From the NCBI GenBank assembly GCA_030599585.1, contig JAUVNS010000001.1:1-64000 (forward strand): 64,000 bases of DNA, written 5' to 3'. Below, in pieces: positions 1 through 64,000 of the stretch (the first letter of the stretch is position 1; every line of letters begins with the position of its first letter). Under the pieces are notes generated by a model. The model searched no databases. It was not told where the DNA came from and saw only the letters and a list, made by a program, of their open reading frames with translations. Source of the DNA: Promethearchaeota archaeon. GTDB taxonomy: Archaea > Asgardarchaeota > Lokiarchaeia > Sigyniarchaeales > SOKP01. The position numbers and the translations under genes are program-made.

Positions 1-76
1 AATCTAGTATCTCTAATCGAGTTTGATCGGCTAATACTTTCATAAACTCGACGATATCTTTTTTAAGTTCACTCAT
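1..76 (-). CDS. ArsR/SmtB-family HTH regulator, N-terminal part (runs off the window edge)
   Basis: Manual translation MSELKKDIVEFMKVLADQTRLEILD matches the ArsR helix-1 pattern F.(V/A)LAD.TRL.IL. Confidence 0.75.
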   Translation of the reverse strand, partial: MSELKKDIVEFMKVLADQTRLEILD

Positions 77-243
77 AAATTCTATTCAGCTGTATTTTAG
101 GATTATTGGTGTTAATCGCATTTAAACGTATTTTTAATTATTTATTAAGTATTAATATTTAAATATAATTCTACCGCAATATTTATATATCGGCATATCG
201 TTATTAATGAATATAGATAAAAATAATTTTTTCACCAATTCTT

Positions 244-762
244 ATGGAAAGTTCAAGCAAAGTTTTTAAAATCGATGAAATAGACAAAAATATAATCGAG
301 ATTATCCAAAAAGACCCAATGCTTACACATACCGAGATCGCTAAGAAAGTAAATCGAAGCCAACCTACAATTGGGATGAGAATTCGTAAACTTGAAAAAG
401 CAGGAGTATTAAAATTTCAAGCGGGTATCAATGTGAAAACTATGGATTTACTATTAGCAAGGGTTGAAATTCAGACATTAAAACCGGATGAAACGGTTAA
501 ATTAGTAAAAAATTGTCCGCACATGTTAAACGCTTTCAGATTAAGTGGCACATCGAATCTTAGTATCCTTCTAGTAAGTAATAAACTCGCACACCTAGAC
601 GAGATTGTAAACCATCACTTTAGGAAAGATCCTAACGTATCAGATGTCTACATGGACATTATTACTGATGTGACGAATGATTTTGTCCTCCCATTTGATT
701 TTAATTTCGATAATTGCGGTTTAACTTCAAAGAAAGAATGTTGTGGAAAATGTTTTGCCTAA
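244..762 (+). CDS. Lrp/AsnC-family transcriptional regulator with Cys-rich tail
   Basis: IDEIDKNII...EIAKKVNRSQPTIGMRIRKLEKAG HTH plus RAM domain; C-terminal C-x7-CCGKC. Confidence 0.9.
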   Translation: MESSSKVFKIDEIDKNIIEIIQKDPMLTHTEIAKKVNRSQPTIGMRIRKLEKAGVLKFQAGINVKTMDLLLARVEIQTLKPDETVKLVKNCPHMLNAFRLSGTSNLSILLVSNKLAHLDEIVNHHFRKDPNVSDVYMDIITDVTNDFVLPFDFNFDNCGLTSKKECCGKCFA

Positions 763-1014
763 AATTTCAGAAAATTTTAAAATTGTTTATTAGAATAGGA
801 TTTTTTGCCAAACGGGAGTTTAAGGAGTAATAGTTTATATTTCTTTTTTTCTTTGCTTTTTACATATCAAGGTTAAACAACTAATTTGCGTCGTTTTATA
901 AAATAAGCTTTGTTAGTGAAATAGAATAAATAAAGGTGCTATAATGGCAAGTATATTTATTTATCACATTTTGTTCTGAGGAATACACAAAAAATATTTT
1001 CTTGACTAAAAATT

Positions 1015-1527
1015 ATGGAGAGCAAAGCTTTTAAAATCGATGAATTAGACAAAAGTATAATCGAAATAATTCAAAAAGAACCATCACTTACCCACACCGA
1101 GATTGCTAGGAAAGTTAATCGAAGTCAGCCTACAATTGGAACGAGAATTCGTAAACTTGAAAAAGCAGGAGTATTAAAATTTCAAGCAGGTATCAATGTA
1201 AAAACTATGGATTTACTATTGGCAAGGGTTGAAATCCAGACGTCAAAACCGGATGAAACTGTTAAATTAGTAAAAGATTGTCCTCACATGTTAAACGCTT
1301 TCAGATTAAGTGGCACATCGAATTTTAGTATCCTTGTAGTTAGTAATAAACTCGCACACCTCGACGAGATTGTAAACCATCACTTTAGGAAAGATCCTAA
1401 CGTATCAGATGTCTACATGGACATTATTACTGATGTGACGAATGATTTAATCCTCCCATTAGATTTTAATTTCGAGAATTGTAGCTTAACTTCAAACCAT
1501 GAGTGTTGTGGAAAATGTTTTGCCTAA
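1015..1527 (+). CDS. Lrp/AsnC-family regulator, tandem paralog of 244..762
   Basis: Protein and DNA nearly identical to the upstream copy. Confidence 0.9.
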   Translation: MESKAFKIDELDKSIIEIIQKEPSLTHTEIARKVNRSQPTIGTRIRKLEKAGVLKFQAGINVKTMDLLLARVEIQTSKPDETVKLVKDCPHMLNAFRLSGTSNFSILVVSNKLAHLDEIVNHHFRKDPNVSDVYMDIITDVTNDLILPLDFNFENCSLTSNHECCGKCFA

Positions 1528-1704
1528 AATTCCAATAAAATTTTAGAATTGGTTAATCTCGTTTCTTAGAATAGGACAAACTTTTTTATTCTATTAACAA
1601 CAAATTTTTAGCATATTCTACTTTTTTATAATTAGATAGTGATCTTTAATCAATCAAGTAATCAAATTTAACCAATAATTGAAAATTTTATAATAATTTA
1701 ACTA

Positions 1705-1785
1705 GCCAGCGTATCCGAGTAGTTAAGGAGGCGGCCTGCAGAGCCGTTGCTTTCAGCGTCGTGGGTGCAAATCCCACCGCTGGCT
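1705..1785 (+). tRNA. tRNA-Cys(GCA) with 13-nt variable arm
   Basis: Acceptor GCCAGCG/CGCTGGC plus discriminator T; D stem TCC/GGA; anticodon stem GCGGC/GCCGT with loop CTGCAGA (GCA at 1738-1740); T arm GTGGG-TGCAAAT-CCCAC; directly upstream of cysS. Confidence 0.92.
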
Positions 1786-1830
1786 CTTAAACCATCTTCT
1801 AAATTAACTAATTTGGGTGTATCAACAATC

Positions 1831-3276
1831 GTGAAAGTATACAATAGTCTAACATTCCAAAAAGAAGAATTTATCCCGTTAGAGTCCGGTAAAATCAAGA
1901 TGTACGTTTGTGGCGTTACCGTTTATGGTTCGCCTCACCTAGGACACGCAAAGTCTGCTGTTGCATTTGATTTAATTCATAGGTTTTTAAAATATAAAGG
2001 ATACGAGGTAAACATAGTAAAGAATTACACTGATATAGACGATAAAATTATCAAAGCCTCGCAAGAAAGCAATGAAGATTATAGGATATTAAGTGACCGG
2101 CATATAGCCGAATACGAGGAAATCATGGAATTATTAAATGTTGAAAAAGACACTCAAAATCCTCGAGCAACAGATGTAATTGATCTGATTATCAAATTCA
2201 TCCAAGAATTAATTTTAAAAGGTAATGCTTATGAGCAAAATGGATCAGTTTATTTTTCAGTTAAGTCCTTCCCCAAGTATACTTCTATCCTTCAAAGAAT
2301 AAAGGAACACGATACTGAAAGCGAAGAAGAGGATTATATGGTAGATCAAGATACTGCATTTGGCGAAGATAAGCTCGATAAGCGTGATTTTGCTTTATGG
2401 AAAAAAATGAAAAAAGGAGAGCCGTATTGGGAAAGCCCTTGGGGTAAGGGACGTCCTGGATGGCACATCGAATGTTCAGTCATGATCTTAAATTACTTAG
2501 GAGAAAGGATTGATATTCACGGAGGGGGGCAGGATCTGAAATTTCCTCATCATAGAAACGAGATAGCTCAATCAGAATCTTATACAGGCAAAGAATTTGC
2601 TAAATACTTCTTACATAATGGTTATGTTAATGTAAACAACGAAAAAATGTCAAAAAGCCTAAATAATTTTTTTACTGTCGCTGACATTATCAAAGATTAC
2701 GATCCTATGGTTATCCGCTGGTATCTGATATCGAGTCATTATCGAAGTTCAAATAATTACACTTCAGACAGTCTGGAACCCGCAAAAAAGACTTACAATA
2801 GATTAATTAATACTATCAAGAAAGTTAACGATGCCGAGTTTGGCGAAGGACCGTCTAAACAGCTTGATGGATTGATTAATAAAATTACTGAATCTAAAGA
2901 TAAAATTATTGAAGCCATGGACGACGATTTCGACACCCCCGTAGCTTTAGCTGAACTATTAACCCTATTTAGAGAAATAAATAAAGCCCTATTACAAGAG
3001 GGGTTAAAAATTAATCAATCGTTCAAAGAATTATTCTTTAATTATATTGAGTTTATTGAAGAAATTTTCGGGATATTTCCTTTTTTGAAATCTAAAACGC
3101 TACCTTTCTCAACGGTTGGCAACGACGAGAAGGATAACCTCATAAAAAATCTTATTAATTTGATTATTGAAACGCGAATAGCATTAAGAGAAAAGAAACT
3201 TTATGAGCTAAGCGATATAATCCGAGATCGGTTGAAAGAATTGGGGCTCGATATCGAAGATAAAAAAGTAAAATAG
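1831..3276 (+). CDS. cysS: Cysteinyl-tRNA synthetase (class I)
   Basis: YVCGVTVY..PHLGHA (HIGH), DFALWK, GRPGWHIECS, DIHGGG.DL.FPHH, KMSKS; start moved to GTG 1831 because the longer ORF overlaps the tRNA. Confidence 0.95.
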   Translation: MKVYNSLTFQKEEFIPLESGKIKMYVCGVTVYGSPHLGHAKSAVAFDLIHRFLKYKGYEVNIVKNYTDIDDKIIKASQESNEDYRILSDRHIAEYEEIMELLNVEKDTQNPRATDVIDLIIKFIQELILKGNAYEQNGSVYFSVKSFPKYTSILQRIKEHDTESEEEDYMVDQDTAFGEDKLDKRDFALWKKMKKGEPYWESPWGKGRPGWHIECSVMILNYLGERIDIHGGGQDLKFPHHRNEIAQSESYTGKEFAKYFLHNGYVNVNNEKMSKSLNNFFTVADIIKDYDPMVIRWYLISSHYRSSNNYTSDSLEPAKKTYNRLINTIKKVNDAEFGEGPSKQLDGLINKITESKDKIIEAMDDDFDTPVALAELLTLFREINKALLQEGLKINQSFKELFFNYIEFIEEIFGIFPFLKSKTLPFSTVGNDEKDNLIKNLINLIIETRIALREKKLYELSDIIRDRLKELGLDIEDKKVK

Positions 3277-3322
3277 CTAAGTTATTATTCTATTACATAA
3301 ACTTCTCTTTTATTAAGCAGAT

Positions 3323-3727
3323 TTACAGATCAGGAGTAGTGTTTATTAATTCTTCTTCCTCTTCGAGATTTTTATAGTGTTTGTAAAGAATTGGAGCAAG
3401 TTTAACATCTTTAGTAGTAGAAACGGTTAAAATTTGATCTTCTCCAGCGTGTAGTATCAAAAGATATCCCTTTTTAGCTTGGATGTAGGATTGCTCAAAC
3501 TCCCCTAATCCCATTTCTCCAATTGCTCGTTCGCTTAACGAACATAGTGCTGCTGTCATCGCTGCTAATCGCATATCGTCCGTAGTTGAGGGTAAAAATG
3601 AGGCGAGAGGTTGACCAGTATCTGCTGTAAGTTGAGCTGCTTTAACTCCTTCGACATTATCCATAATGTCTTTTAACAGTTCCTCTAGAGAAGATTTAAA
3701 AACTCTTCTTTTTCTTAACCCTTTCAT
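3323..3727 (-). CDS. Roadblock/LC7 (MglB-like) domain protein
   Basis: GVKAAQLTADTGQPLAS...RLAAMTAAL..LSERA..E...GEFEQ..I....GY.LI..AG. Confidence 0.88.
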   Translation of the reverse strand: MKGLRKRRVFKSSLEELLKDIMDNVEGVKAAQLTADTGQPLASFLPSTTDDMRLAAMTAALCSLSERAIGEMGLGEFEQSYIQAKKGYLLILHAGEDQILTVSTTKDVKLAPILYKHYKNLEEEEELINTTPDL

Positions 3728-3987
3728 TCCACAAGAATTTTATAGAAATTATTAGACGTTTAAATATATATTATACCTTCAGTGCTTAAAAAGGAGACTT
3801 TCTATTATAAATTTTAGTACGATTTGTTAATATCTAACTAATATACATCATTAAGCTGGAAGCGGGAATATTGTAGAAAGACGATTGAGAATGTATAGGG
3901 TTTTTATAAGAAAAAATAAATAGATGGAGTATGATATGTTATTTAGCAATAAAAAGAATTTAAAAACTAAAAGTGGAGTGTCTTAAC

Positions 3988-4695
3988 ATGAAAAGAAGTA
4001 AAATTGTTTTTTTTCTCTTAATAGGGTTCCTTCTAACTATTGGTATAATAAACACTGCAGCAGCGGTAACGTGGGGAGTTTGTAATGGAGACAATTTGGA
4101 ATATACAGCAACTAAATACACTGATAATCAATTTATTATTGATCAAACCATTACTCTGACCGTGACTTTTAATGTAACTTATGTAGGTGATTATGTCACA
4201 GCTGATAGGAGAGAAGATGGTGGTTCCGCAGTGAGCGTATTCTTAAATACTCAAAGTTTAGACGATCTCTATGGAATTAATATAAGAACATCAAACAGTA
4301 TATTCGTTCGATATATTGCTGACGAGCAAGGGATACAAGGTCTTATGACTCAATTACAGAATGAGATAGGGACGGTTCTAGACAACTTTAGTATGTCGAG
4401 ATCTGGAAACAATCTCTTAATTTCAGCATACGGAGGAAGCTCAGGAAATTCCTGGACTTATGACGCTGAGATTAATTACACTAGTAGTTATGTGCTAAGT
4501 CGTATGTTCGAAGATCACTTTCAGACCGATGGGGTAAATAATGCGGTACAAACTGTGTTATGGACTAAAGTACACCATCATTCAGCATGTACTACTCCCA
4601 CACCTGGACTTCCTATGCCAGTAATAATTGGAATAAGCGTTGTAGTTGTTGTAGGTATTATAGTTGTTGTAATTATAATCATAAAAAGAAGATGA
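3988..4695 (+). CDS. Secreted, C-terminally anchored surface protein
   Basis: Signal peptide; PTPGLP linker, TM helix and KRR tail. Confidence 0.75.
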   Translation: MKRSKIVFFLLIGFLLTIGIINTAAAVTWGVCNGDNLEYTATKYTDNQFIIDQTITLTVTFNVTYVGDYVTADRREDGGSAVSVFLNTQSLDDLYGINIRTSNSIFVRYIADEQGIQGLMTQLQNEIGTVLDNFSMSRSGNNLLISAYGGSSGNSWTYDAEINYTSSYVLSRMFEDHFQTDGVNNAVQTVLWTKVHHHSACTTPTPGLPMPVIIGISVVVVVGIIVVVIIIIKRR

Positions 4696-4815
4696 AACTT
4701 TCTTTAAACATTTTTTAACTTTTTTTGATATTTTTATATAGTTTCTAAATATATTACGAAATATCCTTTTTTACACAATAAACAAAAATAATTTTTAATA
4801 AAGAGATGATAAATA

Positions 4816-5013
4816 ATGCCCGTAATTACAATTGAGGGCCCGCCTCGCGATATTGAAACTAAACGGAAGCTTGTAAAGCAATTTACAAGAATATTCAAAG
4901 AAATTTATGGATATCCGGAAGATTTTCCTCATGTAACAATAATTATCCGCGAAAATTCCCCCGAAAATATAGGGACAAATAGTGAATTATTAGTTGATAA
5001 AAAGAAAAAATGA
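4816..5013 (+). CDS. 4-oxalocrotonate tautomerase family (DmpI-like)
   Basis: Pro1 (MPVITIEGP), K..LV...T, I.E..PENIG..G.L. Confidence 0.88.
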   Translation: MPVITIEGPPRDIETKRKLVKQFTRIFKEIYGYPEDFPHVTIIIRENSPENIGTNSELLVDKKKK

Positions 5014-5285
5014 AAATCAATTCTAACCTTTTTTTTATAGAGCTCTCATACCGAGTCAAAAATACACTCAGAAAAAGAAAGAGAGAATAATATTTTATTT
5101 CCCGTTAAAAATCTTTTCGAGAGAAGATAATCTTTATCAAACTATTAAGAATCAATTGTCGAGTACTAATATCATTCTTGACCTAGCTAAACTATATATA
5201 TTTAAGATTTATAAATTCAAAGTTTAAATTGGAACACATATATTTGGATAATAATCTTCCAATACAATCAAAAAAAATGATTATT

Positions 5286-6239
5286 ATGTCAAAACAAGAT
5301 CCAATTATAATCAATACCTCTGAATTGTGCAAGAACTATAATGGAATTGAAGCCCTTAAAAATCTTGATTTGAAAGTAAGGAGAAATTCCATCTACGGCT
5401 TTTTAGGACCAAATGGTGCGGGTAAAACGACAGCAATAAAGTTATTATTAGGATTGATAAAACCTACTAGCGGAACGGGAACAATTTTTAATCATGATAT
5501 TATCAGAGAAAGTCTTAAAATCCGTGCCCGCGTCGGATATCTCCCTCAAGACCCTCGGTTTTATGAGGAAATGAGTGCTCGAGAAATATTGAGATTTACA
5601 GCGCGTTTCTTTTTTAGTGGCCCCAAAATTGAAATTAAAAATCGAATCAATGAAATGATTGAATTAGTTGGAATTACAGGTAAAGCAGATCGACCAATTA
5701 AAGGATTTTCAGGAGGAGAAAGACAAAGATTAGGAATTGCTCAAGCCATGATTAATTATCCCGATTTATTAATATTGGATGAACCAACCGCTTCATTGGA
5801 TCCACTTGGTCGTCATATGATTCTTGAACTAATGGAGAAGTTAAGAGAATTTTCTACTATTTTTTATTCCACCCATATATTAGATGATGTCCAACGAGTT
5901 AGTGATACAGTTGCAATTTTGAATCGTGGTACAATGGTCGCCAAAGGAAATGTTGATAAACTTCTTGCAGGGAGTGAAGAAACTATTTATTTAGTAAAAA
6001 TAAAGGGGAATACCGAAGCTTCGTTAAAGAACATCTCTGATCAACCTTGGATTACAAATATAGAATCTGAGAAAAAGAGAGAACAAACAAGTTGGCAAAT
6101 TACTGTATCCGATGATAATATCGCTGAGGAGAAGTTATTACGACTTATTCTTGCAGAAAAAAATATAAGAATTACTGATTTTAGGATTAAAAAATATGAT
6201 TTAGAAGAAATATTTTTACAAGTAGTGGAGGCTAAGTAA
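5286..6239 (+). CDS. ABC-2 type transporter ATP-binding subunit
   Basis: GPNGAGKTT, FSGGERQR, LILDEPT, STH; start uncertain (5229-5286). Confidence 0.93.
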   Translation: MSKQDPIIINTSELCKNYNGIEALKNLDLKVRRNSIYGFLGPNGAGKTTAIKLLLGLIKPTSGTGTIFNHDIIRESLKIRARVGYLPQDPRFYEEMSAREILRFTARFFFSGPKIEIKNRINEMIELVGITGKADRPIKGFSGGERQRLGIAQAMINYPDLLILDEPTASLDPLGRHMILELMEKLREFSTIFYSTHILDDVQRVSDTVAILNRGTMVAKGNVDKLLAGSEETIYLVKIKGNTEASLKNISDQPWITNIESEKKREQTSWQITVSDDNIAEEKLLRLILAEKNIRITDFRIKKYDLEEIFLQVVEAK

Positions 6240-6240
6240 A

Positions 6241-7017
6241 TTGTCGATAAATGAAAACTTAGATGTTATTGTGGAGAAAAGATGGCAAAACAGTTTTTTC
6301 AATTTAATGTCAATAGAATTTGGCGGATGGTGGAAAAGTAGAACATGGTTAGTGATGACTTCAATATGGGTAGCGATTATTAACGGCATGACCATAATGC
6401 TACTCCTTGCTGAAATTGATATCTCATCCGCAATTTCATTATATGGTTTGTTCGGTGGTTTATTTCCTCCAATAGCAGTTATTTTAATAATGCAAGACTC
6501 TATTATTGGAGAAAAGAAGTCAGGAACTGCAGAATGGGTTCTATCAAAACCAGTCTCTCGTAAATCATTCATTCTTGCGAAATGGATGGGAAATTCTTTG
6601 AATGTTTTTATAACGATAGCATTACTGCCGGGAATAATTAATTACGTCATATTTTCGCTGTTTTACGGTCAATGGTTTTTTTTCCCGTCGTTTTTTTTGG
6701 GAATTGTAATACTTAGCCTAAATTTAATCTTCTTTGTTACCCTTACACTAATGTTTGGTACGTTCTTAGACAGTGCTGGTGCGGTTGCGGCTATCCCAAT
6801 AGCATTTAATTTCATGCAACAATTTTTAGTGAGCATCCCATATGCAAAATTTATACTACCGCAATACATTTACTTTATGCCCGATGAAACTTCGATAATG
6901 ACCTCAGTAATCTTGGGATTGCCAATTCCGTCGATCATTCCGATAATTTCTGTGATTGCACTTATAACTGCGTTTCTATTGATCGCCCTGATGAAGTTTG
7001 AGAAATCTGAATTCTAA
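6241..7017 (+). CDS. ABC-2 type transporter permease
   Basis: About 6 TM helices; GEKKSGTAEWVLSKPVSR..FILAK motif; adjacent to the ATPase. Confidence 0.9.
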   Translation: MSINENLDVIVEKRWQNSFFNLMSIEFGGWWKSRTWLVMTSIWVAIINGMTIMLLLAEIDISSAISLYGLFGGLFPPIAVILIMQDSIIGEKKSGTAEWVLSKPVSRKSFILAKWMGNSLNVFITIALLPGIINYVIFSLFYGQWFFFPSFFLGIVILSLNLIFFVTLTLMFGTFLDSAGAVAAIPIAFNFMQQFLVSIPYAKFILPQYIYFMPDETSIMTSVILGLPIPSIIPIISVIALITAFLLIALMKFEKSEF

Positions 7018-7070
7018 TTTTTTTTTTTAAAACTAAATTTTCCTTATTAAAAGATAAAAAAAGATTTTGT

Positions 7071-8792
7071 TTACTCTCCCTTAAAGACTTTCTCTTTAGG
7101 AGCGTATTCGTCTTGAACTGCGTAATTGTTAAAGTTTATGCTGTAATGATCGCGCCAACGTGCTTTTACTTCTTGCATCATTTCTTCGTGAACGTGGTCT
7201 TTAACTTTACCTTCCGCACGTAATAATGTTCCTGAAGTTGTAGCTGTTATTTCACCGTCTTTCACGACTATTTTTCCATCTTTTATCGTGTAAGCAGCGC
7301 TTGAAAACGCTTTCTCGATTGCCTTTCCATCCATCTTCTTAGGATCAAGATTATAAACTGCGACGTCGCCTATCGCTCCAATACCAAGATGACCTCTATC
7401 TGTCAATCCTAAGGTCTTAGCGTTTCCTGCTCGTGTTACAACACATAATTCGCTTAATGTGTATTCTCTATCTATGTCTGGAAGCGATGTTGCCGTGCTG
7501 GCTTTCTTTGAGACTACATTTTCTAACATATCCTTTCGGGATTTTTTATCCATTAACCATTTGAATACAATAGGATAGGTAGTAAAAGGAGCTCCGTTAG
7601 GATGGTCTGTTGTGTGGCTAAGCTGCCAAGGATTCTTAATCAAGAGCATTAATTCAAGAGCAATTGCCCACTGGATAGCGTTAACGCCAATCTTTGGTGA
7701 GAAGAAGTAAGGTACTACTCCAGATCCAGATTCTGCCTCTACTTGACCGTTAACCCATTTAATTCCTGGTTTTGAACCCCACGCAGACATACCTCCTAGG
7801 TGATGAAGTGCGAACTCCCAGGGGCCATCTCCCGTCATTGTTGTGGTTGCGTATTTAGTAAAAACAACTTGACCGCTATCTAATGTCATGTGCTTGTGTG
7901 AATTGACATAATCAGCGATATCTGCCGCTCCTGAGTTGATATCTCCCCAGTTGGTGCCCGCGTATGCGTTGAATTGGGCGTGAGTAACATGGAATGAACT
8001 AGTTCTGTCGCCTGCTGGTTTAATTTTTTCGCAAATCTTGAACGTTTCAATTGAGTGCTTATAATTTCCAGGGTGTCCTAAGTTATTACAATGGACGTGA
8101 ATGGAATGTGGTAAATTTAGCATTTCGTTAGCTTTTGCTAGACTTTCGACAATCTGTCTGGGAGTGACATCCCAATATAAGACAGGTGTGTCTACATTGT
8201 CGCAATTCTTACCCCAAGCCCAGTTTTCTACGCCTCCAGGATTAACAATTTTAATTGCATACCCTTTTGTAGCCTTTAAAATCCAATTTACATAAGCTGC
8301 TAGCTTTTCGATTTCGTTGTTTCTTATAAAGTTCAAAACGTACCAGTTATTTCCAAAAATTGGCATGGCGAGCTTATCGATAATCGGGATTTCTAAAAAC
8401 TCTTCGTGGGTATGTCGAGCTTCCAACATAGGCATTGCAGGCTCACACACGGTTGTATACCCCATTTTAGCATATCTATAACCGGTAGACCACGTGCTAG
8501 GAACGCTAAATCCGGTTCCAGAACGCCTTACATTGGTTTTCTTTTCGTTATATTCTGGAGGCTTATCATCGGGTCTAAGTGTTCGACCCGTGTTTACTTT
8601 CGCTCCAGCGATATGAGAATGAATATCTACGCCTCCAGGCATAATTATCATACCTGCAGCGTTGATAATTTTGGCGTCACCGTTTACCTTATCAACGATA
8701 ACACCGTTTTTAATGAAAATATCTTTCTTTTCACCGTCGAGTTTGTTTAAAGGATCGTAAACCAAACCGTTTTTGATTATTAAATCACTCAT
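7071..8792 (-). CDS. fwdA: Formylmethanofuran dehydrogenase subunit A (amidohydrolase)
   Basis: PGGVDIHSHIAG.KVN.GR, GYRYA.MGYT, KIVNPGG, HVHCNNLG.PGN, TTDHPNG. Confidence 0.93.
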   Translation of the reverse strand: MSDLIIKNGLVYDPLNKLDGEKKDIFIKNGVIVDKVNGDAKIINAAGMIIMPGGVDIHSHIAGAKVNTGRTLRPDDKPPEYNEKKTNVRRSGTGFSVPSTWSTGYRYAKMGYTTVCEPAMPMLEARHTHEEFLEIPIIDKLAMPIFGNNWYVLNFIRNNEIEKLAAYVNWILKATKGYAIKIVNPGGVENWAWGKNCDNVDTPVLYWDVTPRQIVESLAKANEMLNLPHSIHVHCNNLGHPGNYKHSIETFKICEKIKPAGDRTSSFHVTHAQFNAYAGTNWGDINSGAADIADYVNSHKHMTLDSGQVVFTKYATTTMTGDGPWEFALHHLGGMSAWGSKPGIKWVNGQVEAESGSGVVPYFFSPKIGVNAIQWAIALELMLLIKNPWQLSHTTDHPNGAPFTTYPIVFKWLMDKKSRKDMLENVVSKKASTATSLPDIDREYTLSELCVVTRAGNAKTLGLTDRGHLGIGAIGDVAVYNLDPKKMDGKAIEKAFSSAAYTIKDGKIVVKDGEITATTSGTLLRAEGKVKDHVHEEMMQEVKARWRDHYSINFNNYAVQDEYAPKEKVFKGE

Positions 8793-8903
8793 CGCAAATA
8801 TCCTTTCTAATTTATTTAGTTCAAAATCTATTTATTATTAAAAATCTGCCATTTTAATAAACTATACTATTATTTAAAATAATGATTAACATGTAGATTA
8901 CCA

Positions 8904-9899
8904 TTACTTCGCAAATGGGCACAGCGGGTCAGTATCAAAAATCGTTCCCTTTAATGCGTAGGTAACCATTTTACACCCTCCTTGACATATATGGAAGCTG
9001 GGACATCGATTGCAGTAACCTTCCATTTTATCTTGGTAATTCTGAGGTTGTAGAAAATATTTTGCTTTTGGATTTGAATAGATACGTTCCAAATCGTCTG
9101 TCAAAAAAGAACCCAAATTGTAATCTTTCATATATAAACACGGTACTACATCACCTTGGGCAGTAATGGTCAGGAATTCAGATAAAAGATTGCAGCACCC
9201 CGTTAATTCCTCATCAATTACCTTAGCGTAAGGCGTAAAACAAAGATCAACAAAATAACCTTCTCTTTTTTTTCCCAATACCATTTCGAGCATAGCTTTG
9301 CATTCTTCCGGAGAAAGAACTTGATCTATTAGGTTTTTACCCTCGCCAATTGGGACGAGTGGTACGAAATTGAAGAATTGACAATTATAAAGCTCTCCTA
9401 ATTCGAAAAAGTCATACATCTCATGAAAATTCCATTTACCAATGCAAATATCCATCCCAATTGGTAATTTTCTGACTAGCGGACTTTCTAATATTTCTAT
9501 TAACTGATTAAATTGCCCTTTCCCTCGTATTAGATCGTGTGTAGTAGAAGTAGCTCCGTTGACTCCAATATAGAGCTGGGTAATAATATTCCGATTTTTT
9601 TTAATATTACGAACGAGTTTTTTATCGTTAAGTAATAGACCATTAGTAGTAATAGCTATATTTTCAATCCCTACTTTTTTAGCAGAATGGATGATGTCAA
9701 AAAAATCCTCTCGCATAAATGGTTCTCCACCGGTCAGTATTAGATCTGTAATTCCGTAAGAGGCTGCCTTTTTTAAAATCTGGTGTATCTGGGATACCGA
9801 TAAAGAATTTTTTGGAGATTTATTTCCAAAACAATGAGTGCAGTTTAAGTTACATTTTGTAGTAATTTCAAAAAGTAAGACGCAATTAGTCCCTAGCAA
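8904..9899 (-). CDS. Radical SAM/SPASM domain protein
   Basis: CNLNCTHC, TGGEP, C-terminal GCC...PC...CNRC....CQGGC...C. Confidence 0.9.
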   Translation of the reverse strand: MLGTNCVLLFEITTKCNLNCTHCFGNKSPKNSLSVSQIHQILKKAASYGITDLILTGGEPFMREDFFDIIHSAKKVGIENIAITTNGLLLNDKKLVRNIKKNRNIITQLYIGVNGATSTTHDLIRGKGQFNQLIEILESPLVRKLPIGMDICIGKWNFHEMYDFFELGELYNCQFFNFVPLVPIGEGKNLIDQVLSPEECKAMLEMVLGKKREGYFVDLCFTPYAKVIDEELTGCCNLLSEFLTITAQGDVVPCLYMKDYNLGSFLTDDLERIYSNPKAKYFLQPQNYQDKMEGYCNRCPSFHICQGGCKMVTYALKGTIFDTDPLCPFAK

Positions 9900-9921
9900 T
9901 TTGTTCCAATCTTCCTTTTGC

Positions 9922-10629
9922 TTATCTTCTCCTTATAAGAATTATTAAACCCACAAGGACTAAAGCTCCGATTCCAAATACTGCAGCGTTTATTGCTGTT
10001 GATTGTACAATGTCTAATGGATCTACTGGAAGTAGAGGTCCTCCTGTTGGAGGGGGTACCCTCTCAGGGATAGTTAAACTTCCAGGAGGGATTTTATCGG
10101 GATAAACATATGTTAATCCCCCAAGAACGCCGGCAGTAGCGAGGGGAAACAATAACCTCCAAAACAATTTTGCTATTGGAGAAGTCATTACAATTCCTGC
10201 TTGATCTCCTCTTTTTGATATCTCTTTTAAGAACGCTAAATCAATTGTAGCTTCAATGGTTTTATCTACGAGAGGTCTCATGTCCCTCATTGGGCTCTTC
10301 TGCAATTGATCTTCGATTTCAATGGCGACCTCACTTTTAACTTTCTTTTTAAAGTCTTTTTCTTTTATCCACTTCTTGCCTTTATTATTAATTGCTTTTT
10401 CCACATGTTTTAAACTCGAGGCATTAATTGCTTTAAAAATCGTAGGATCCGTTTTGGCAATTCGTCTTTGAACCCTTCTAACCACTCTGGACTGTCTGAC
10501 AACTCCTCGTGCTACTCTTCTTGAAACCCTTCGGAAAGCACTTCCTACTCTTCTAATAAAATGAGTTAGCAAAATTATAAAAAAACTACCTGTACAAATC
10601 ACTATTATCCAAGGCTCAATTAGATTCAT
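9922..10629 (-). CDS. Hypothetical membrane protein (Arg-rich segment, Pro-rich linker, TM-RRR tail)
   Basis: 235-aa ORF with three hydrophobic segments, 22 bp upstream of the radical SAM gene. Confidence 0.7.
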   Translation of the reverse strand: MNLIEPWIIVICTGSFFIILLTHFIRRVGSAFRRVSRRVARGVVRQSRVVRRVQRRIAKTDPTIFKAINASSLKHVEKAINNKGKKWIKEKDFKKKVKSEVAIEIEDQLQKSPMRDMRPLVDKTIEATIDLAFLKEISKRGDQAGIVMTSPIAKLFWRLLFPLATAGVLGGLTYVYPDKIPPGSLTIPERVPPPTGGPLLPVDPLDIVQSTAINAAVFGIGALVLVGLIILIRRR

Positions 10630-10731
10630 CTTTTATTCACACTGAGTATATTTAAAATAGTATTAATAATTCATTCAAGTCATGATATTATTTAATGTTT
10701 AATAAAAGAAGTTAATAGATGTAAAAATAGA

Positions 10732-11472
10732 ATGAACAGAATTTTAGATATCGATTTAGATTTTTTTCTTAACAAGGTATCCGATTCTCGAGAAGACGGT
10801 AAGAGATTAGATAAAAATAAATATGATCCTTGGCGCGTAGATGCGTTAAGAAGTTTTCTCGAGAATAGATGCAATTTAGCAAATAAAACCCCAATACGAG
10901 GTAGGGTAGTAAAAAATCACCATCAAGCATTCTTTTTCTGGAGAGAGTTAATACAAACCAGAAGAATTGAAATCCCATTCGAAATTGTTCATATAGATGC
11001 TCATTCGGACATTGGGGTTGCAGATTGGGGCTGGATTTATTTAACTAGTGAATTACTTCATAAGCCTCTTGAAGAACGGATGAATCCTGATAAATCACTC
11101 CTTTTTGGGATCAACGAAGCAAATTATCTTGCGTTCGCGTTGGCGTGTAGATGGATCAAGAAATTAACTTTTGTTCTACATCCTACCTGGGAAAACGATT
11201 TGATAGAAGTTTATTTTAAAGATTTTGACATAACAAGCGGTTTTATCCAATTAAAAAAATTCGATAAAAATGAATTACTCGAAAAAGGTTTTGAAAAAGA
11301 ATTAAAACCATTAGGTTTCGAACCTAAGATTCCGGTAGAGTTTATCCCTCTCTTAGAATATAAAAGTTCTCAACCTTTCACATTATTAACTTTAAGTCAT
11401 TCGAAAACCTTTACTCCAAAATCATCAGATAAGTTAATTAAGGTAGTAAAAGACTATTTTAAAAAAATTTGA
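10732..11472 (+). CDS. UPF0489 family protein (arginase/deacetylase-like fold)
   Basis: LDIDLDFF, NHHQAF, HIDAHSD, NYL. Confidence 0.75.
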   Translation: MNRILDIDLDFFLNKVSDSREDGKRLDKNKYDPWRVDALRSFLENRCNLANKTPIRGRVVKNHHQAFFFWRELIQTRRIEIPFEIVHIDAHSDIGVADWGWIYLTSELLHKPLEERMNPDKSLLFGINEANYLAFALACRWIKKLTFVLHPTWENDLIEVYFKDFDITSGFIQLKKFDKNELLEKGFEKELKPLGFEPKIPVEFIPLLEYKSSQPFTLLTLSHSKTFTPKSSDKLIKVVKDYFKKI

Positions 11473-11487
11473 GGTATTTTGTTAATG

Positions 11488-12405
11488 TTAAACTCTCCGA
11501 TCATTTTTGATACAAGAAATCATATTCTCCACAATTTTGGGCTGATATACAAGACTTCTATGATACAAGGGAGAATAATATAAAGTACTAGGGGCTAGTT
11601 GCTCATAATTGTTTTTAATTTGGTCGTAGTTTGTTTTTGTGAAATCAATTTCATTTGAACCGAGGGTAAAAGACCATTCATCAAAAAAAGAAGGAATGTG
11701 TTGGCGATATTGCCATGCGTTCTTAAAATGTCGAGAAATTATTTTTAAATATTCAATATTACTTTTCAGATTTTTAATTGAGAGCATTTTTCGTATTTTT
11801 TTAGATCTTTGAGAGTAATAGAAACAGCTAGCATCTCCAGTTTGTGCTGAAAGAATTCCATTAGGATTCAAAATTTTCTTAATATCTTCGTAAAACTTAT
11901 CTTTAGAGGCAAATTCGCAGTTTTTTTTCTCATCAGGCAAATCGATATAAACGATATCATAAGGTATATTACACGATTTTATGAATTCATAGCCGTCCTC
12001 TACTTTAACATTTAATTTTGGATGAGATTTAGTATCTTGAATAAGTTGCTTGAAATGTTTGATACAAAATTTGATTACGTATCGATCTAATTCAATTAAA
12101 TCCACTACATCAACAGTAGGACACTTTAATGCTTGTTTTGCTAATAGTAAGTCGCCTCCACCAATAATCAAAATTCTCTTGGGGCTAGGATGACTTAATA
12201 AAGCGGGAAAACAAAACATCTCGTGATAAATAAATTCGTCTAATTCTGCAAACTGTATTTCGTTATCTAAAAAAAGGATTTTACCTAAACTTCGCGTTTT
12301 TATGATTTCGATATGATTAAATTCAGAATAGAAATCTTCTAATGTTTTCTCAATTTCCATTTTGATTTTTACTGAGCTTAACATTGTTTCCGTTTTATAC
12401 TTCAT
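11488..12405 (-). CDS. speE: Polyamine aminopropyltransferase (spermidine synthase family)
   Basis: LFLDNEIQ..E.DEFIYHE, ILIIGGGD, ELD, EDG, YD...IDL. Confidence 0.88.
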   Translation of the reverse strand: MKYKTETMLSSVKIKMEIEKTLEDFYSEFNHIEIIKTRSLGKILFLDNEIQFAELDEFIYHEMFCFPALLSHPSPKRILIIGGGDLLLAKQALKCPTVDVVDLIELDRYVIKFCIKHFKQLIQDTKSHPKLNVKVEDGYEFIKSCNIPYDIVYIDLPDEKKNCEFASKDKFYEDIKKILNPNGILSAQTGDASCFYYSQRSKKIRKMLSIKNLKSNIEYLKIISRHFKNAWQYRQHIPSFFDEWSFTLGSNEIDFTKTNYDQIKNNYEQLAPSTLYYSPLYHRSLVYQPKIVENMISCIKNDRRV

Positions 12406-12425
12406 TTAATTTACCTCATTTTTTT

Positions 12426-13514
12426 CTAAATATTTTCTTGTAACTTATAGGAATTTATATCTTGCTCCGTTAAACTTTTTTCAAGTATATACAGGTCGCT
12501 GGAAAATTCAATTTCTTTTAGATCTTTTTCTTTAAATTTCAAGTCTGTTTCCAGTTTTAATTGATTTTTCATATATTTCAAATATTTTGAATCCGTAGAT
12601 TTAAAGGAATACGAACTGAAAGACCTATAATAATCCGAAATACTCAACTTGTTTTTGGTAATAAAATTACTTACTACCGACATACATTTAATATCGTATA
12701 AACCGTTAAGAAAGATTTGGACTATATTCTCATCCAAGATTAAGCTTAAATTAGCTGTAAATTTCAGTAATTCTTTTTCGTCATAGGGAGGATCTAAATG
12801 AATAATTGAAAATTTAGTTTTTAAAATTTCACTTATTTCATTAATTTCCTTAAAATCGAGATTATACACGTTAAACTCTTTAAAATTATGTTTTATTGCG
12901 ATTTTCTTTAATAATTTTGTTATCCTTCCATCAATTTCTATTACAGTTATGGGTAGTTCAGGTATAATAAATTTACATAAAATACTAATTAAATCATCGT
13001 CTCCTATGAATAATGCTTTTTGAGATGTGAAATAGGCTCGGTTACAGATAACTCTGGCTCTTTTAAGGGACGATTTTAAAGAACACGGAACTTGAAAACT
13101 CTTTGGATTTAATTTAAATTTTGGTTCGTATAACTCAAGCAGATTCGTTTTTAACATAGGAACCAGTTTCCTTGCGAGATGATGTCTATATGGAATCTTT
13201 CCGATAGTTTTTAAGAACATACTCCTTTTTGAAGGAGGCTTGTAAAGTAGTTCAAATATCTCGTTGTTCTGGATTTTAATTCGCTTATTTTTATTTAATT
13301 TAATAATATTTACATTTTGTAAAAATTCTATAATCCCTATAAAGGAAATCAGTTCTAAATGTGATTTCTTAAAACATTTATGGAAATCACTGTTAAATTT
13401 TACTAATCGTAAAACTCTTATAAAATCTATAAAAGATACAGTGTTATCATATACATAATTTCCGCTACTTAAGAGTTTGTATAAATCAATTAATCGTTCT
13501 ATATCTTTTGTCAA
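12426..13514 (-). CDS. Branched-chain polyamine synthase (BpsA)-like aminopropyl/methyltransferase
   Basis: FIGDDDLIS, VIEID.RI, DPPY motifs; co-oriented with speE. Confidence 0.7.
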   Translation of the reverse strand: MTKDIERLIDLYKLLSSGNYVYDNTVSFIDFIRVLRLVKFNSDFHKCFKKSHLELISFIGIIEFLQNVNIIKLNKNKRIKIQNNEIFELLYKPPSKRSMFLKTIGKIPYRHHLARKLVPMLKTNLLELYEPKFKLNPKSFQVPCSLKSSLKRARVICNRAYFTSQKALFIGDDDLISILCKFIIPELPITVIEIDGRITKLLKKIAIKHNFKEFNVYNLDFKEINEISEILKTKFSIIHLDPPYDEKELLKFTANLSLILDENIVQIFLNGLYDIKCMSVVSNFITKNKLSISDYYRSFSSYSFKSTDSKYLKYMKNQLKLETDLKFKEKDLKEIEFSSDLYILEKSLTEQDINSYKLQENI

Positions 13515-13674
13515 TTTTATTCAGATTTTAAGGAGTAGCATGAAAACTCCTTTAATTAGATATTAATTGGATTATAATTGGTCTTTTTAATTAAAAATTG
13601 GGAATTTTTAAGATCTTAGGCAAAAACCTTTTAATAACATCTTCTTATTACTTTTACATAGGTTTAGGAATGGA

Positions 13675-14304
13675 GTGGTTAAATTGTTGAAATATAAAAT
13701 TATAATTGCTGGAGCAAAAGATGTCGGTAAATCTTCTCTAATAGCGCGCTTTTGCGATAATGTATTCAAAGAGGATATGAAAGCAACGATTGGGGTCGAT
13801 TTTAAAAGAAAACACATTACTATACAAGGAGCTCATGGCGATATTGCTTTAGAATTACATATATGGGATTTTGCGGGAGAAGAAAAATATCGCACATTAT
13901 TTCCCGCGTATGCTAATGGTGCTTCAGCAGCGTTTATTCTGTTTGACACCACTAGAAGAGAAACACTAAAAGATATCGATGACTGGGTTGAAATCATTGA
14001 TAAAAATGCCTATTCTAATATTGTTAAACAAATCATAGCAACAAAGATCGATTTAAAAGATAGGAGAGAAGTTTCTAAAAAGGACGCTGAGGATTTTTTT
14101 AAAAAATATGAATGGTGTACAGAAATCACCAGCACATCCTCGAAAACTGGAGAAAATGTTGAGAATGCGTTTGTTCGAGTTGTCAAAGAGATAATTAAGA
14201 ATAATCTACAAACGTGTAAATCATGTGATGAAATTTTTAATAAAAAGTTGAAGAACTGTCAATATTGTGGAGAAAAAGTGGAAGTTGAGCTCAGTCCTCT
14301 CTAA
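13675..14304 (+). CDS. Rab-like small GTPase with C-terminal Zn ribbon
   Basis: GAKDVGKS, TIGVDF, IWDFAGEE, TKID, SSKTG; CKSC...CQYC. Confidence 0.9.
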   Translation: MVKLLKYKIIIAGAKDVGKSSLIARFCDNVFKEDMKATIGVDFKRKHITIQGAHGDIALELHIWDFAGEEKYRTLFPAYANGASAAFILFDTTRRETLKDIDDWVEIIDKNAYSNIVKQIIATKIDLKDRREVSKKDAEDFFKKYEWCTEITSTSSKTGENVENAFVRVVKEIIKNNLQTCKSCDEIFNKKLKNCQYCGEKVEVELSPL

Positions 14305-14310
14305 AAATTA

Positions 14311-15141
14311 CTATAAGTCTTCTTTTTCTCTATTGTAAAGTGAGGGTGGAGGTCTTGCTTTATCAAGCGGTTTACTTTTAATTCGATTAACAAATGTATG
14401 TAATTCCTTTTTTGCATTTTCTATAGACTTTGTAATCTCTTGAGCTACTAAATCAGCTCCGATTACTGAATGTCCATGACTCGGATAAAATGTGTTTATT
14501 TTTAAAGTGTCTAATAATTCCAAGGAATCGATGTACTCCGAAATCGAGCCTGATTCGTAAATGTTTGATAAGGTTCCTTTAAACAACATATCGCCAGAAA
14601 AAAGATAATTTTTATAAGGCTCAAAAAGACAAATGCACCCCGATGTATGTCCCGGTGTTTCGATTACCTTCAACATTGTGTTTCCTAAATCGATAATGTT
14701 TCTATCTTCCAACCACAAATTAATTCTCATGTCGGTTAAATCAATGCCCCATTTTTTCCCTTTTGTTATTAACTCATCGCTATGTTGTATTTTAACAGCA
14801 GCCCATCGATGCGCAGCAATGGGACAATGAAAATAAGCATTAGCGCTTATGTGATCGAAATGTTCGTGTGTGTTGATCACCAAACCTATGTCTTCTACTT
14901 TTAAACCTATTTCTGTGGTGAGCAAATAGTTAAAGCTATTGAATTTAGTAATTAGACCGGTATCTATTAAAACATTTAGATCATCGCCAATTATCAGAAA
15001 AATGTGACATCCTGCGGTTCTCGAGTAAAATTGGTATACATTCGGCCTTAAAAGGTTTAATCTGTATCCTTCAAGTTCTCCGTACATATCGTCTTCTTTT
15101 ATCAAACGAGGTGTAAATGAATTTAAACTCTTATTAGGCAT
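14311..15141 (-). CDS. Metallo-beta-lactamase fold hydrolase
   Basis: THEHFDH, TPGHT, FSGD, PSHG. Confidence 0.9.
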   Translation of the reverse strand: MPNKSLNSFTPRLIKEDDMYGELEGYRLNLLRPNVYQFYSRTAGCHIFLIIGDDLNVLIDTGLITKFNSFNYLLTTEIGLKVEDIGLVINTHEHFDHISANAYFHCPIAAHRWAAVKIQHSDELITKGKKWGIDLTDMRINLWLEDRNIIDLGNTMLKVIETPGHTSGCICLFEPYKNYLFSGDMLFKGTLSNIYESGSISEYIDSLELLDTLKINTFYPSHGHSVIGADLVAQEITKSIENAKKELHTFVNRIKSKPLDKARPPPSLYNREKEDL

Positions 15142-15448
15142 AAATTTTCACTTTTTATTTGTTTTCAACAATGTAATGAATAAAATGAAGAACTAATGAC
15201 TTAAAAATAAACACTTAATTCAAAATATTAATGAGCAACTTAGAAGATCATTTGTTCAATCTTGGAAATGAATATATGAGAGATTCTAGCTTCAATATTA
15301 ATTAAAGAAAAATATTGTTTGAAAAAAGAATTGATAATAACTCGCTTAAAAAATATCTAAATATATTTAAGCATGAAAAAGCATATAATCATAATTAAAT
15401 TTCAATTTAATTAAAAATATCAAATAATAATTAATTTGGTGAAGAATT

Positions 15449-15928
15449 TTGGCTTTAGGTAAAATATTTATAATATTAGGGGCTCTATTGACTATACTCG
15501 GGACCTGGGTTTTTGCCACTATCTTATTTATCCCTGGTTATGTGGGCTCGGGTCTAGGATTCGCTATGAACCTTCCTAGTATAATTGGAGTAGATCCTGG
15601 TGCCGATGCTGTCGTTTTCTATCTCTTGTTGGTCCTTTTTATCGCATGGCTTGCTTCCGGAGTACTACAATTAATAGGATTAAAATCTAGAATCGGTGGC
15701 ATTATTTTTTCCCTTATTCCATTAGCTATTGGATTAATGCTTATATTACTCATATACACCGATATCTTAGGTATGATGAGTGCAATTTTCACGCTAATGA
15801 CTGTAGGTGAACAAATAGGAGGATTTTTCCCGATTCTTGTACCACTTGGCGATTTAGGTTTAGGAACTTATTTCTTGCTTGGTGGTGGAGTTTTAGGAAT
15901 CGTAGGTTCAAGTATGCCTCGAGAATAA
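15449..15928 (+). CDS. Hypothetical 4-TM membrane protein
   Basis: Gly-rich hydrophobic helices. Confidence 0.75.
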   Translation: MALGKIFIILGALLTILGTWVFATILFIPGYVGSGLGFAMNLPSIIGVDPGADAVVFYLLLVLFIAWLASGVLQLIGLKSRIGGIIFSLIPLAIGLMLILLIYTDILGMMSAIFTLMTVGEQIGGFFPILVPLGDLGLGTYFLLGGGVLGIVGSSMPRE

Positions 15929-15959
15929 TAAATAATAATATTTTAACTTTTTTTTTCTA

Positions 15960-16616
15960 TTATTTCAATGTCAGATTAGATATATCTTTCATCGTATTAA
16001 TGTTAATAAATGACTGCAATTTCTTATCTAAAAACCGTATTTCGTTTTCAATAGAGATATAGTTAGTTTTCCAAGCTGGGCTAATTAATTGTGTTAATTT
16101 GAATGTGTTTTTGTTTAAATTTCGTTTAGTAGATTCAAACGCTTTAGCAATAGGGTAAATCGCGAGCAAAGGTTCTAAAAAATTGTTTTTCCATTTTGGG
16201 ATACAGCAATCGAATCCTTTACAATGCTTTATTATATATTCAATAACTTCAAACTTTACAAGGGGATTATCACAAGAGAGCACAAAAACTTTTTTATACC
16301 CTAATTTTTGGAGTTCTTTAAAAGTAGTATAGAGTCCGATTAATGGTGAGCTTAATTTTTTCTTTATCTTACTCTCGTAATCATCTACAATAAAAGCTGA
16401 TATCTTCGTGTAGTCAATTTCATTTATATAATTCTGAACTTGTTGTTGTGAATTGGCTATGAGAAAAACATCACGGTTAAAGCGAGATACTGTTTCTAAT
16501 TGGTGAGAAATAAATGATTTTCCTTGATGGATAAAGAGTCCTTTATCCGAACCAAAGCGCGTACTTTTACCCCCGATAAGTATTGCAAAAGCAAGATATT
16601 TATTTCTATCGTTAAT
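15960..16616 (-). CDS. mobA: Molybdenum cofactor guanylyltransferase
   Basis: Frame is open upstream of the ORF-track start: AILIGGKSTRFGSDKG ... PLIG ... VLSCD.P ... EPL.A.Y ... F.NINT..D; only plausible start is ATT 16616, just after an in-frame TAA. Confidence 0.85.
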   Translation of the reverse strand: MNDRNKYLAFAILIGGKSTRFGSDKGLFIHQGKSFISHQLETVSRFNRDVFLIANSQQQVQNYINEIDYTKISAFIVDDYESKIKKKLSSPLIGLYTTFKELQKLGYKKVFVLSCDNPLVKFEVIEYIIKHCKGFDCCIPKWKNNFLEPLLAIYPIAKAFESTKRNLNKNTFKLTQLISPAWKTNYISIENEIRFLDKKLQSFININTMKDISNLTLK

Positions 16617-16741
16617 TTCTTACCAACTTTCTTAAAAAATCACTAATAATCTATTAAATCAAGTAATAAAAATAATAAATCATTTAAATTAATAGCACAT
16701 GAACTAGATTTTTAATTCTCATTACACCATAGAGTAATAAA

Positions 16742-18265
16742 ATGGCTCTTAATTGTAAGAAAAATATTAAAATAGATAAACCTATTGAACAATGTGCAGT
16801 ATTTGGCGTTGTTTGCAACGATAAAACCTTTACCATCTCAAGACAGCTTTACCTTGGGCTTATTTCTCAACAACACCGCGGTCAAGAATCCACTGGTATT
16901 TCTATCCTTAAAACCGGTGGTTCAATTGTTACTTATAAAAATAAAGGATTAGTTTCTCAAGTACTAAATGATAAAACTCTCTCCAAGTTGTGGGGAAATG
17001 TAGGGATTGGTCATAACAGGTACGCTACAACGGGAGCTCAAGAATATGATTCACTAGAGTATATTCAACCCTACCATTTTAAAAACGATGAAATCGAATT
17101 TTCATTAGCATTCAATGGAACAATTCCGAATTACCACGAATTAAAACAACAGCTAGAGGCTAATGGTCGAATTTTCATAACTAACACTGATACGGAAGTT
17201 ATCGCCCAATTATTAGCTTATATTGCAAATGAAAATGATAGCTGGCCAAAAATCTTGAAAGAGATGAGTAAATCTTTAGATGGTTCTTATTCGCTCATAA
17301 TATTGACAAATGAAAGTGATATTTACGCTATTAGAGATCCTTTAGGCTTTAAGCCTTTATGTATAGGAGAAATGATAACTAAAGAAAGAAAATATTACTT
17401 AGTCTCCTCTGAATCTTGTGGCATTGATGTTGTAGGCGGAAATTTGCTTAGGGATGTAAGGCCAGGAGAGATAATTCATCTAAGCAGTGAGAGGGGAATT
17501 CATTCCGAAATGGTTATTGAAAGCGAAAGAACTGCGCTCTGTCAGTTTGAATTTGTGTATTTCGCTCGTCCTGATTCAATTATAGATGGAGTCTCTGTTG
17601 CTCAAACTAGGCTGCAATTAGGAATTAACCTTGCCAAAAACGATCCAATTCTGACTGATGCTCATTTTAGAGAAAATGCAATTGTGGTTCCAGTACCCGA
17701 TTCTGGGCGAAGTGTCGCCGTAGGTTACGCACAGGAAGCAAAGCTACCTTATGTAGAAGGTTTAATGAAAAACAGATACGTATGGCGCACATTTATAATG
17801 CCTGGACAAAAAAAAAGGGAAGCGGCAGTTAAAGAAAAATTAAACCCTATAAAAGTTTTTGTTGAAGGGAAGAACGTAATTCTTTTAGACGACTCGATTG
17901 TAAGAGGTACCACAACGAAAAAGATTATTAGCTTAATTAGAGAAGCAGGTGCTTTATCTGTAAATGTAAGGATAAGTTGTCCTCCTGTAATAAGACCGTG
18001 TTATATGGGCATCGATTTTCCTACAACTTCTGAACTAATAGCTGGCCGTTTTAAAGAGCTTTACGGAGATGAAGCATATATCGATGAAATTAAGAAAAAA
18101 ATCGGAGCAGATTCTCTAAGATATCAAACTATTGAGGATCTAATGAGCGCAATAGGAAAAGGAAAAGATCAGCTTTGTATGGCGTGTCTTACTGGAATAT
18201 ATCCATTAAAATCCGTAAATAAGATTATAGAATTAGAAAAAGCTATATCATCTGATAGAAACTAA
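16742..18265 (+). CDS. purF: Amidophosphoribosyltransferase
   Basis: Propeptide then C-AVFG, QHRGQESTG, GHNRYAT, VPDSG, LDDSIVRGTT, CYMGIDF, CMAC. Confidence 0.95.
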   Translation: MALNCKKNIKIDKPIEQCAVFGVVCNDKTFTISRQLYLGLISQQHRGQESTGISILKTGGSIVTYKNKGLVSQVLNDKTLSKLWGNVGIGHNRYATTGAQEYDSLEYIQPYHFKNDEIEFSLAFNGTIPNYHELKQQLEANGRIFITNTDTEVIAQLLAYIANENDSWPKILKEMSKSLDGSYSLIILTNESDIYAIRDPLGFKPLCIGEMITKERKYYLVSSESCGIDVVGGNLLRDVRPGEIIHLSSERGIHSEMVIESERTALCQFEFVYFARPDSIIDGVSVAQTRLQLGINLAKNDPILTDAHFRENAIVVPVPDSGRSVAVGYAQEAKLPYVEGLMKNRYVWRTFIMPGQKKREAAVKEKLNPIKVFVEGKNVILLDDSIVRGTTTKKIISLIREAGALSVNVRISCPPVIRPCYMGIDFPTTSELIAGRFKELYGDEAYIDEIKKKIGADSLRYQTIEDLMSAIGKGKDQLCMACLTGIYPLKSVNKIIELEKAISSDRN

Positions 18266-18284
18266 TTGGTCAACTTAAAAAATG

Positions 18285-19682
18285 CTACTCTACTCCATCC
18301 CAGCAATAAGTGCATAGTTTTTCTTTAGGTAATCCAATAGCTTTAACTAAGTTTTCTAACTTCTGATATTTTAATGTTGTTAAATGCAACTTTTCGCGTA
18401 TAACATTGACCATTGCCTTATAATTTTCAGATTCTGGATCTGTATATTCTACTGGGTTCTCTAAATCTCTACCGATTAAATCTTTAATCGCCCATCTTCC
18501 TGCTAAATCTAGCTCAGAACGAGATCGAGAGAAGTTTAAAAATTTACATCCGTAAACAAGTGGAGGACAAGCAGGTCTCATGTGTACTTCTTTGGCTCCC
18601 GATTCAAACAACCTTTCAACTTGCCTTCTCAATTGAGTGCCTCTCACGATTGAGTCTTCGCAAAAAAGAAGACGCTTATCCACGATAAGTTCTTTAATCG
18701 GTATAAGTTTCATCTTTGCTACAGTATCTCGAATGGATTGTTCTTGAGGCATGAAACTTCGAGGCCAAGTGGGCGTATACTTTACAAAGGGTCGAGCAAA
18801 TGGAATTTGTGCTTCGTTAGCATAACCTAATCCATGAGCTGTACCCGAATCGGGGATTCCTGCTACGAGATCAATTTCCAGATCGTCTTCTCTTCGTAGA
18901 AAAGCACCACATTTATACCGAACAGTTTCAACATTTATACCTTCATAACTAGAAGCAGGATATCCATAATAGACCCATAAGAAAGAACAGATTTGCAATC
19001 TACTACCTGGTGCAACTTTTTGCTCGAGACCGTTTTCACCTAGAAACACAATTTCTCCAGGTCCCAGATATTTTGTTATTTTAAAACCAAGATTTGGGAA
19101 GGCACAAGTTTCCATTGCAACAGCATAAGAACCGGGCTTTTCAGCTATAACGAGAGGTGTTCGCCCTAGTAAATCGCGTGCAGCGAATATCCCTTTATCC
19201 GTTAAGATAAGAATGGTACACGATCCATCGATCAAACCTTGAACCTTTTGTATCCCTTCTTCAAATGTCGTTGCTTGACTAATTATTGTTGCTACCATTT
19301 CTGTAGGGTTAATTTCTCCTCCCTGCATTTCTGAGAAATGAGTTCCGTTTTGTAACGCTTCGCTTGCGAGTTCGTCTATGTTATTAATTTTACCTACTGT
19401 TGAAATGGCAAAAACACCTAATCGTGAATTTATTATTAAGGGTTGGTCTTCGTAATCGCTTATTACTCCGATCCCTTTATTTCCATGCATTTTTTTGATA
19501 TCTTTATCGAATTTAGATCTAAATTGGCTCGTCGTTATATCCTTGATGAACCTTTGAAACCCACCAGAGTTTTTTACTGCCAAACCCCCTCTCTTAGTTC
19601 CCAAATGCGAATGATAATCAGTGCCGTAAAAAACATCATCTACGCAGTCCGTATCCGAGAAAACTCCAAATAATCCTCCCAT
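18285..19682 (-). CDS. PurF-like amidophosphoribosyltransferase lacking the N-terminal Cys
   Basis: Starts MGGLFG; retains GIPDSG, EDSIVRGTQ, RPACPP, CTYCW. Confidence 0.85.
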   Translation of the reverse strand: MGGLFGVFSDTDCVDDVFYGTDYHSHLGTKRGGLAVKNSGGFQRFIKDITTSQFRSKFDKDIKKMHGNKGIGVISDYEDQPLIINSRLGVFAISTVGKINNIDELASEALQNGTHFSEMQGGEINPTEMVATIISQATTFEEGIQKVQGLIDGSCTILILTDKGIFAARDLLGRTPLVIAEKPGSYAVAMETCAFPNLGFKITKYLGPGEIVFLGENGLEQKVAPGSRLQICSFLWVYYGYPASSYEGINVETVRYKCGAFLRREDDLEIDLVAGIPDSGTAHGLGYANEAQIPFARPFVKYTPTWPRSFMPQEQSIRDTVAKMKLIPIKELIVDKRLLFCEDSIVRGTQLRRQVERLFESGAKEVHMRPACPPLVYGCKFLNFSRSRSELDLAGRWAIKDLIGRDLENPVEYTDPESENYKAMVNVIREKLHLTTLKYQKLENLVKAIGLPKEKLCTYCWDGVE

Positions 19683-19805
19683 GTTTTATCACATCTCCTA
19701 AGTATTGTATTTTATTAGAATTATTAAAGTGAATTATTAATATGATAAGATTTGACAGTATAGTCTTTTTTTCAATATATAAAATAAATAATTAGATAAA
19801 TAATG

Positions 19806-19910
19806 TTAGATCGCTCCGGGTATATCTTCCCTTTCAAATCGTATCATTGAGAGCGCATTTTCTGGGCATGTAACCGCGCACAACCCACAAAAAGTTATAA
19901 AAAAACGCAT
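19806..19910 (-). pseudogene. 34-aa remnant of a 4Fe-4S-binding protein (or a microprotein)
   Basis: MRFFITFCGLCAVTCPENALSMIRFEREDIPGAI*, partial CxxCxxCxxxCP motif; AGGT just upstream. Confidence 0.55.
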
Positions 19911-19927
19911 ATTACCTAAATATCTAT

Positions 19928-22324
19928 TTAATAATTATGCTTGAAATATCCACCAATTAATTGGCCTGTGCTAATTCCTGCGTCTCCCGGAGGTATTTTA
20001 TTGTGCTCTAAAAAATTTAAACCATTTTTTAAAACAGTATCTTTAATTGCATTCGAAAATAATCTGTTGTAAGCTACTCCTCCAGTTAAACCAATTTTAT
20101 CAATCTTGTTAAAATTAGCCACTATTATAGCTATATCTGCAAAAGCTTCTGCAAAAACCACGTGAAATTTTGCAGCGATATCATGCCGATTAATGCTCGG
20201 ATTTTCAAGAAGAGTTAAGATATTTACAATTAATTCTGAAGTGTTTATGAAGAACATTCCGTCTTTTTTGTAGTATTTAATTTCTAAGTCGATTTTATCT
20301 GGATTCCCTTTTGAAGCAAACCCTTCAAGCTTCATAGCGGGTTCGCCTCTATAAGTTTTAAGAATTGACACTCCTAAAAGATAGCTTACTGTATCAAATA
20401 TTCTTCCGGCAGAACTCGTTAATGGTATGTTTTGGTCAAAGGACGATTTTGTATAGTGCTCAAATTGAGAAATAATGGTATTTAATTCCACAATTTCGTA
20501 TTCCAAGTCGCTTGCTATTCTAATTCTTTCAAAAATTCTTTTGCTTTCTTCGTGTTCCATAGAATTTAAAATAATGGACGCTGCCATTCGAGCAGGAAAT
20601 TTAGTACAGCGATCACCTCCAATCATGGGTTGGTATTGTAATTGCCCTAATCTTTCGTATTCTTTATAACCACTTAATAAAATCTCACCTCCCCAGACAT
20701 TTCCGTCGTCCCCATATCCTACCCCATCAACGCTAATTCCTACGATTCTCTCATCACGATTTACATTGTTTTCTGCCATTAAACTTAATGTATGAGCATA
20801 ATGATGTTGAATTTTATATGTTTCAATATTGTACTGTGTAGATAGTTCTTGAGCTAGTTTAGTTGTTGTGAAGCTTGGGTGAGCGTCACAAGCAATATAC
20901 TTAATCTCAGAATCTTTTATCTGTAGCAACTTTTTCATATGGTGTAAAGATTCATTTAAAAATTCGAAGGTCTCGAGGTGAGTTACGTTTCCAATATGCT
21001 GAGTAGGAAAAATTCGATTATTCCGCATTATGGCCCCAGTAACGGCTAATTCCGGACCAGTTGATAATGCTGCTGGTGTTTCTACTTCAAATGGCAATGC
21101 ATAATACTCTGGAACATAACCTCGTGATCGCCTTATTAGCTTAACTTTATCGTTATGAACCCTTAATACGCTGTCGTCTGCTCTTTGGTATATGGGTCTA
21201 TTATGAAGTAAGAAGAAATCGGCTAAATTGTTGAGTTGATCAAATATCTTTTCGTTTTCAATTGCCATAGGGATATTTGATTTGTTCCCACTTGTATAAA
21301 CTAGTGGTTGTTCTCCAACATGGTCAAAAAGTAAATAATGAATACCTGAATAGGGAAGCATAATCCCTACATTGTTCAAACCGGGTGCTACGAATTCGCT
21401 AATATTGGAGGCATTAAAATTACTATTTTTCTCTAAGAGCACGATAGGTTTTCGAAAGGACGTAAGGAGTTCTTTTTCTTTATTTGAAATCTTTAAATAA
21501 TCTTCAAGAATGCTTAAATTCGGAACCATTAAAGCAAATGGTTTATTCTTACGCTTGCCTTTCCTCCTACGGAGTTTTAAAATTGTTTTATCGTCGTTAG
21601 CAAGGCAAACCAAATGGACCCCACCTATTCCCTTAATTGCCGCAACTTCTCCTTCTTTTATCCTTTTTGCAGTTATTTTTAATATTTCCTCAATCGAATC
21701 TGTGTTAACAATGTTATTTCTTTTATCGTAAAGGTGATAATTAGGTCCGCAAACGGAACAAGCAAATGTTTGAGCGTGAAATCTTCTGTTATGAAAGTCA
21801 GAATATTCTGCCATACACGATTCTGGTTTTGCCTCTTTACAAAAAGGAAATTTTATCATTGTGCTTCTTTCTCTATCGTATGGTAATTCTCTTACTGTAG
21901 TAAATCGTGGTCCACAAACGGCACAAGCAATAAAGGGATAATTGTAATACTTTTGTAAATCTGGATTTCGCATGTCTCTCAAGCAGTCATTACAAATCGC
22001 TATGTCTGGAGGCAGAGTTAGACTAATGCCCCTTCCTTCTTCGCTTTTTCCAATTCTTAAATCTGGAAAAACCTCGCTTATTTCACTTTCCTTAACCGTG
22101 AGTTTTTCAATATATGATATATTAGTTTTCTTCTTTTCTATGTTGACGATAAATTCCTCAAAGTCTTTTTGATCGCCCTGTAAAGTAAGACTAACGCCCG
22201 CATTTCCTCGATTTAAAATAACACCTCTTAAATCGTGATTTCGTGCCAAATTATACAAAAAAGGCCGAAATCCGACGCCTTGTACTATTCCCGTTATTTC
22301 CAGATTATAAGTTATATGCTTCAA
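19928..22324 (-). CDS. hypF: [NiFe]-hydrogenase maturation carbamoyltransferase
   Basis: GIVQGVGFRPF, Zn fingers, KGIGG.HL.C, QHHYAH, DG.GYG.DG..WGGE, PPGDAGIS.GQ. Confidence 0.96.
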   Translation of the reverse strand: MKHITYNLEITGIVQGVGFRPFLYNLARNHDLRGVILNRGNAGVSLTLQGDQKDFEEFIVNIEKKKTNISYIEKLTVKESEISEVFPDLRIGKSEEGRGISLTLPPDIAICNDCLRDMRNPDLQKYYNYPFIACAVCGPRFTTVRELPYDRERSTMIKFPFCKEAKPESCMAEYSDFHNRRFHAQTFACSVCGPNYHLYDKRNNIVNTDSIEEILKITAKRIKEGEVAAIKGIGGVHLVCLANDDKTILKLRRRKGKRKNKPFALMVPNLSILEDYLKISNKEKELLTSFRKPIVLLEKNSNFNASNISEFVAPGLNNVGIMLPYSGIHYLLFDHVGEQPLVYTSGNKSNIPMAIENEKIFDQLNNLADFFLLHNRPIYQRADDSVLRVHNDKVKLIRRSRGYVPEYYALPFEVETPAALSTGPELAVTGAIMRNNRIFPTQHIGNVTHLETFEFLNESLHHMKKLLQIKDSEIKYIACDAHPSFTTTKLAQELSTQYNIETYKIQHHYAHTLSLMAENNVNRDERIVGISVDGVGYGDDGNVWGGEILLSGYKEYERLGQLQYQPMIGGDRCTKFPARMAASIILNSMEHEESKRIFERIRIASDLEYEIVELNTIISQFEHYTKSSFDQNIPLTSSAGRIFDTVSYLLGVSILKTYRGEPAMKLEGFASKGNPDKIDLEIKYYKKDGMFFINTSELIVNILTLLENPSINRHDIAAKFHVVFAEAFADIAIIVANFNKIDKIGLTGGVAYNRLFSNAIKDTVLKNGLNFLEHNKIPPGDAGISTGQLIGGYFKHNY

Positions 22325-22462
22325 GTAGAACCTTTAAAATCCTTCTATAATTTAAAACTAATCTAATAAAGTATACTTCAAAAATAAAATTAATATTTTA
22401 TTATGATAAGAAATATAGAACAAATATGTAATTTCTAAGTAACTACACTTATTTGATTTACT

Positions 22463-23335
22463 ATGACAAATACAGATTTAAGATGGGACGTACCTTATCA
22501 TCAAGCTTTTTTTAAAACTAGTCATAATTCTTTCAACATTTCTGTTCGAAAACAACTCAATCACGGCGTTAGAGGTCTTGAATACGACATACACGACGAT
22601 AGGATTCAAGAGGTTGGCGATTTTGAAGTATATCACTTGCCTAAACATGTTGGTACCGCAATTAATGTGGATGGAAATCCAAGAGATTTATTACTATCCA
22701 ATTGGCTCACATTGTTGAAGGACTGGTCAGATGAACAGAGTAATGAACACGCACCTATAACTCTTTTTATCGAATTGAAAGATTGTATTATAGACGAGAA
22801 TAATAAACCAAGCGAATTGTATGGCATTAAAAGGTTAAATAAGGTGATTCTTGATACATTATCACCTAAATACTTGTACTCACATAGCGATTTTAGGAAA
22901 AACGAATATCATTGGCCTACAGTAGGAGAATTAAAAGGACGCGTCATTGTTGTATTAACTAGTTATTGGGGGGGTTATTGGGCTTCAAGTGAAGGTGGGT
23001 TCGAATCCCGTTTACAATACTTAGACAATTGTCTGAAAGGCGAGGATGATGTTTGCTTCGTTGCTTGGATCGAAGAGGATAAAGGGAAACAAAAACTATT
23101 TATGAAAGAGAAAGCCACATTTTGGAAATGCAGTATAGAATTTAGCACCAAAAATTATGAAGAGAATGTGAAACTACAACGATCCACGAGAGTCGATTTT
23201 GATAAAATAAGAATGGGGCGTCATGTGAAAACATATTACGAAAAAAATTATGAAAGCGGTTTTAGAGCAAATTTCATGGCGACTGATTCTTGGGCGACAA
23301 TAGAATATGAGAAATCATTTCCTTGGTCAATTTAA
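22463..23335 (+). CDS. PI-PLC X-box-like phosphodiesterase
   Basis: SHNSF, QLNHGVRGLEYDIH, VYH, PI.LFIELKD, WPT..EL.G.V. Confidence 0.75.
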   Translation: MTNTDLRWDVPYHQAFFKTSHNSFNISVRKQLNHGVRGLEYDIHDDRIQEVGDFEVYHLPKHVGTAINVDGNPRDLLLSNWLTLLKDWSDEQSNEHAPITLFIELKDCIIDENNKPSELYGIKRLNKVILDTLSPKYLYSHSDFRKNEYHWPTVGELKGRVIVVLTSYWGGYWASSEGGFESRLQYLDNCLKGEDDVCFVAWIEEDKGKQKLFMKEKATFWKCSIEFSTKNYEENVKLQRSTRVDFDKIRMGRHVKTYYEKNYESGFRANFMATDSWATIEYEKSFPWSI

Positions 23336-23423
23336 ATTAATAATGAATTATATAACGCTTCTATGAGCTTCTCACTGTGAGGATCACTTGTGAGTGTCGA
23401 AACTATTTTATTCATAATGTAAG

Positions 23424-23445
23424 AAAAGCTCATTTTTGAGCTTTT
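23424..23445. promoter_or_regulatory. Perfect palindrome AAAAGCTCA-TTTT-TGAGCTTTT abutting TTTTATATA
   Basis: 9-bp arms seen directly; could be an operator or a hairpin. Confidence 0.4.
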
Positions 23446-23574
23446 ATATACCATAAAATTTGAAAACTGAAAATCATTATTAATTGATGAGAATCATTAT
23501 TCAGTATTTTATTGGATAAAATTATATAGATGAGGGATTATTGAGTTAATATCATAAATATTGTATGAAAAACT

Positions 23575-25629
23575 ATGATTAAATTTAACAAAAAAATCAA
23601 AAACCTTTCAATTCTTGGAATATTTCTAATGTCTTCGCTATTTTTAACTAGTTTTACAATTGAAAATGATGCGACTATTCTAGATCAAGAGAGTTCAAAA
23701 AGTATCGATCTTAAAGCTTCTGGATATTGGTCTAATTTTACCTTTATCCATGTCAAGAATAATTGGACTGACTTTCCTATTATTGATGGAGATGGTTCTT
23801 GGTCTAATCCATATACCATTGAAAACATGACTATAGATGCAACAACTTCTCCAACCGGCTCTGGAATTTTAATCGAAGATTCAAAAGATGTGTATTTTAA
23901 GATTAAGAACTGTACTATATCTAATTGGGGATTAACTAATGAGGACGGCGGAATTAAGCTTCTAAACTCAAGTAATGGTCTAATCGAGAATAATACGTGC
24001 TCGGGCTCATCATATTCAGGTATTGTTTTAATGGGAAATATAGGGAATACTAAAAGTAGTAATAATAACACTATAATCGGTAATACAGTAAATAGTAATG
24101 GTAATCGGGGAATCTTCTTGGAATATTATTGCGATAATAATACTATAGCTGATAATGATATTAATGGAAACACGGCATACGGTATAGATTTATGGCAATA
24201 TTGCTCAAATAATACAGTCACGGATAATGATATAAACGGCAATGGTCGAGGAATCAACATTCAGTTACAATCAAACATGAATACGATGAGTTATAATCGG
24301 TTAGAAAATAATGGGCGGGGAATATATCTATTTGATAATTGCTATAATAATAATCTCATTAACAACACTATTCGTACCAGTACTGGAAATGGAATATTTT
24401 TAGAGACGAGTTGCGAGCTTAACTACATCGCTCGGAATTACTTGGTAAACAATGGAGCGAACGGAATAGAATTAGATTCCTGTGATTATAACTCATTAGT
24501 TGATAATATTATAAATGGAAACGGGGAGAATGGTATTAAATTAACACAATTATGTGATTTTAATAATGTTAAGAATAATACCATAAGAAGTAATGGTGAT
24601 TTTTACCCTGAAGGCGGAATTGTTGTTTGGAATTACTGTCATAACAACAATTTTACCCTCAATTTAATAGAAAACAACTGGTATATCGGAATACACGTTG
24701 GCTTAAGCGATGGAAATCTTTTTAATAACAACACGATAAAAAATCATGAAGTTGGTTTGCGACTCTACTCATCATGTGATTCAAATATAATCGTAAATAA
24801 TTCGATATCTCAAAGTTCCGGGTCTAATCCTGAAGGGGTTGTAATAGAATTTAATTGTGTAAATAATATTATTCAAAATAATTTTATCAACGATACTTTT
24901 ACGGGTATTAAAATCAACAACAATGTCAATAATACTGATATAACGGAGAATTTTATTACTAATTGTGATACAAGAGGGATTCTAATCCAAACTGATACGT
25001 GCGATAATAATGAGGTGTGGTTAAATCGATTCGTTAATAACGCTGGAGTAAATGCTGTAGATGACAGTGGTACTGGTGACACAAGTTGGGATAAAGGAAG
25101 TTTTGGAAATTATTGGGACGATTACGGAGGAGTTGATGCTAACGATGATGGAATTGGAGATACTCCATACGGTATTAGTGGTACTGGAGGAAATCAAGAT
25201 AACTTTCCTATTTGGGAAGATGGGGACGATATTTATCCAACAATGATAAGGAATTCACCCTCGCCACCATTCACATTTGGAGCTACTGCGCCCACCTTTA
25301 ATATAACGATATACGATGTAAACTTGCATATGGCTTGGTATAAGCTAAATGACACGTATATACACTTTTTCACACCGGTCAATGGTATTAACATAATTCA
25401 GATCGATCAAACTAGTTGGGATGCTTTAGCTGAAGGAAACTTTTCACTCGGGTTCTTTGTAAACGATACATCTGGTCACCTTTTAACTATGGGTATGACT
25501 GTAACTAAAGAACTACCCCCCGAAGAACCAACACCGGAGATTCCCTTTGGAAATTACTTTATGATTTTTGGAATAATTGCCATAGTGTCTATTGTTATTC
25601 TAAAAAAGCGAAAAATAAATCTAAAATAA
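23575..25629 (+). CDS. Secreted parallel beta-helix (NosD/CASH-like) surface protein with C-terminal sorting tail
   Basis: Signal peptide; repeated N.I..N...GI.L; GNYW.DY.G.D...DGIGD.PY; EIPFG-TM-KKRK. Confidence 0.88.
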   Translation: MIKFNKKIKNLSILGIFLMSSLFLTSFTIENDATILDQESSKSIDLKASGYWSNFTFIHVKNNWTDFPIIDGDGSWSNPYTIENMTIDATTSPTGSGILIEDSKDVYFKIKNCTISNWGLTNEDGGIKLLNSSNGLIENNTCSGSSYSGIVLMGNIGNTKSSNNNTIIGNTVNSNGNRGIFLEYYCDNNTIADNDINGNTAYGIDLWQYCSNNTVTDNDINGNGRGINIQLQSNMNTMSYNRLENNGRGIYLFDNCYNNNLINNTIRTSTGNGIFLETSCELNYIARNYLVNNGANGIELDSCDYNSLVDNIINGNGENGIKLTQLCDFNNVKNNTIRSNGDFYPEGGIVVWNYCHNNNFTLNLIENNWYIGIHVGLSDGNLFNNNTIKNHEVGLRLYSSCDSNIIVNNSISQSSGSNPEGVVIEFNCVNNIIQNNFINDTFTGIKINNNVNNTDITENFITNCDTRGILIQTDTCDNNEVWLNRFVNNAGVNAVDDSGTGDTSWDKGSFGNYWDDYGGVDANDDGIGDTPYGISGTGGNQDNFPIWEDGDDIYPTMIRNSPSPPFTFGATAPTFNITIYDVNLHMAWYKLNDTYIHFFTPVNGINIIQIDQTSWDALAEGNFSLGFFVNDTSGHLLTMGMTVTKELPPEEPTPEIPFGNYFMIFGIIAIVSIVILKKRKINLK

Positions 25630-25778
25630 TCTTTTTTAATTCTTTTTTTTTAATGATATTTATAATATCTACTGATTTATTCTTAGAATATATAATAGAA
25701 AATAAGTTTCTTATAAGGATCGGCAACGTGTCTAATATAATAGAGTTTTTCCTTGGTCTGTCTAACATTTTCAATTTC

Positions 25779-26195
25779 CTAGCGTATCCGCTCCCATATC
25801 AGGTGCCAAACAACTTCGGTACCTTTTATCTGTATAGGTGTTGTTATTAGTTCTAGTTTGTTATCATAAAATTTGAAGAATCTTTTTAAATCTATATTTG
25901 TCCAGTTTGGAAACAAAGATCCCTCGAGATGATGTGTAACACTTCCTTCTTCATGATCAACATCATATGTCCCATAATAAGCATTATATCCTTCAAATGC
26001 CTTTTTTAATTCTTCTGACGATTCCCAATCTTCGAGAGGCTGTCGATTTGAATCCATCAATTGCACAGACATGTACCCTTTATCATCATACCTTAGACGG
26101 CCAATCCAGTTAAATTTTTCCAAAACTTCACCATCAACAGTTTGACTCTCCATAGAAATGAGCTTCCAGATTCCTATTACGTTTTTTCTACTAAT
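25779..26195 (-). CDS. Lipocalin-like domain protein
   Basis: N-terminal VIGIWKLIS motif lies upstream of the ORF-track ATG; G.L.Y...GYMSVQL, AYYGTY, L.WER; probable ATT/ATA start behind GAGGG. Confidence 0.8.
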   Translation of the reverse strand: MSRKNVIGIWKLISMESQTVDGEVLEKFNWIGRLRYDDKGYMSVQLMDSNRQPLEDWESSEELKKAFEGYNAYYGTYDVDHEEGSVTHHLEGSLFPNWTNIDLKRFFKFYDNKLELITTPIQIKGTEVVWHLIWERIR

Positions 26196-26314
26196 ATTTA
26201 TTCCCTCTTATTATTTAACAAGAATGTATAATTATTTTATACATGTCTAATTAATATATCTAGGGTTGATGAAATTAAAAATAAGATCTTCTTTAGAGCC
26301 CATCCTATTTGCAT

Positions 26315-27418
26315 TTAATCATCGTAGTCTTTATTGTATTTATAATAAATGCTACATGTGCCTTCTTGCGAAACCATGCATGGACCAATTGGATTGAGCG
26401 GAGTACACTCCTTTGCAAACAACTTACACCCCTTTGGAGAAAGTTTACCTACCATTATTAAATGACAAGAACAATCTGGAGGGATATCTTGTGATTTTTC
26501 AATTTTTATGTCGAATTTCTTATCAGCGTCAAATTTTTCGTATTTGTCTCGTATAGCCAAACCTCCGTCAAGAATTCGTCCAATCCCCCTCCAAGGACTT
26601 GATACCGATTGGAAAACGTCGGTTATAATTTCCTGAGCAATTTTATTTCCCTCAGGTTTTACAACTCTCGAATACTCGTTTAACGTTTCGAATTTTTTAT
26701 TTTTTATTTGCCGGAGAAGCATTAAGATGCCCAATAATACGTCGTTAGGTTCAAAACCTGCGATTACGTTAGGTACTTTATAAGCGTCTGAAAAGATCTT
26801 AAAAGGTTGTAAGCCTATTATCGTAGAAACGTGACCCGGTGATATAAATCCATCAATCCGAAGCTGCGATTGACTGATTAAAAGCTCTAATGCTGCAGGA
26901 ATTAATTTATACGCACAAATTACAGAGAAATTAGAAGGAGGTCCACTTTTGATTTCGTATCCTATTAGTGGAGCTGTGGTTTCAAATCCAATAGCAAAAA
27001 ATATTACTTCTTTATTTGGATTTTCTTTTGCAATTTTGATTGCGTCGTGTGGTCCGTATACTATTCTTACATCTGCACCTTTCGCCTTCGCTTGTGCTAA
27101 AGATAGGTTGGTAGCTGGAACGCGTATCATATCCCCAAAAGTAGTTATTATAGTGTCGTCTCGTTTTCCAATCTCAATTGCTTTATCAATATCTGCAGCG
27201 GGACATACGCAAACCGGACACCCTGGACCTGAAAGGATTTCGATCTCTTTAGGTAACAATGGTCTTAGCCCATGCTTCGCAAGAGTATGTTCGTGAGTGC
27301 CACACACGTGCATAAACTTAAGTGGTTTATTTATATCCTTAACAATTTTATTTATTGATTTAATTATTGTTTCAGTGAATTCTCTGCTTCTTAAAATTTT
27401 AATTCCTGGTATATCCAT
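26315..27418 (-). CDS. hypD: Hydrogenase maturation protein HypD
   Basis: HVCGTHE, GPGCPVC, GFETT, PGHVS, GPCMVS.EG.C. Confidence 0.96.
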   Translation of the reverse strand: MDIPGIKILRSREFTETIIKSINKIVKDINKPLKFMHVCGTHEHTLAKHGLRPLLPKEIEILSGPGCPVCVCPAADIDKAIEIGKRDDTIITTFGDMIRVPATNLSLAQAKAKGADVRIVYGPHDAIKIAKENPNKEVIFFAIGFETTAPLIGYEIKSGPPSNFSVICAYKLIPAALELLISQSQLRIDGFISPGHVSTIIGLQPFKIFSDAYKVPNVIAGFEPNDVLLGILMLLRQIKNKKFETLNEYSRVVKPEGNKIAQEIITDVFQSVSSPWRGIGRILDGGLAIRDKYEKFDADKKFDIKIEKSQDIPPDCSCHLIMVGKLSPKGCKLFAKECTPLNPIGPCMVSQEGTCSIYYKYNKDYDD

Positions 27419-27605
27419 TTTCGTTTACTTATTTCTTTCATAAATTCAGTATCCAATAAAGTATTTTTTTTTTAATAATTTTTATTCTTTTCTAACTTGG
27501 CAATATTCTCGCCTTTACGATATTATGAATCAAATTTTTGTACATTACTTTTATAAACTAATGAATCTATATAGCATATAGACAAAAATTAAGGTATGAA
27601 CTAAA

Positions 27606-28736
27606 TTGACATCATGCAATTTTTGTGGCATTAATGCTGGGTATCTTCCCTTTAAATGCTCTTATTGTGGTAGATATTTTTGTAAAGAACATAGGATTCC
27701 AGAAAATCATGGGTGTACTATGGACAGACCCAGTAAAGCGCAGACCACTCAAACCCCCCACAAAATCAAACAAAAATCAAGTGTAAGCGTAAATTCGGGT
27801 TATAAATATAGTTCAAAAACGAGACATGAACCTGAATCAAACTATTATAAAAATAGTTCAAGAACGAGATATGAACCTGAATCAAACTATTATAAAAATA
27901 GTTCAAGAACGAGATATGAATCTAAATCAAAAAAAATTTTTAGTTTTCAAAATTTTTGCTTATCGTTCTTTATTGGACTAGTTGTTTTTATTTGTGTAGG
28001 GGTTGGTGTCTTTGTCGCTTTTCAGTACAATCCAAATCTTCCAAGCGGCATACAGGTAAAAGATGGAAATGAAATCGTGTGGGATATTGAATATAATGAA
28101 CAAAACTGTAATAATCTGCTAAATCATTATGCTTATTTCAATATAGATACATCATATACTCAAAAGAAGATGAATATCGTGCGTACAAATGGAACGACGA
28201 TGTTTGGGCTCACTATGGTAGGGATATTAGTTGATGGATTCATCAAAAAGGATGATAGTAATACATGGGAACAATCTGTAGATAACCACGCCATTCAGTT
28301 TCAATGCATCGAAGATACAGAATATTACTCATTTAATATCGGGCTATATTTATTTTCAACCTTTGACATTCCCGACTATTATATTATTCCAAATGATCTG
28401 GATTACTATGATTTAGCTGTGGATGTATGTAATCGACTCGGATCGGGAGGATATTTTACTAGAGGGTTACCAGTCGAAAGAGAAAACGGATTTTACATAA
28501 TAGGACTTGCGCTTACCGGACAAGGCATTGTAGATATATACATAGAATATAGCGGAAGCATTTTATCTTCTTATCGTCTTAATTATAATTCAGAAAGTTG
28601 TATAACAATGAAAGCAATAGATCTTATACCAGGCATCCCGAATTTCTTTTTGTTAATCGTAATCTTAATAAGTATCTTGGGACTTATAACTCCGTTTGTT
28701 TTTAACTTGGGCAAATATGTTGACAGGTTGAATTAA
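27606..28736 (+). CDS. AN1-type zinc-finger membrane protein
   Basis: C..C...LPFKCSYCGRYFCKEHRIPENHGC; TM helix; extracytoplasmic domain; IPG-TM tail. Confidence 0.8.
   Translation: MTSCNFCGINAGYLPFKCSYCGRYFCKEHRIPENHGCTMDRPSKAQTTQTPHKIKQKSSVSVNSGYKYSSKTRHEPESNYYKNSSRTRYEPESNYYKNSSRTRYESKSKKIFSFQNFCLSFFIGLVVFICVGVGVFVAFQYNPNLPSGIQVKDGNEIVWDIEYNEQNCNNLLNHYAYFNIDTSYTQKKMNIVRTNGTTMFGLTMVGILVDGFIKKDDSNTWEQSVDNHAIQFQCIEDTEYYSFNIGLYLFSTFDIPDYYIIPNDLDYYDLAVDVCNRLGSGGYFTRGLPVERENGFYIIGLALTGQGIVDIYIEYSGSILSSYRLNYNSESCITMKAIDLIPGIPNFFLLIVILISILGLITPFVFNLGKYVDRLN
27801..27930 (+). repeat. 45-bp intragenic tandem repeat, about 2.9 copies (YKNSSRTRYEPESNY)
   Basis: Units start at 27801, 27846 and 27891. 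Confidence 0.9.
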
Positions 28737-28797
28737 ATACAGTTTAAACTTCCTTGAAAATCTGGGCTCCTGGAAAATCCATCTTTTTCAGTCTATT

Positions 28798-29469
28798 TTA
28801 ATCAATAATTATGTGGTCTAAAATTTTACCCGAAGTATCAAAACACTTTATACTATCAGAAAGATTGTAAGGATGCGCCAATAACATTGTAAATCTTCGT
28901 TTTTTAAAAATCTGGTTTAGTTTCACATTTGTTGAGAGCGTGCCTGATGGGCGTGATATGAAAGTTCCCTCGTATGAGAAATCTAATGGAATACTACAGG
29001 TTGGTCTAATTATCTCAAAATCTTTTTCATTATCAGTACAAGCTCTTGATGATAAAATATATTCAGATACAACTCCTTTATGGACTCCTAATATCCCTTT
29101 CATTTTTCTGGGATGACCTTTTTTACACATATCAACTAATCCTTCAAGAAAATCTCTTTTAATCATAATTTGATTTAATTTCACATTGTCAATTAATAAT
29201 AGAATTTCATCTATTATTTCTAAAACGGAGTCTGTTGAATGTCTGTTCCAATTCCGTAATGAGGTGACGATCCGACTGAGTTTGAATTTATATTCTTTAT
29301 TATAATTAATTAAGTAAGCTTTCAGTTTTTTCGGATATTTTCTAAAATCAACTTCTAAGAGAGCTTCACTATTGATTTTAAAATGTAAATGAAAATCATT
29401 TCCGTTAACAGAAATTACATCTGGAAATTTTTCAAGAACTTTTCGATATTCTTCCTTTCTTATGTCCAT
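28798..29469 (-). CDS. Protein with a degenerate C-terminal MPN/JAB domain and a possible RWD/UBC-like N-terminus
   Basis: IKRDFLEGL...CKKGHPRKMKGILG...GTFISRPSG aligns by eye with archaeal JAMM (HP.E...GT.HSHPSG) but lacks the catalytic E/H/H. Confidence 0.6.
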   Translation of the reverse strand: MDIRKEEYRKVLEKFPDVISVNGNDFHLHFKINSEALLEVDFRKYPKKLKAYLINYNKEYKFKLSRIVTSLRNWNRHSTDSVLEIIDEILLLIDNVKLNQIMIKRDFLEGLVDMCKKGHPRKMKGILGVHKGVVSEYILSSRACTDNEKDFEIIRPTCSIPLDFSYEGTFISRPSGTLSTNVKLNQIFKKRRFTMLLAHPYNLSDSIKCFDTSGKILDHIIID

Positions 29470-29532
29470 ATTTTTCTCAAATTGTTATGGTTTATTTTAT
29501 TTACGATTTAAATTTCAATTTCTGTAAATATC

Positions 29533-30585
29533 TTAACAAATTCTTGGAATTGGCTCCCCTAAAGGCATATCTACAAACCGGGTTCCACCTACAATCGTGT
29601 TTAAAAGTACTCTTTTTGGATTGTCTGCCTTGACTATACCGATTATCTCTGCTTCTTGTCCAATTGATGTTGATTTTATTTTATGTAAGATTTTTTCTGC
29701 TCGATTTGGATCTACAGACATAAGGGCTCTCCCCTCACAAGCAATCGCATAAGGATCTAATCCCAGCATTTCACAGATGGCATTAACTTGTCTTTTGATG
29801 GGAATCTTGTCTTCTTCTAAGGTAATACTTACATCCGATTTATTTGCCCAATCGTTTAGTGCACCTGCTATTCCTCCTCTTGTTGGGTCTTTCATTGCGT
29901 GGATGTGATTATTTTCAATTTCTTCCTTAAGAACATTATAAATATCAAGTAAATGCGCTACATCAGAATTCAAATCAGTTGAGATATTCAGTCCTTCACG
30001 GCTTCCAATTAATGCCGTCCCATGATCACCAATACTCCCTGTAACAATAATTTTATCACCCGATTTTAAATTATTATCTAGCACCTTTATGTTTTTATCC
30101 TTAATTCCAATGCCCGTTGTTGCCATTATCATTTCATTCAGAGTTCCCTTAGGCATCACCTTACTGTCTCCGGCGATAATCGCAACATTCGCTTCTTTGG
30201 CTTTGTTATTAAACGAATTTAGAATTTTGTTTAGCTGTTCGAACTTAAAACCTTCCTCTATTATGACTATCGATGTCAATGCTATTGGTTGCGCACCCAT
30301 CATTATTAAATCGTTTACCGTGCCACAAACGCTTAATGTCCCTAAATTGCCACCAGGGAAAAAAAGGGGATAAACTGTGTGCCCATCGGCCGTAATTACA
30401 ATTTCTTTTTCATAATCATCTAAAGGAATTGTTGCTCCATCGTCAAGCTCTTTAACTCCTATACCATTGTTCACGTTTTTGAACGTAATATTTCTAGTAA
30501 CAAACGAGATCAGTTCTTCTTGTAATTTTCCACCAGCACCATGAGCTAATGTAATTACATTTGAACTCACTTTTTTCATACTCAT
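29533..30585 (-). CDS. hypE: Hydrogenase maturation protein HypE
   Basis: HGAGG, FFPGG..G.L.V.GTVND, GDSKV, DPTRGG, C-terminal PRIC. Confidence 0.96.
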   Translation of the reverse strand: MSMKKVSSNVITLAHGAGGKLQEELISFVTRNITFKNVNNGIGVKELDDGATIPLDDYEKEIVITADGHTVYPLFFPGGNLGTLSVCGTVNDLIMMGAQPIALTSIVIIEEGFKFEQLNKILNSFNNKAKEANVAIIAGDSKVMPKGTLNEMIMATTGIGIKDKNIKVLDNNLKSGDKIIVTGSIGDHGTALIGSREGLNISTDLNSDVAHLLDIYNVLKEEIENNHIHAMKDPTRGGIAGALNDWANKSDVSITLEEDKIPIKRQVNAICEMLGLDPYAIACEGRALMSVDPNRAEKILHKIKSTSIGQEAEIIGIVKADNPKRVLLNTIVGGTRFVDMPLGEPIPRIC

Positions 30586-30660
30586 AATAGAAAATAAGAA
30601 AGAAAAATTAAAAGCATTTAGATTATAAAATCATAGCTTTCATACGAATTACAGTTTTGT

Positions 30661-32271
30661 TTAAAGTTTTATTCCGTAAGCGTCAATTATGTCTGGAAAT
30701 TTCTTGAGTTCGTTTAAATCTTCGCTAGAGACTGCTTCGTCTAGCGTAATAATTGAAATTGCGATTTTACCTATTTCTTTTCTTCCGCATTGTAGCCCGG
30801 CGATATTTATTCCTTTATCCCCTAAGAAGGTTCCGATACTCCCGATCACTCCAGGAACATCGTTGTTTCTTAAAGCAAGCATATAGTTCGAAGGAGCAAA
30901 GTCGTAAAAAAGCCCGTTTATCTCAGTAATTCGAGGTTTTTCCGAGAAAACTGTTCCAGCTATTTTTGTGATAGAACCATCTTCCGCCATAATAGAAATT
31001 TTAATGTAATTTTCGTAATTAATTGGTTTACCGTACTTTTCTATAATCACGTTAATTTCATTTTCTTTTAAAATTTCTTCTAAGTTAATATAAGTAATTA
31101 TATCTATTAACCTACCATCAAAAAGCGACTGCAATATCACAGCTTTAATTGGTTCAAAGTTAGTAAATATCTCTCCTTTATACTTAATCTTCACACTCAC
31201 AATTTTCGAAAGGTTAAATTGTGTAATGAACTTGCTTAAGGAAGCCCCTAATTCTATATAAGGCCGATACACATCAGCCATTTCTTCTGACATGTTAAAA
31301 GAAATATTAACCGCATCTACGAATATTTTGGAATTAAGAGCTTGGACTATTCTTTCCGCTGCTAATTTCGCTACTTCAATTTGAGCCTCAAAGGTGCTAG
31401 CCCCTAAGTGAGGCGTTGTAATACAGTTATCTAAGCCGATAAAAGGGGCGTCCTTGGGATCAACTGGCTCTTTTGAAAAAACATCAATACAAGCTCCTCC
31501 AATTTTGTGGTTTTTTAGAGCTTCGTATAGCGCTTGTTCATTTACAACACCACCTCGAGCAACGTTAACAATAATCGCTGTAGATTTCATTTTTTCTATC
31601 TCAGCATAACTAATTAAATCTTTTGTTTGGGCGGTTAAAGGAACGTGAATCGTAATATAGTCTGATCGAGCTAAAAATTCGTCAAAATTATCTAATAAAT
31701 CAACACCTAAATCCTGACCTCTCTTTTTTGGAACGAATTTATCATAAGCCACAGCCTCCATATCGAACGCTTGACATTTTTTTACAACTCCGGCTCCAAT
31801 ATTCCCTAATCCAATAACTCCGACGGTTTTCCCTTGCAATTCAGAACCTCTTAAGATTTTTTTATCCCATTTCCCTTCACGCATAGAAGAGTTCGCTTTG
31901 TAAATATTTCGCGCAAAATTCAACATGAGTCCGACTGTTAGCTCAACTACCGCGTTAGAATTGCCTAATGGAGTTATTAAAACAACAATTCCATGCGTAT
32001 TACACTCTTCAATATTGATGTTATCGTATCCTGTTCCAGCTCGAACAATCACTTTCAATTTTTTTCCAGCTTTAATTATTTCCGGAGTAATTTTAGTAGC
32101 GCTCCTAACTATTATACCATCGAATTGTTCTATAATGTCAAGAAGTTGTTCTCTACTTGTTTTGTCGTTAATCGTAAGTTCAAAATTTTTAAATTTCTTT
32201 AATATCTCAACACCTTCTTGAGCTAAACCGTCAGAAATCAGAAGTTTGTAATTTTTTAATTCCATAATCAT
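30661..32271 (-). CDS. serA: D-3-phosphoglycerate dehydrogenase (long form with ACT domain)
   Basis: VRSATK, RAGTGYDNI, GLGNIG, N.ARGG, TPHLGAST.EAQ, D.PG.IG. Confidence 0.93.
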   Translation of the reverse strand: MIMELKNYKLLISDGLAQEGVEILKKFKNFELTINDKTSREQLLDIIEQFDGIIVRSATKITPEIIKAGKKLKVIVRAGTGYDNINIEECNTHGIVVLITPLGNSNAVVELTVGLMLNFARNIYKANSSMREGKWDKKILRGSELQGKTVGVIGLGNIGAGVVKKCQAFDMEAVAYDKFVPKKRGQDLGVDLLDNFDEFLARSDYITIHVPLTAQTKDLISYAEIEKMKSTAIIVNVARGGVVNEQALYEALKNHKIGGACIDVFSKEPVDPKDAPFIGLDNCITTPHLGASTFEAQIEVAKLAAERIVQALNSKIFVDAVNISFNMSEEMADVYRPYIELGASLSKFITQFNLSKIVSVKIKYKGEIFTNFEPIKAVILQSLFDGRLIDIITYINLEEILKENEINVIIEKYGKPINYENYIKISIMAEDGSITKIAGTVFSEKPRITEINGLFYDFAPSNYMLALRNNDVPGVIGSIGTFLGDKGINIAGLQCGRKEIGKIAISIITLDEAVSSEDLNELKKFPDIIDAYGIKL

Positions 32272-32451
32272 TCATACCGTAAAGTTAATCGTAATTAAAT
32301 TTTAATTAAACACTTAGTAGGAATAAACACCGTAAATTTATTATCTTTTCGAATTAAGTAGATCGATAAAAACATGAAGAAAATATATTAAGAATACTTT
32401 AGAATAAAATAAAAGTTAAAAAATAAAAAGTTTAATTAATTAAAAAATTTT

Positions 32452-33798
32452 TTAATAAAATTCACAATCTTCAAGTATCATAGACAAATCTATGACCGGT
32501 AAGTCAGGTTTGTTTCGACTGGCAGCTAAATGTAAATTATTTTTACAAAAGACACAAGCGCTAACCAAAACTTCAGCATCTGTTTCGATTGCTTCTTTTA
32601 AGCGATCTTCGTTAATGTCCTCCCAGCAAGCTACAGTTTCATCTAAACGGTTATTAGCAATATCAAGTGAGATTTCTCCGTATAAGGCTCTTACTCCGCC
32701 TCCAGCACCGCAGCATAACGACATTTCTCTGTTATGTTTCATCTCGATAAACTTAATGCCTTCAATCATGTTCATTAGTTCTCTTGGCTCATCGTAAACT
32801 CCACAATATCGTCCTAAGTGGCATGGATCGTGATATGTGATAACCATAGGGTCTTCTTTCGTACGTTTCTTGTATCTTATTTTAAGACCTTTTTGTTTTA
32901 CGATTTTAGGAACAAATTGAACTAAGTGAGAAAGCTCAAACCCAAGATCTCCGCCAGCAAATTTAGTATATTCTGTTGTAAATGTAGAAAAACAGCCTGC
33001 ACAAGAAAAGACGAGTTCGTTTACTCCTAATTTACGGACCATGTCAAGGTTATATTCAACTAATTGAAGAGCTTCGTCTTCTAACCCAGTTCGGAACAGA
33101 ACCGACCCACAGCAGTATTCATCTGGAAAGATTAAGAACTTAACGCCTAGTTTTTCTAAAATTCGACTAGTTGCTGTGCTTAACTCGTTATTACGATACG
33201 AACTTGTACAACCAACAAAATATCCTACTAAATGTTCTTCAATATTGCTCGGCTTTAATTCTCCAGATTTTATTGCTTTAGTAAGGTCAGCACCACGCTG
33301 ATAAGCGTCGTATCCTTCTTTACAGGTTTCTGAATCACACCATTTATATCTATCAGTTCCATCTTCGAGAAACGGATTTTTATTTGTCAGTATCGAGTTT
33401 TTTAAGATTCCTAGTTTTTCAGGTAGAACACCTTTACGCACTGCAGTTCTTCTATAATTTTGAAAAACTTCTAATGTATCAATTCCAACAGGGCAAACGG
33501 TTCTACAATGGCCACAAAGCATACACTGATAGAGGGCAGGAATGATTTCTTCTTTATCGAAATCAAGTTCTTTTTTAGATAAGGCTCTGAGGATTCTATT
33601 GCGTCCACCAGCATAGTCTCTTTCAGAAAAGGTTATACTGTATACTCTACAAACGTTACGGCAATAACCGCATTGTATGCATCGCTCGAAATCGTTGTCT
33701 GTTTTATGTCCCGGATCAACTAAATTCTCTTGGTCTGGTGCAAAAAATCCTGAGACTGGAGAGCCAGTTGTTATTACATTTTTAATTTTTTCATTCAT
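32452..33798 (-). CDS. Fe-S oxidoreductase with 2x[4Fe-4S] and CCG domains (GlcF/HdrD-like)
   Basis: CIQCGYCRNVC, CMLCGHCRTVCP, YFVGC, CCGS, YHDPCHLGR, CCGAGGG. Confidence 0.9.
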   Translation of the reverse strand: MNEKIKNVITTGSPVSGFFAPDQENLVDPGHKTDNDFERCIQCGYCRNVCRVYSITFSERDYAGGRNRILRALSKKELDFDKEEIIPALYQCMLCGHCRTVCPVGIDTLEVFQNYRRTAVRKGVLPEKLGILKNSILTNKNPFLEDGTDRYKWCDSETCKEGYDAYQRGADLTKAIKSGELKPSNIEEHLVGYFVGCTSSYRNNELSTATSRILEKLGVKFLIFPDEYCCGSVLFRTGLEDEALQLVEYNLDMVRKLGVNELVFSCAGCFSTFTTEYTKFAGGDLGFELSHLVQFVPKIVKQKGLKIRYKKRTKEDPMVITYHDPCHLGRYCGVYDEPRELMNMIEGIKFIEMKHNREMSLCCGAGGGVRALYGEISLDIANNRLDETVACWEDINEDRLKEAIETDAEVLVSACVFCKNNLHLAASRNKPDLPVIDLSMILEDCEFY

Positions 33799-33827
33799 TT
33801 TTTTTTACCTCATTTAGTTTTATAATT

Positions 33828-35303
33828 TTAGGCTGCTTTGTAGAGTCGTTTTGCTATCCAAAATAGGAGTCCAACGCGCCAAGTTCTCATCTTTGCTTTC
33901 ACCAATCTATAATTGTTAACGAGATCTTTGGGATCAATTTTGTTTTTCATAGCTAGTAAGGCTGCTGCTTTTTCAGGATGGAATTTTAAAAAGTAGAACG
34001 TATTTACTACACCTAAGGTGTATAAACTGTCTCCATTTTCGTAGTTGTTTATAGTAATATCGTTAAAAACTGCTTTAATTCCGAAAAATTCTCGAGAGTC
34101 CTTAATATCCGAAAGACCGAACAATTTGATTCTGTTTCCTCCTATGGCTCCAGACATCATATAGAATGCTTTTCGATACTTCTTGCCAGCTTTTTCAAGA
34201 TAAAAGTTGTAAAAATCTTCAACTCTATTATCCGATACATAATATTCTTGAAATATCAGATTTTCACACCATCGGCCTAAGTTTAATTCAGTATCAGCCA
34301 TGTCTCTCCATTTTTCTTTTAGATACCATTCCTCAACGCTAAGTCCGTCTAACTTTGAAGCTGTTTCTTTCGCAAATGAAACGCTTTGAGAGGTCACACT
34401 AGAGTCGTCAGAATATACAGCATAGACAAAAAAGCCTCGTGATGGATAAGTCCAGTGAGCATATTTCTCAAATTCTTTATCTGAGAGCGAAAGGAAAAGT
34501 GGTTTACTTGCCTCGTTATTTTTTAATGTTCGAAAGAACTCACTTGCCATTTTAAATGTATTAAAACTATATCCTACCATTTCTAGTGAAGTTTTAAGAG
34601 AAGTAATTTCTAATTCTACTTCAGCAACGGCGCCAAATATCCCAAAAGAGCCTATAATATCATCAAGTGATAAATCTCCTTGAGAATCTTTAGTGATTGT
34701 TTCAGTAGAACCATCAGGTTTCACAAAAACAACAGATCGTAATACATCTTGCATAACTCCATTTTTCAAGACACCAACTCCTACTTTACCAGAAGTAACA
34801 ACAAATCCGCTAACACAACTAGATTTATAGCTAGTAGGGTAGCATTTTGGAGCTAATCCGTACTCGAGAAGTTCTTCCATGAGTTTTTGCCAAGTAATTC
34901 CAGCGTCGCATTTGACAGTCATGTTTTCCTTGTCAATGTTGTGAACTTTGTTCATTCGTCTTAGATCAATTATTACACCACCATTAGTAGGTGTAGAAGA
35001 AGAATAACACGAAGTTCCTGCGGCTCGAAGGGTCATAGGCATTGAATATTCATCGCATTTTTGCATTAATTTAGAAAGCTCTTCGGTATTACCAGGACGA
35101 ATTACGTGACTCGCTCGATATTCTGCTTTAAACTTGTAGTGATACTTCGATAACAGCGAAAGATCACCGGAAGTTGCTTCAATCTCGTAGATATCTGTGC
35201 TTACATGTGGTGAGACTATGAATTCTTCTACTTCTTTAGTAAATTTTGTCTTTCCAATTTCTTGGTTTTCATCAATTTTTGCTTCATTCATTTTTTTTTT
35301 CAC
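33828..35303 (-). CDS. FAD-binding oxidoreductase (GlcD/D-lactate dehydrogenase-like)
   Basis: VIRP...EE, RAAGTS, GG.IIDL..MN, GSFGIFG, K..IDP....N. Confidence 0.85.
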   Translation of the reverse strand: MKKKMNEAKIDENQEIGKTKFTKEVEEFIVSPHVSTDIYEIEATSGDLSLLSKYHYKFKAEYRASHVIRPGNTEELSKLMQKCDEYSMPMTLRAAGTSCYSSSTPTNGGVIIDLRRMNKVHNIDKENMTVKCDAGITWQKLMEELLEYGLAPKCYPTSYKSSCVSGFVVTSGKVGVGVLKNGVMQDVLRSVVFVKPDGSTETITKDSQGDLSLDDIIGSFGIFGAVAEVELEITSLKTSLEMVGYSFNTFKMASEFFRTLKNNEASKPLFLSLSDKEFEKYAHWTYPSRGFFVYAVYSDDSSVTSQSVSFAKETASKLDGLSVEEWYLKEKWRDMADTELNLGRWCENLIFQEYYVSDNRVEDFYNFYLEKAGKKYRKAFYMMSGAIGGNRIKLFGLSDIKDSREFFGIKAVFNDITINNYENGDSLYTLGVVNTFYFLKFHPEKAAALLAMKNKIDPKDLVNNYRLVKAKMRTWRVGLLFWIAKRLYKAA

Positions 35304-35307
35304 CTCA

Positions 35308-35916
35308 TCAGTATACGGGAGGAATGGGTAGATGTAATAAGAGCCCTAAAAGAAAAGCCCCCCACCATCCTGCTAACGTAAAGTATCCAGTCATTCTTGC
35401 GATATTTCGTTGCCCAGAAGCTCCAAATAAAAAGCTTGCGACACCTGTCATCAATCCAAAGGCTCCAAGAAATATATGAAGCGTGTGGATCATTCCGGAA
35501 TAGTTAAGTATTTCCGGTGGACTCAAGAATATTAATAGAATAACGTTAATTATCGTTATAATTAATGAACTTCCAGCAGTTAACCCGTGCCACATAACAT
35601 ATTTAGCTTCGTCGTATAAGACAAGAATCGTCCCAATAGATAGCAAAATTAATGCTGGTAACCCTAAAATTAGACCAATATGCCAACTACCAAAAATTGG
35701 ATCAAATCCAGGAGATTGATAATCAGCCAGTCTAAGAGCAAATATTTCAATACCGTCTAATACTACTATTACAGTCATCAAAACTCCGAATATCGTTGCC
35801 ATAATCCAAATGAGCGCTTTTTGTGTACCCTGTTTTCTATAGTTCAAAATGACAATCAGTGCTATAAATATTGCTACAGCTGCAAAGGAAAGGATTATTT
35901 GTATTTCAGGTTCCAT
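35308..35916 (-). CDS. Small multi-TM protein with intramembrane His (putative cytochrome b-like)
   Basis: About 6 TM; WHIG, WHG, IHTLH; operonic with the dehydrogenase pair. Confidence 0.6.
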   Translation of the reverse strand: MEPEIQIILSFAAVAIFIALIVILNYRKQGTQKALIWIMATIFGVLMTVIVVLDGIEIFALRLADYQSPGFDPIFGSWHIGLILGLPALILLSIGTILVLYDEAKYVMWHGLTAGSSLIITIINVILLIFLSPPEILNYSGMIHTLHIFLGAFGLMTGVASFLFGASGQRNIARMTGYFTLAGWWGAFLLGLLLHLPIPPVY

Positions 35917-36017
35917 ATATCTTTACCTTTTTTTTTTTATTTTGTTTAAATTTGTAGTTAAATTTTGATATTTTATTTAATCATTTATAATGCTAAATAA
36001 ACCTTGTTATTCCATAA

Positions 36018-36905
36018 TCACCTAAAAATTACACCTAAGAAGACTAATAAAAACCCAACTAGCATGTAAAGTGAAGCGATCTTGAAGATTAGAAACGTAA
36101 GTTTATTCGTCGGTTTTATCAAACTTTTGATTGATAGAATTATGATAAATAACGACATGACACCCCAGATAATTCTGATAATCGCATTTGCACCTAATAA
36201 TCTCGCAGCTTCGTAAAGCGCTACACTACTAAGAAACGCACCAATAGCTATTACGCGCATAGTCTGGGCTTGTGAACTAACAACAGGCCACATAGGTACC
36301 TTTGCTTTTTTATACCCCTCAAAATTTCTAGGAATTAATGCTATCGTAAGAATATGCACAGGTATCCAAGTAAGAATGAAAATTAGCAATAAAAATCCAA
36401 TCCAATCTAAACTCCCAGTTATTGCGACTCGACCTGCCCAAGCAGGGAGCCCACCGGCTATCCCTCCGAAGATAATACTATATTTAGTTCTTCTTTTTAA
36501 CCAGATGCTATAAATTACCACATCAAAGAAGAATCCAAAAAACACGATTAAAGCGGCTAACCAATTTAGGGTAACAAACGCAAGTAATATTCCTAAAACA
36601 GTGAATATGGTTCCAAATGTAAGCACTGAGGAGGCAGTAACTTTTCCACTAGGTAGGGGTCGATCTTTTGTCCGTTCCATGATTGCGTCGATATCTCTGT
36701 CTATGTACATATTAAGCACCGTAGTTCCCGATACTGCAAGATACAGCGAAATTGCTAAATGGAGTAAATTAAACCAGTTAATTTCTACTGCTAAACTTAC
36801 AGCCGTTATCAAATAAGTAAAAACACCAGTATACACTAAAAGTATTGTCTGTCTCGCTTTAATAAGTTCTCCGAAGAGCGTTAATATATTTTTAAAGTTC
36901 AACAA
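36018..36905 (-). CDS. cyoE: Protohaem IX farnesyltransferase (haem O synthase)
   Basis: NMYIDRDIDAIMERTKDRPLPSG, YS.WLKRRT, GG.AG..P...G, W.P.H, Y..A.VPM. Confidence 0.92.
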   Translation of the reverse strand: MLNFKNILTLFGELIKARQTILLVYTGVFTYLITAVSLAVEINWFNLLHLAISLYLAVSGTTVLNMYIDRDIDAIMERTKDRPLPSGKVTASSVLTFGTIFTVLGILLAFVTLNWLAALIVFFGFFFDVVIYSIWLKRRTKYSIIFGGIAGGLPAWAGRVAITGSLDWIGFLLLIFILTWIPVHILTIALIPRNFEGYKKAKVPMWPVVSSQAQTMRVIAIGAFLSSVALYEAARLLGANAIIRIIWGVMSLFIIILSIKSLIKPTNKLTFLIFKIASLYMLVGFLLVFLGVIFR

Positions 36906-37081
36906 TATCCCCGAGCGTTTACTATTATTATTCAGTTTATAAATGAAATAAATACCAAATAAAAGTTTAATAGTGAAATTAAGAATACTTTATAAAATTT
37001 TATTTCGAGAAATATAAGATTAGAATAGAACAAAATAAGAATAGAAAAAAATAAGATTAGAAAAAAATTTTTTATCCGATT

Positions 37082-38608
37082 TTAAGCGGTTTTTTCAGTA
37101 AGAATCAGAGGTTTAGATACTCCGTGAGCCGCTGGTGGTAAAGTTTTTACATTTTTAGCAAGCGCGTATAATCCGAGTACAAAGCCTGTTAAGAGAACCC
37201 ATACTCCTATAAATGTTACGGTTCGAAAGCCGTCGAAGTTTTCCAATCCTTGAAAACGTATCATATGCAACATTGCGAAAGGAAATGTTAAATTAACTCC
37301 GATAAAAAATGTCCAACCCAGAATTTGTTTTAACCTACCCTTAACCTTGAAAAAGTCAATAGCGTGTATCATCAGAGCCACAGCGATCATCACTGCCAAT
37401 TGGTGCCAGTGAGCAACATTAAAGTTATACTCCAGCGTTACCATAATAGGTAATCTATAATATTCATCTACTAAAAGACCAACATAGATTTGAGGAAAAA
37501 CTAAAATTTCTGCGATAAAAAGCAGGTAATAATACGACAACTTTACAGGTTCCTTAAACAATGCTTTAAGCTTTTGCCCACGCGATGCATCCCGGAAATC
37601 GTCTCCCATATGATCCTTAATAGTGTTCTTCATGCCAATAATTGACATAACAACCGTTACGAGGATCAATATACCTGCTCCGACCCATATTATGTAATGA
37701 TTTAGGACCCAAGCACCCCACGATAATGTTATAACGCCAATCGGAGTAATTACCAAGAGTCTAGTATAAAGTTTACCTGACATTTTACTCGTACGGAAGG
37801 CGACCAACATAACCATAGCGGCTGATTGAGCAAGCTGTATGTGTAGGTGACCAACTATCATGTCTTGGACGATATCGTGATGCCCGCCAAATGTTATACC
37901 TTTTCTGATGATGGCTTCTGCTAAGAAGGCAATAGGTTCCCGACCTAATCCCCAAATAGTACCAGTAAAGTTTTCAATAGCGGACAGAGCGCCATATATT
38001 GCCGAAACCATAATACATATAGCGAGGACACAAAGATTGAAGTATTCCAAATTTAACCCGCGAAAAGTCGATCCATCGGGGTTATGTTTTGGAAATCTAT
38101 TTTTCACGGGCCAAGCTGCTATAAGAAATACTAATCCACCGATAAAACACAATAGCATCCCGAACGTGAAAAGTTCGTGGAAAATTCTTAGACGTGTATA
38201 GGCAAAAATCATTCCGTTTATACCTACAAGAAACGCACTAGGTATAAAGAGAATTTTTAAGGTTGGTAACCACCTCTTACGGACTTCGTAGTGTTCTAAT
38301 ATCCAGAATGTGTTCGCGATAAAAAAGGGTAGCGCTAACGAGTGATATATCATGACAAGTCGAGCTGTCCTTGACATCACAGTGTCGTTAAGCATCCAAG
38401 GCCAGATCGGCTCTCCACCAATTAAAACGGTTAAGGGTTCAGAGAATGTCATATAGAATAATACTTGTATAAAGACAAAAGCGAACAACATAAAATGTAT
38501 CTTCTTAAAATTCGTTTCTGATTCAACTTTCATATCCTGTGTTTCCATTGACTTTTCTACACCAGTTTCCATTGGGACTGTTTCTGTTATTTCTGTTATT
38601 TTTAACAC
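37082..38608 (-). CDS. ~12-TM His-rich membrane protein, divergent haem-copper-oxidase-like fold
   Basis: YHS (TM2), FHE (TM4), GHLH (TM6), NHY (TM8), VAHWH (TM10); directly upstream of cyoE; start uncertain. Confidence 0.6.
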   Translation of the reverse strand: MLKITEITETVPMETGVEKSMETQDMKVESETNFKKIHFMLFAFVFIQVLFYMTFSEPLTVLIGGEPIWPWMLNDTVMSRTARLVMIYHSLALPFFIANTFWILEHYEVRKRWLPTLKILFIPSAFLVGINGMIFAYTRLRIFHELFTFGMLLCFIGGLVFLIAAWPVKNRFPKHNPDGSTFRGLNLEYFNLCVLAICIMVSAIYGALSAIENFTGTIWGLGREPIAFLAEAIIRKGITFGGHHDIVQDMIVGHLHIQLAQSAAMVMLVAFRTSKMSGKLYTRLLVITPIGVITLSWGAWVLNHYIIWVGAGILILVTVVMSIIGMKNTIKDHMGDDFRDASRGQKLKALFKEPVKLSYYYLLFIAEILVFPQIYVGLLVDEYYRLPIMVTLEYNFNVAHWHQLAVMIAVALMIHAIDFFKVKGRLKQILGWTFFIGVNLTFPFAMLHMIRFQGLENFDGFRTVTFIGVWVLLTGFVLGLYALAKNVKTLPPAAHGVSKPLILTEKTA

Positions 38609-38933
38609 CTTAATTTGTAATATAGATTAAAAAAGTATTTTTTTACTAATTAAATAATTATTGATTAATATATCTTTTGTTTAAGCGAAAAACTATGAGA
38701 GATAGAAGTAGTTACCCTATTCCTTATAAATTTAATAATTGAGAATGATGTAAAATAGAATTTTTTGATTGGGTTATGCTTTAGGATTAATAAACCTAAC
38801 GGATAAATGAGATTTATATACGAGATTAATTGTCTTAAATTGAATAACCGAATTTCAAGAGTAGAGGTTATTAGTAAAAAAAATAAAAAATAAAAAAAAA
38901 TTTATTGTATAAATGCATTTTAATTAATTTAGC

Positions 38934-39746
38934 TTAGTCTTCTAATTCAATACCTGCAATATCAAAGCCCCATCTTTTAGGAACGAATGTTCCCCAAGCA
39001 AAGGCTGCAATAGCTAACGTTAAAGCAAATGGAAATACTGATAGGACTATAAATAGATATCCGACTAATATGTAATTACCCGTATCTACTACCATCGTTT
39101 GAGCATCGTATGGGAATGAATACCCGAACAAAGCTGCAAGACCTATAAGAAGTCCTACTAGACTCATTATAGCACCTGCTGCTACGAATGCCCATGTGGA
39201 AGGTCCGTTTTCTTCCTTCGTTGTTATTGGCAGATAAATTATTAAAGCTGCGCTGGGAATGTGTAGAGCCAATACTAGAATCGTAGTAACAATACCGGGA
39301 ATCACTTGAAAACCGTATGTATAAGGAACGGCAATATTTGGATTTTTAAGAACCATTATTGCTACAGACATACAAACAACATACAGTAATAGGAGATTTC
39401 CGATCCTTGTCTTTTCAGGCTTAACATTTTTCCATAGACCTACCGCAAACAGCCCTAATGTTAAAGCTGAAAAACCGGCAGGTATCGCAGTTAGAAAATA
39501 CTCGAAATCACCACCCGGAATAGCTAAGTGGAGATTTATCCAGAGCAAAGCAAATGAAATACCCCAAAGGAAGTGTTCTTGTTTCCTACTATTGAAATAG
39601 GAAGCCAACAGAAATAATGCGAAAATTATTGAGATAATAGCTCCAATCCACATTACGACTTCAATCATTTGACTATTAGGATATCCTTCAAAGCCGAACT
39701 CCCAAGGACCCGGAGGGGGACCACTAGGCGGTTGAAATAACACCAT
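38934..39746 (-). CDS. Hypothetical ~7-TM membrane protein
   Basis: 270 aa, multiple hydrophobic helices, several His. Confidence 0.75.
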   Translation of the reverse strand: MVLFQPPSGPPPGPWEFGFEGYPNSQMIEVVMWIGAIISIIFALFLLASYFNSRKQEHFLWGISFALLWINLHLAIPGGDFEYFLTAIPAGFSALTLGLFAVGLWKNVKPEKTRIGNLLLLYVVCMSVAIMVLKNPNIAVPYTYGFQVIPGIVTTILVLALHIPSAALIIYLPITTKEENGPSTWAFVAAGAIMSLVGLLIGLAALFGYSFPYDAQTMVVDTGNYILVGYLFIVLSVFPFALTLAIAAFAWGTFVPKRWGFDIAGIELED

Positions 39747-39782
39747 TTTTTATATCACTTTTTTTTGTATTTTTTTTATTTA

Positions 39783-39904
39783 ATTTTATATTTATTTAAA
39801 AAAGTTTGTTTTGTAATTTTTTTTTAAATAATAGTAATAAATAGAAATGCTCTAGTATAAAAAGGTTTGTGATTGAAACCACATATGAATTATGATTCAA
39901 AATA
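39783..39904 (-). repeat. Left arm of a 122-bp perfect inverted repeat (imperfect extension 39764-39922)
   Basis: Exact reverse complement of 40599..40720, checked by hand including homopolymer lengths. Confidence 0.95.
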
Positions 39905-40598
39905 AGAATAAATCTTTAAATAATAGTTGTCGACACGGGGTAGATGTTCATCTTCCATCTGTAATCTAACGACGCTGCTGGTAAAGCCCGACCGAACGAA
40001 CAACGATAACACAACAATCCATGATATTACAAACACTGTTACTAGTTAGGCGAATTTTGTGTGTTTTTGAGGTTATTTTTTATTCACTATTTATTTTTTT
40101 TAACTTCGTTTTATATTTTACCTTAATTTTTACATATAAAAGTCTGTTTATATTGATTTTTTTTTCTTTAGTCTCAAGTATGTCGTTTTGAAATCGCTAT
40201 ATAATTATGATTTCTACCTGGAAATAATTTTTCCTTCCACTCTGTAATACCTTCTTCGATTTCTTTTTTGTGTTTTAGATGCGATCCACGGTAATAAGGT
40301 ATATAAGGATTCATTCTATTGGTTTAATTTACGTAATTATCCATTCTAAATTGGTTTAGCTCGAGTTCGATTATGTCTTCCTTGTTTTTGGCCCAGTAAC
40401 TTGGTTATTATCCCTAGACCAATCATCAAAGAATTAAACTTCTATAGATTTACACTTAAGTATCACATTTACAATCAAATGCAATGGGTTGGAATCGTTT
40501 TTGTCCCAACTCAACTGATCATCGTAGGAGAATCGTCTATTTTAGCTAATTTCTCGAATTTAACGGATGAAGTATTTTACTATTTAAAGACTGATTCA

Positions 40599-40720
40599 TA
40601 TTTTGAATCATAATTCATATGTGGTTTCAATCACAAACCTTTTTATACTAGAGCATTTCTATTTATTACTATTATTTAAAAAAAAATTACAAAACAAACT
40701 TTTTTAAATAAATATAAAAT
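40599..40720 (+). repeat. Right arm of a 122-bp perfect inverted repeat (imperfect extension 40581-40738)
   Basis: Exact reverse complement of 39783..39904. Confidence 0.95.
40620..40647 (+). promoter_or_regulatory. Palindrome TGTGGTTTCAATCACA followed by BRE/TATA-like AACC-TTTTTATA (mirror copy 39856-39883)
   Basis: 16-bp near-palindrome 4 bp upstream of a TATA-like box, present in both repeat arms. Confidence 0.55.
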
Positions 40721-40741
40721 CAAATAAAAAAAAACAAATAT

Positions 40742-41503
40742 GTGGTGTTTAAAACGCGGATAAAACGATCTGAATTTATATTTAATATTATAGTGTTAGC
40801 TCTTTTTGCGATTGTAGCGAGTACTCAAATACTCAGTGCTTATGGGGCTATATGTGTAGTGTGGGATTTACCCCGTGGTCCAGGATTTCCTGTACCCAAT
40901 AGCACGTGGGGTAATGATACAGTCAGAGCTTTAAGTTGGCTATATCAACCATCGAATGTAGTAACCTGGATTGTAGCATTTGCTTACGGCGTTTTGATGT
41001 ACTTATACTTAACGAAAATGCCTTGGAAACGTTTCTTTTTAATTTCTATGGCTGTCGCCTTCGCAGGATTCATTACTGGACTTCTCCCTGCACTTGCCTC
41101 AGATACTTCTGGATTTACTGTTCCGTTTGAGGGAATTGGTTCCCCGAATTGGGGGCGAACAATAGGAAATGCAATAATGATGGTTCTACTTGTTGTGATG
41201 AACTTTGTACCAAGATTAAATGTAGCGACCAAAAAATTTATTGAAGAGCGTAGCATAGCTGGACAATATGTAAAACAAATGATTTTAATATCCTTGTTTT
41301 TCTTCTGGTTAGCAGCGACTTCATTCCTCGGGACACAGTTCATGAGAGATGCTCACGTAGTAGACGGAATTAATATTTGGACTACTGTTGACTTCCAATT
41401 TGCTGGTGGAGTAATTACGACAATCATTGGTGCTTCAATAATGTCAACCGCTTTGATTTACAATCAAATTCGACCATCCTCAGCGCTTATAACAACTAAG
41501 TAA
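40742..41503 (+). CDS. Hypothetical ~6-TM membrane protein
   Basis: 253 aa with hydrophobic helices. Confidence 0.75.
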   Translation: MVFKTRIKRSEFIFNIIVLALFAIVASTQILSAYGAICVVWDLPRGPGFPVPNSTWGNDTVRALSWLYQPSNVVTWIVAFAYGVLMYLYLTKMPWKRFFLISMAVAFAGFITGLLPALASDTSGFTVPFEGIGSPNWGRTIGNAIMMVLLVVMNFVPRLNVATKKFIEERSIAGQYVKQMILISLFFFWLAATSFLGTQFMRDAHVVDGINIWTTVDFQFAGGVITTIIGASIMSTALIYNQIRPSSALITTK

Positions 41504-42290
41504 AAGTAGATAATGCTAAAAATATTATAAATGATGTAGCATTCCGCAAGTAATTGGAGTGTTTAAATTTTTTTTTCTTTTTTTTTTTTCTCATATTTTT
41601 TTCCTTACGTTTGAATTCGCCGTTTTTTGACTTAAACTATCTAAACAACCATCTAAAGAGCATTATTTTTTGACTTTTTAAATTATTTACACGAACATCG
41701 ATGTTTGTTTTAATCACGTGTTATTTATTGATGGTTTAATAAATTCAAGTTGTTAGGATTAATAGTATTTCTATAATTTTTTTTTTCCAATTTAACCCAA
41801 GATTTATGCATTTCACAAATACTTCTTTTTTACATCTAACAACTTAATTACGATATTGATCTTACCTAAAACAACTTAAGAAAATGAATGCATATGTTCC
41901 AAATTAAGGCTAAAATTCCTGTTATTTTAACAATTATTGGATATTGATTATCATTCATTAAAAAAAATAGAATTATTTCTTATGAAAATAAATTAGAAAA
42001 ACGAATTTGAGAAGTGTTGTTGAAAGTGTTGCTAATCAATATAGTATTGATGATATTATAATGGTAATTGACTAGTCATAGGTTTAATCGAGAAAATTGA
42101 CCTTAAATTTCCTCTTTTAACAGAGAAAAGATGGAATATTTCCTGAACGATATAATGATTATATTTCTCATTAGTTAATTAAAATAGGAAGGAAAAAATT
42201 GTGTTTTATCTAAATAAAAATCATATTAGTTGTAAGTTAAAAAGTAAGAAAATAAAACAAGTAAAAAAATTTGTTTTTATTTAATTTTGT

Positions 42291-42977
42291 TTAAAGTTTG
42301 TGTTTACCTTCTAATTTTGGTACGTTTTTTTGTCCTAACAGTGGTAACGTGTAAAGTAATACAATTACGACTATCGTCGAGATAGTTGCCGGCATAGCTG
42401 CTTCAGCGAAGGTTAGATGTGGGTTATAGTATGGTAATCCAACGTAATAATGCTCTGTTAGCGAGCCCCCGAGGGAACATTTAACATCTACAGTAATATT
42501 AGTCCGACCTACACCTAGAAATGGTACATATCTTTCGAAGTTTTCGTCATATGGTGGATTATCTATCACATCTCCGGTTTTCTGGAGTCCTGGTAAAGGA
42601 AGTCTATAAATAGCTATTGTGTGAGAGACTGTGATGGGAGTCACATGAGTTGGTTGTTCAGAGTAGGTGAATGTATAATTAGGCGCTACTGTAGGAAGTA
42701 TGGCAATAGCATAATTATCCTGATCATCGAAATGATATGTGTGTTCTATATGACGTTGCCATACTTGTGTGACATTAACCCACACATCTATTTCGTATAT
42801 ATAGTGGACCGTAGGATCAGAAATTCCGTGCGTAAGTCTAATGGCAAGTTCTCCATCTGCTACAGAGTATTCTAAATCAATATTTATAGGCGGATGCGCT
42901 CTCGCGTTAAGAACGCTCATCGTAGCACCGAGAAGCAAAAAAACAGACAAAACGTAAAATATTTTTTTTTTAGACAT
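42291..42977 (-). CDS. Secreted, membrane-anchored His-motif beta-sandwich protein (putative metal-binding)
   Basis: Signal peptide; mature N-terminal HPP; THG...HYI; C-terminal TM helix. Confidence 0.65.
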   Translation of the reverse strand: MSKKKIFYVLSVFLLLGATMSVLNARAHPPINIDLEYSVADGELAIRLTHGISDPTVHYIYEIDVWVNVTQVWQRHIEHTYHFDDQDNYAIAILPTVAPNYTFTYSEQPTHVTPITVSHTIAIYRLPLPGLQKTGDVIDNPPYDENFERYVPFLGVGRTNITVDVKCSLGGSLTEHYYVGLPYYNPHLTFAEAAMPATISTIVVIVLLYTLPLLGQKNVPKLEGKHKL

Positions 42978-43253
42978 GTTAATTCGTTTTTTTTTTTTAA
43001 AATATAAATTTATGAATTGTTAAAATAGTTTAGCAATTTAATATTTTTACATTTTCATTGAGAAAAATTACAACCTCCTTGAATAATTTCACGCTTTAAT
43101 CACGTAAAGGTAATTTTTGCACATTGTTTAATATGGCTTGAGTTCGTATTACTTGAGTTCTTACTAATAAAAAAAAAGAACACATAACACTTACATTCAG
43201 TTTAAATATATTATAGAATAGAATAAAAAAAAAGATCGAACAAATTAATCAGA

Positions 43254-44495
43254 TTAATCTTTTTTAAGATATTTTAAGAGAACTACGAGGACGATAGCTA
43301 TGATTAAGGGAACGATGATTCCTAATGCCAAAGTTAATTGGGCGTTAAAAATTTCGTAAACATGAGTCGAAATTGGCGCTCCAATGGCTACTCCAGTAAC
43401 TATCAGAGCATAGAATGCTCCTGTAGCTAAACCGCTCTCGGAACCCTTGGTTTTCTCTTTAACAGCACCTGCTGAAGATGGAAAAATCAATCCATGCCCT
43501 AGACCAAGGAAGACCATACCAATCATAGGTATATACATAGGTATTGGGATTTCGGGGGAAATTATGAAAACTCCAAATGCAGATGCTATCAACAATAATC
43601 CTATTAACATTACTTTGGTATAACCTATTTTGTCGCTCAATATACCTGCTGGATAATGAATTATTATCGAAAAAATAACCATTATACTAAGTATCATTCC
43701 CGTTTGACCAGCAGTATAGGCTGCAGACTCCAGTATTACCGTATAAGCCGCTGTAACAATTCCCATGTTAAACATCATTGCTAACATCGAAAAATAAGGA
43801 CTTATCATGGATTTTCTAATGACGATTTCTCTAAATTTTTTGATTTCCTTGCGGAGGTTTAATTTCTCTTTAGACGGGTGATAAATCTCAGGAAGAAGTA
43901 GCGATGTAAATGACATAACGAATAATATAATTGCTATTATGAAAAATAAATTGCTTGCTCCAATTATTTGAGCAACTAACCCACCTAACATGAACCCTAC
44001 CAAATTTGAAAATCCGATGGACATTCCATATAGTGCCATCCCCCTTCCGCCCCTTTTCTGGGAAGTAGCGTCTGATATATAAGACATTGTAGCAGGCCCT
44101 CCAAAACCTCCTCCTATTCCGTGAATTATCCTTCCAAATAAAAGGAAAAAAGGGTCTTGCGCTAACGCATATAGAAGCATTGATACACCATCTAAAAATA
44201 TCCCGAAAGCTATTAATCTTTTTCTGCCGAATCTGTCCACTAACCTTCCAAAAATTAAATTTGAGGGAATATGGACCATGGAGTAAATTCCTACAATAAA
44301 TCCCATGAATAATAACGAGGCTCCTAAATCTAACGAATACGTGGCAATTATCGGAATTGCTGCGTTGCTGTCAAAATTGACCAGAAATGATAATGTAAGT
44401 GCTAAAAAAATATGTTTTTTTTCAATTATCAGATTTTTATGGCTTTTCTCTTCTGTAACACCTAAAGAATCTTGTGAAATCTGTTTTCTCACCAA
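43254..44495 (-). CDS. MFS transporter
   Basis: About 12 TM; GRLVDRFGRKR motif A; GILSDKIG. Confidence 0.92.
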   Translation of the reverse strand: MVRKQISQDSLGVTEEKSHKNLIIEKKHIFLALTLSFLVNFDSNAAIPIIATYSLDLGASLLFMGFIVGIYSMVHIPSNLIFGRLVDRFGRKRLIAFGIFLDGVSMLLYALAQDPFFLLFGRIIHGIGGGFGGPATMSYISDATSQKRGGRGMALYGMSIGFSNLVGFMLGGLVAQIIGASNLFFIIAIILFVMSFTSLLLPEIYHPSKEKLNLRKEIKKFREIVIRKSMISPYFSMLAMMFNMGIVTAAYTVILESAAYTAGQTGMILSIMVIFSIIIHYPAGILSDKIGYTKVMLIGLLLIASAFGVFIISPEIPIPMYIPMIGMVFLGLGHGLIFPSSAGAVKEKTKGSESGLATGAFYALIVTGVAIGAPISTHVYEIFNAQLTLALGIIVPLIIAIVLVVLLKYLKKD

Positions 44496-44607
44496 AATTA
44501 GTTTTTCTATTTATTTTCCTGTTAACATACTGAAATTTCACATCAAAATTAAAATTTTTTGTAATAAATCAAATTATTTTAATGTTAGTTTTTATTATGT
44601 TAAGTGA

Positions 44608-44949
44608 ATGAACATGACTCCTTCTAAAAATCGCCTAGAACAAGAATACGAAACAATTAAAACTATGATTCAAATGTATTGTAAAAAGGTTCATGACTGT
44701 GAGGAAGGATTATGTCAAGAATGCTCTGATCTTCTCAAATACGCTGAAGAACGATTGAATAATTGTAAATTTGGTGAAGATAAACCCCCATGTGATGCGT
44801 GCTCAATTCATTGTTATAAACCTGACATGAGGGAGAAAGTCCGAGAAGCGATGCGTTATGCCGGGCCACGGATGATTTACACGCATCCTATTATGGGATT
44901 TAGGCACTTGTTTAAAAAAATGAAAAAAAAAGAAAATTTAGATAAATAA
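44608..44949 (+). CDS. YgbA family (nitrous oxide-stimulated promoter family) protein
   Basis: E.ETI..MI.MYC...H, C.EC..L..YA..RL..C.FGE.KP.C..C.IHCYKP.MRE. Confidence 0.9.
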   Translation: MNMTPSKNRLEQEYETIKTMIQMYCKKVHDCEEGLCQECSDLLKYAEERLNNCKFGEDKPPCDACSIHCYKPDMREKVREAMRYAGPRMIYTHPIMGFRHLFKKMKKKENLDK

Positions 44950-44973
44950 GAATTCCAGAGTTTTGTTTGAATT

Positions 44974-45795
44974 TTAATTATAAATTATTTTTGTCAGTTC
45001 ACTTTCTTGTCCTTTTAGATGGTTCTTGAGAACGCCCTTCTTGTTCATTGAGAGGATAACTACTTCAAGACCTTCTTGTATTTGATCTTTAATTGAGATT
45101 AGTGAAAACAATTTACCCTGCATCTTGCCAGAAGCATCTTTGCTAGTTTCTTCCTCCGTCTTGCCAAATAATTGTTCAATCTCATTGATATTTATTTCCC
45201 TAAGCAATTGTGCGTGCTCTTCCAATTTTGGGTCTTTATCGAACACGCCAGATACATCTGTTGCAAATATTAGTTGTTTAGCGCGTAATACACGTGAAAG
45301 AACGACAGCTAATTGATCTCCACTACAAACGCTAAAACCCATGGTCTTATCGTACATCATATCTCCTCCTATTAGTGGAACCATCCCTAAAGATAAAAAG
45401 CCTTTTAAAGAGTTAAATGTATAATCAGCTATCGCCATCTTATCACCTACAATTATCGAAGAGGCGTGCATCAAGTTAATAGGAACCCCTTCCTCAATAA
45501 ATGTGATCGCAATCGTTTTTCGAAGCTCATTCACGATTTGCTGCGTTTTTGACATAGAGATTAATTGATCTTTGTTTCTAAACCCCTTATGAAGGTTGTA
45601 TTTTAACACTGGAGGATGGCCGAAAGAACCTACTCCGTGGACAATCACAAGATTTTTGATTAATCCTAAATCAATACATTCTTTTATTTCCGCGGCAACC
45701 GCCTTTATAACACTTTCTCTAAGTTTGTACGGGGTTGATTTGTCCGTAAACAATGAACCGCCAAGCTTTAAAACAATTAAGTCTTCTGCCGTCAT
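44974..45795 (-). CDS. Isopentenyl phosphate kinase (amino-acid kinase family)
   Basis: KLGGSLFTDK, VHGVGSFGH, SGDQL, TDV.G, DASG.M.GK. Confidence 0.88.
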   Translation of the reverse strand: MTAEDLIVLKLGGSLFTDKSTPYKLRESVIKAVAAEIKECIDLGLIKNLVIVHGVGSFGHPPVLKYNLHKGFRNKDQLISMSKTQQIVNELRKTIAITFIEEGVPINLMHASSIIVGDKMAIADYTFNSLKGFLSLGMVPLIGGDMMYDKTMGFSVCSGDQLAVVLSRVLRAKQLIFATDVSGVFDKDPKLEEHAQLLREININEIEQLFGKTEEETSKDASGKMQGKLFSLISIKDQIQEGLEVVILSMNKKGVLKNHLKGQESELTKIIYN

Positions 45796-45815
45796 TTGTA
45801 TTCCTAGATATTATA

Positions 45816-46616
45816 TTAGAAAATAGTGGGATAAGGCCAGAAGGCTGGAACTGCAAATTCAAGTATCAAGGTCGTGATTATGACCGCCACAAAAATTGTG
45901 AAATTATCTGAATTCTTAGGTGATATCGCTTCTACTATCGTAGCAATTATACTAACAACTATTATCGGCAAAATCAGAGTAGCTATATCAAAACTCGGAA
46001 CTTCTAGAGAAAAAATTAAGACGAGAATAGAGCTTACTAATATCGATCCAACCAACATGCCTATACTTCCTATAAAGGTTTTTTCGCTCCCCTTGATTCC
46101 AATCTTTTTCCTCCCAAATTTACGCCCTATTATATCAGCTAACCCATCTCCACCGGAAACACATCCAATTATAAGTAGAGCAGTAGGATTAGCGTTACTT
46201 ATACCGGTAGACGGTACGTAAAACCAGAAATATGTCATTAACACCATTACAATTGAATAGTAGAGCGTTCCTTGTAGAAGTTCTCGAGGGTCTCCCGATC
46301 TCGACATTGATGCCACAAAACTTTCGTTCTTTATAACACCAATACCGATAGTTATGAATTGTAATACGAATAACAACGGCACTATTACAGCTATATAATG
46401 ACTAACAATCTCACCTGAAAAGAGCATCCATGTAACTACGAATACGGGACCTACTAAAATATGCACAAGTTTCCTCGTAATGATCGGTGAAACTTTTCCC
46501 TTTTTCTGAATATAAGCGACAATCTGAACTATAGCTAATAGTATTACAATAGATATGACAGTCGCCACTAAATCCCAAACAAAAACCAAATTACTTCCAA
46601 ACGGATTAAATACCAT
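45816..46616 (-). CDS. Phytol/farnesol/dolichol kinase-like CTP-dependent polyprenol kinase
   Basis: RKLVHI..GP, SMSRSGDPRELL.G.LYY, GDGLADIIGRKFG, KT..GS, DN. Confidence 0.85.
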   Translation of the reverse strand: MVFNPFGSNLVFVWDLVATVISIVILLAIVQIVAYIQKKGKVSPIITRKLVHILVGPVFVVTWMLFSGEIVSHYIAVIVPLLFVLQFITIGIGVIKNESFVASMSRSGDPRELLQGTLYYSIVMVLMTYFWFYVPSTGISNANPTALLIIGCVSGGDGLADIIGRKFGRKKIGIKGSEKTFIGSIGMLVGSILVSSILVLIFSLEVPSFDIATLILPIIVVSIIATIVEAISPKNSDNFTIFVAVIITTLILEFAVPAFWPYPTIF

Positions 46617-46771
46617 GTTTAATCACTATTTACATTATATAATTATTTTATGATAGAATTAACTCCTAAAAATCTTGGAAAATATAAAATTCATTTGGTT
46701 TGGTTTCAAATAAAAAATATAAAAAAATAATAAATAAAAAAAAATTTAGTTTAGTTTCTTAAATTTCTTGA

Positions 46772-47071
46772 TTACATATTGATAATGGAATCGTTTTCGA
46801 AAATTATGTCAATTACCTCATCAGAAGCAACCAGTCTGATTTTATCAGAAATAAACTTATTGAGTCCCCGAATATCTATGTGCTCTTTACAAGCAGCAAC
46901 TTTTTTCTTTTGATTAAGCGCTTGTGAAATTGCGCTATTAGATTTATTCGCAAAATAGACTGCGTTTTGAAGTAAAAGGATTGTAACGTCGTCGTCGTCT
47001 GTGTGTTCCATTGCAAGCTCTACGCCTGTAATATCTTCACTCGTTATAAAATATAACACTTTTTTGCCCAT
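46772..47071 (-). CDS. DsrH/TusB-like sulfur relay protein
   Basis: ILLLQNAVY, IRGL; last gene of a DsrEFH-like trio. Confidence 0.75.
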   Translation of the reverse strand: MGKKVLYFITSEDITGVELAMEHTDDDDVTILLLQNAVYFANKSNSAISQALNQKKKVAACKEHIDIRGLNKFISDKIRLVASDEVIDIIFENDSIINM

Positions 47072-47086
47072 TTTTTTTCAATCCTC

Positions 47087-47431
47087 CTAGAATGGTATGG
47101 TTACGGATGAATCCGCAATTATTTTTAATATCTCTCCATGTTCTTTTACTTCAACTTTATCGATGAGATCGTCTTTAGTTAAACCACGCTCATCAAGCGA
47201 TTTCTTGTCAACAAATATATCTAAATCAATATTTCTAATAAAATCTATGTGCATAGCGTACATTGTTTTATCGACATCCTTTGTAAAGGTGTAAACAGCG
47301 TCGTTAATCGCAATTGTAATCGGGTCGAAATCAGCACTAACAGCAACCGTCATTCTTAGTCCTTCAACGGGATATAGCGTCCCGTGAGGAGGTTGCCGTA
47401 AAAGTATAACCACATTTTTTTCTTCTGCCAT
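47087..47431 (-). CDS. DsrF/TusC-like protein
   Basis: RQPPHGT....EGLR, DAVY, SL.ERGL. Confidence 0.8.
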   Translation of the reverse strand: MAEEKNVVILLRQPPHGTLYPVEGLRMTVAVSADFDPITIAINDAVYTFTKDVDKTMYAMHIDFIRNIDLDIFVDKKSLDERGLTKDDLIDKVEVKEHGEILKIIADSSVTIPF

Positions 47432-47442
47432 TTTTTATCACC

Positions 47443-47823
47443 TTAACAAATTACTACAAGTCTATCGGTTTCTTCTATAATTTTAGCAAGATCGGGAGTT
47501 CCTGCCCGTTTCACATCGCCGCACTCTTTTTTTAAACAGTTTTTCATAGTTCCTCTAACTAAGAGACATAGATTACACAATCTTATCGTAGCTCCCTTAT
47601 TTAGAATTTCTCTGAAACCCTCTTCAATATTGAAAATTCCTTCAATTTTTTTCTGATTCTCTAAGAGTGCATTTACGGCATCCATATAGCAAAAGATACG
47701 AACTTCGTGTCCTTTGTCTAAGGCAGCATCAGCTAGTTTAACCACTGTTTCAGAGGCTTGTGTTTGGTACGGCCCATCAAAAAAAAGAATACCTAATCGA
47801 GACATTTTTTTTGTCAACTCCAA
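47443..47823 (-). CDS. DsrE/TusD-like protein
   Basis: GPY...S...LA.AAL..GHEV.IF.YMDAV, C.LC...RG; real start probably ATG 47805. Confidence 0.85.
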   Translation of the reverse strand: MELTKKMSRLGILFFDGPYQTQASETVVKLADAALDKGHEVRIFCYMDAVNALLENQKKIEGIFNIEEGFREILNKGATIRLCNLCLLVRGTMKNCLKKECGDVKRAGTPDLAKIIEETDRLVVIC

Positions 47824-47826
47824 TAC

Positions 47827-48861
47827 TTAATCTTTTCTCATGAAGAGAAGATACGCCATTATCCAGGATCCAAACATAATGCAAGCGCCAGTTATAATGC
47901 TGTGTAGTGAAAGTTGTGGAACACCGCCTAAGATGTTCGTAATATTACATCCCATAGCTGTTACTGCGCCAAATCCCATTAAAATTCCGCCAAAGAACTG
48001 CTTCAATAATGTAAAAGCATTTTTTGGAACTCTTAATTTAAATTCACCGGCAATAACAGCAGCAATGAGCGATCCAAGAATAGCACCAACGATAATGAAA
48101 CCTGGCCACGCAAGTGGATCATTTAACGTAAGCCATTTGCTTATATCCATCCAGCCACCAGTAATACCTAGTACTCCTTGACCTGCAATATATGCGATTA
48201 TTCCAACTATTCCAATAACGATTCCAGTAACCCACCAAGGATATCCCTTTTTAAAAATGGATTCAAAGACGTTATCAAATTTAACTAAAGGTTCTTTAGT
48301 TTCCCTTCTCTTTTTTAGTGCTGGCCATGCCCAGAAATAGAACATTAATGCCATACCGACTAAACCTAAAATAAGCATAAAAATCGGTGTGAGTTCTCCC
48401 GCTTCTCCGAAAAGTGTAAGAGGTGCGCCTGTTCCAATTGTAGTCGTTTGTAAGGCAGTTTTCAGTTCAGTTAAAACACCACCTGCAGTCATTAAAGCTC
48501 CTGTAGTCAACCCAAAAGCAGCTACAACTGAGCCCATCATGCCTTCTCCTACGCGGTACGTAGTTCCACTAGCACATCCGGCCGCAAGAACCATTCCGAC
48601 ACCAAATACTAGACCGCCAACAATTGCCCCCCATATTTTTAAGGGTTTTGGAGCTAGAGTTATTACTCCGCTCATAGCAAAAATAGCGAATCCCACCATC
48701 AAAACTGCCAATGCCACAACAACTGCTTTTGCCAATTTAAACTCTTTTAAGAGAATTATATCTCTAAAAGCAGAGTTCATGCAAAATCTTCCGCGTTGCA
48801 ACACGAAGCCAAAAAGAGCTCCAACTAAAAGTCCAACAATTAAAGCATACATAAATTCCAT
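47827..48861 (-). CDS. YeeE/YedE (TsuA/FdhT-like) sulfur- or selenium-compound transporter
   Basis: QRGRFC, FG.GM.LA.GC.SG, MGFGA..A.GCN (three conserved Cys). Confidence 0.9.
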   Translation of the reverse strand: MEFMYALIVGLLVGALFGFVLQRGRFCMNSAFRDIILLKEFKLAKAVVVALAVLMVGFAIFAMSGVITLAPKPLKIWGAIVGGLVFGVGMVLAAGCASGTTYRVGEGMMGSVVAAFGLTTGALMTAGGVLTELKTALQTTTIGTGAPLTLFGEAGELTPIFMLILGLVGMALMFYFWAWPALKKRRETKEPLVKFDNVFESIFKKGYPWWVTGIVIGIVGIIAYIAGQGVLGITGGWMDISKWLTLNDPLAWPGFIIVGAILGSLIAAVIAGEFKLRVPKNAFTLLKQFFGGILMGFGAVTAMGCNITNILGGVPQLSLHSIITGACIMFGSWIMAYLLFMRKD

Positions 48862-48876
48862 AGTTGTTTTTACACC

Positions 48877-49110
48877 TTATTTTATTTTTATCAGGATTTG
48901 CCACTCAGATTTCCCTGTCTTTTCCGACGAGACTATTTCATGACCTAGAGACTCCATAGTTTCAGGAATTCTCTCAGCAGAGAGAGGATAATCTACTAAA
49001 ATCTTTAAGACTTCTCCTGACTTCATTTTCTTCACTTTTCTTTTACTTTTTACGTCTGGATATGGGCATACTTCGCCCGTAACATCCAATGTTTCAGTTA
49101 TATCAACCAT
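48877..49110 (-). CDS. TusA/SirA/YedF family sulfur carrier
   Basis: LDVTGEVCPYP, GE.L.ILVD. Confidence 0.9.
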   Translation of the reverse strand: MVDITETLDVTGEVCPYPDVKSKRKVKKMKSGEVLKILVDYPLSAERIPETMESLGHEIVSSEKTGKSEWQILIKIK

Positions 49111-49696
49111 TTTTTATAAACCAGTATGTTTTGTGTTATTTTTTTGAATATCTATTCAATAATAATAGATAATTGTGATCATATTCAGTTGCATTTAAAA
49201 TTTGTTAATAATCATTCAAAAAAGAGCCCTACTTTCACGAAAAACTGTTTCTTTTATGCCAAATTTGCTAAATTAATTTTTTTTAAACAACATTGCATCA
49301 AAAATTAGAAGTTTTATGCATATCTGGAACTTTAAGAATAATTATTCAAAAATTATTAACCCATTCTGTTTATATTTTGTTAGAATACATTTTTTGTATC
49401 ATGACTATTTATAACTTCATCGCAAAGTAAAAATTGCTTTTTTAGCTAACTCACAAAATTTATCGATGTATCTTTCTCTAAATTATCATTATCTGGTTTT
49501 TTATGATCAAATATGAACTTTTATTTAGAGATTTGAAACTTTTTACCGTAGCAAAGTTACGGAATCAGAACTTTCTGTAAAAAAATATGATAAAATTTAA
49601 ATTAAAACAAATTAAATAAAATAGAATCAAATTTTAAAACAAATTAACAAATTTAGAAACTTAATTAAAAAAAAAAAAAAAATTGGAAGATGAAAA

Positions 49697-51013
49697 ATGG
49701 CAGTAAAAGTAGCTTTTATGCAGGCCAGTGATTGCTGGGGCTGTCATCAATCCTTATTGAACGCACATTTAGGATTGTTGCCTGTTCTCCCAGCGCTCGA
49801 TATAGTTTATTGGCCAGCAGTTGTAGATTTCAAACACGATTCACTAAAAGCGCGACCAGACGGTGACATACTTGTAGGCTTCTTAGAAGGAAGTATGAGA
49901 ACAAATGAGGATGTAGAAAACGCCAAACTCATGAGGGCTAAATGCCAACTCATAGTTGGGTTTGGTAGTTGTGCATGCTACGGAAATGTTCACGGATTAG
50001 CTAATGAGTGGGATATTGAAGATGTTATTAAACGGAAGTACGAACAAACCGAATCAATTACCGATGAATCTCCGCACGAACCAAAAGAACACATGCCAGG
50101 ATTTACGGGAAAAATCGTTCCATTGGACGAAGTCATAAGCGTTGATATATTTATGGCGGGATGTCCTCCGAAACCTGAAGCTATTATAAGCGCAGTTCAA
50201 TTTTTGCTTGGTCAAAAGCCACAGCCAATGGCAGATTTGTCTTTCTGTAACGATTGCTCTTTAAATAATGAGAATTGTTTACTAGAAAAATACGAATTAT
50301 GTTTTGGTCCTATTACTAGTATCGGATGTACCTTAAAATGTACTGATAATGGAGAACCATGCGTTGGCTGTCTCGGTCCAGCAAAAACAGTTTCGGCAAG
50401 AGCAGAAAAATTGAAAACAATGACACAGAATATGCATCAACTTAGTTCTGGTGACAAGAAGAATTTACACGAGTTCTTAACGTTGTTTTTAAATGTTCCT
50501 CTCATGTCTGGATTTGATTTAGCAGGAGACATTTTAAAACAAGTGAGAAAAACTGGTGAAGCTCAAACCGCTTTAGCTAACGTACCTGCTGATACAGGCG
50601 ATATATACGCTAACCTTATGAAATTTCTGAAGAACAATCGAGAATTCATAAAGATTTCAAATGTGTGCGACCAATGCGACCTTGAAATTGGAAGCAAATC
50701 TCAAATGACGAAAGTTAAACGGGATTACGAAGGACTTCCAAACTCAACCGATTGTTTAATAGAACAAGGTTACCTATGTGCAGGTCCGATAACAAGAGCT
50801 GGATGTGGAGGTTTGTGTATGAGAGTTAACACACCTTGTTCCGGCTGCTTTGGTCAAACCGCTTGGAATGTTGATCAAGCTGAACGCTTTGCTGATGTAG
50901 TAACGAAGGGCTTTAATGTGGCTTTATCTAAAGAAGAATTGCTTGCGCAAGTTAAGGATAAGCTTGGCTTCATGGAAAAATTCACATTGGCTACAAACAA
51001 AAATTATAGGTAG
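49697..51013 (+). CDS. vhuG: F420-non-reducing [NiFe(Se)] hydrogenase small subunit with duplicated Fe-S domain
   Basis: CWGC, G.CAC.G, GCPP; two copies of C..C...CL.E...C.GPIT..GC...C....PC.GC.G. Confidence 0.88.
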   Translation: MAVKVAFMQASDCWGCHQSLLNAHLGLLPVLPALDIVYWPAVVDFKHDSLKARPDGDILVGFLEGSMRTNEDVENAKLMRAKCQLIVGFGSCACYGNVHGLANEWDIEDVIKRKYEQTESITDESPHEPKEHMPGFTGKIVPLDEVISVDIFMAGCPPKPEAIISAVQFLLGQKPQPMADLSFCNDCSLNNENCLLEKYELCFGPITSIGCTLKCTDNGEPCVGCLGPAKTVSARAEKLKTMTQNMHQLSSGDKKNLHEFLTLFLNVPLMSGFDLAGDILKQVRKTGEAQTALANVPADTGDIYANLMKFLKNNREFIKISNVCDQCDLEIGSKSQMTKVKRDYEGLPNSTDCLIEQGYLCAGPITRAGCGGLCMRVNTPCSGCFGQTAWNVDQAERFADVVTKGFNVALSKEELLAQVKDKLGFMEKFTLATNKNYR

Positions 51014-51024
51014 GTGTAAAAAAA

Positions 51025-52329
51025 ATGGTAAAAGAAATAACAGTAGAACCAGTCACTCGATTAGAGGGACATGGTGGATTAAGAGTTGTCATAGGAGATG
51101 ACGGTAAGGTAAAAGACGCTCAGTTTAACATAACTTCGACACGATTTTTCGAGAAATTTCTTGAAGGACGTTATTGCGAACATATACCGAGAATCACGCC
51201 TAGAATTTGCGGAATTTGTCCAATCCCACATCATTTAACTCCCACTAAAGCAATAGAAGATGCTTGGGGCGTTAAAATACCAGAACCCGCTCGAAAATTA
51301 CGAATTTTGCTACAAAATGCGAAACAATATTCTTCACATATGCTTCATTTTTATGCATTAGCAGCACCTGATTTCTTACTGGGGCCTTTTGCGGATCCAG
51401 CTTTGAGGAATGTTGTTCATGTGATAAACAAGATGCCCGATGTTGGGGCAATGGCATTGAAGATGATGGATTTTGGTCAAAAACTATGCGCTGAAATCGG
51501 TGGAAAGTCAGTTCACCCCGTTTCTGCAATTGTAGGCGGGATGAAAAAACCAATGGACGAAGCCGCAAGGGATAAGTTCCTAAAAATGGTCCCTGAACAA
51601 GTTGATTTCATGTTGAAGACAGTTGATATTGCTCTAAAAGTTGTAACCGATTATTGGGATGTCGTTGCTAATGTAGGTGTTGTACCAACTTACTATCTTG
51701 GTATGACTAAGAACGGAGTACACGATATTTACGAAGGTGATCTTAGGATAGTTACACCTGAAGGCAAGAAGATTGATTACGACGTTCATAATTATTTGGA
51801 CGTACTTGGCGAACATATTCCAGAACATTCGTATGCAACACATATGTATTATAAACCAGCAGGATATCCCGATGGAATTTATCGAGCCAATACTCTGGCA
51901 ATGACGAATTGTGCTGATAAAATGGCAACACCTTTAGCTGACAAGGCTTTAAAGGAAATGAAAGCCAAAATTGGCGATGTGTCGCATCATACCTTTGCTT
52001 ATCATTGGGCACGAATTATTGAAGCTGTGGAGTCAATTGAATTAATCGCAAAATATCTTGAAGACCCTGATATAGTGAATCCTGATTGTAAAACTTTGGA
52101 TGTGCAACCAAGAGAAGGAAATGGTGTAGCGATAACTGAGGCCCCTAGAGGCTTATTGTTGTATCATATCTGGTCTGATGCTGAAGGAATATGTAAGAAA
52201 GCAAATCTCTTAGTAGCAACTAATCATAACATTGCTGGAATTGAAAAGACGCTAATGCATGTTGCCAAACAAGTGTTTGAAGATAAGGCACTAGAAGGAT
52301 TAAAATTACCAGACCCTTGGATTAATTAA
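51025..52329 (+). CDS. vhuA: F420-non-reducing hydrogenase large subunit lacking the C-terminal L2 motif
   Basis: VTRLEGHG, RICGICP..H, EAPRG.L.H, ATNHN; ends without DPCxxC. Confidence 0.92.
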   Translation: MVKEITVEPVTRLEGHGGLRVVIGDDGKVKDAQFNITSTRFFEKFLEGRYCEHIPRITPRICGICPIPHHLTPTKAIEDAWGVKIPEPARKLRILLQNAKQYSSHMLHFYALAAPDFLLGPFADPALRNVVHVINKMPDVGAMALKMMDFGQKLCAEIGGKSVHPVSAIVGGMKKPMDEAARDKFLKMVPEQVDFMLKTVDIALKVVTDYWDVVANVGVVPTYYLGMTKNGVHDIYEGDLRIVTPEGKKIDYDVHNYLDVLGEHIPEHSYATHMYYKPAGYPDGIYRANTLAMTNCADKMATPLADKALKEMKAKIGDVSHHTFAYHWARIIEAVESIELIAKYLEDPDIVNPDCKTLDVQPREGNGVAITEAPRGLLLYHIWSDAEGICKKANLLVATNHNIAGIEKTLMHVAKQVFEDKALEGLKLPDPWIN

Positions 52330-52353
52330 AAAAGAGGAAACCGTGATTAAAAA

Positions 52354-52506
52354 ATGAGCGAAGAAATACCGGAAGGAGTAGTAAACCTTTTAGAAATGAT
52401 TGTGCGTTGCTTCGATTGTTGACTATCGTGTGCAGCCCACATAACCGTTGTTAAAGAAAACGGGGAAGAGATTTACTCTCGCAAGTTGAACGTTGGCTTA
52501 GGATGA
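52354..52506 (+). CDS. vhuU: Selenoprotein VhuU (carries the L2 Ni-binding motif; Sec at TGA 52420-52422)
   Basis: MSEEIPEGVVNLLEMIVRCFDC-U-LSCAAHITVVKENGEEIYSRKLNVGLG*; complements the truncated VhuA; absent from the ORF track. Confidence 0.9.
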
Positions 52507-52564
52507 ATATCCAATAAAAACAATAGATTGGATACAACGCCCCCTGCCCGGGGTAAAAGCCAAT
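52492..52564 (+). other. Candidate SECIS-like RNA structure at the 3' end of vhuU
   Basis: ATGAA, then 8-bp helix TATCCAAT/ATTGGATA with loop starting AAAAA; outer helix GTTGGCTT/AAGCCAAT; side hairpin GCCCC/GGGGT. Confidence 0.6.
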
Positions 52565-52604
52565 AAATATATAAAATAAATGGAAATGAAAAATTGGAAA
52601 AGAC

Positions 52605-53120
52605 GTGAAAAAAATGACAGTAGATTTTGAATTTCGAAAACAAGTTATGGATTATCATATCGGGTCTGATTTAATTAAGTATTGTTATCAATGTAGTCGT
52701 TGTGCAGATAATTGTCCAGTTAGTGCTGTGACGACAGACTTCTATGGGACTACAGGATACAATCCAAGAAGTAATATTCTTAATGCTTTGTTAGGATACA
52801 AGGATGCGATATTTTCTGCTGATGCCTTGACTATTTGGGGTTGTACAGTATGCGATACATGCGACGAGGTTTGTCCACAGAACATTGAATTAACTGAGAT
52901 TTTTACGCTTTTAAAGAATCAAAGTGTAGCAAATGGAGATGCGCCTGATTTTATTTATTCGCAAGCAAAAGCAATTTTTGACAATGCGAAGGCTATTCCA
53001 TCTCAGCCTGCTATAGTCCGTAGACGAGAACAATTTGGTCTACCCGCTGTTGCGGAGCCAGATGTTAGTGAATTCCAAACTTTATTAAAAAACATGGGAG
53101 TAGATAAAAAACTTAAATAA
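52605..53120 (+). CDS. hdrC: Heterodisulfide reductase subunit C
   Basis: CYQCSRCADNCP and W.CTVCDTCDEVCP. Confidence 0.88.
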   Translation: MKKMTVDFEFRKQVMDYHIGSDLIKYCYQCSRCADNCPVSAVTTDFYGTTGYNPRSNILNALLGYKDAIFSADALTIWGCTVCDTCDEVCPQNIELTEIFTLLKNQSVANGDAPDFIYSQAKAIFDNAKAIPSQPAIVRRREQFGLPAVAEPDVSEFQTLLKNMGVDKKLK

Positions 53121-53135
53121 GAGGTATAAAAAAAG

Positions 53136-54008
53136 ATGACAGAATATAAAATGTTTGAAGGTTGTGTACTCGGAAACCGTATACCAGCTATAGAAGCCGC
53201 ATGTAGAAAAGTTTTTGATAAAGTGGGTATTGAAACATCGCAAGCGCCCTTTTCTTGTTGCCCTGATCCTACGGGCATGAAATCGTTTGATAATGACGCT
53301 TGGTTAGCAATTGGCGCGAGAAACTTATGTTTAGCTGAAGCTGAAGGAAAAGACATAATTTCTTTATGTAATGGTTGTACTAATACGCTTCGAGGCGTTC
53401 AGCATCAATTAAAACACGATTCGTGGAAAATGGACAAGATAAATGGTGAACTCGCTAAAATCGGGAAGGAATACAAAGGATCCATTGATATTAAACACTT
53501 TGTAGATGTGCTAAGCGACAATTTAGACAAGGTCAAAGGAGCAATTACTAAGCCACTTGAGGGTCTAAAAGTTGCTGTCCATCCAGGATGTCATTATATG
53601 CGCCCTGGTGAGTGGATGGAATCAGACGATCCCATGAGGCCAACAACGTTAAAGAAGCTCGTAGAAGCAAGTGGAGCAACCGTAGTTGATTATGGAGAGG
53701 AAATTTTATGTTGCGGGAATGCCGTAACTAACGCTTACCCTGAACACGGATTTGCTAACTTAAAGATTAAGATGGATGCTATCAAAAAATCTGGCGCAGA
53801 TGTGATTGCAGTAAATTGTCCTGCGTGTTATCAACAATTCGATGAAAAGCAGAGAGATTTAGGCAAGAAATACGAGACTGAATACGGGATTCCAGCGATG
53901 TATATCACAGAGCTTTACGCTTTGGCGATGGGCTTCACTCCAGAAGATATCGGCTTGAAATTTCACAGAACTCGATTAAAATCCACGTTAGAAAAACTTG
54001 GACTATAA
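53136..54008 (+). CDS. hdrB: Heterodisulfide reductase subunit B
   Basis: GC, SCCP, ARNL..AE, CNGC, HPGCH..RP, CCG, CPAC..QFD. Confidence 0.92.
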   Translation: MTEYKMFEGCVLGNRIPAIEAACRKVFDKVGIETSQAPFSCCPDPTGMKSFDNDAWLAIGARNLCLAEAEGKDIISLCNGCTNTLRGVQHQLKHDSWKMDKINGELAKIGKEYKGSIDIKHFVDVLSDNLDKVKGAITKPLEGLKVAVHPGCHYMRPGEWMESDDPMRPTTLKKLVEASGATVVDYGEEILCCGNAVTNAYPEHGFANLKIKMDAIKKSGADVIAVNCPACYQQFDEKQRDLGKKYETEYGIPAMYITELYALAMGFTPEDIGLKFHRTRLKSTLEKLGL

Positions 54009-54268
54009 ATAACCAAATTTATAACTTTATTTTTTTATTTTTTTATTCTTACTTATTATTAAGAGTTATTTTCAATTTCTCCGAATGAAATTATATACCA
54101 GATTCTCCTATTAATTCAAAATAAACCTTTAATTGGGTAATAGATTATAATCTAAAGCAGTCATAACAATTAAAAATCTCAAAAAATAATTGTAGCTTGA
54201 GAAAAATAATGATTATGTACTCAATAAGTTCGATTCCCTAAATACTACACATGTAATTATCACTTGAT

Positions 54269-55402
54269 TTAATGAATTTTTATAACTTTACCGAAATTTT
54301 TATCTTTTATTCTCTTCTCCTTAAGTAAAGCCTTATTTTTCGAGATAACTTGATACATATCAATGAAACTTTTTGGAGGTATCGATTCTTCTTTTTTTTT
54401 GACTAGTTTTCGTGCATTTTCCGGACATCTTGGAATACAAACGCCACAACCTATACAATAGCCTAAATTAACTTCAGAAACTCCATTTTCATTAATTTTA
54501 GTCGCATCCATGTGGCAACTCGGGACGCAATCGCCGCAACCTTTACAAATTTCTTCGTTAATGGATAGGTAATAATTAGAAGTGATATATTGTGCGGGAT
54601 TTTCATATTTTTTAAGATTTTCTAGAACCATACATGAGCAACCACAACAGCAACAAATCATAGATGGTTTCTGAGAGTTGGTTGGGCAAAGAACCATTCC
54701 CCTTTCCTGTGCCATTCGTAGGACCTCAAGAGCTTCTTCTTTTGTAACTTCACGACCTTGATTCAAATTAACTCGTGAGCCTTTACCAAATGTTAAGCAA
54801 GTTTCTTTTGGGTGGTCACAACCCTTTCCCTGTATTTCTTTTGATTGTCTACATATGCAAGGGCTTAAAAAAAAAGTTGTGTGAACATTATCTAAAAGAC
54901 TTGTAATCTCATCATAATTGGAGATATTATATTCTATAGGGATACTTTTTTCAATAGGGATTGTTCTTAGTTGAATAATACCATTTTCCAACATTTTAGA
55001 CATAAATCCTTCATCACAATACTGATCAAAATCTTCTGCAAATTCTTTTGTAAGTTTATCAATTTGAAAATCAATAAATCCAATAGCTAAAGGGACGATA
55101 CCAAAATAATTTATTCCCTCTTTAGATTTAATCCAATTTATTGAACCTTTTTTTGCCAGTGTGAGAAGCTTATTAGAAAACTGTTCTAGGGTCCAACCAT
55201 TCTTTTTAAAAGGTCTAAATAGTTTTTTTGCCTCCTGAGGAATTACTTTTAACCTTAATGCAATTTCTGCTTCTTGAGGGGTAAAAAGGTGCTTTAAAAT
55301 CCTAATTTCAACCCCCGATTCTGTCTCAGGATAGTCTATTGGAAGTGTATCAAGATATTGTTGAAGTTTTCTATAGACATCGCCGTTGTTTTTAGAAATC
55401 AT
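54269..55402 (-). CDS. 4Fe-4S ferredoxin-domain protein with N-terminal HTH-like region
   Basis: IL..LFTP.EA, C.CR, ICCCCGCSC, CKGCGDCVPSC, CIGCGVCIPRCP. Confidence 0.85.
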   Translation of the reverse strand: MISKNNGDVYRKLQQYLDTLPIDYPETESGVEIRILKHLFTPQEAEIALRLKVIPQEAKKLFRPFKKNGWTLEQFSNKLLTLAKKGSINWIKSKEGINYFGIVPLAIGFIDFQIDKLTKEFAEDFDQYCDEGFMSKMLENGIIQLRTIPIEKSIPIEYNISNYDEITSLLDNVHTTFFLSPCICRQSKEIQGKGCDHPKETCLTFGKGSRVNLNQGREVTKEEALEVLRMAQERGMVLCPTNSQKPSMICCCCGCSCMVLENLKKYENPAQYITSNYYLSINEEICKGCGDCVPSCHMDATKINENGVSEVNLGYCIGCGVCIPRCPENARKLVKKKEESIPPKSFIDMYQVISKNKALLKEKRIKDKNFGKVIKIH

Positions 55403-55501
55403 AAAATGATAATTAATTTTAATATTTAAAAAGTTTATAGTTGCTTAGAGGAAGAGAACACTTCAATAGGCAAAAATTGAATAATACGAACAACATTCTT
55501 T

Positions 55502-55543
55502 TCAAAAAATAATTAGGTTAAGAATTATAATATCAATTATTAA
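55502..55543 (+). repeat. Direct repeat copy 1 (42 bp, 2 mismatches versus 56118..56159)
   Basis: TCAAAAAATAATTAGG(T/G)TAAGAATTATA(A/G)TATCAATTATTAA; weaker similarity continues about 35 bp. Confidence 0.8.
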
Positions 55544-55585
55544 AATAACAGATACTTTTTGAAAATTAACCTGTTGTTAAGATGT

Positions 55586-56017
55586 TTATGGGCTTACCAT
55601 GAGTTGCTTCTTATCAAAGTCCTCTGCATTTCCTCCTTCTTCTAGAAAATCTACAAAATTCTTTAAAGCTTTTAGGGTTAACTCACCAACCTTCTCGTAA
55701 CCCTTTGCCAATTTTTTGTTATCCAAATCGACCCATAAAGTTGTTTCAACAATATCTCCTTTAGGTTCTAAAATATAACCAAGAGAATTCATGGTGCTAT
55801 TCTTCATATGCCAAGTTACGTATTCATTTTCAACCTGTTCCCAATCTACAATAAAAATATCTCCTATAGAAGATTTTAGATGAAATTCTTTTCCTTCCTC
55901 TTTTTCTGTTATTTCATCAACACCAAGATTCCATTTTGTAATAATTTCTGCATCAATAAGAATATCATAAATTCTTTTTGGACTTGATTTAATTTCAATT
56001 TTTTTCTCCATTCTCAT
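55586..56017 (-). CDS. SRPBCC/START-fold protein
   Basis: IEIKSSPKRIYDIL.D......W, C-terminal L..LK.F.E. Confidence 0.8.
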   Translation of the reverse strand: MRMEKKIEIKSSPKRIYDILIDAEIITKWNLGVDEITEKEEGKEFHLKSSIGDIFIVDWEQVENEYVTWHMKNSTMNSLGYILEPKGDIVETTLWVDLDNKKLAKGYEKVGELTLKALKNFVDFLEEGGNAEDFDKKQLMVSP

Positions 56018-56117
56018 TTAAAAATTACCTCTATTTGATTTTAGGTAGAAATAATGTCAACATAATTTTTATACATTTGTGTCGCTATTTTGAAAATAGA
56101 TTGAATATGTTATACAA

Positions 56118-56159
56118 TCAAAAAATAATTAGGGTAAGAATTATAGTATCAATTATTAA
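56118..56159 (+). repeat. Direct repeat copy 2
   Basis: Matches 55502..55543. Confidence 0.8.
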
Positions 56160-56242
56160 TTTTTAAAATAGCAGATTTTTTATTTGAAAATCGAATTGCT
56201 GCTAATAAGTATAAGAGAATCGTTTTTTAGTGTGATTTACGA

Positions 56243-57226
56243 ATGCAAAAATTTATTTCAGACTACGATGATGATGATACAACTGTTTCTTCGAAGTATA
56301 ATGGCCCGAAATTTGATGCCCACGTTCATTTAGGGAGTATGAAAGGTATTCATAATTTAATTAAGTACAGAGAAGAGTTTAACATAAAAAAATCGGTCGG
56401 TATTGTCTGGGACGATAAGACTGATGTATATGAGAAAAGATTTCCAGATAAGTTTGTGCTGGCAAAGTATTTTAGAAGTAAGCATATGTTTACTGCAAAC
56501 CCGGATTCTAAATTGTTAACGGAAGAGATAGAAAAAATTTACCAACAAGGATTTCCAATTGTTAAATTCTGGTTTGGACCGAGAGTGAGAGACTACGTAA
56601 AAGAATACTTCAAATTAGAACCAAAAACAATTCACTTATCTGATCCCATTTTTAAATCCATATTCGCTAAGATGGAAGAATTGGGGCTCTATTTATTAAT
56701 TCACGTTAGCGATCCTGATCAATGGTATGAGAAAGTGTATCAACCGGTTAGCCGATATGGTACAAAGAAAGAGCATTTAGATGATTTTGAGGAGGTTTTG
56801 TCAAGTTTTCCAAAATTAAAAGTGCTCCAAGCACATTTTGGGAGTCAACCAGAAGATCTAGACCATTTATCGAGGTGGTTTGAATCATATCCAAATTACT
56901 ATGTAGATATGTCTTCAGCAAGATGGATGGCACGAGAGCTTGGGAGGGATCCAGAAAAAGCACGGGAATTTTTCATTAAATATTCAGACAGGATTCTTTT
57001 TGGGTCCGATCTTGTACAGGATCGAAACAAACCCGTTTCCACCTATTATCGAACTCGTTATTTTACGTTTCAAGCAATTTTAGAGACTTCGGTCAGAGAT
57101 TTACCTTTACCTTTTCCAGATCCTGAAAATAATAATGAAACAAAGATTAATGGGTTGGATCTTCCCTTAGATATCTTAAAGAAAATTTATTGGGAAAACG
57201 CAAATAAGTTCCTCAAACTCACTTGA
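56243..57226 (+). CDS. Amidohydrolase family protein (Amidohydro_2-like)
   Basis: DAHVH, IHVSDP, AHFG, RILFGSD, KIY.ENA. Confidence 0.88.
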   Translation: MQKFISDYDDDDTTVSSKYNGPKFDAHVHLGSMKGIHNLIKYREEFNIKKSVGIVWDDKTDVYEKRFPDKFVLAKYFRSKHMFTANPDSKLLTEEIEKIYQQGFPIVKFWFGPRVRDYVKEYFKLEPKTIHLSDPIFKSIFAKMEELGLYLLIHVSDPDQWYEKVYQPVSRYGTKKEHLDDFEEVLSSFPKLKVLQAHFGSQPEDLDHLSRWFESYPNYYVDMSSARWMARELGRDPEKAREFFIKYSDRILFGSDLVQDRNKPVSTYYRTRYFTFQAILETSVRDLPLPFPDPENNNETKINGLDLPLDILKKIYWENANKFLKLT

Positions 57227-57236
57227 ATCGTTAAAC

Positions 57237-58946
57237 TTAGAGAAAAATTTCCATTCCAGGGGGAAGCCACGGTTTGTAAATTCGCATGTGATCTTTAAAG
57301 AAATTTGAAAAACCATTTTTTAAACATAAATCTAACCAATGAAATACTACTTCTTGCCCATGTTTTTCTTTAGAGATTTTTCCGAACATATTACTCAAAT
57401 AACTTCCGACAATATTTTTATGTTCTGAAGGTATATCTGTTGCTTGGATATTTACTAAGATATTTTCAAGTTGCTCCATGTAAGATTTAAAATTTGTTAA
57501 GAGTTCTAATATTTTAGCTCTATCTTGAGGATAATCCTTGGGTTTAGTATTTAATTTACTAAACTTGCCAAGATTTTTCATAAGACCTTTAATGTTGTCT
57601 AAAAAGTGTGGTATATTTAATTTGACTAAATCTTGTTCTAATTTCCTAGTTATAAAAGTATTCATTGTTATTTTATTGTAGAAATAAATAACTGGTAAAG
57701 AAATTGTTTTGTCAAACTGTTTAATTAACGGGATTCCCATTGTATAATATCTGGCTTCACCAGTACCTGCAATATGAATTGCTGGTTTGATGGTTTTTGA
57801 AACTAAATATTGGCGTGATTCAACTCTTGGAGTAAAAAAAGCAACGTGTTCAGAAAGATCAGGGCTATCCTTTTCGAGGCTAAAATCTATTAAATTCCCG
57901 CAATTATCGCACTCACATTTAACATGGATCATTGAGGTATAGTCTTGCCCGGTTAATTCCAACCTTCTGCAGTTACACTGTTCGTTATCGCACTCATAAA
58001 AAAAGGGGACAAAATCACGTCTAATCTCTCTTAAGGGAGGGCGAATATTATGCTCCATAAATTGATTTTTCAAATTGATATAAGTATCAACATACCTACT
58101 TTGATTCTCTAATAGAGTTTCATAAAATGGCGTTAATAGCTTCTTAAATTCTAAATCTGAAGCAGAAATGAAAAGATATCCTTGGTCAAAGATAACATTG
58201 GAAATTGTCCCAATTATGTTGATGAACCAATCTGTATAGTTCTCTGCGTTATTGTGGGCTATTTTGATTAATCGAAACGCTTCTTCTAGCCGTTCTTCTA
58301 ATAGCTTTTTATGCCAATTATCTTCTACACTGGAATTAATAGAATTACTGTATTTTTTTCTAATTTCTTGAAATTGCTCCATGAGATAAGATACAGATGG
58401 TAGCGGAAGATTTCTAATTCTCATTCCAAGAAATTCCTTTTCTATTTCAGGTTTTATTGAAATTGAAAATCCATTAGGGGAATCGCTTTGGGAAAATTTA
58501 GTTTTTATTAATTCTGAATGAATCTTATCATAATCAGCAACGTAAAAAATTGGAATTACGTTAGGATCAAGGTTGGTGAAAGCTGCTCCGCATGCAATTT
58601 TGTTAAAAAGAAACCTTTCACCACCTAAAAATTTTGGTTGATGTGAAACTTCTAAGTTAAGACTATTATTATCGGTAAGAAAATTTTCCAAATGTCTTTT
58701 GGCTTTGCCAGTTAGCAGATTATATTTCTTATTTGTGTTTTCAAAAATTTTTCCCAGTGCTACTTTTATTTTTTCATTATTTGTATCTTTTTCCGTTTCT
58801 CTATTTACTTTCTTTGCAAGTAAAATGGCATCGCTCATAGTTTGGGGTATAAGACCTTTCATACCTTCAGAAATCCAAGATTTTTGTCCTTCTAAGGCAT
58901 ATAACAAGTAATATTTTAATGGGTCTTCGAATTTATCGTTCGACAT
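57237..58946 (-). CDS. bshC: BshC-like putative cysteine-adding enzyme
   Basis: SHQPKFLGG....NK, PIFYVADYD, FTPRVESR, IAGTGEARYY parallel the BshC motifs GQQ..L.GP...K, P.FW.A.ED, S.NV..R, AGPGE..Y; Cys-rich insert. Confidence 0.72.
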   Translation of the reverse strand: MSNDKFEDPLKYYLLYALEGQKSWISEGMKGLIPQTMSDAILLAKKVNRETEKDTNNEKIKVALGKIFENTNKKYNLLTGKAKRHLENFLTDNNSLNLEVSHQPKFLGGERFLFNKIACGAAFTNLDPNVIPIFYVADYDKIHSELIKTKFSQSDSPNGFSISIKPEIEKEFLGMRIRNLPLPSVSYLMEQFQEIRKKYSNSINSSVEDNWHKKLLEERLEEAFRLIKIAHNNAENYTDWFINIIGTISNVIFDQGYLFISASDLEFKKLLTPFYETLLENQSRYVDTYINLKNQFMEHNIRPPLREIRRDFVPFFYECDNEQCNCRRLELTGQDYTSMIHVKCECDNCGNLIDFSLEKDSPDLSEHVAFFTPRVESRQYLVSKTIKPAIHIAGTGEARYYTMGIPLIKQFDKTISLPVIYFYNKITMNTFITRKLEQDLVKLNIPHFLDNIKGLMKNLGKFSKLNTKPKDYPQDRAKILELLTNFKSYMEQLENILVNIQATDIPSEHKNIVGSYLSNMFGKISKEKHGQEVVFHWLDLCLKNGFSNFFKDHMRIYKPWLPPGMEIFL

Positions 58947-58957
58947 ATTTATTTTAC

Positions 58958-59653
58958 CTACAATTTCAAGTTTTCAAAATCCAGCATTAAATGTTCAGGA
59001 TTAATAAATCCTTCAGCGAATTTTACCCCTATTTGATATCCCAAATATCCGGCACGTTCTTTTATATAATCAAAAATCCTTAAATGCTTTTTATTATCAA
59101 CAAACTGTGATTTATAGGCTTTAAGCGCATTTATTTTTTCTTCGATTGAATCAGAAATATCGATTAAAAAGTCCAATTTTCGATTCTTATCTTTTAAATG
59201 TGAATGATCAAAATAAAAAACATATTTTGGGTAGTATTCTCGATATTCGGATTCAGTTTTTGTTAGTTTTGCTTGAAATTTAGCGGCATTAACAATCCGG
59301 TGACAAGCTATGTGATCTGGGTGCCAATCATTGGATGGATGGGTAATGAGAATATTGGGTTTATATTTTCTAATCACTTCAGAAACTTTTTTTCTATTCT
59401 CTATTGTATTTTCAATATATCTATTTGTCATATCGAGAGTAATTCTTAGATCTAGATTTAAAATTTCAGAAGCTGCTTTAGCCTCAGCCATCCTTTTTTC
59501 TACAGTACCGAATGGAGTAGGTTCTCCATTTGATAAATCCAGCACTCCAATTTTTTTACCCTTTTTCTTGTAATGGGCAATTGTTCCTCCACATCCGATT
59601 TCTGCGTCATCAGGATGGGCTCCTATTACTAAAATATCTAATTCAAGCTTCAT
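58958..59653 (-). CDS. bshB1: BshB1/PIG-L family N-acetylglucosaminyl deacetylase
   Basis: DILVIGAHPDDAEIGCGGTI, DLSNGE, R..EA, HPDH, K..AL.AY.SQF, AEGF. Confidence 0.88.
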   Translation of the reverse strand: MKLELDILVIGAHPDDAEIGCGGTIAHYKKKGKKIGVLDLSNGEPTPFGTVEKRMAEAKAASEILNLDLRITLDMTNRYIENTIENRKKVSEVIRKYKPNILITHPSNDWHPDHIACHRIVNAAKFQAKLTKTESEYREYYPKYVFYFDHSHLKDKNRKLDFLIDISDSIEEKINALKAYKSQFVDNKKHLRIFDYIKERAGYLGYQIGVKFAEGFINPEHLMLDFENLKL

Positions 59654-59662
59654 TTTATTCTA

Positions 59663-60568
59663 CTAAGTTTCCAGTTCTTTAATTTGTGTAAATATTGATT
59701 CTTGTATTTTTTTAAAATTATATTTATTAATATCATCCACACCATTGAAATAATCTGAAAAAATTGACTTAAAAACATTAATATTTGTTTTTAAGGGAGT
59801 ATTCACAAGTGATTCAATTAACTGAATATATCTTTCAATTCTTTCTTCTCCTTTTTTAAACAAAAAGCTATCTTTTGCATTTTTTAAAATTGCATCTCTA
59901 TCTTTATATATTACTGGAACTCCTTTTTCAACAATTTTGTACCCTTTTTTCATTGATTTAATCCAGATTTCGATGGGTATTTCATATCCGTTTATTTCTA
60001 AATCCAAATCATTAATTGCATTACATTCATATGCCTTTAAACCACAAAATGCGTCTGTAATAGAAAATCCGAGTGTATTGAGAATTCCCGTGATGATCGC
60101 ATTCACAAGAAATCTATCTTTCCAAGGTTTTTGCCATGAATGTTCTAAATTTTTATATCTTGACCCCGAAATAATTTGATCTGTTGGTTTTTCAAGAATT
60201 AGATCAATAAACTTGTATAAATAGTTTGGTTCATGTTGGCCATCCATATCGAACGATATTATCCAAGAAAATTTCATTTCTTTAGCGTATTTAAAACCTC
60301 TTATGAGTGTATACCCATAACCTTTATTTTCTTTAAAATTAACAATAGAAAAAAGAGAATCATGATTGTTTTTATCCAAAATTTGCATAGTTCCATCTGT
60401 AGAACCATCATTAATGATAAGGATTTTCAAATTAAATTCGCTGCTTCTTTGCGAATTTTGTTTTACACAACGGAGATGCTCTAGTATATGTTCAATGTTT
60501 TCTTCTTCATTAAAACACGGGATTAGTAAGAGAATATCAATTATTTTTTCAGAAATATCGATAACCAA
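59663..60568 (-). CDS. GT2 glycosyltransferase (polyprenyl-phosphate glycosyltransferase-like)
   Basis: IPCFNEE, INDGSTDGT, N.GYG, DMDGQH, SGSR, TDAFCGLKAY. Confidence 0.9.
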   Translation of the reverse strand: MVIDISEKIIDILLLIPCFNEEENIEHILEHLRCVKQNSQRSSEFNLKILIINDGSTDGTMQILDKNNHDSLFSIVNFKENKGYGYTLIRGFKYAKEMKFSWIISFDMDGQHEPNYLYKFIDLILEKPTDQIISGSRYKNLEHSWQKPWKDRFLVNAIITGILNTLGFSITDAFCGLKAYECNAINDLDLEINGYEIPIEIWIKSMKKGYKIVEKGVPVIYKDRDAILKNAKDSFLFKKGEERIERYIQLIESLVNTPLKTNINVFKSIFSDYFNGVDDINKYNFKKIQESIFTQIKELET

Positions 60569-60642
60569 TCATTTTTTATAAATCTTCATTGAAATAATGC
60601 ATCAAAATTTTTAGAATTGTTGATTTTGAGTTATAAGAAATC

Positions 60643-61173
60643 ATGAAAGAATTCAAAATCAACGAATTCATTACCAAAAAATTTATTTGCTTAACATCCC
60701 CTTTAGAAATCATGCCAGAAAGTATCAAATCTTTAGAGTTTTTATATGATTACGTTAAAAGTTTGTTTGAAAAGCGAAAAGATAATCATTTTGAAGAATC
60801 CATGAAAGAATCGTTATTTAAAGGAGAGAAAACCGCTCTCGATTTATTTGTACATTCTGTTAGCACGCTTCATTTTGCAATGAAAAAAACGACTAATCCT
60901 AATGCAGATATGAAAGATATAGCAATAAAGTTAGATCCCAAATCCACCACACCTTTGCATGAACAATTGTTAGATTTATTTAATAAAGCAAATGAAGCCT
61001 ATACAGAAGAAAGAATAAAATATAATGAAGAAGACCTTAAAAATATGTTTAAATCCCCTTTTGGGAGAGAGATGACGTACGAAGATTGGTTTGGGTTCAT
61101 TATCCATCACACAATCGGGCATATTTATCAGTCTCTTAGATTGCAGGCAATTTATCTAAGACATAAAATTTAA
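60643..61173 (+). CDS. DinB/YfiT-like four-helix metalloprotein (possible thiol S-transferase)
   Basis: TALDLFVH ... WFGFIIHHTIGHIYQ (H...HxxxH.Q); real start may be later (MPESIK). Confidence 0.75.
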   Translation: MKEFKINEFITKKFICLTSPLEIMPESIKSLEFLYDYVKSLFEKRKDNHFEESMKESLFKGEKTALDLFVHSVSTLHFAMKKTTNPNADMKDIAIKLDPKSTTPLHEQLLDLFNKANEAYTEERIKYNEEDLKNMFKSPFGREMTYEDWFGFIIHHTIGHIYQSLRLQAIYLRHKI

Positions 61174-61301
61174 ACGAGCCGTTATCTATCTTAAGAGTAC
61201 AAAATGTGAAACCTACAAAAAAGAAAGAAAGCTCGGTTACCGAAAAAGTTAAATGATAATGCTAATCTTCACAATTTCAATATTTTAAGAGTTTAATAAT
61301 A

Positions 61302-62012
61302 TTAGATCAGAAATCCTTTAAGGACTACCAGAGCCCCAATATCGATAATAATCAACGCTAAAATCTCTATCGCAATTAACGAGAAAATTCCCCCTATTAC
61401 ATTGATAAAAATCCCTAAAATAAATAATATTACTCCTATAGAAAACCATTTTAATCGATTTCTAGTTTCGCCTTCTATTTTTCTGGTATCGTCCTCTATT
61501 TTTTTCGTAATTCCAATATATCTATAAGCAGCAAATGCAGTTAAAAATATCCGAACGGCATTCACAAAAATTAACAATCCGAGAGGAGTATGAGTATTTA
61601 CTATACGCAGAGCATAATCACCCATATCTAAATACGGTGGAAATATAAAATATCCCATACTCATGACAAAGAATAAAATTAGCATGGTTCCAAGATACTT
61701 CATGCCCATGGCAATCTTAGTATGTTTTTCAAGCACGAACAGGGTCATCACGAGAGAAATTGAGTTAAAATTAAAAAAGATATGGGCTGTTATCATGAGT
61801 GGAATAATAATATCCGGATTGTCTAAAATTAAATGATAAATCGCATAAATGAAAAATCCTAAGGATGAGGATATAAAATATAAGGCAAACCATCTGTTCA
61901 ACAAATCTCTTTTGTTTAAAAGAAGAACTCGTAATCCAATAATTAGTGCGATAGCTGCTGTAATTATTGTCGTTATTATTTTTATTATATTATATGTATC
62001 CAAGTTATTCAA
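61302..62012 (-). CDS. 7-TM membrane protein (HisKA N-terminal 7TM-like)
   Basis: VL....R.LLNRWFALYF and about 7 hydrophobic helices. Confidence 0.65.
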   Translation of the reverse strand: MNNLDTYNIIKIITTIITAAIALIIGLRVLLLNKRDLLNRWFALYFISSSLGFFIYAIYHLILDNPDIIIPLMITAHIFFNFNSISLVMTLFVLEKHTKIAMGMKYLGTMLILFFVMSMGYFIFPPYLDMGDYALRIVNTHTPLGLLIFVNAVRIFLTAFAAYRYIGITKKIEDDTRKIEGETRNRLKWFSIGVILFILGIFINVIGGIFSLIAIEILALIIIDIGALVVLKGFLI

Positions 62013-62283
62013 ACCTTAGAATTAAATTATTCTGTCTATAGTTATTTGGCGCGTATAATATATATAGATATAACTACCCCTTTGAATATCCGCAATTATT
62101 GATATTATTTTTTCTTACTATTTGCGTTATATTTCTAGTGTCTGTCAAGGTTTATATCGCAAACATTAAAAATAGTGGTGGCGATTAATTATGTGCATAT
62201 ATTTCAATGTAGTGAAGAAGTATATATTAGGTATAAGATATATATAATTCATCTGAATGAGACATATTAGGAGTAGAGATTAA

Positions 62284-63069
62284 ATGATATCGTTTGAAAC
62301 AGAGCGCACACCACCATGGTTTTTCCAATATATTGAGAATTATTCTCATATCATGTTAGATTTGCGATTTAAGACAGAAGATGTATCAGCCGAGATGTTA
62401 AACTTCTCGCTCGATTTAGAAATTCAAGGATTTGAGGGGTTGATTTTTTATATTTACAAACCATCGTTTAATAGGATAGAATTCGACCTTCTTGACCATA
62501 GAAACGAGATGATTCATACTATAAAAGATTTGTATATCAACGTGAAAGATTATTCCTCTTCTGATTCGCTGGATCTCATAGTTATTCCGTTTGGACGTTT
62601 TAAAGAAGATCATAAATTTATCCCCGTGATTCGTAGTGGAAATGTCGTTTCAAACTTTCAAATTTTTTCATGGACTCCTTCTCTCCTTTTTAAAAACATA
62701 AAGTCTGTAATAAAAATATCTAATAGGTACGAGGAAATAATTCCAATGGAGTATTTCGATCGATATTATTACCAATTTAAAAGTACTTTTAAAGGAAATA
62801 AAACAGAATTTTTATTCAGCCTTATTAATCTACTCGTTCGGCTTGAGGACATCCCTGATGTTGAGCCTTTAGTCACAAAAATTAAAATGATAATTTCAAA
62901 AACCAACGAGCTTTTGTTTGAATTGATCGAAAGATCGATTCCCTTAGAGATGATAAACCTGCTCAAGGAAATAGAACGATTGAAATTTAACCTCGATAAT
63001 TTATCGAAAGAAGAAATCTATAACTGGTTAGATGATTTATTAACCTCGTACAGTGAAAAGATTAACTAG
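62284..63069 (+). CDS. Hypothetical protein
   Basis: 261-aa ORF with AGGAG upstream. Confidence 0.7.
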   Translation: MISFETERTPPWFFQYIENYSHIMLDLRFKTEDVSAEMLNFSLDLEIQGFEGLIFYIYKPSFNRIEFDLLDHRNEMIHTIKDLYINVKDYSSSDSLDLIVIPFGRFKEDHKFIPVIRSGNVVSNFQIFSWTPSLLFKNIKSVIKISNRYEEIIPMEYFDRYYYQFKSTFKGNKTEFLFSLINLLVRLEDIPDVEPLVTKIKMIISKTNELLFELIERSIPLEMINLLKEIERLKFNLDNLSKEEIYNWLDDLLTSYSEKIN

Positions 63070-63118
63070 CGTATATTTTATTAAATGGATTAAAAGAAAA
63101 AACGAGAATTTATTGAAT

Positions 63119-63664
63119 CTATTTCTTAAATCGTTTAATTATGGTCAGGACTAAGACAATTAAGAAGAAGATTGCCCCTACCAATAGTAAACCAAATTTA
63201 ATAAACGCTGTTATCGAAGCAATCGAAGGTACGAAAGATGCGAAGTTAGGAGTATCGTTAAGCATGATAAGAAGGTTGACATTTTCAACTAAGTCGAAAA
63301 TTCCTGCGACTAATGGCGTAAGACTTATGTAAAGGCCGATGTCTACTATTTTACCGCTTAATTTTCGAGTGAATAATAAAATTAATGCAAATAAAGGCAC
63401 TGAGTATCCTATGATATAGAAAAAGTCCCAATACACTCCATTAGCTTGTAAAGCCATTCCAACGCCCCCCCACTCTGTAAAAATAATTAAAATTTGGTCT
63501 TTAGTCCAAGCAAATTCGAAATCAAGGATTCCATAAAAAAAACCTGAATTTGCTAGGGGTTCAAAAACAACCATATTTATAACTAGAAGGATAATGATAC
63601 CTATAGCCGCGATTATTAATAAAATTAAATCGCTTGGTGTTTTTTTTAATTTTTCTAAAATCAT
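63119..63664 (-). CDS. Hypothetical 4-TM membrane protein
   Basis: I.DFEFA, D..YI..Y, AG.FD.VEN..L, K motifs of a widespread uncharacterised membrane family. Confidence 0.75.
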   Translation of the reverse strand: MILEKLKKTPSDLILLIIAAIGIIILLVINMVVFEPLANSGFFYGILDFEFAWTKDQILIIFTEWGGVGMALQANGVYWDFFYIIGYSVPLFALILLFTRKLSGKIVDIGLYISLTPLVAGIFDLVENVNLLIMLNDTPNFASFVPSIASITAFIKFGLLLVGAIFFLIVLVLTIIKRFKK

Positions 63665-63848
63665 TCTATTTTTTCACGTTGTTGTGATATTAAATTTAAT
63701 TATTTAATGTATTATTTGCTGTAAGTAATATAAAGAATTCGCGTATGAGTTAAAGAAGAACTAATCGATGTATAATAATAATAATCATTACTTTTTTTTA
63801 GCCTCTAATATTACATAATGTAGTTAAAATCGCTGAATTATATTACTC

Positions 63849-64000
63849 ATGTGTCTCGCAATTCCAGGTAAAATTGTAAGTATTGATGGGCATTCCGCAT
63901 TAGTCGACTTCGATGGAATAGAGCAAAAAATTATCATAGCGCTAGTCTTAAACCCTGAAGTAGGTAAGTACGTTATTGTTCACGCCGGTTACGCAATTGA
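63849..64000 (+). CDS. hypC: Hydrogenase chaperone HypC (partial, runs off the window)
   Basis: MCLAIPGKIV...ALVDFDG......EVGKYVIVHAGYAI. Confidence 0.93.
   Translation, partial: MCLAIPGKIVSIDGHSALVDFDGIEQKIIIALVLNPEVGKYVIVHAGYAI

Follow-up and report, generated by a model that had tools for sequence, protein, structure and literature searches.

A Cysteine tRNA with a Hairpin Variable Region and an A18/G55 Elbow beside a Bacterial-Type CysRS Gene in a Loki-Type Asgard Archaeon

The tRNA-Cys(GCA) gene near the start of the window, by which we mean the whole 64,000-nucleotide stretch of Promethearchaeota archaeon DNA that was analyzed, is probably the organism's working cysteine tRNA, charged directly by the adjacent bacterial-type cysteinyl-tRNA synthetase (CysRS) and carrying two lineage-specific structural changes. 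These changes concern the length of the variable arm, which is a textbook division of tRNAs, and the G18·Psi55 contact, one of the tertiary contacts most strongly conserved in all of biology. In the explanation we favor, the tRNA keeps the cysteine identity set (GCA, U73, G1-C72, and G37) and a normal 7/5 acceptor/T-arm geometry and would be charged by the CysRS encoded 45 nt downstream, presumably by that enzyme only. Neither SepRS nor SepCysS was found in the organism's own genome, and no other route to Cys-tRNA is therefore visible. The 8 extra nucleotides would form a short hairpin (4 bp including U44, a 3-nt loop, and then UC) that is most likely kept as a mini variable arm and that may be neutral or mildly stabilizing. 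At the elbow, an A18·G55 contact would replace the near-universal G18·Psi55 contact, with G19-C56 and U54-A58 staying in place. A changed genetic code is not indicated by this variant.

The tRNA-Cys gene and the adjacent CysRS gene

Two detectors, ARAGORN and Rfam RF00005 (55.3 bits, E 3.4e-09), identified the plus-strand gene as a tRNA (Table 1). Read off the sequence, U8 and A9 are followed by a D stem of 3 bp (U10-A25, C11-G24, and C12-G23) that ends in a mismatch, G13·A22. The anticodon arm, whose loop is CUGCAGA, is normal, and the T stem has 5 bp. The variable region consists of the pairs U44·G, G-C, C-G, and U-A around a UUC loop, followed by UC. Thus, the anticodon GCA and discriminator U, the 13-nt variable region with its 4-bp stem, and the 3-bp D stem that the preliminary description had noticed were all confirmed by direct reading, as was the presence of a CysRS gene at the same locus.

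Table 1. Coordinates of the tRNA-Cys gene, its parts, and the neighboring CysRS gene in the window
Feature	Position	Strand	Basis
tRNA-Cys(GCA) gene, 81 nt, intronless, CCA not encoded	1705..1785	+	ARAGORN, Rfam RF00005, tRNA-Cys covariance model
Acceptor stem, 7 bp	1705-1711 / 1778-1784	+	Read off sequence
D loop AGUAGUUA; A (1721) and G (1722) in the G18/G19 places	1718..1725	+	Sequence; AG-Y-AG-... kept wherever the T loop has G55
Anticodon GCA, then G37 at 1741	1738..1740	+	Sequence, ARAGORN
Variable region, 13 nt	1748..1760	+	Sequence; hairpin 1748-1758, unpaired UC 1759-1760 (C48)
T loop UGCAAAU; G55 at 1767 replaces near-universal U/Psi55; U54, C56, and A58 retained	1766..1772	+	Sequence
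Discriminator U73, Cys identity element	1785..1785	+	Sequence
Cysteinyl-tRNA synthetase, 481 aa, GTG start, bacterial-type class I	1831..3276	+	ORF list, Pfam PF01406, PDB 8qhp_A

When set against the definitions of the tRNA classes, the gene departs from class I at two places: its variable region has 13 nt with a 4-bp stem rather than a loop of 4 to 5 nt, and it has AG and UGC in place of G18G19 and U(Psi)55-C56, with G19 and C56 retained. A variable region of more than 10 nt that forms a stem-loop, here one of 13 nt, is the structural mark of class II. However, the class II identity, a Ser or Leu anticodon with G73 or A73, is lacking, and the gene instead has the GCA anticodon and the U73 of tRNA-Cys. 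U73 was invariant among all of the tRNA-Cys homologues compared. Genes of this kind may be mislabeled or underscored by tRNA finders.

The genome comprises 4.85 Mb in 52 contigs, of which the window is C20, and has a completeness score of 100%; the relatives of its CysRS in public genomes are labeled Promethearchaeota or Promethearchaeia, i.e., Loki-type Asgard archaea. A search of this genome with R1, a covariance model built from tRNA-Cys homologues, returned one tRNA-Cys match at 108.5 bits; the runner-up, at 46.5 bits, is a tRNA-Leu, and no second tRNA-Cys was detected with this model in a genome scored as complete. Among the genome's 33 tRNA matches, only tRNA-Cys has a UGC T loop, and the rest combine UUC with a GG D loop; G55 was detected in this one tRNA of the genome. 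When run without introns, ARAGORN found just 17 tRNAs, suggesting that most tRNA genes of the genome are interrupted. A 138-nt tRNA match elsewhere in the genome (C8:35969-36106) has an odd T loop, CUCAUAU.

The protein encoded downstream from the GTG at 1831 has the CysRS domain PF01406 (tRNA-synt_1e; 405.9 bits) and DALR_2, and its best match of solved structure is PDB 8qhp_A (E 1.7e-130). Beyond Promethearchaeota, its nearest relatives are bacterial (Clostridium and Desulfarculus, 42 to 46% identity), which fits the bacterial origin of many archaeal CysRS genes. A sigma-70 promoter scan of the locus used a bacterial model and is not meaningful for an archaeon.

We examined the synthetase for a counterpart of the extra arm. 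In genus g1, 23 loci retain the order tRNA-Cys-CysRS whether the tRNA has the long or the short arm, and CysRS is 479 to 483 aa long in both groups of this genus. An acidic segment, EHDTESEEED, begins at CysRS residue 159 and is an insertion of about 7 residues relative to 8qhp_A, part of it aligning to a 7-residue gap. Short-arm relatives carry this segment too, with no difference in its length or character, and it is thus excluded as a partner of the arm. The preliminary description had suggested a lineage-specific tRNA-Cys/CysRS pair; the arm and the elbow swap are indeed features of the lineage, but nothing supports coadaptation of the tRNA and the enzyme, because the acidic insert is shared with short-arm species. 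Class I synthetases approach the tRNA from the side opposite the variable region. On this general knowledge, the mini arm would face away from CysRS, and this would explain how the enzyme could tolerate it.

The elbow swap and the variable-region hairpin among related genomes

To place both changes in the lineage, tRNA-Cys genes were gathered from 151 genomes of the class, about 125 of which were readable. In this survey, of a kind the preliminary description had proposed, the hairpin is present in 51 genomes and A18/G55 is present in about 85. The swap itself, which had been suspected from the AG of the D loop and the UGCAAAU T loop, holds up. Wherever a tRNA-Cys has G55, it also has A18 (about 85 genomes in families f1, f2, f4, and f6), and each T loop of the form UGCRA goes with AG at the 18-19 place. 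In family f1, the A18/G55 state is found in genera g1, g13, and g16 to g23 and in most of g12; in family f2, it is found in genera g2, g8, and g11; family f4 and one f6 genome have it as well. U55 goes with G18 or C18 in about 30 genomes (f5, f7, f3, and part of f1 and f2). The combination of a UUC T loop with GG occurs in f5, f7, genus g9 of f2, and genera g14 and g15 of f1. One f2 gene (L070) is ambiguous at 18/55.

A third type of elbow combines CG with a normal UUC T loop. It is found in ten genomes of g12 (L106 to L113, L124, and L125), one of g15 (L126), and one of f3 (L060). Some tRNA-Cys genes of the class can thus have C at position 18 as well.

Because A18 always occurs with G55 and G18 or C18 occurs with U55, the 18/55 swap is genuine covariation. 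Both states exist within family f1 and within family f2, near-identical orthologues differ at exactly 18 and 55 (for example, genus g14 compared with short-form g1), and G19, C56, U54, and A58 are invariant across the homologues compared. This covariation favors a direct contact between A18 and G55 that takes over from G18·Psi55. In the geometry that we envisage, G55 would keep the T-loop-turn phosphate contact of U55, like the G of a GNRA loop, and A18 would still intercalate, donating its N6-H to O6 of G55. With G55 occupying the site, Psi55 cannot be made in this tRNA. The series of G18/U55 and A18/G55 orthologues is material for asking what the elbow contact requires.

The hairpin is less widespread and has been seen always on the A18/G55 background. 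Its 51 carriers among the roughly 125 readable genomes belong to parts of genera g1, g12, g16, and g17 and to family f4, where all 3 of 3 genomes have it. In these genomes there are 17 distinct hairpin sequences, each of which forms 3 to 4 bp. Pair 1 is U-A or U·G and pair 2 is G-C or G·U across the 17 variants, with compensatory double changes at pair 3 (C-G, U-A, or G-C) and pair 4 (U-A or C-G). The loops vary in both length and sequence and include UUC, UUU, UUUC, AUUC, AUUA, AUCC, GAAA, and GCAA, among others. Since every variant pairs despite its different sequence, it is the helix and not the sequence that is maintained. The recurrence of the same architecture in 51 related genomes also argues that the hairpin is not a chance feature. 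On sequence comparison, then, the hairpin with A18/G55 is a trait of the lineage, not one confined to this window. The preliminary description had left room for a long-arm tRNA-Cys being the documented norm of its lineage; the arm is common there, but we found no description of an archaeal tRNA-Cys with a long arm or with G55 in the literature.

Close relatives carry a 5-nt variable loop, UAUUC, instead of the hairpin, and the CysRS tree for genus g1 requires at least two changes in hairpin state. Because close relatives have a short-loop orthologue, the extra arm is a recent and dispensable addition. Near-identical orthologues with and without it offer test material for how a class I synthetase can accommodate an arm like those of class II.

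We also considered how the arm fits into the fold of the whole molecule. The cloverleaf including the hairpin has a predicted energy of −31.4 kcal/mol, to which the hairpin contributes −2.0 kcal/mol, and the unconstrained minimum free energy (MFE) fold has one of −33.0 kcal/mol, a gap of 1.6 kcal/mol. In the MFE fold, the insert pairs with the anticodon loop and stem and displaces the anticodon arm. This reflects a local match in the window at 1736-1756, where most of the insert, GCUUUCAG, can pair with the anticodon loop and the 3' side of the anticodon stem (CUG-AGAGC). An alternative structure of the precursor thus exists. However, the variants of family f4 are without complementarity between the insert and the anticodon arm, and we therefore treat it as incidental.

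Intron, serylation, and SepRS explanations of the extra arm

We next consider whether the insert stays in the mature tRNA. Its 8 to 9 nt could be removed after transcription as a miniature or noncanonical intron or a leftover of one, so that the mature molecule would be an ordinary class I tRNA-Cys. This genome and its relatives are rich in tRNA introns, some of them at noncanonical positions, and the insert has been gained or lost among close relatives, with at least two changes in one genus, as would fit a mobile or intron-like element. Moreover, many unannotated insertions in Asgard tRNAs have been reported in a preprint, in which those in the variable region fit the BHB motif least, at 21% (bioRxiv 10.64898/2026.10.13.758758).

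The BHB definition as restated in that preprint was applied to each insertion relative to its nearest compact orthologue, with a shift of ±3 nt allowed. An unconstrained BHB scan gave many chance motifs and was usable only after restriction to insertion boundaries. As positive controls, we used 51 distinct longer insertions (10 to 32 nt) of the same tRNA-Cys genes, located at various sites such as 10/11, 15/16, 22/23, 37/38, and 59/60. BHB-like motifs were assigned to 43 of these 51 controls, 21 of them canonical (hBHBh', hBH, or HBh') and another 22 of the relaxed type that has an outer helix, in most cases at shift 0. In contrast, the classifier assigned a canonical BHB to none of the 14 variable-region insertions within the ±3-nt shift. 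One was of the relaxed type, its outer helix appearing at shift 3; eight had a bare 3-of-4 helix, and five had nothing or were unclassifiable. A bare 3-of-4 helix is a chance outcome over seven shifts, and 13 of the 14 are thus at chance level or unclassifiable. By this motif test with its positive controls, the hairpin is ruled out as a BHB intron.

Three further observations speak against removal. The inserts have 7 to 9 nt, and the BHB-like insertions here all have at least 12 nt. The hairpin is autonomous, at times closed by a GNRA tetraloop, and is preserved by compensatory changes. Finally, by reasoning from the sequence, a cut at a loop-helix form of the motif would give a variable loop of 6 nt from which the conserved C48 is missing. 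Because canonical BHB motifs are lacking and the insert is shorter than any BHB-like insertion, we read it as a mini variable arm that is most likely retained in the mature tRNA, and removal in any of the above forms seems improbable. Even where tRNA introns abound, as in these Asgard archaea, an insertion should not be taken for an intron by default.

The tRNA-Cys genes of relatives have introns of 10 to 32 nt, which sit at various positions depending on the species, including 10/11, 15/16, 22/23, 33/34, 37/38, and 59/60, and for the most part fit the BHB motif at the exact boundary. Carriers are L007, L012, L018, L020, L029, L100 to L104, L106, L124, and L137 to L140, and some genes have two. 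In some relatives, covariance matches without a 5' exon raised the idea of a split tRNA-Cys. This was rejected, as 1.5 kb of upstream DNA revealed that these genes have an ordinary intron at 10/11, about 30 nt long.

If the arm is retained, its likeness to a serine arm raises the matter of charging. In the organism's own tRNA-Ser genes (C28:27647-27746, C4:24081-24181, and C24:283335-283438, outside the window), the variable arm begins at position 44 with a 4-bp stem, which is capped by a GNRA tetraloop and followed by UC. The arm of tRNA-Cys follows the same layout, a 4-bp stem from position 44, a loop of 3 to 4 nt, and UC, and this shared layout might hint at the arm's origin, for example, by copying from tRNA-Ser. 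The variable arms of its tRNA-Leu genes are built differently: a single unpaired base precedes a 3-bp stem with a 4-nt loop, and three unpaired bases follow.

Such an arm could let SerRS charge tRNA-Cys as well, a dual identity that the preliminary description had put forward for an organism that uses Sec. The likeness of the two arms is the strongest argument for this idea, and on sequence grounds some recognition by SerRS is conceivable. The latter part was right in that Sec machinery is present: SepSecS is encoded outside the window (473 bits, C28:17005-18306), and the organism therefore probably uses Sec. No tRNA-Sec scored above the Rfam threshold in the genome, and RF01852 gave no match at the tRNA-Cys locus. 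A weak 119-nt match at C8:200928-201046 could be an intron-containing tRNA-Sec.

The serylation part was not supported. Every own-genome tRNA-Ser examined has G73 (tRNA-Leu has A73), and tRNA-Cys has U73. Serine at cysteine codons would be harmful where this is the sole tRNA-Cys. With its 7/5 arms and 3-bp D stem, the molecule differs from tRNA-Sec, so that its use by PSTK or SelB is not expected. A route through SerRS, PSTK, and SepCysS is rejected for this genome, given that the search did not find SepCysS; a phosphoseryl intermediate could not be rescued by this enzyme, and with SepRS missing too, serylation has no downstream route. SerRS recognizes the long arm together with G73 and is reported to need both (PMC7609411). 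Dual charging of this tRNA is thus very improbable, and direct charging by the adjacent CysRS is still the reading that we prefer.

The preferred reading can be extended by asking what allowed the arm to arise. SepRS, a class II synthetase that faces the variable-region side, or SepCysS may constrain tRNA-Cys to a short variable loop, and the extra arm would then be tolerable, or a useful block, only where the indirect SepRS/SepCysS route has been lost. The absence of both enzymes from this genome agrees with such a constraint, as does the lack of a SepRS match in 47 of the 50 long-arm f1 genomes. Most short-arm G55 genomes, on the other hand, do have SepRS, which holds in g1, g12, and g16. 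Furthermore, the long arm of genome G132 coincides with a SepRS fragment bearing an in-frame TAG.

However, all three f4 genomes combine the long arm with SepRS, two others (G113 and G120) combine it with a full-length SepRS, and many short-arm genomes are also without SepRS (g14, part of g12, G023, and family f2). The CysRS tree of genus g1 provides just 2 independent contrasts (sign test, p = 1), and many of the genomes surveyed are incomplete MAGs. Given these caveats, the link between the arm and SepRS absence is a lead and not a finding, and we regard a SepRS constraint as a doubtful extension of our explanation. The orthologue series could show whether SepRS constrains the shape of tRNA-Cys.

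A bolder version would make both changes functional, marking a switch in which direct charging by a bacterial-type CysRS took over from the indirect SepRS/SepCysS route. The arm would then be a block against the SepRS machinery or a consequence of release from it, and A18·G55 would be a substitute found by nature, isosteric with G18·Psi55, that also removes Psi55 from tRNA-Cys. We consider this unlikely. The SepRS fragment of G132 lies at a contig end (C13:4-870) and may be a decaying SepRS gene.

Comparison with known tRNA systems

Four known systems resemble this gene in part. Archaeal BHB introns resemble its insert in being insertions relative to compact orthologues, and the insert occurs in an intron-carrying tRNA-Cys lineage. 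However, no 4-bp exon-intron helix with 3-nt bulges can be drawn here, and the insert has just 8 to 9 nt and is a self-contained hairpin.

The organism's own class II tRNAs, those for Ser and Leu, share with it a stem-loop variable region of more than 10 nt, and the layout is identical to that of the tRNA-Ser arm. Unlike them, tRNA-Cys has a Cys anticodon, U73, and a loop of 3 nt.

The selC* tRNA-Cys genes known from anaerobic bacteria (Mukai et al. 2017, described in PMC7609411) also combine Cys identity elements (GCA or UCA in selC*, with U73) with a long variable arm, and some have a dedicated CysRS encoded nearby. As described there, they differ in being bacterial, in their tRNA-Sec-like 8/4 geometry and longer anticodon stem, and in being extra isoacceptors. 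The tRNA-Cys studied here is archaeal, has 7/5 geometry, and is the sole tRNA-Cys, and its CysRS is full length with an anticodon-binding region. With a 7-bp acceptor stem and a 5-bp T stem, it does not have the 8/4 or 9/4 geometry (12- to 13-bp branch) of a selC* or tRNA-Sec-like molecule.

Canonical archaeal class I tRNA-Cys(GCA) is charged by CysRS and, where present, also by SepRS. The gene in the window shares with it GCA, U73, G1-C72, G37, the 7-bp acceptor stem, the 5-bp T stem, and G15-C48. Its purine-purine mismatch at 13·22 is of the type found in the tRNA-Cys of E. coli, which carries A13·A22, and an intact CysRS gene adjoins. In contrast to the canonical form, it has a 13-nt hairpin variable region rather than one of 4 to 5 nt and A18·G55 for G18·Psi55. 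Taken together, the closest known relative of this gene is an ordinary archaeal tRNA-Cys, all of whose identity features it has.
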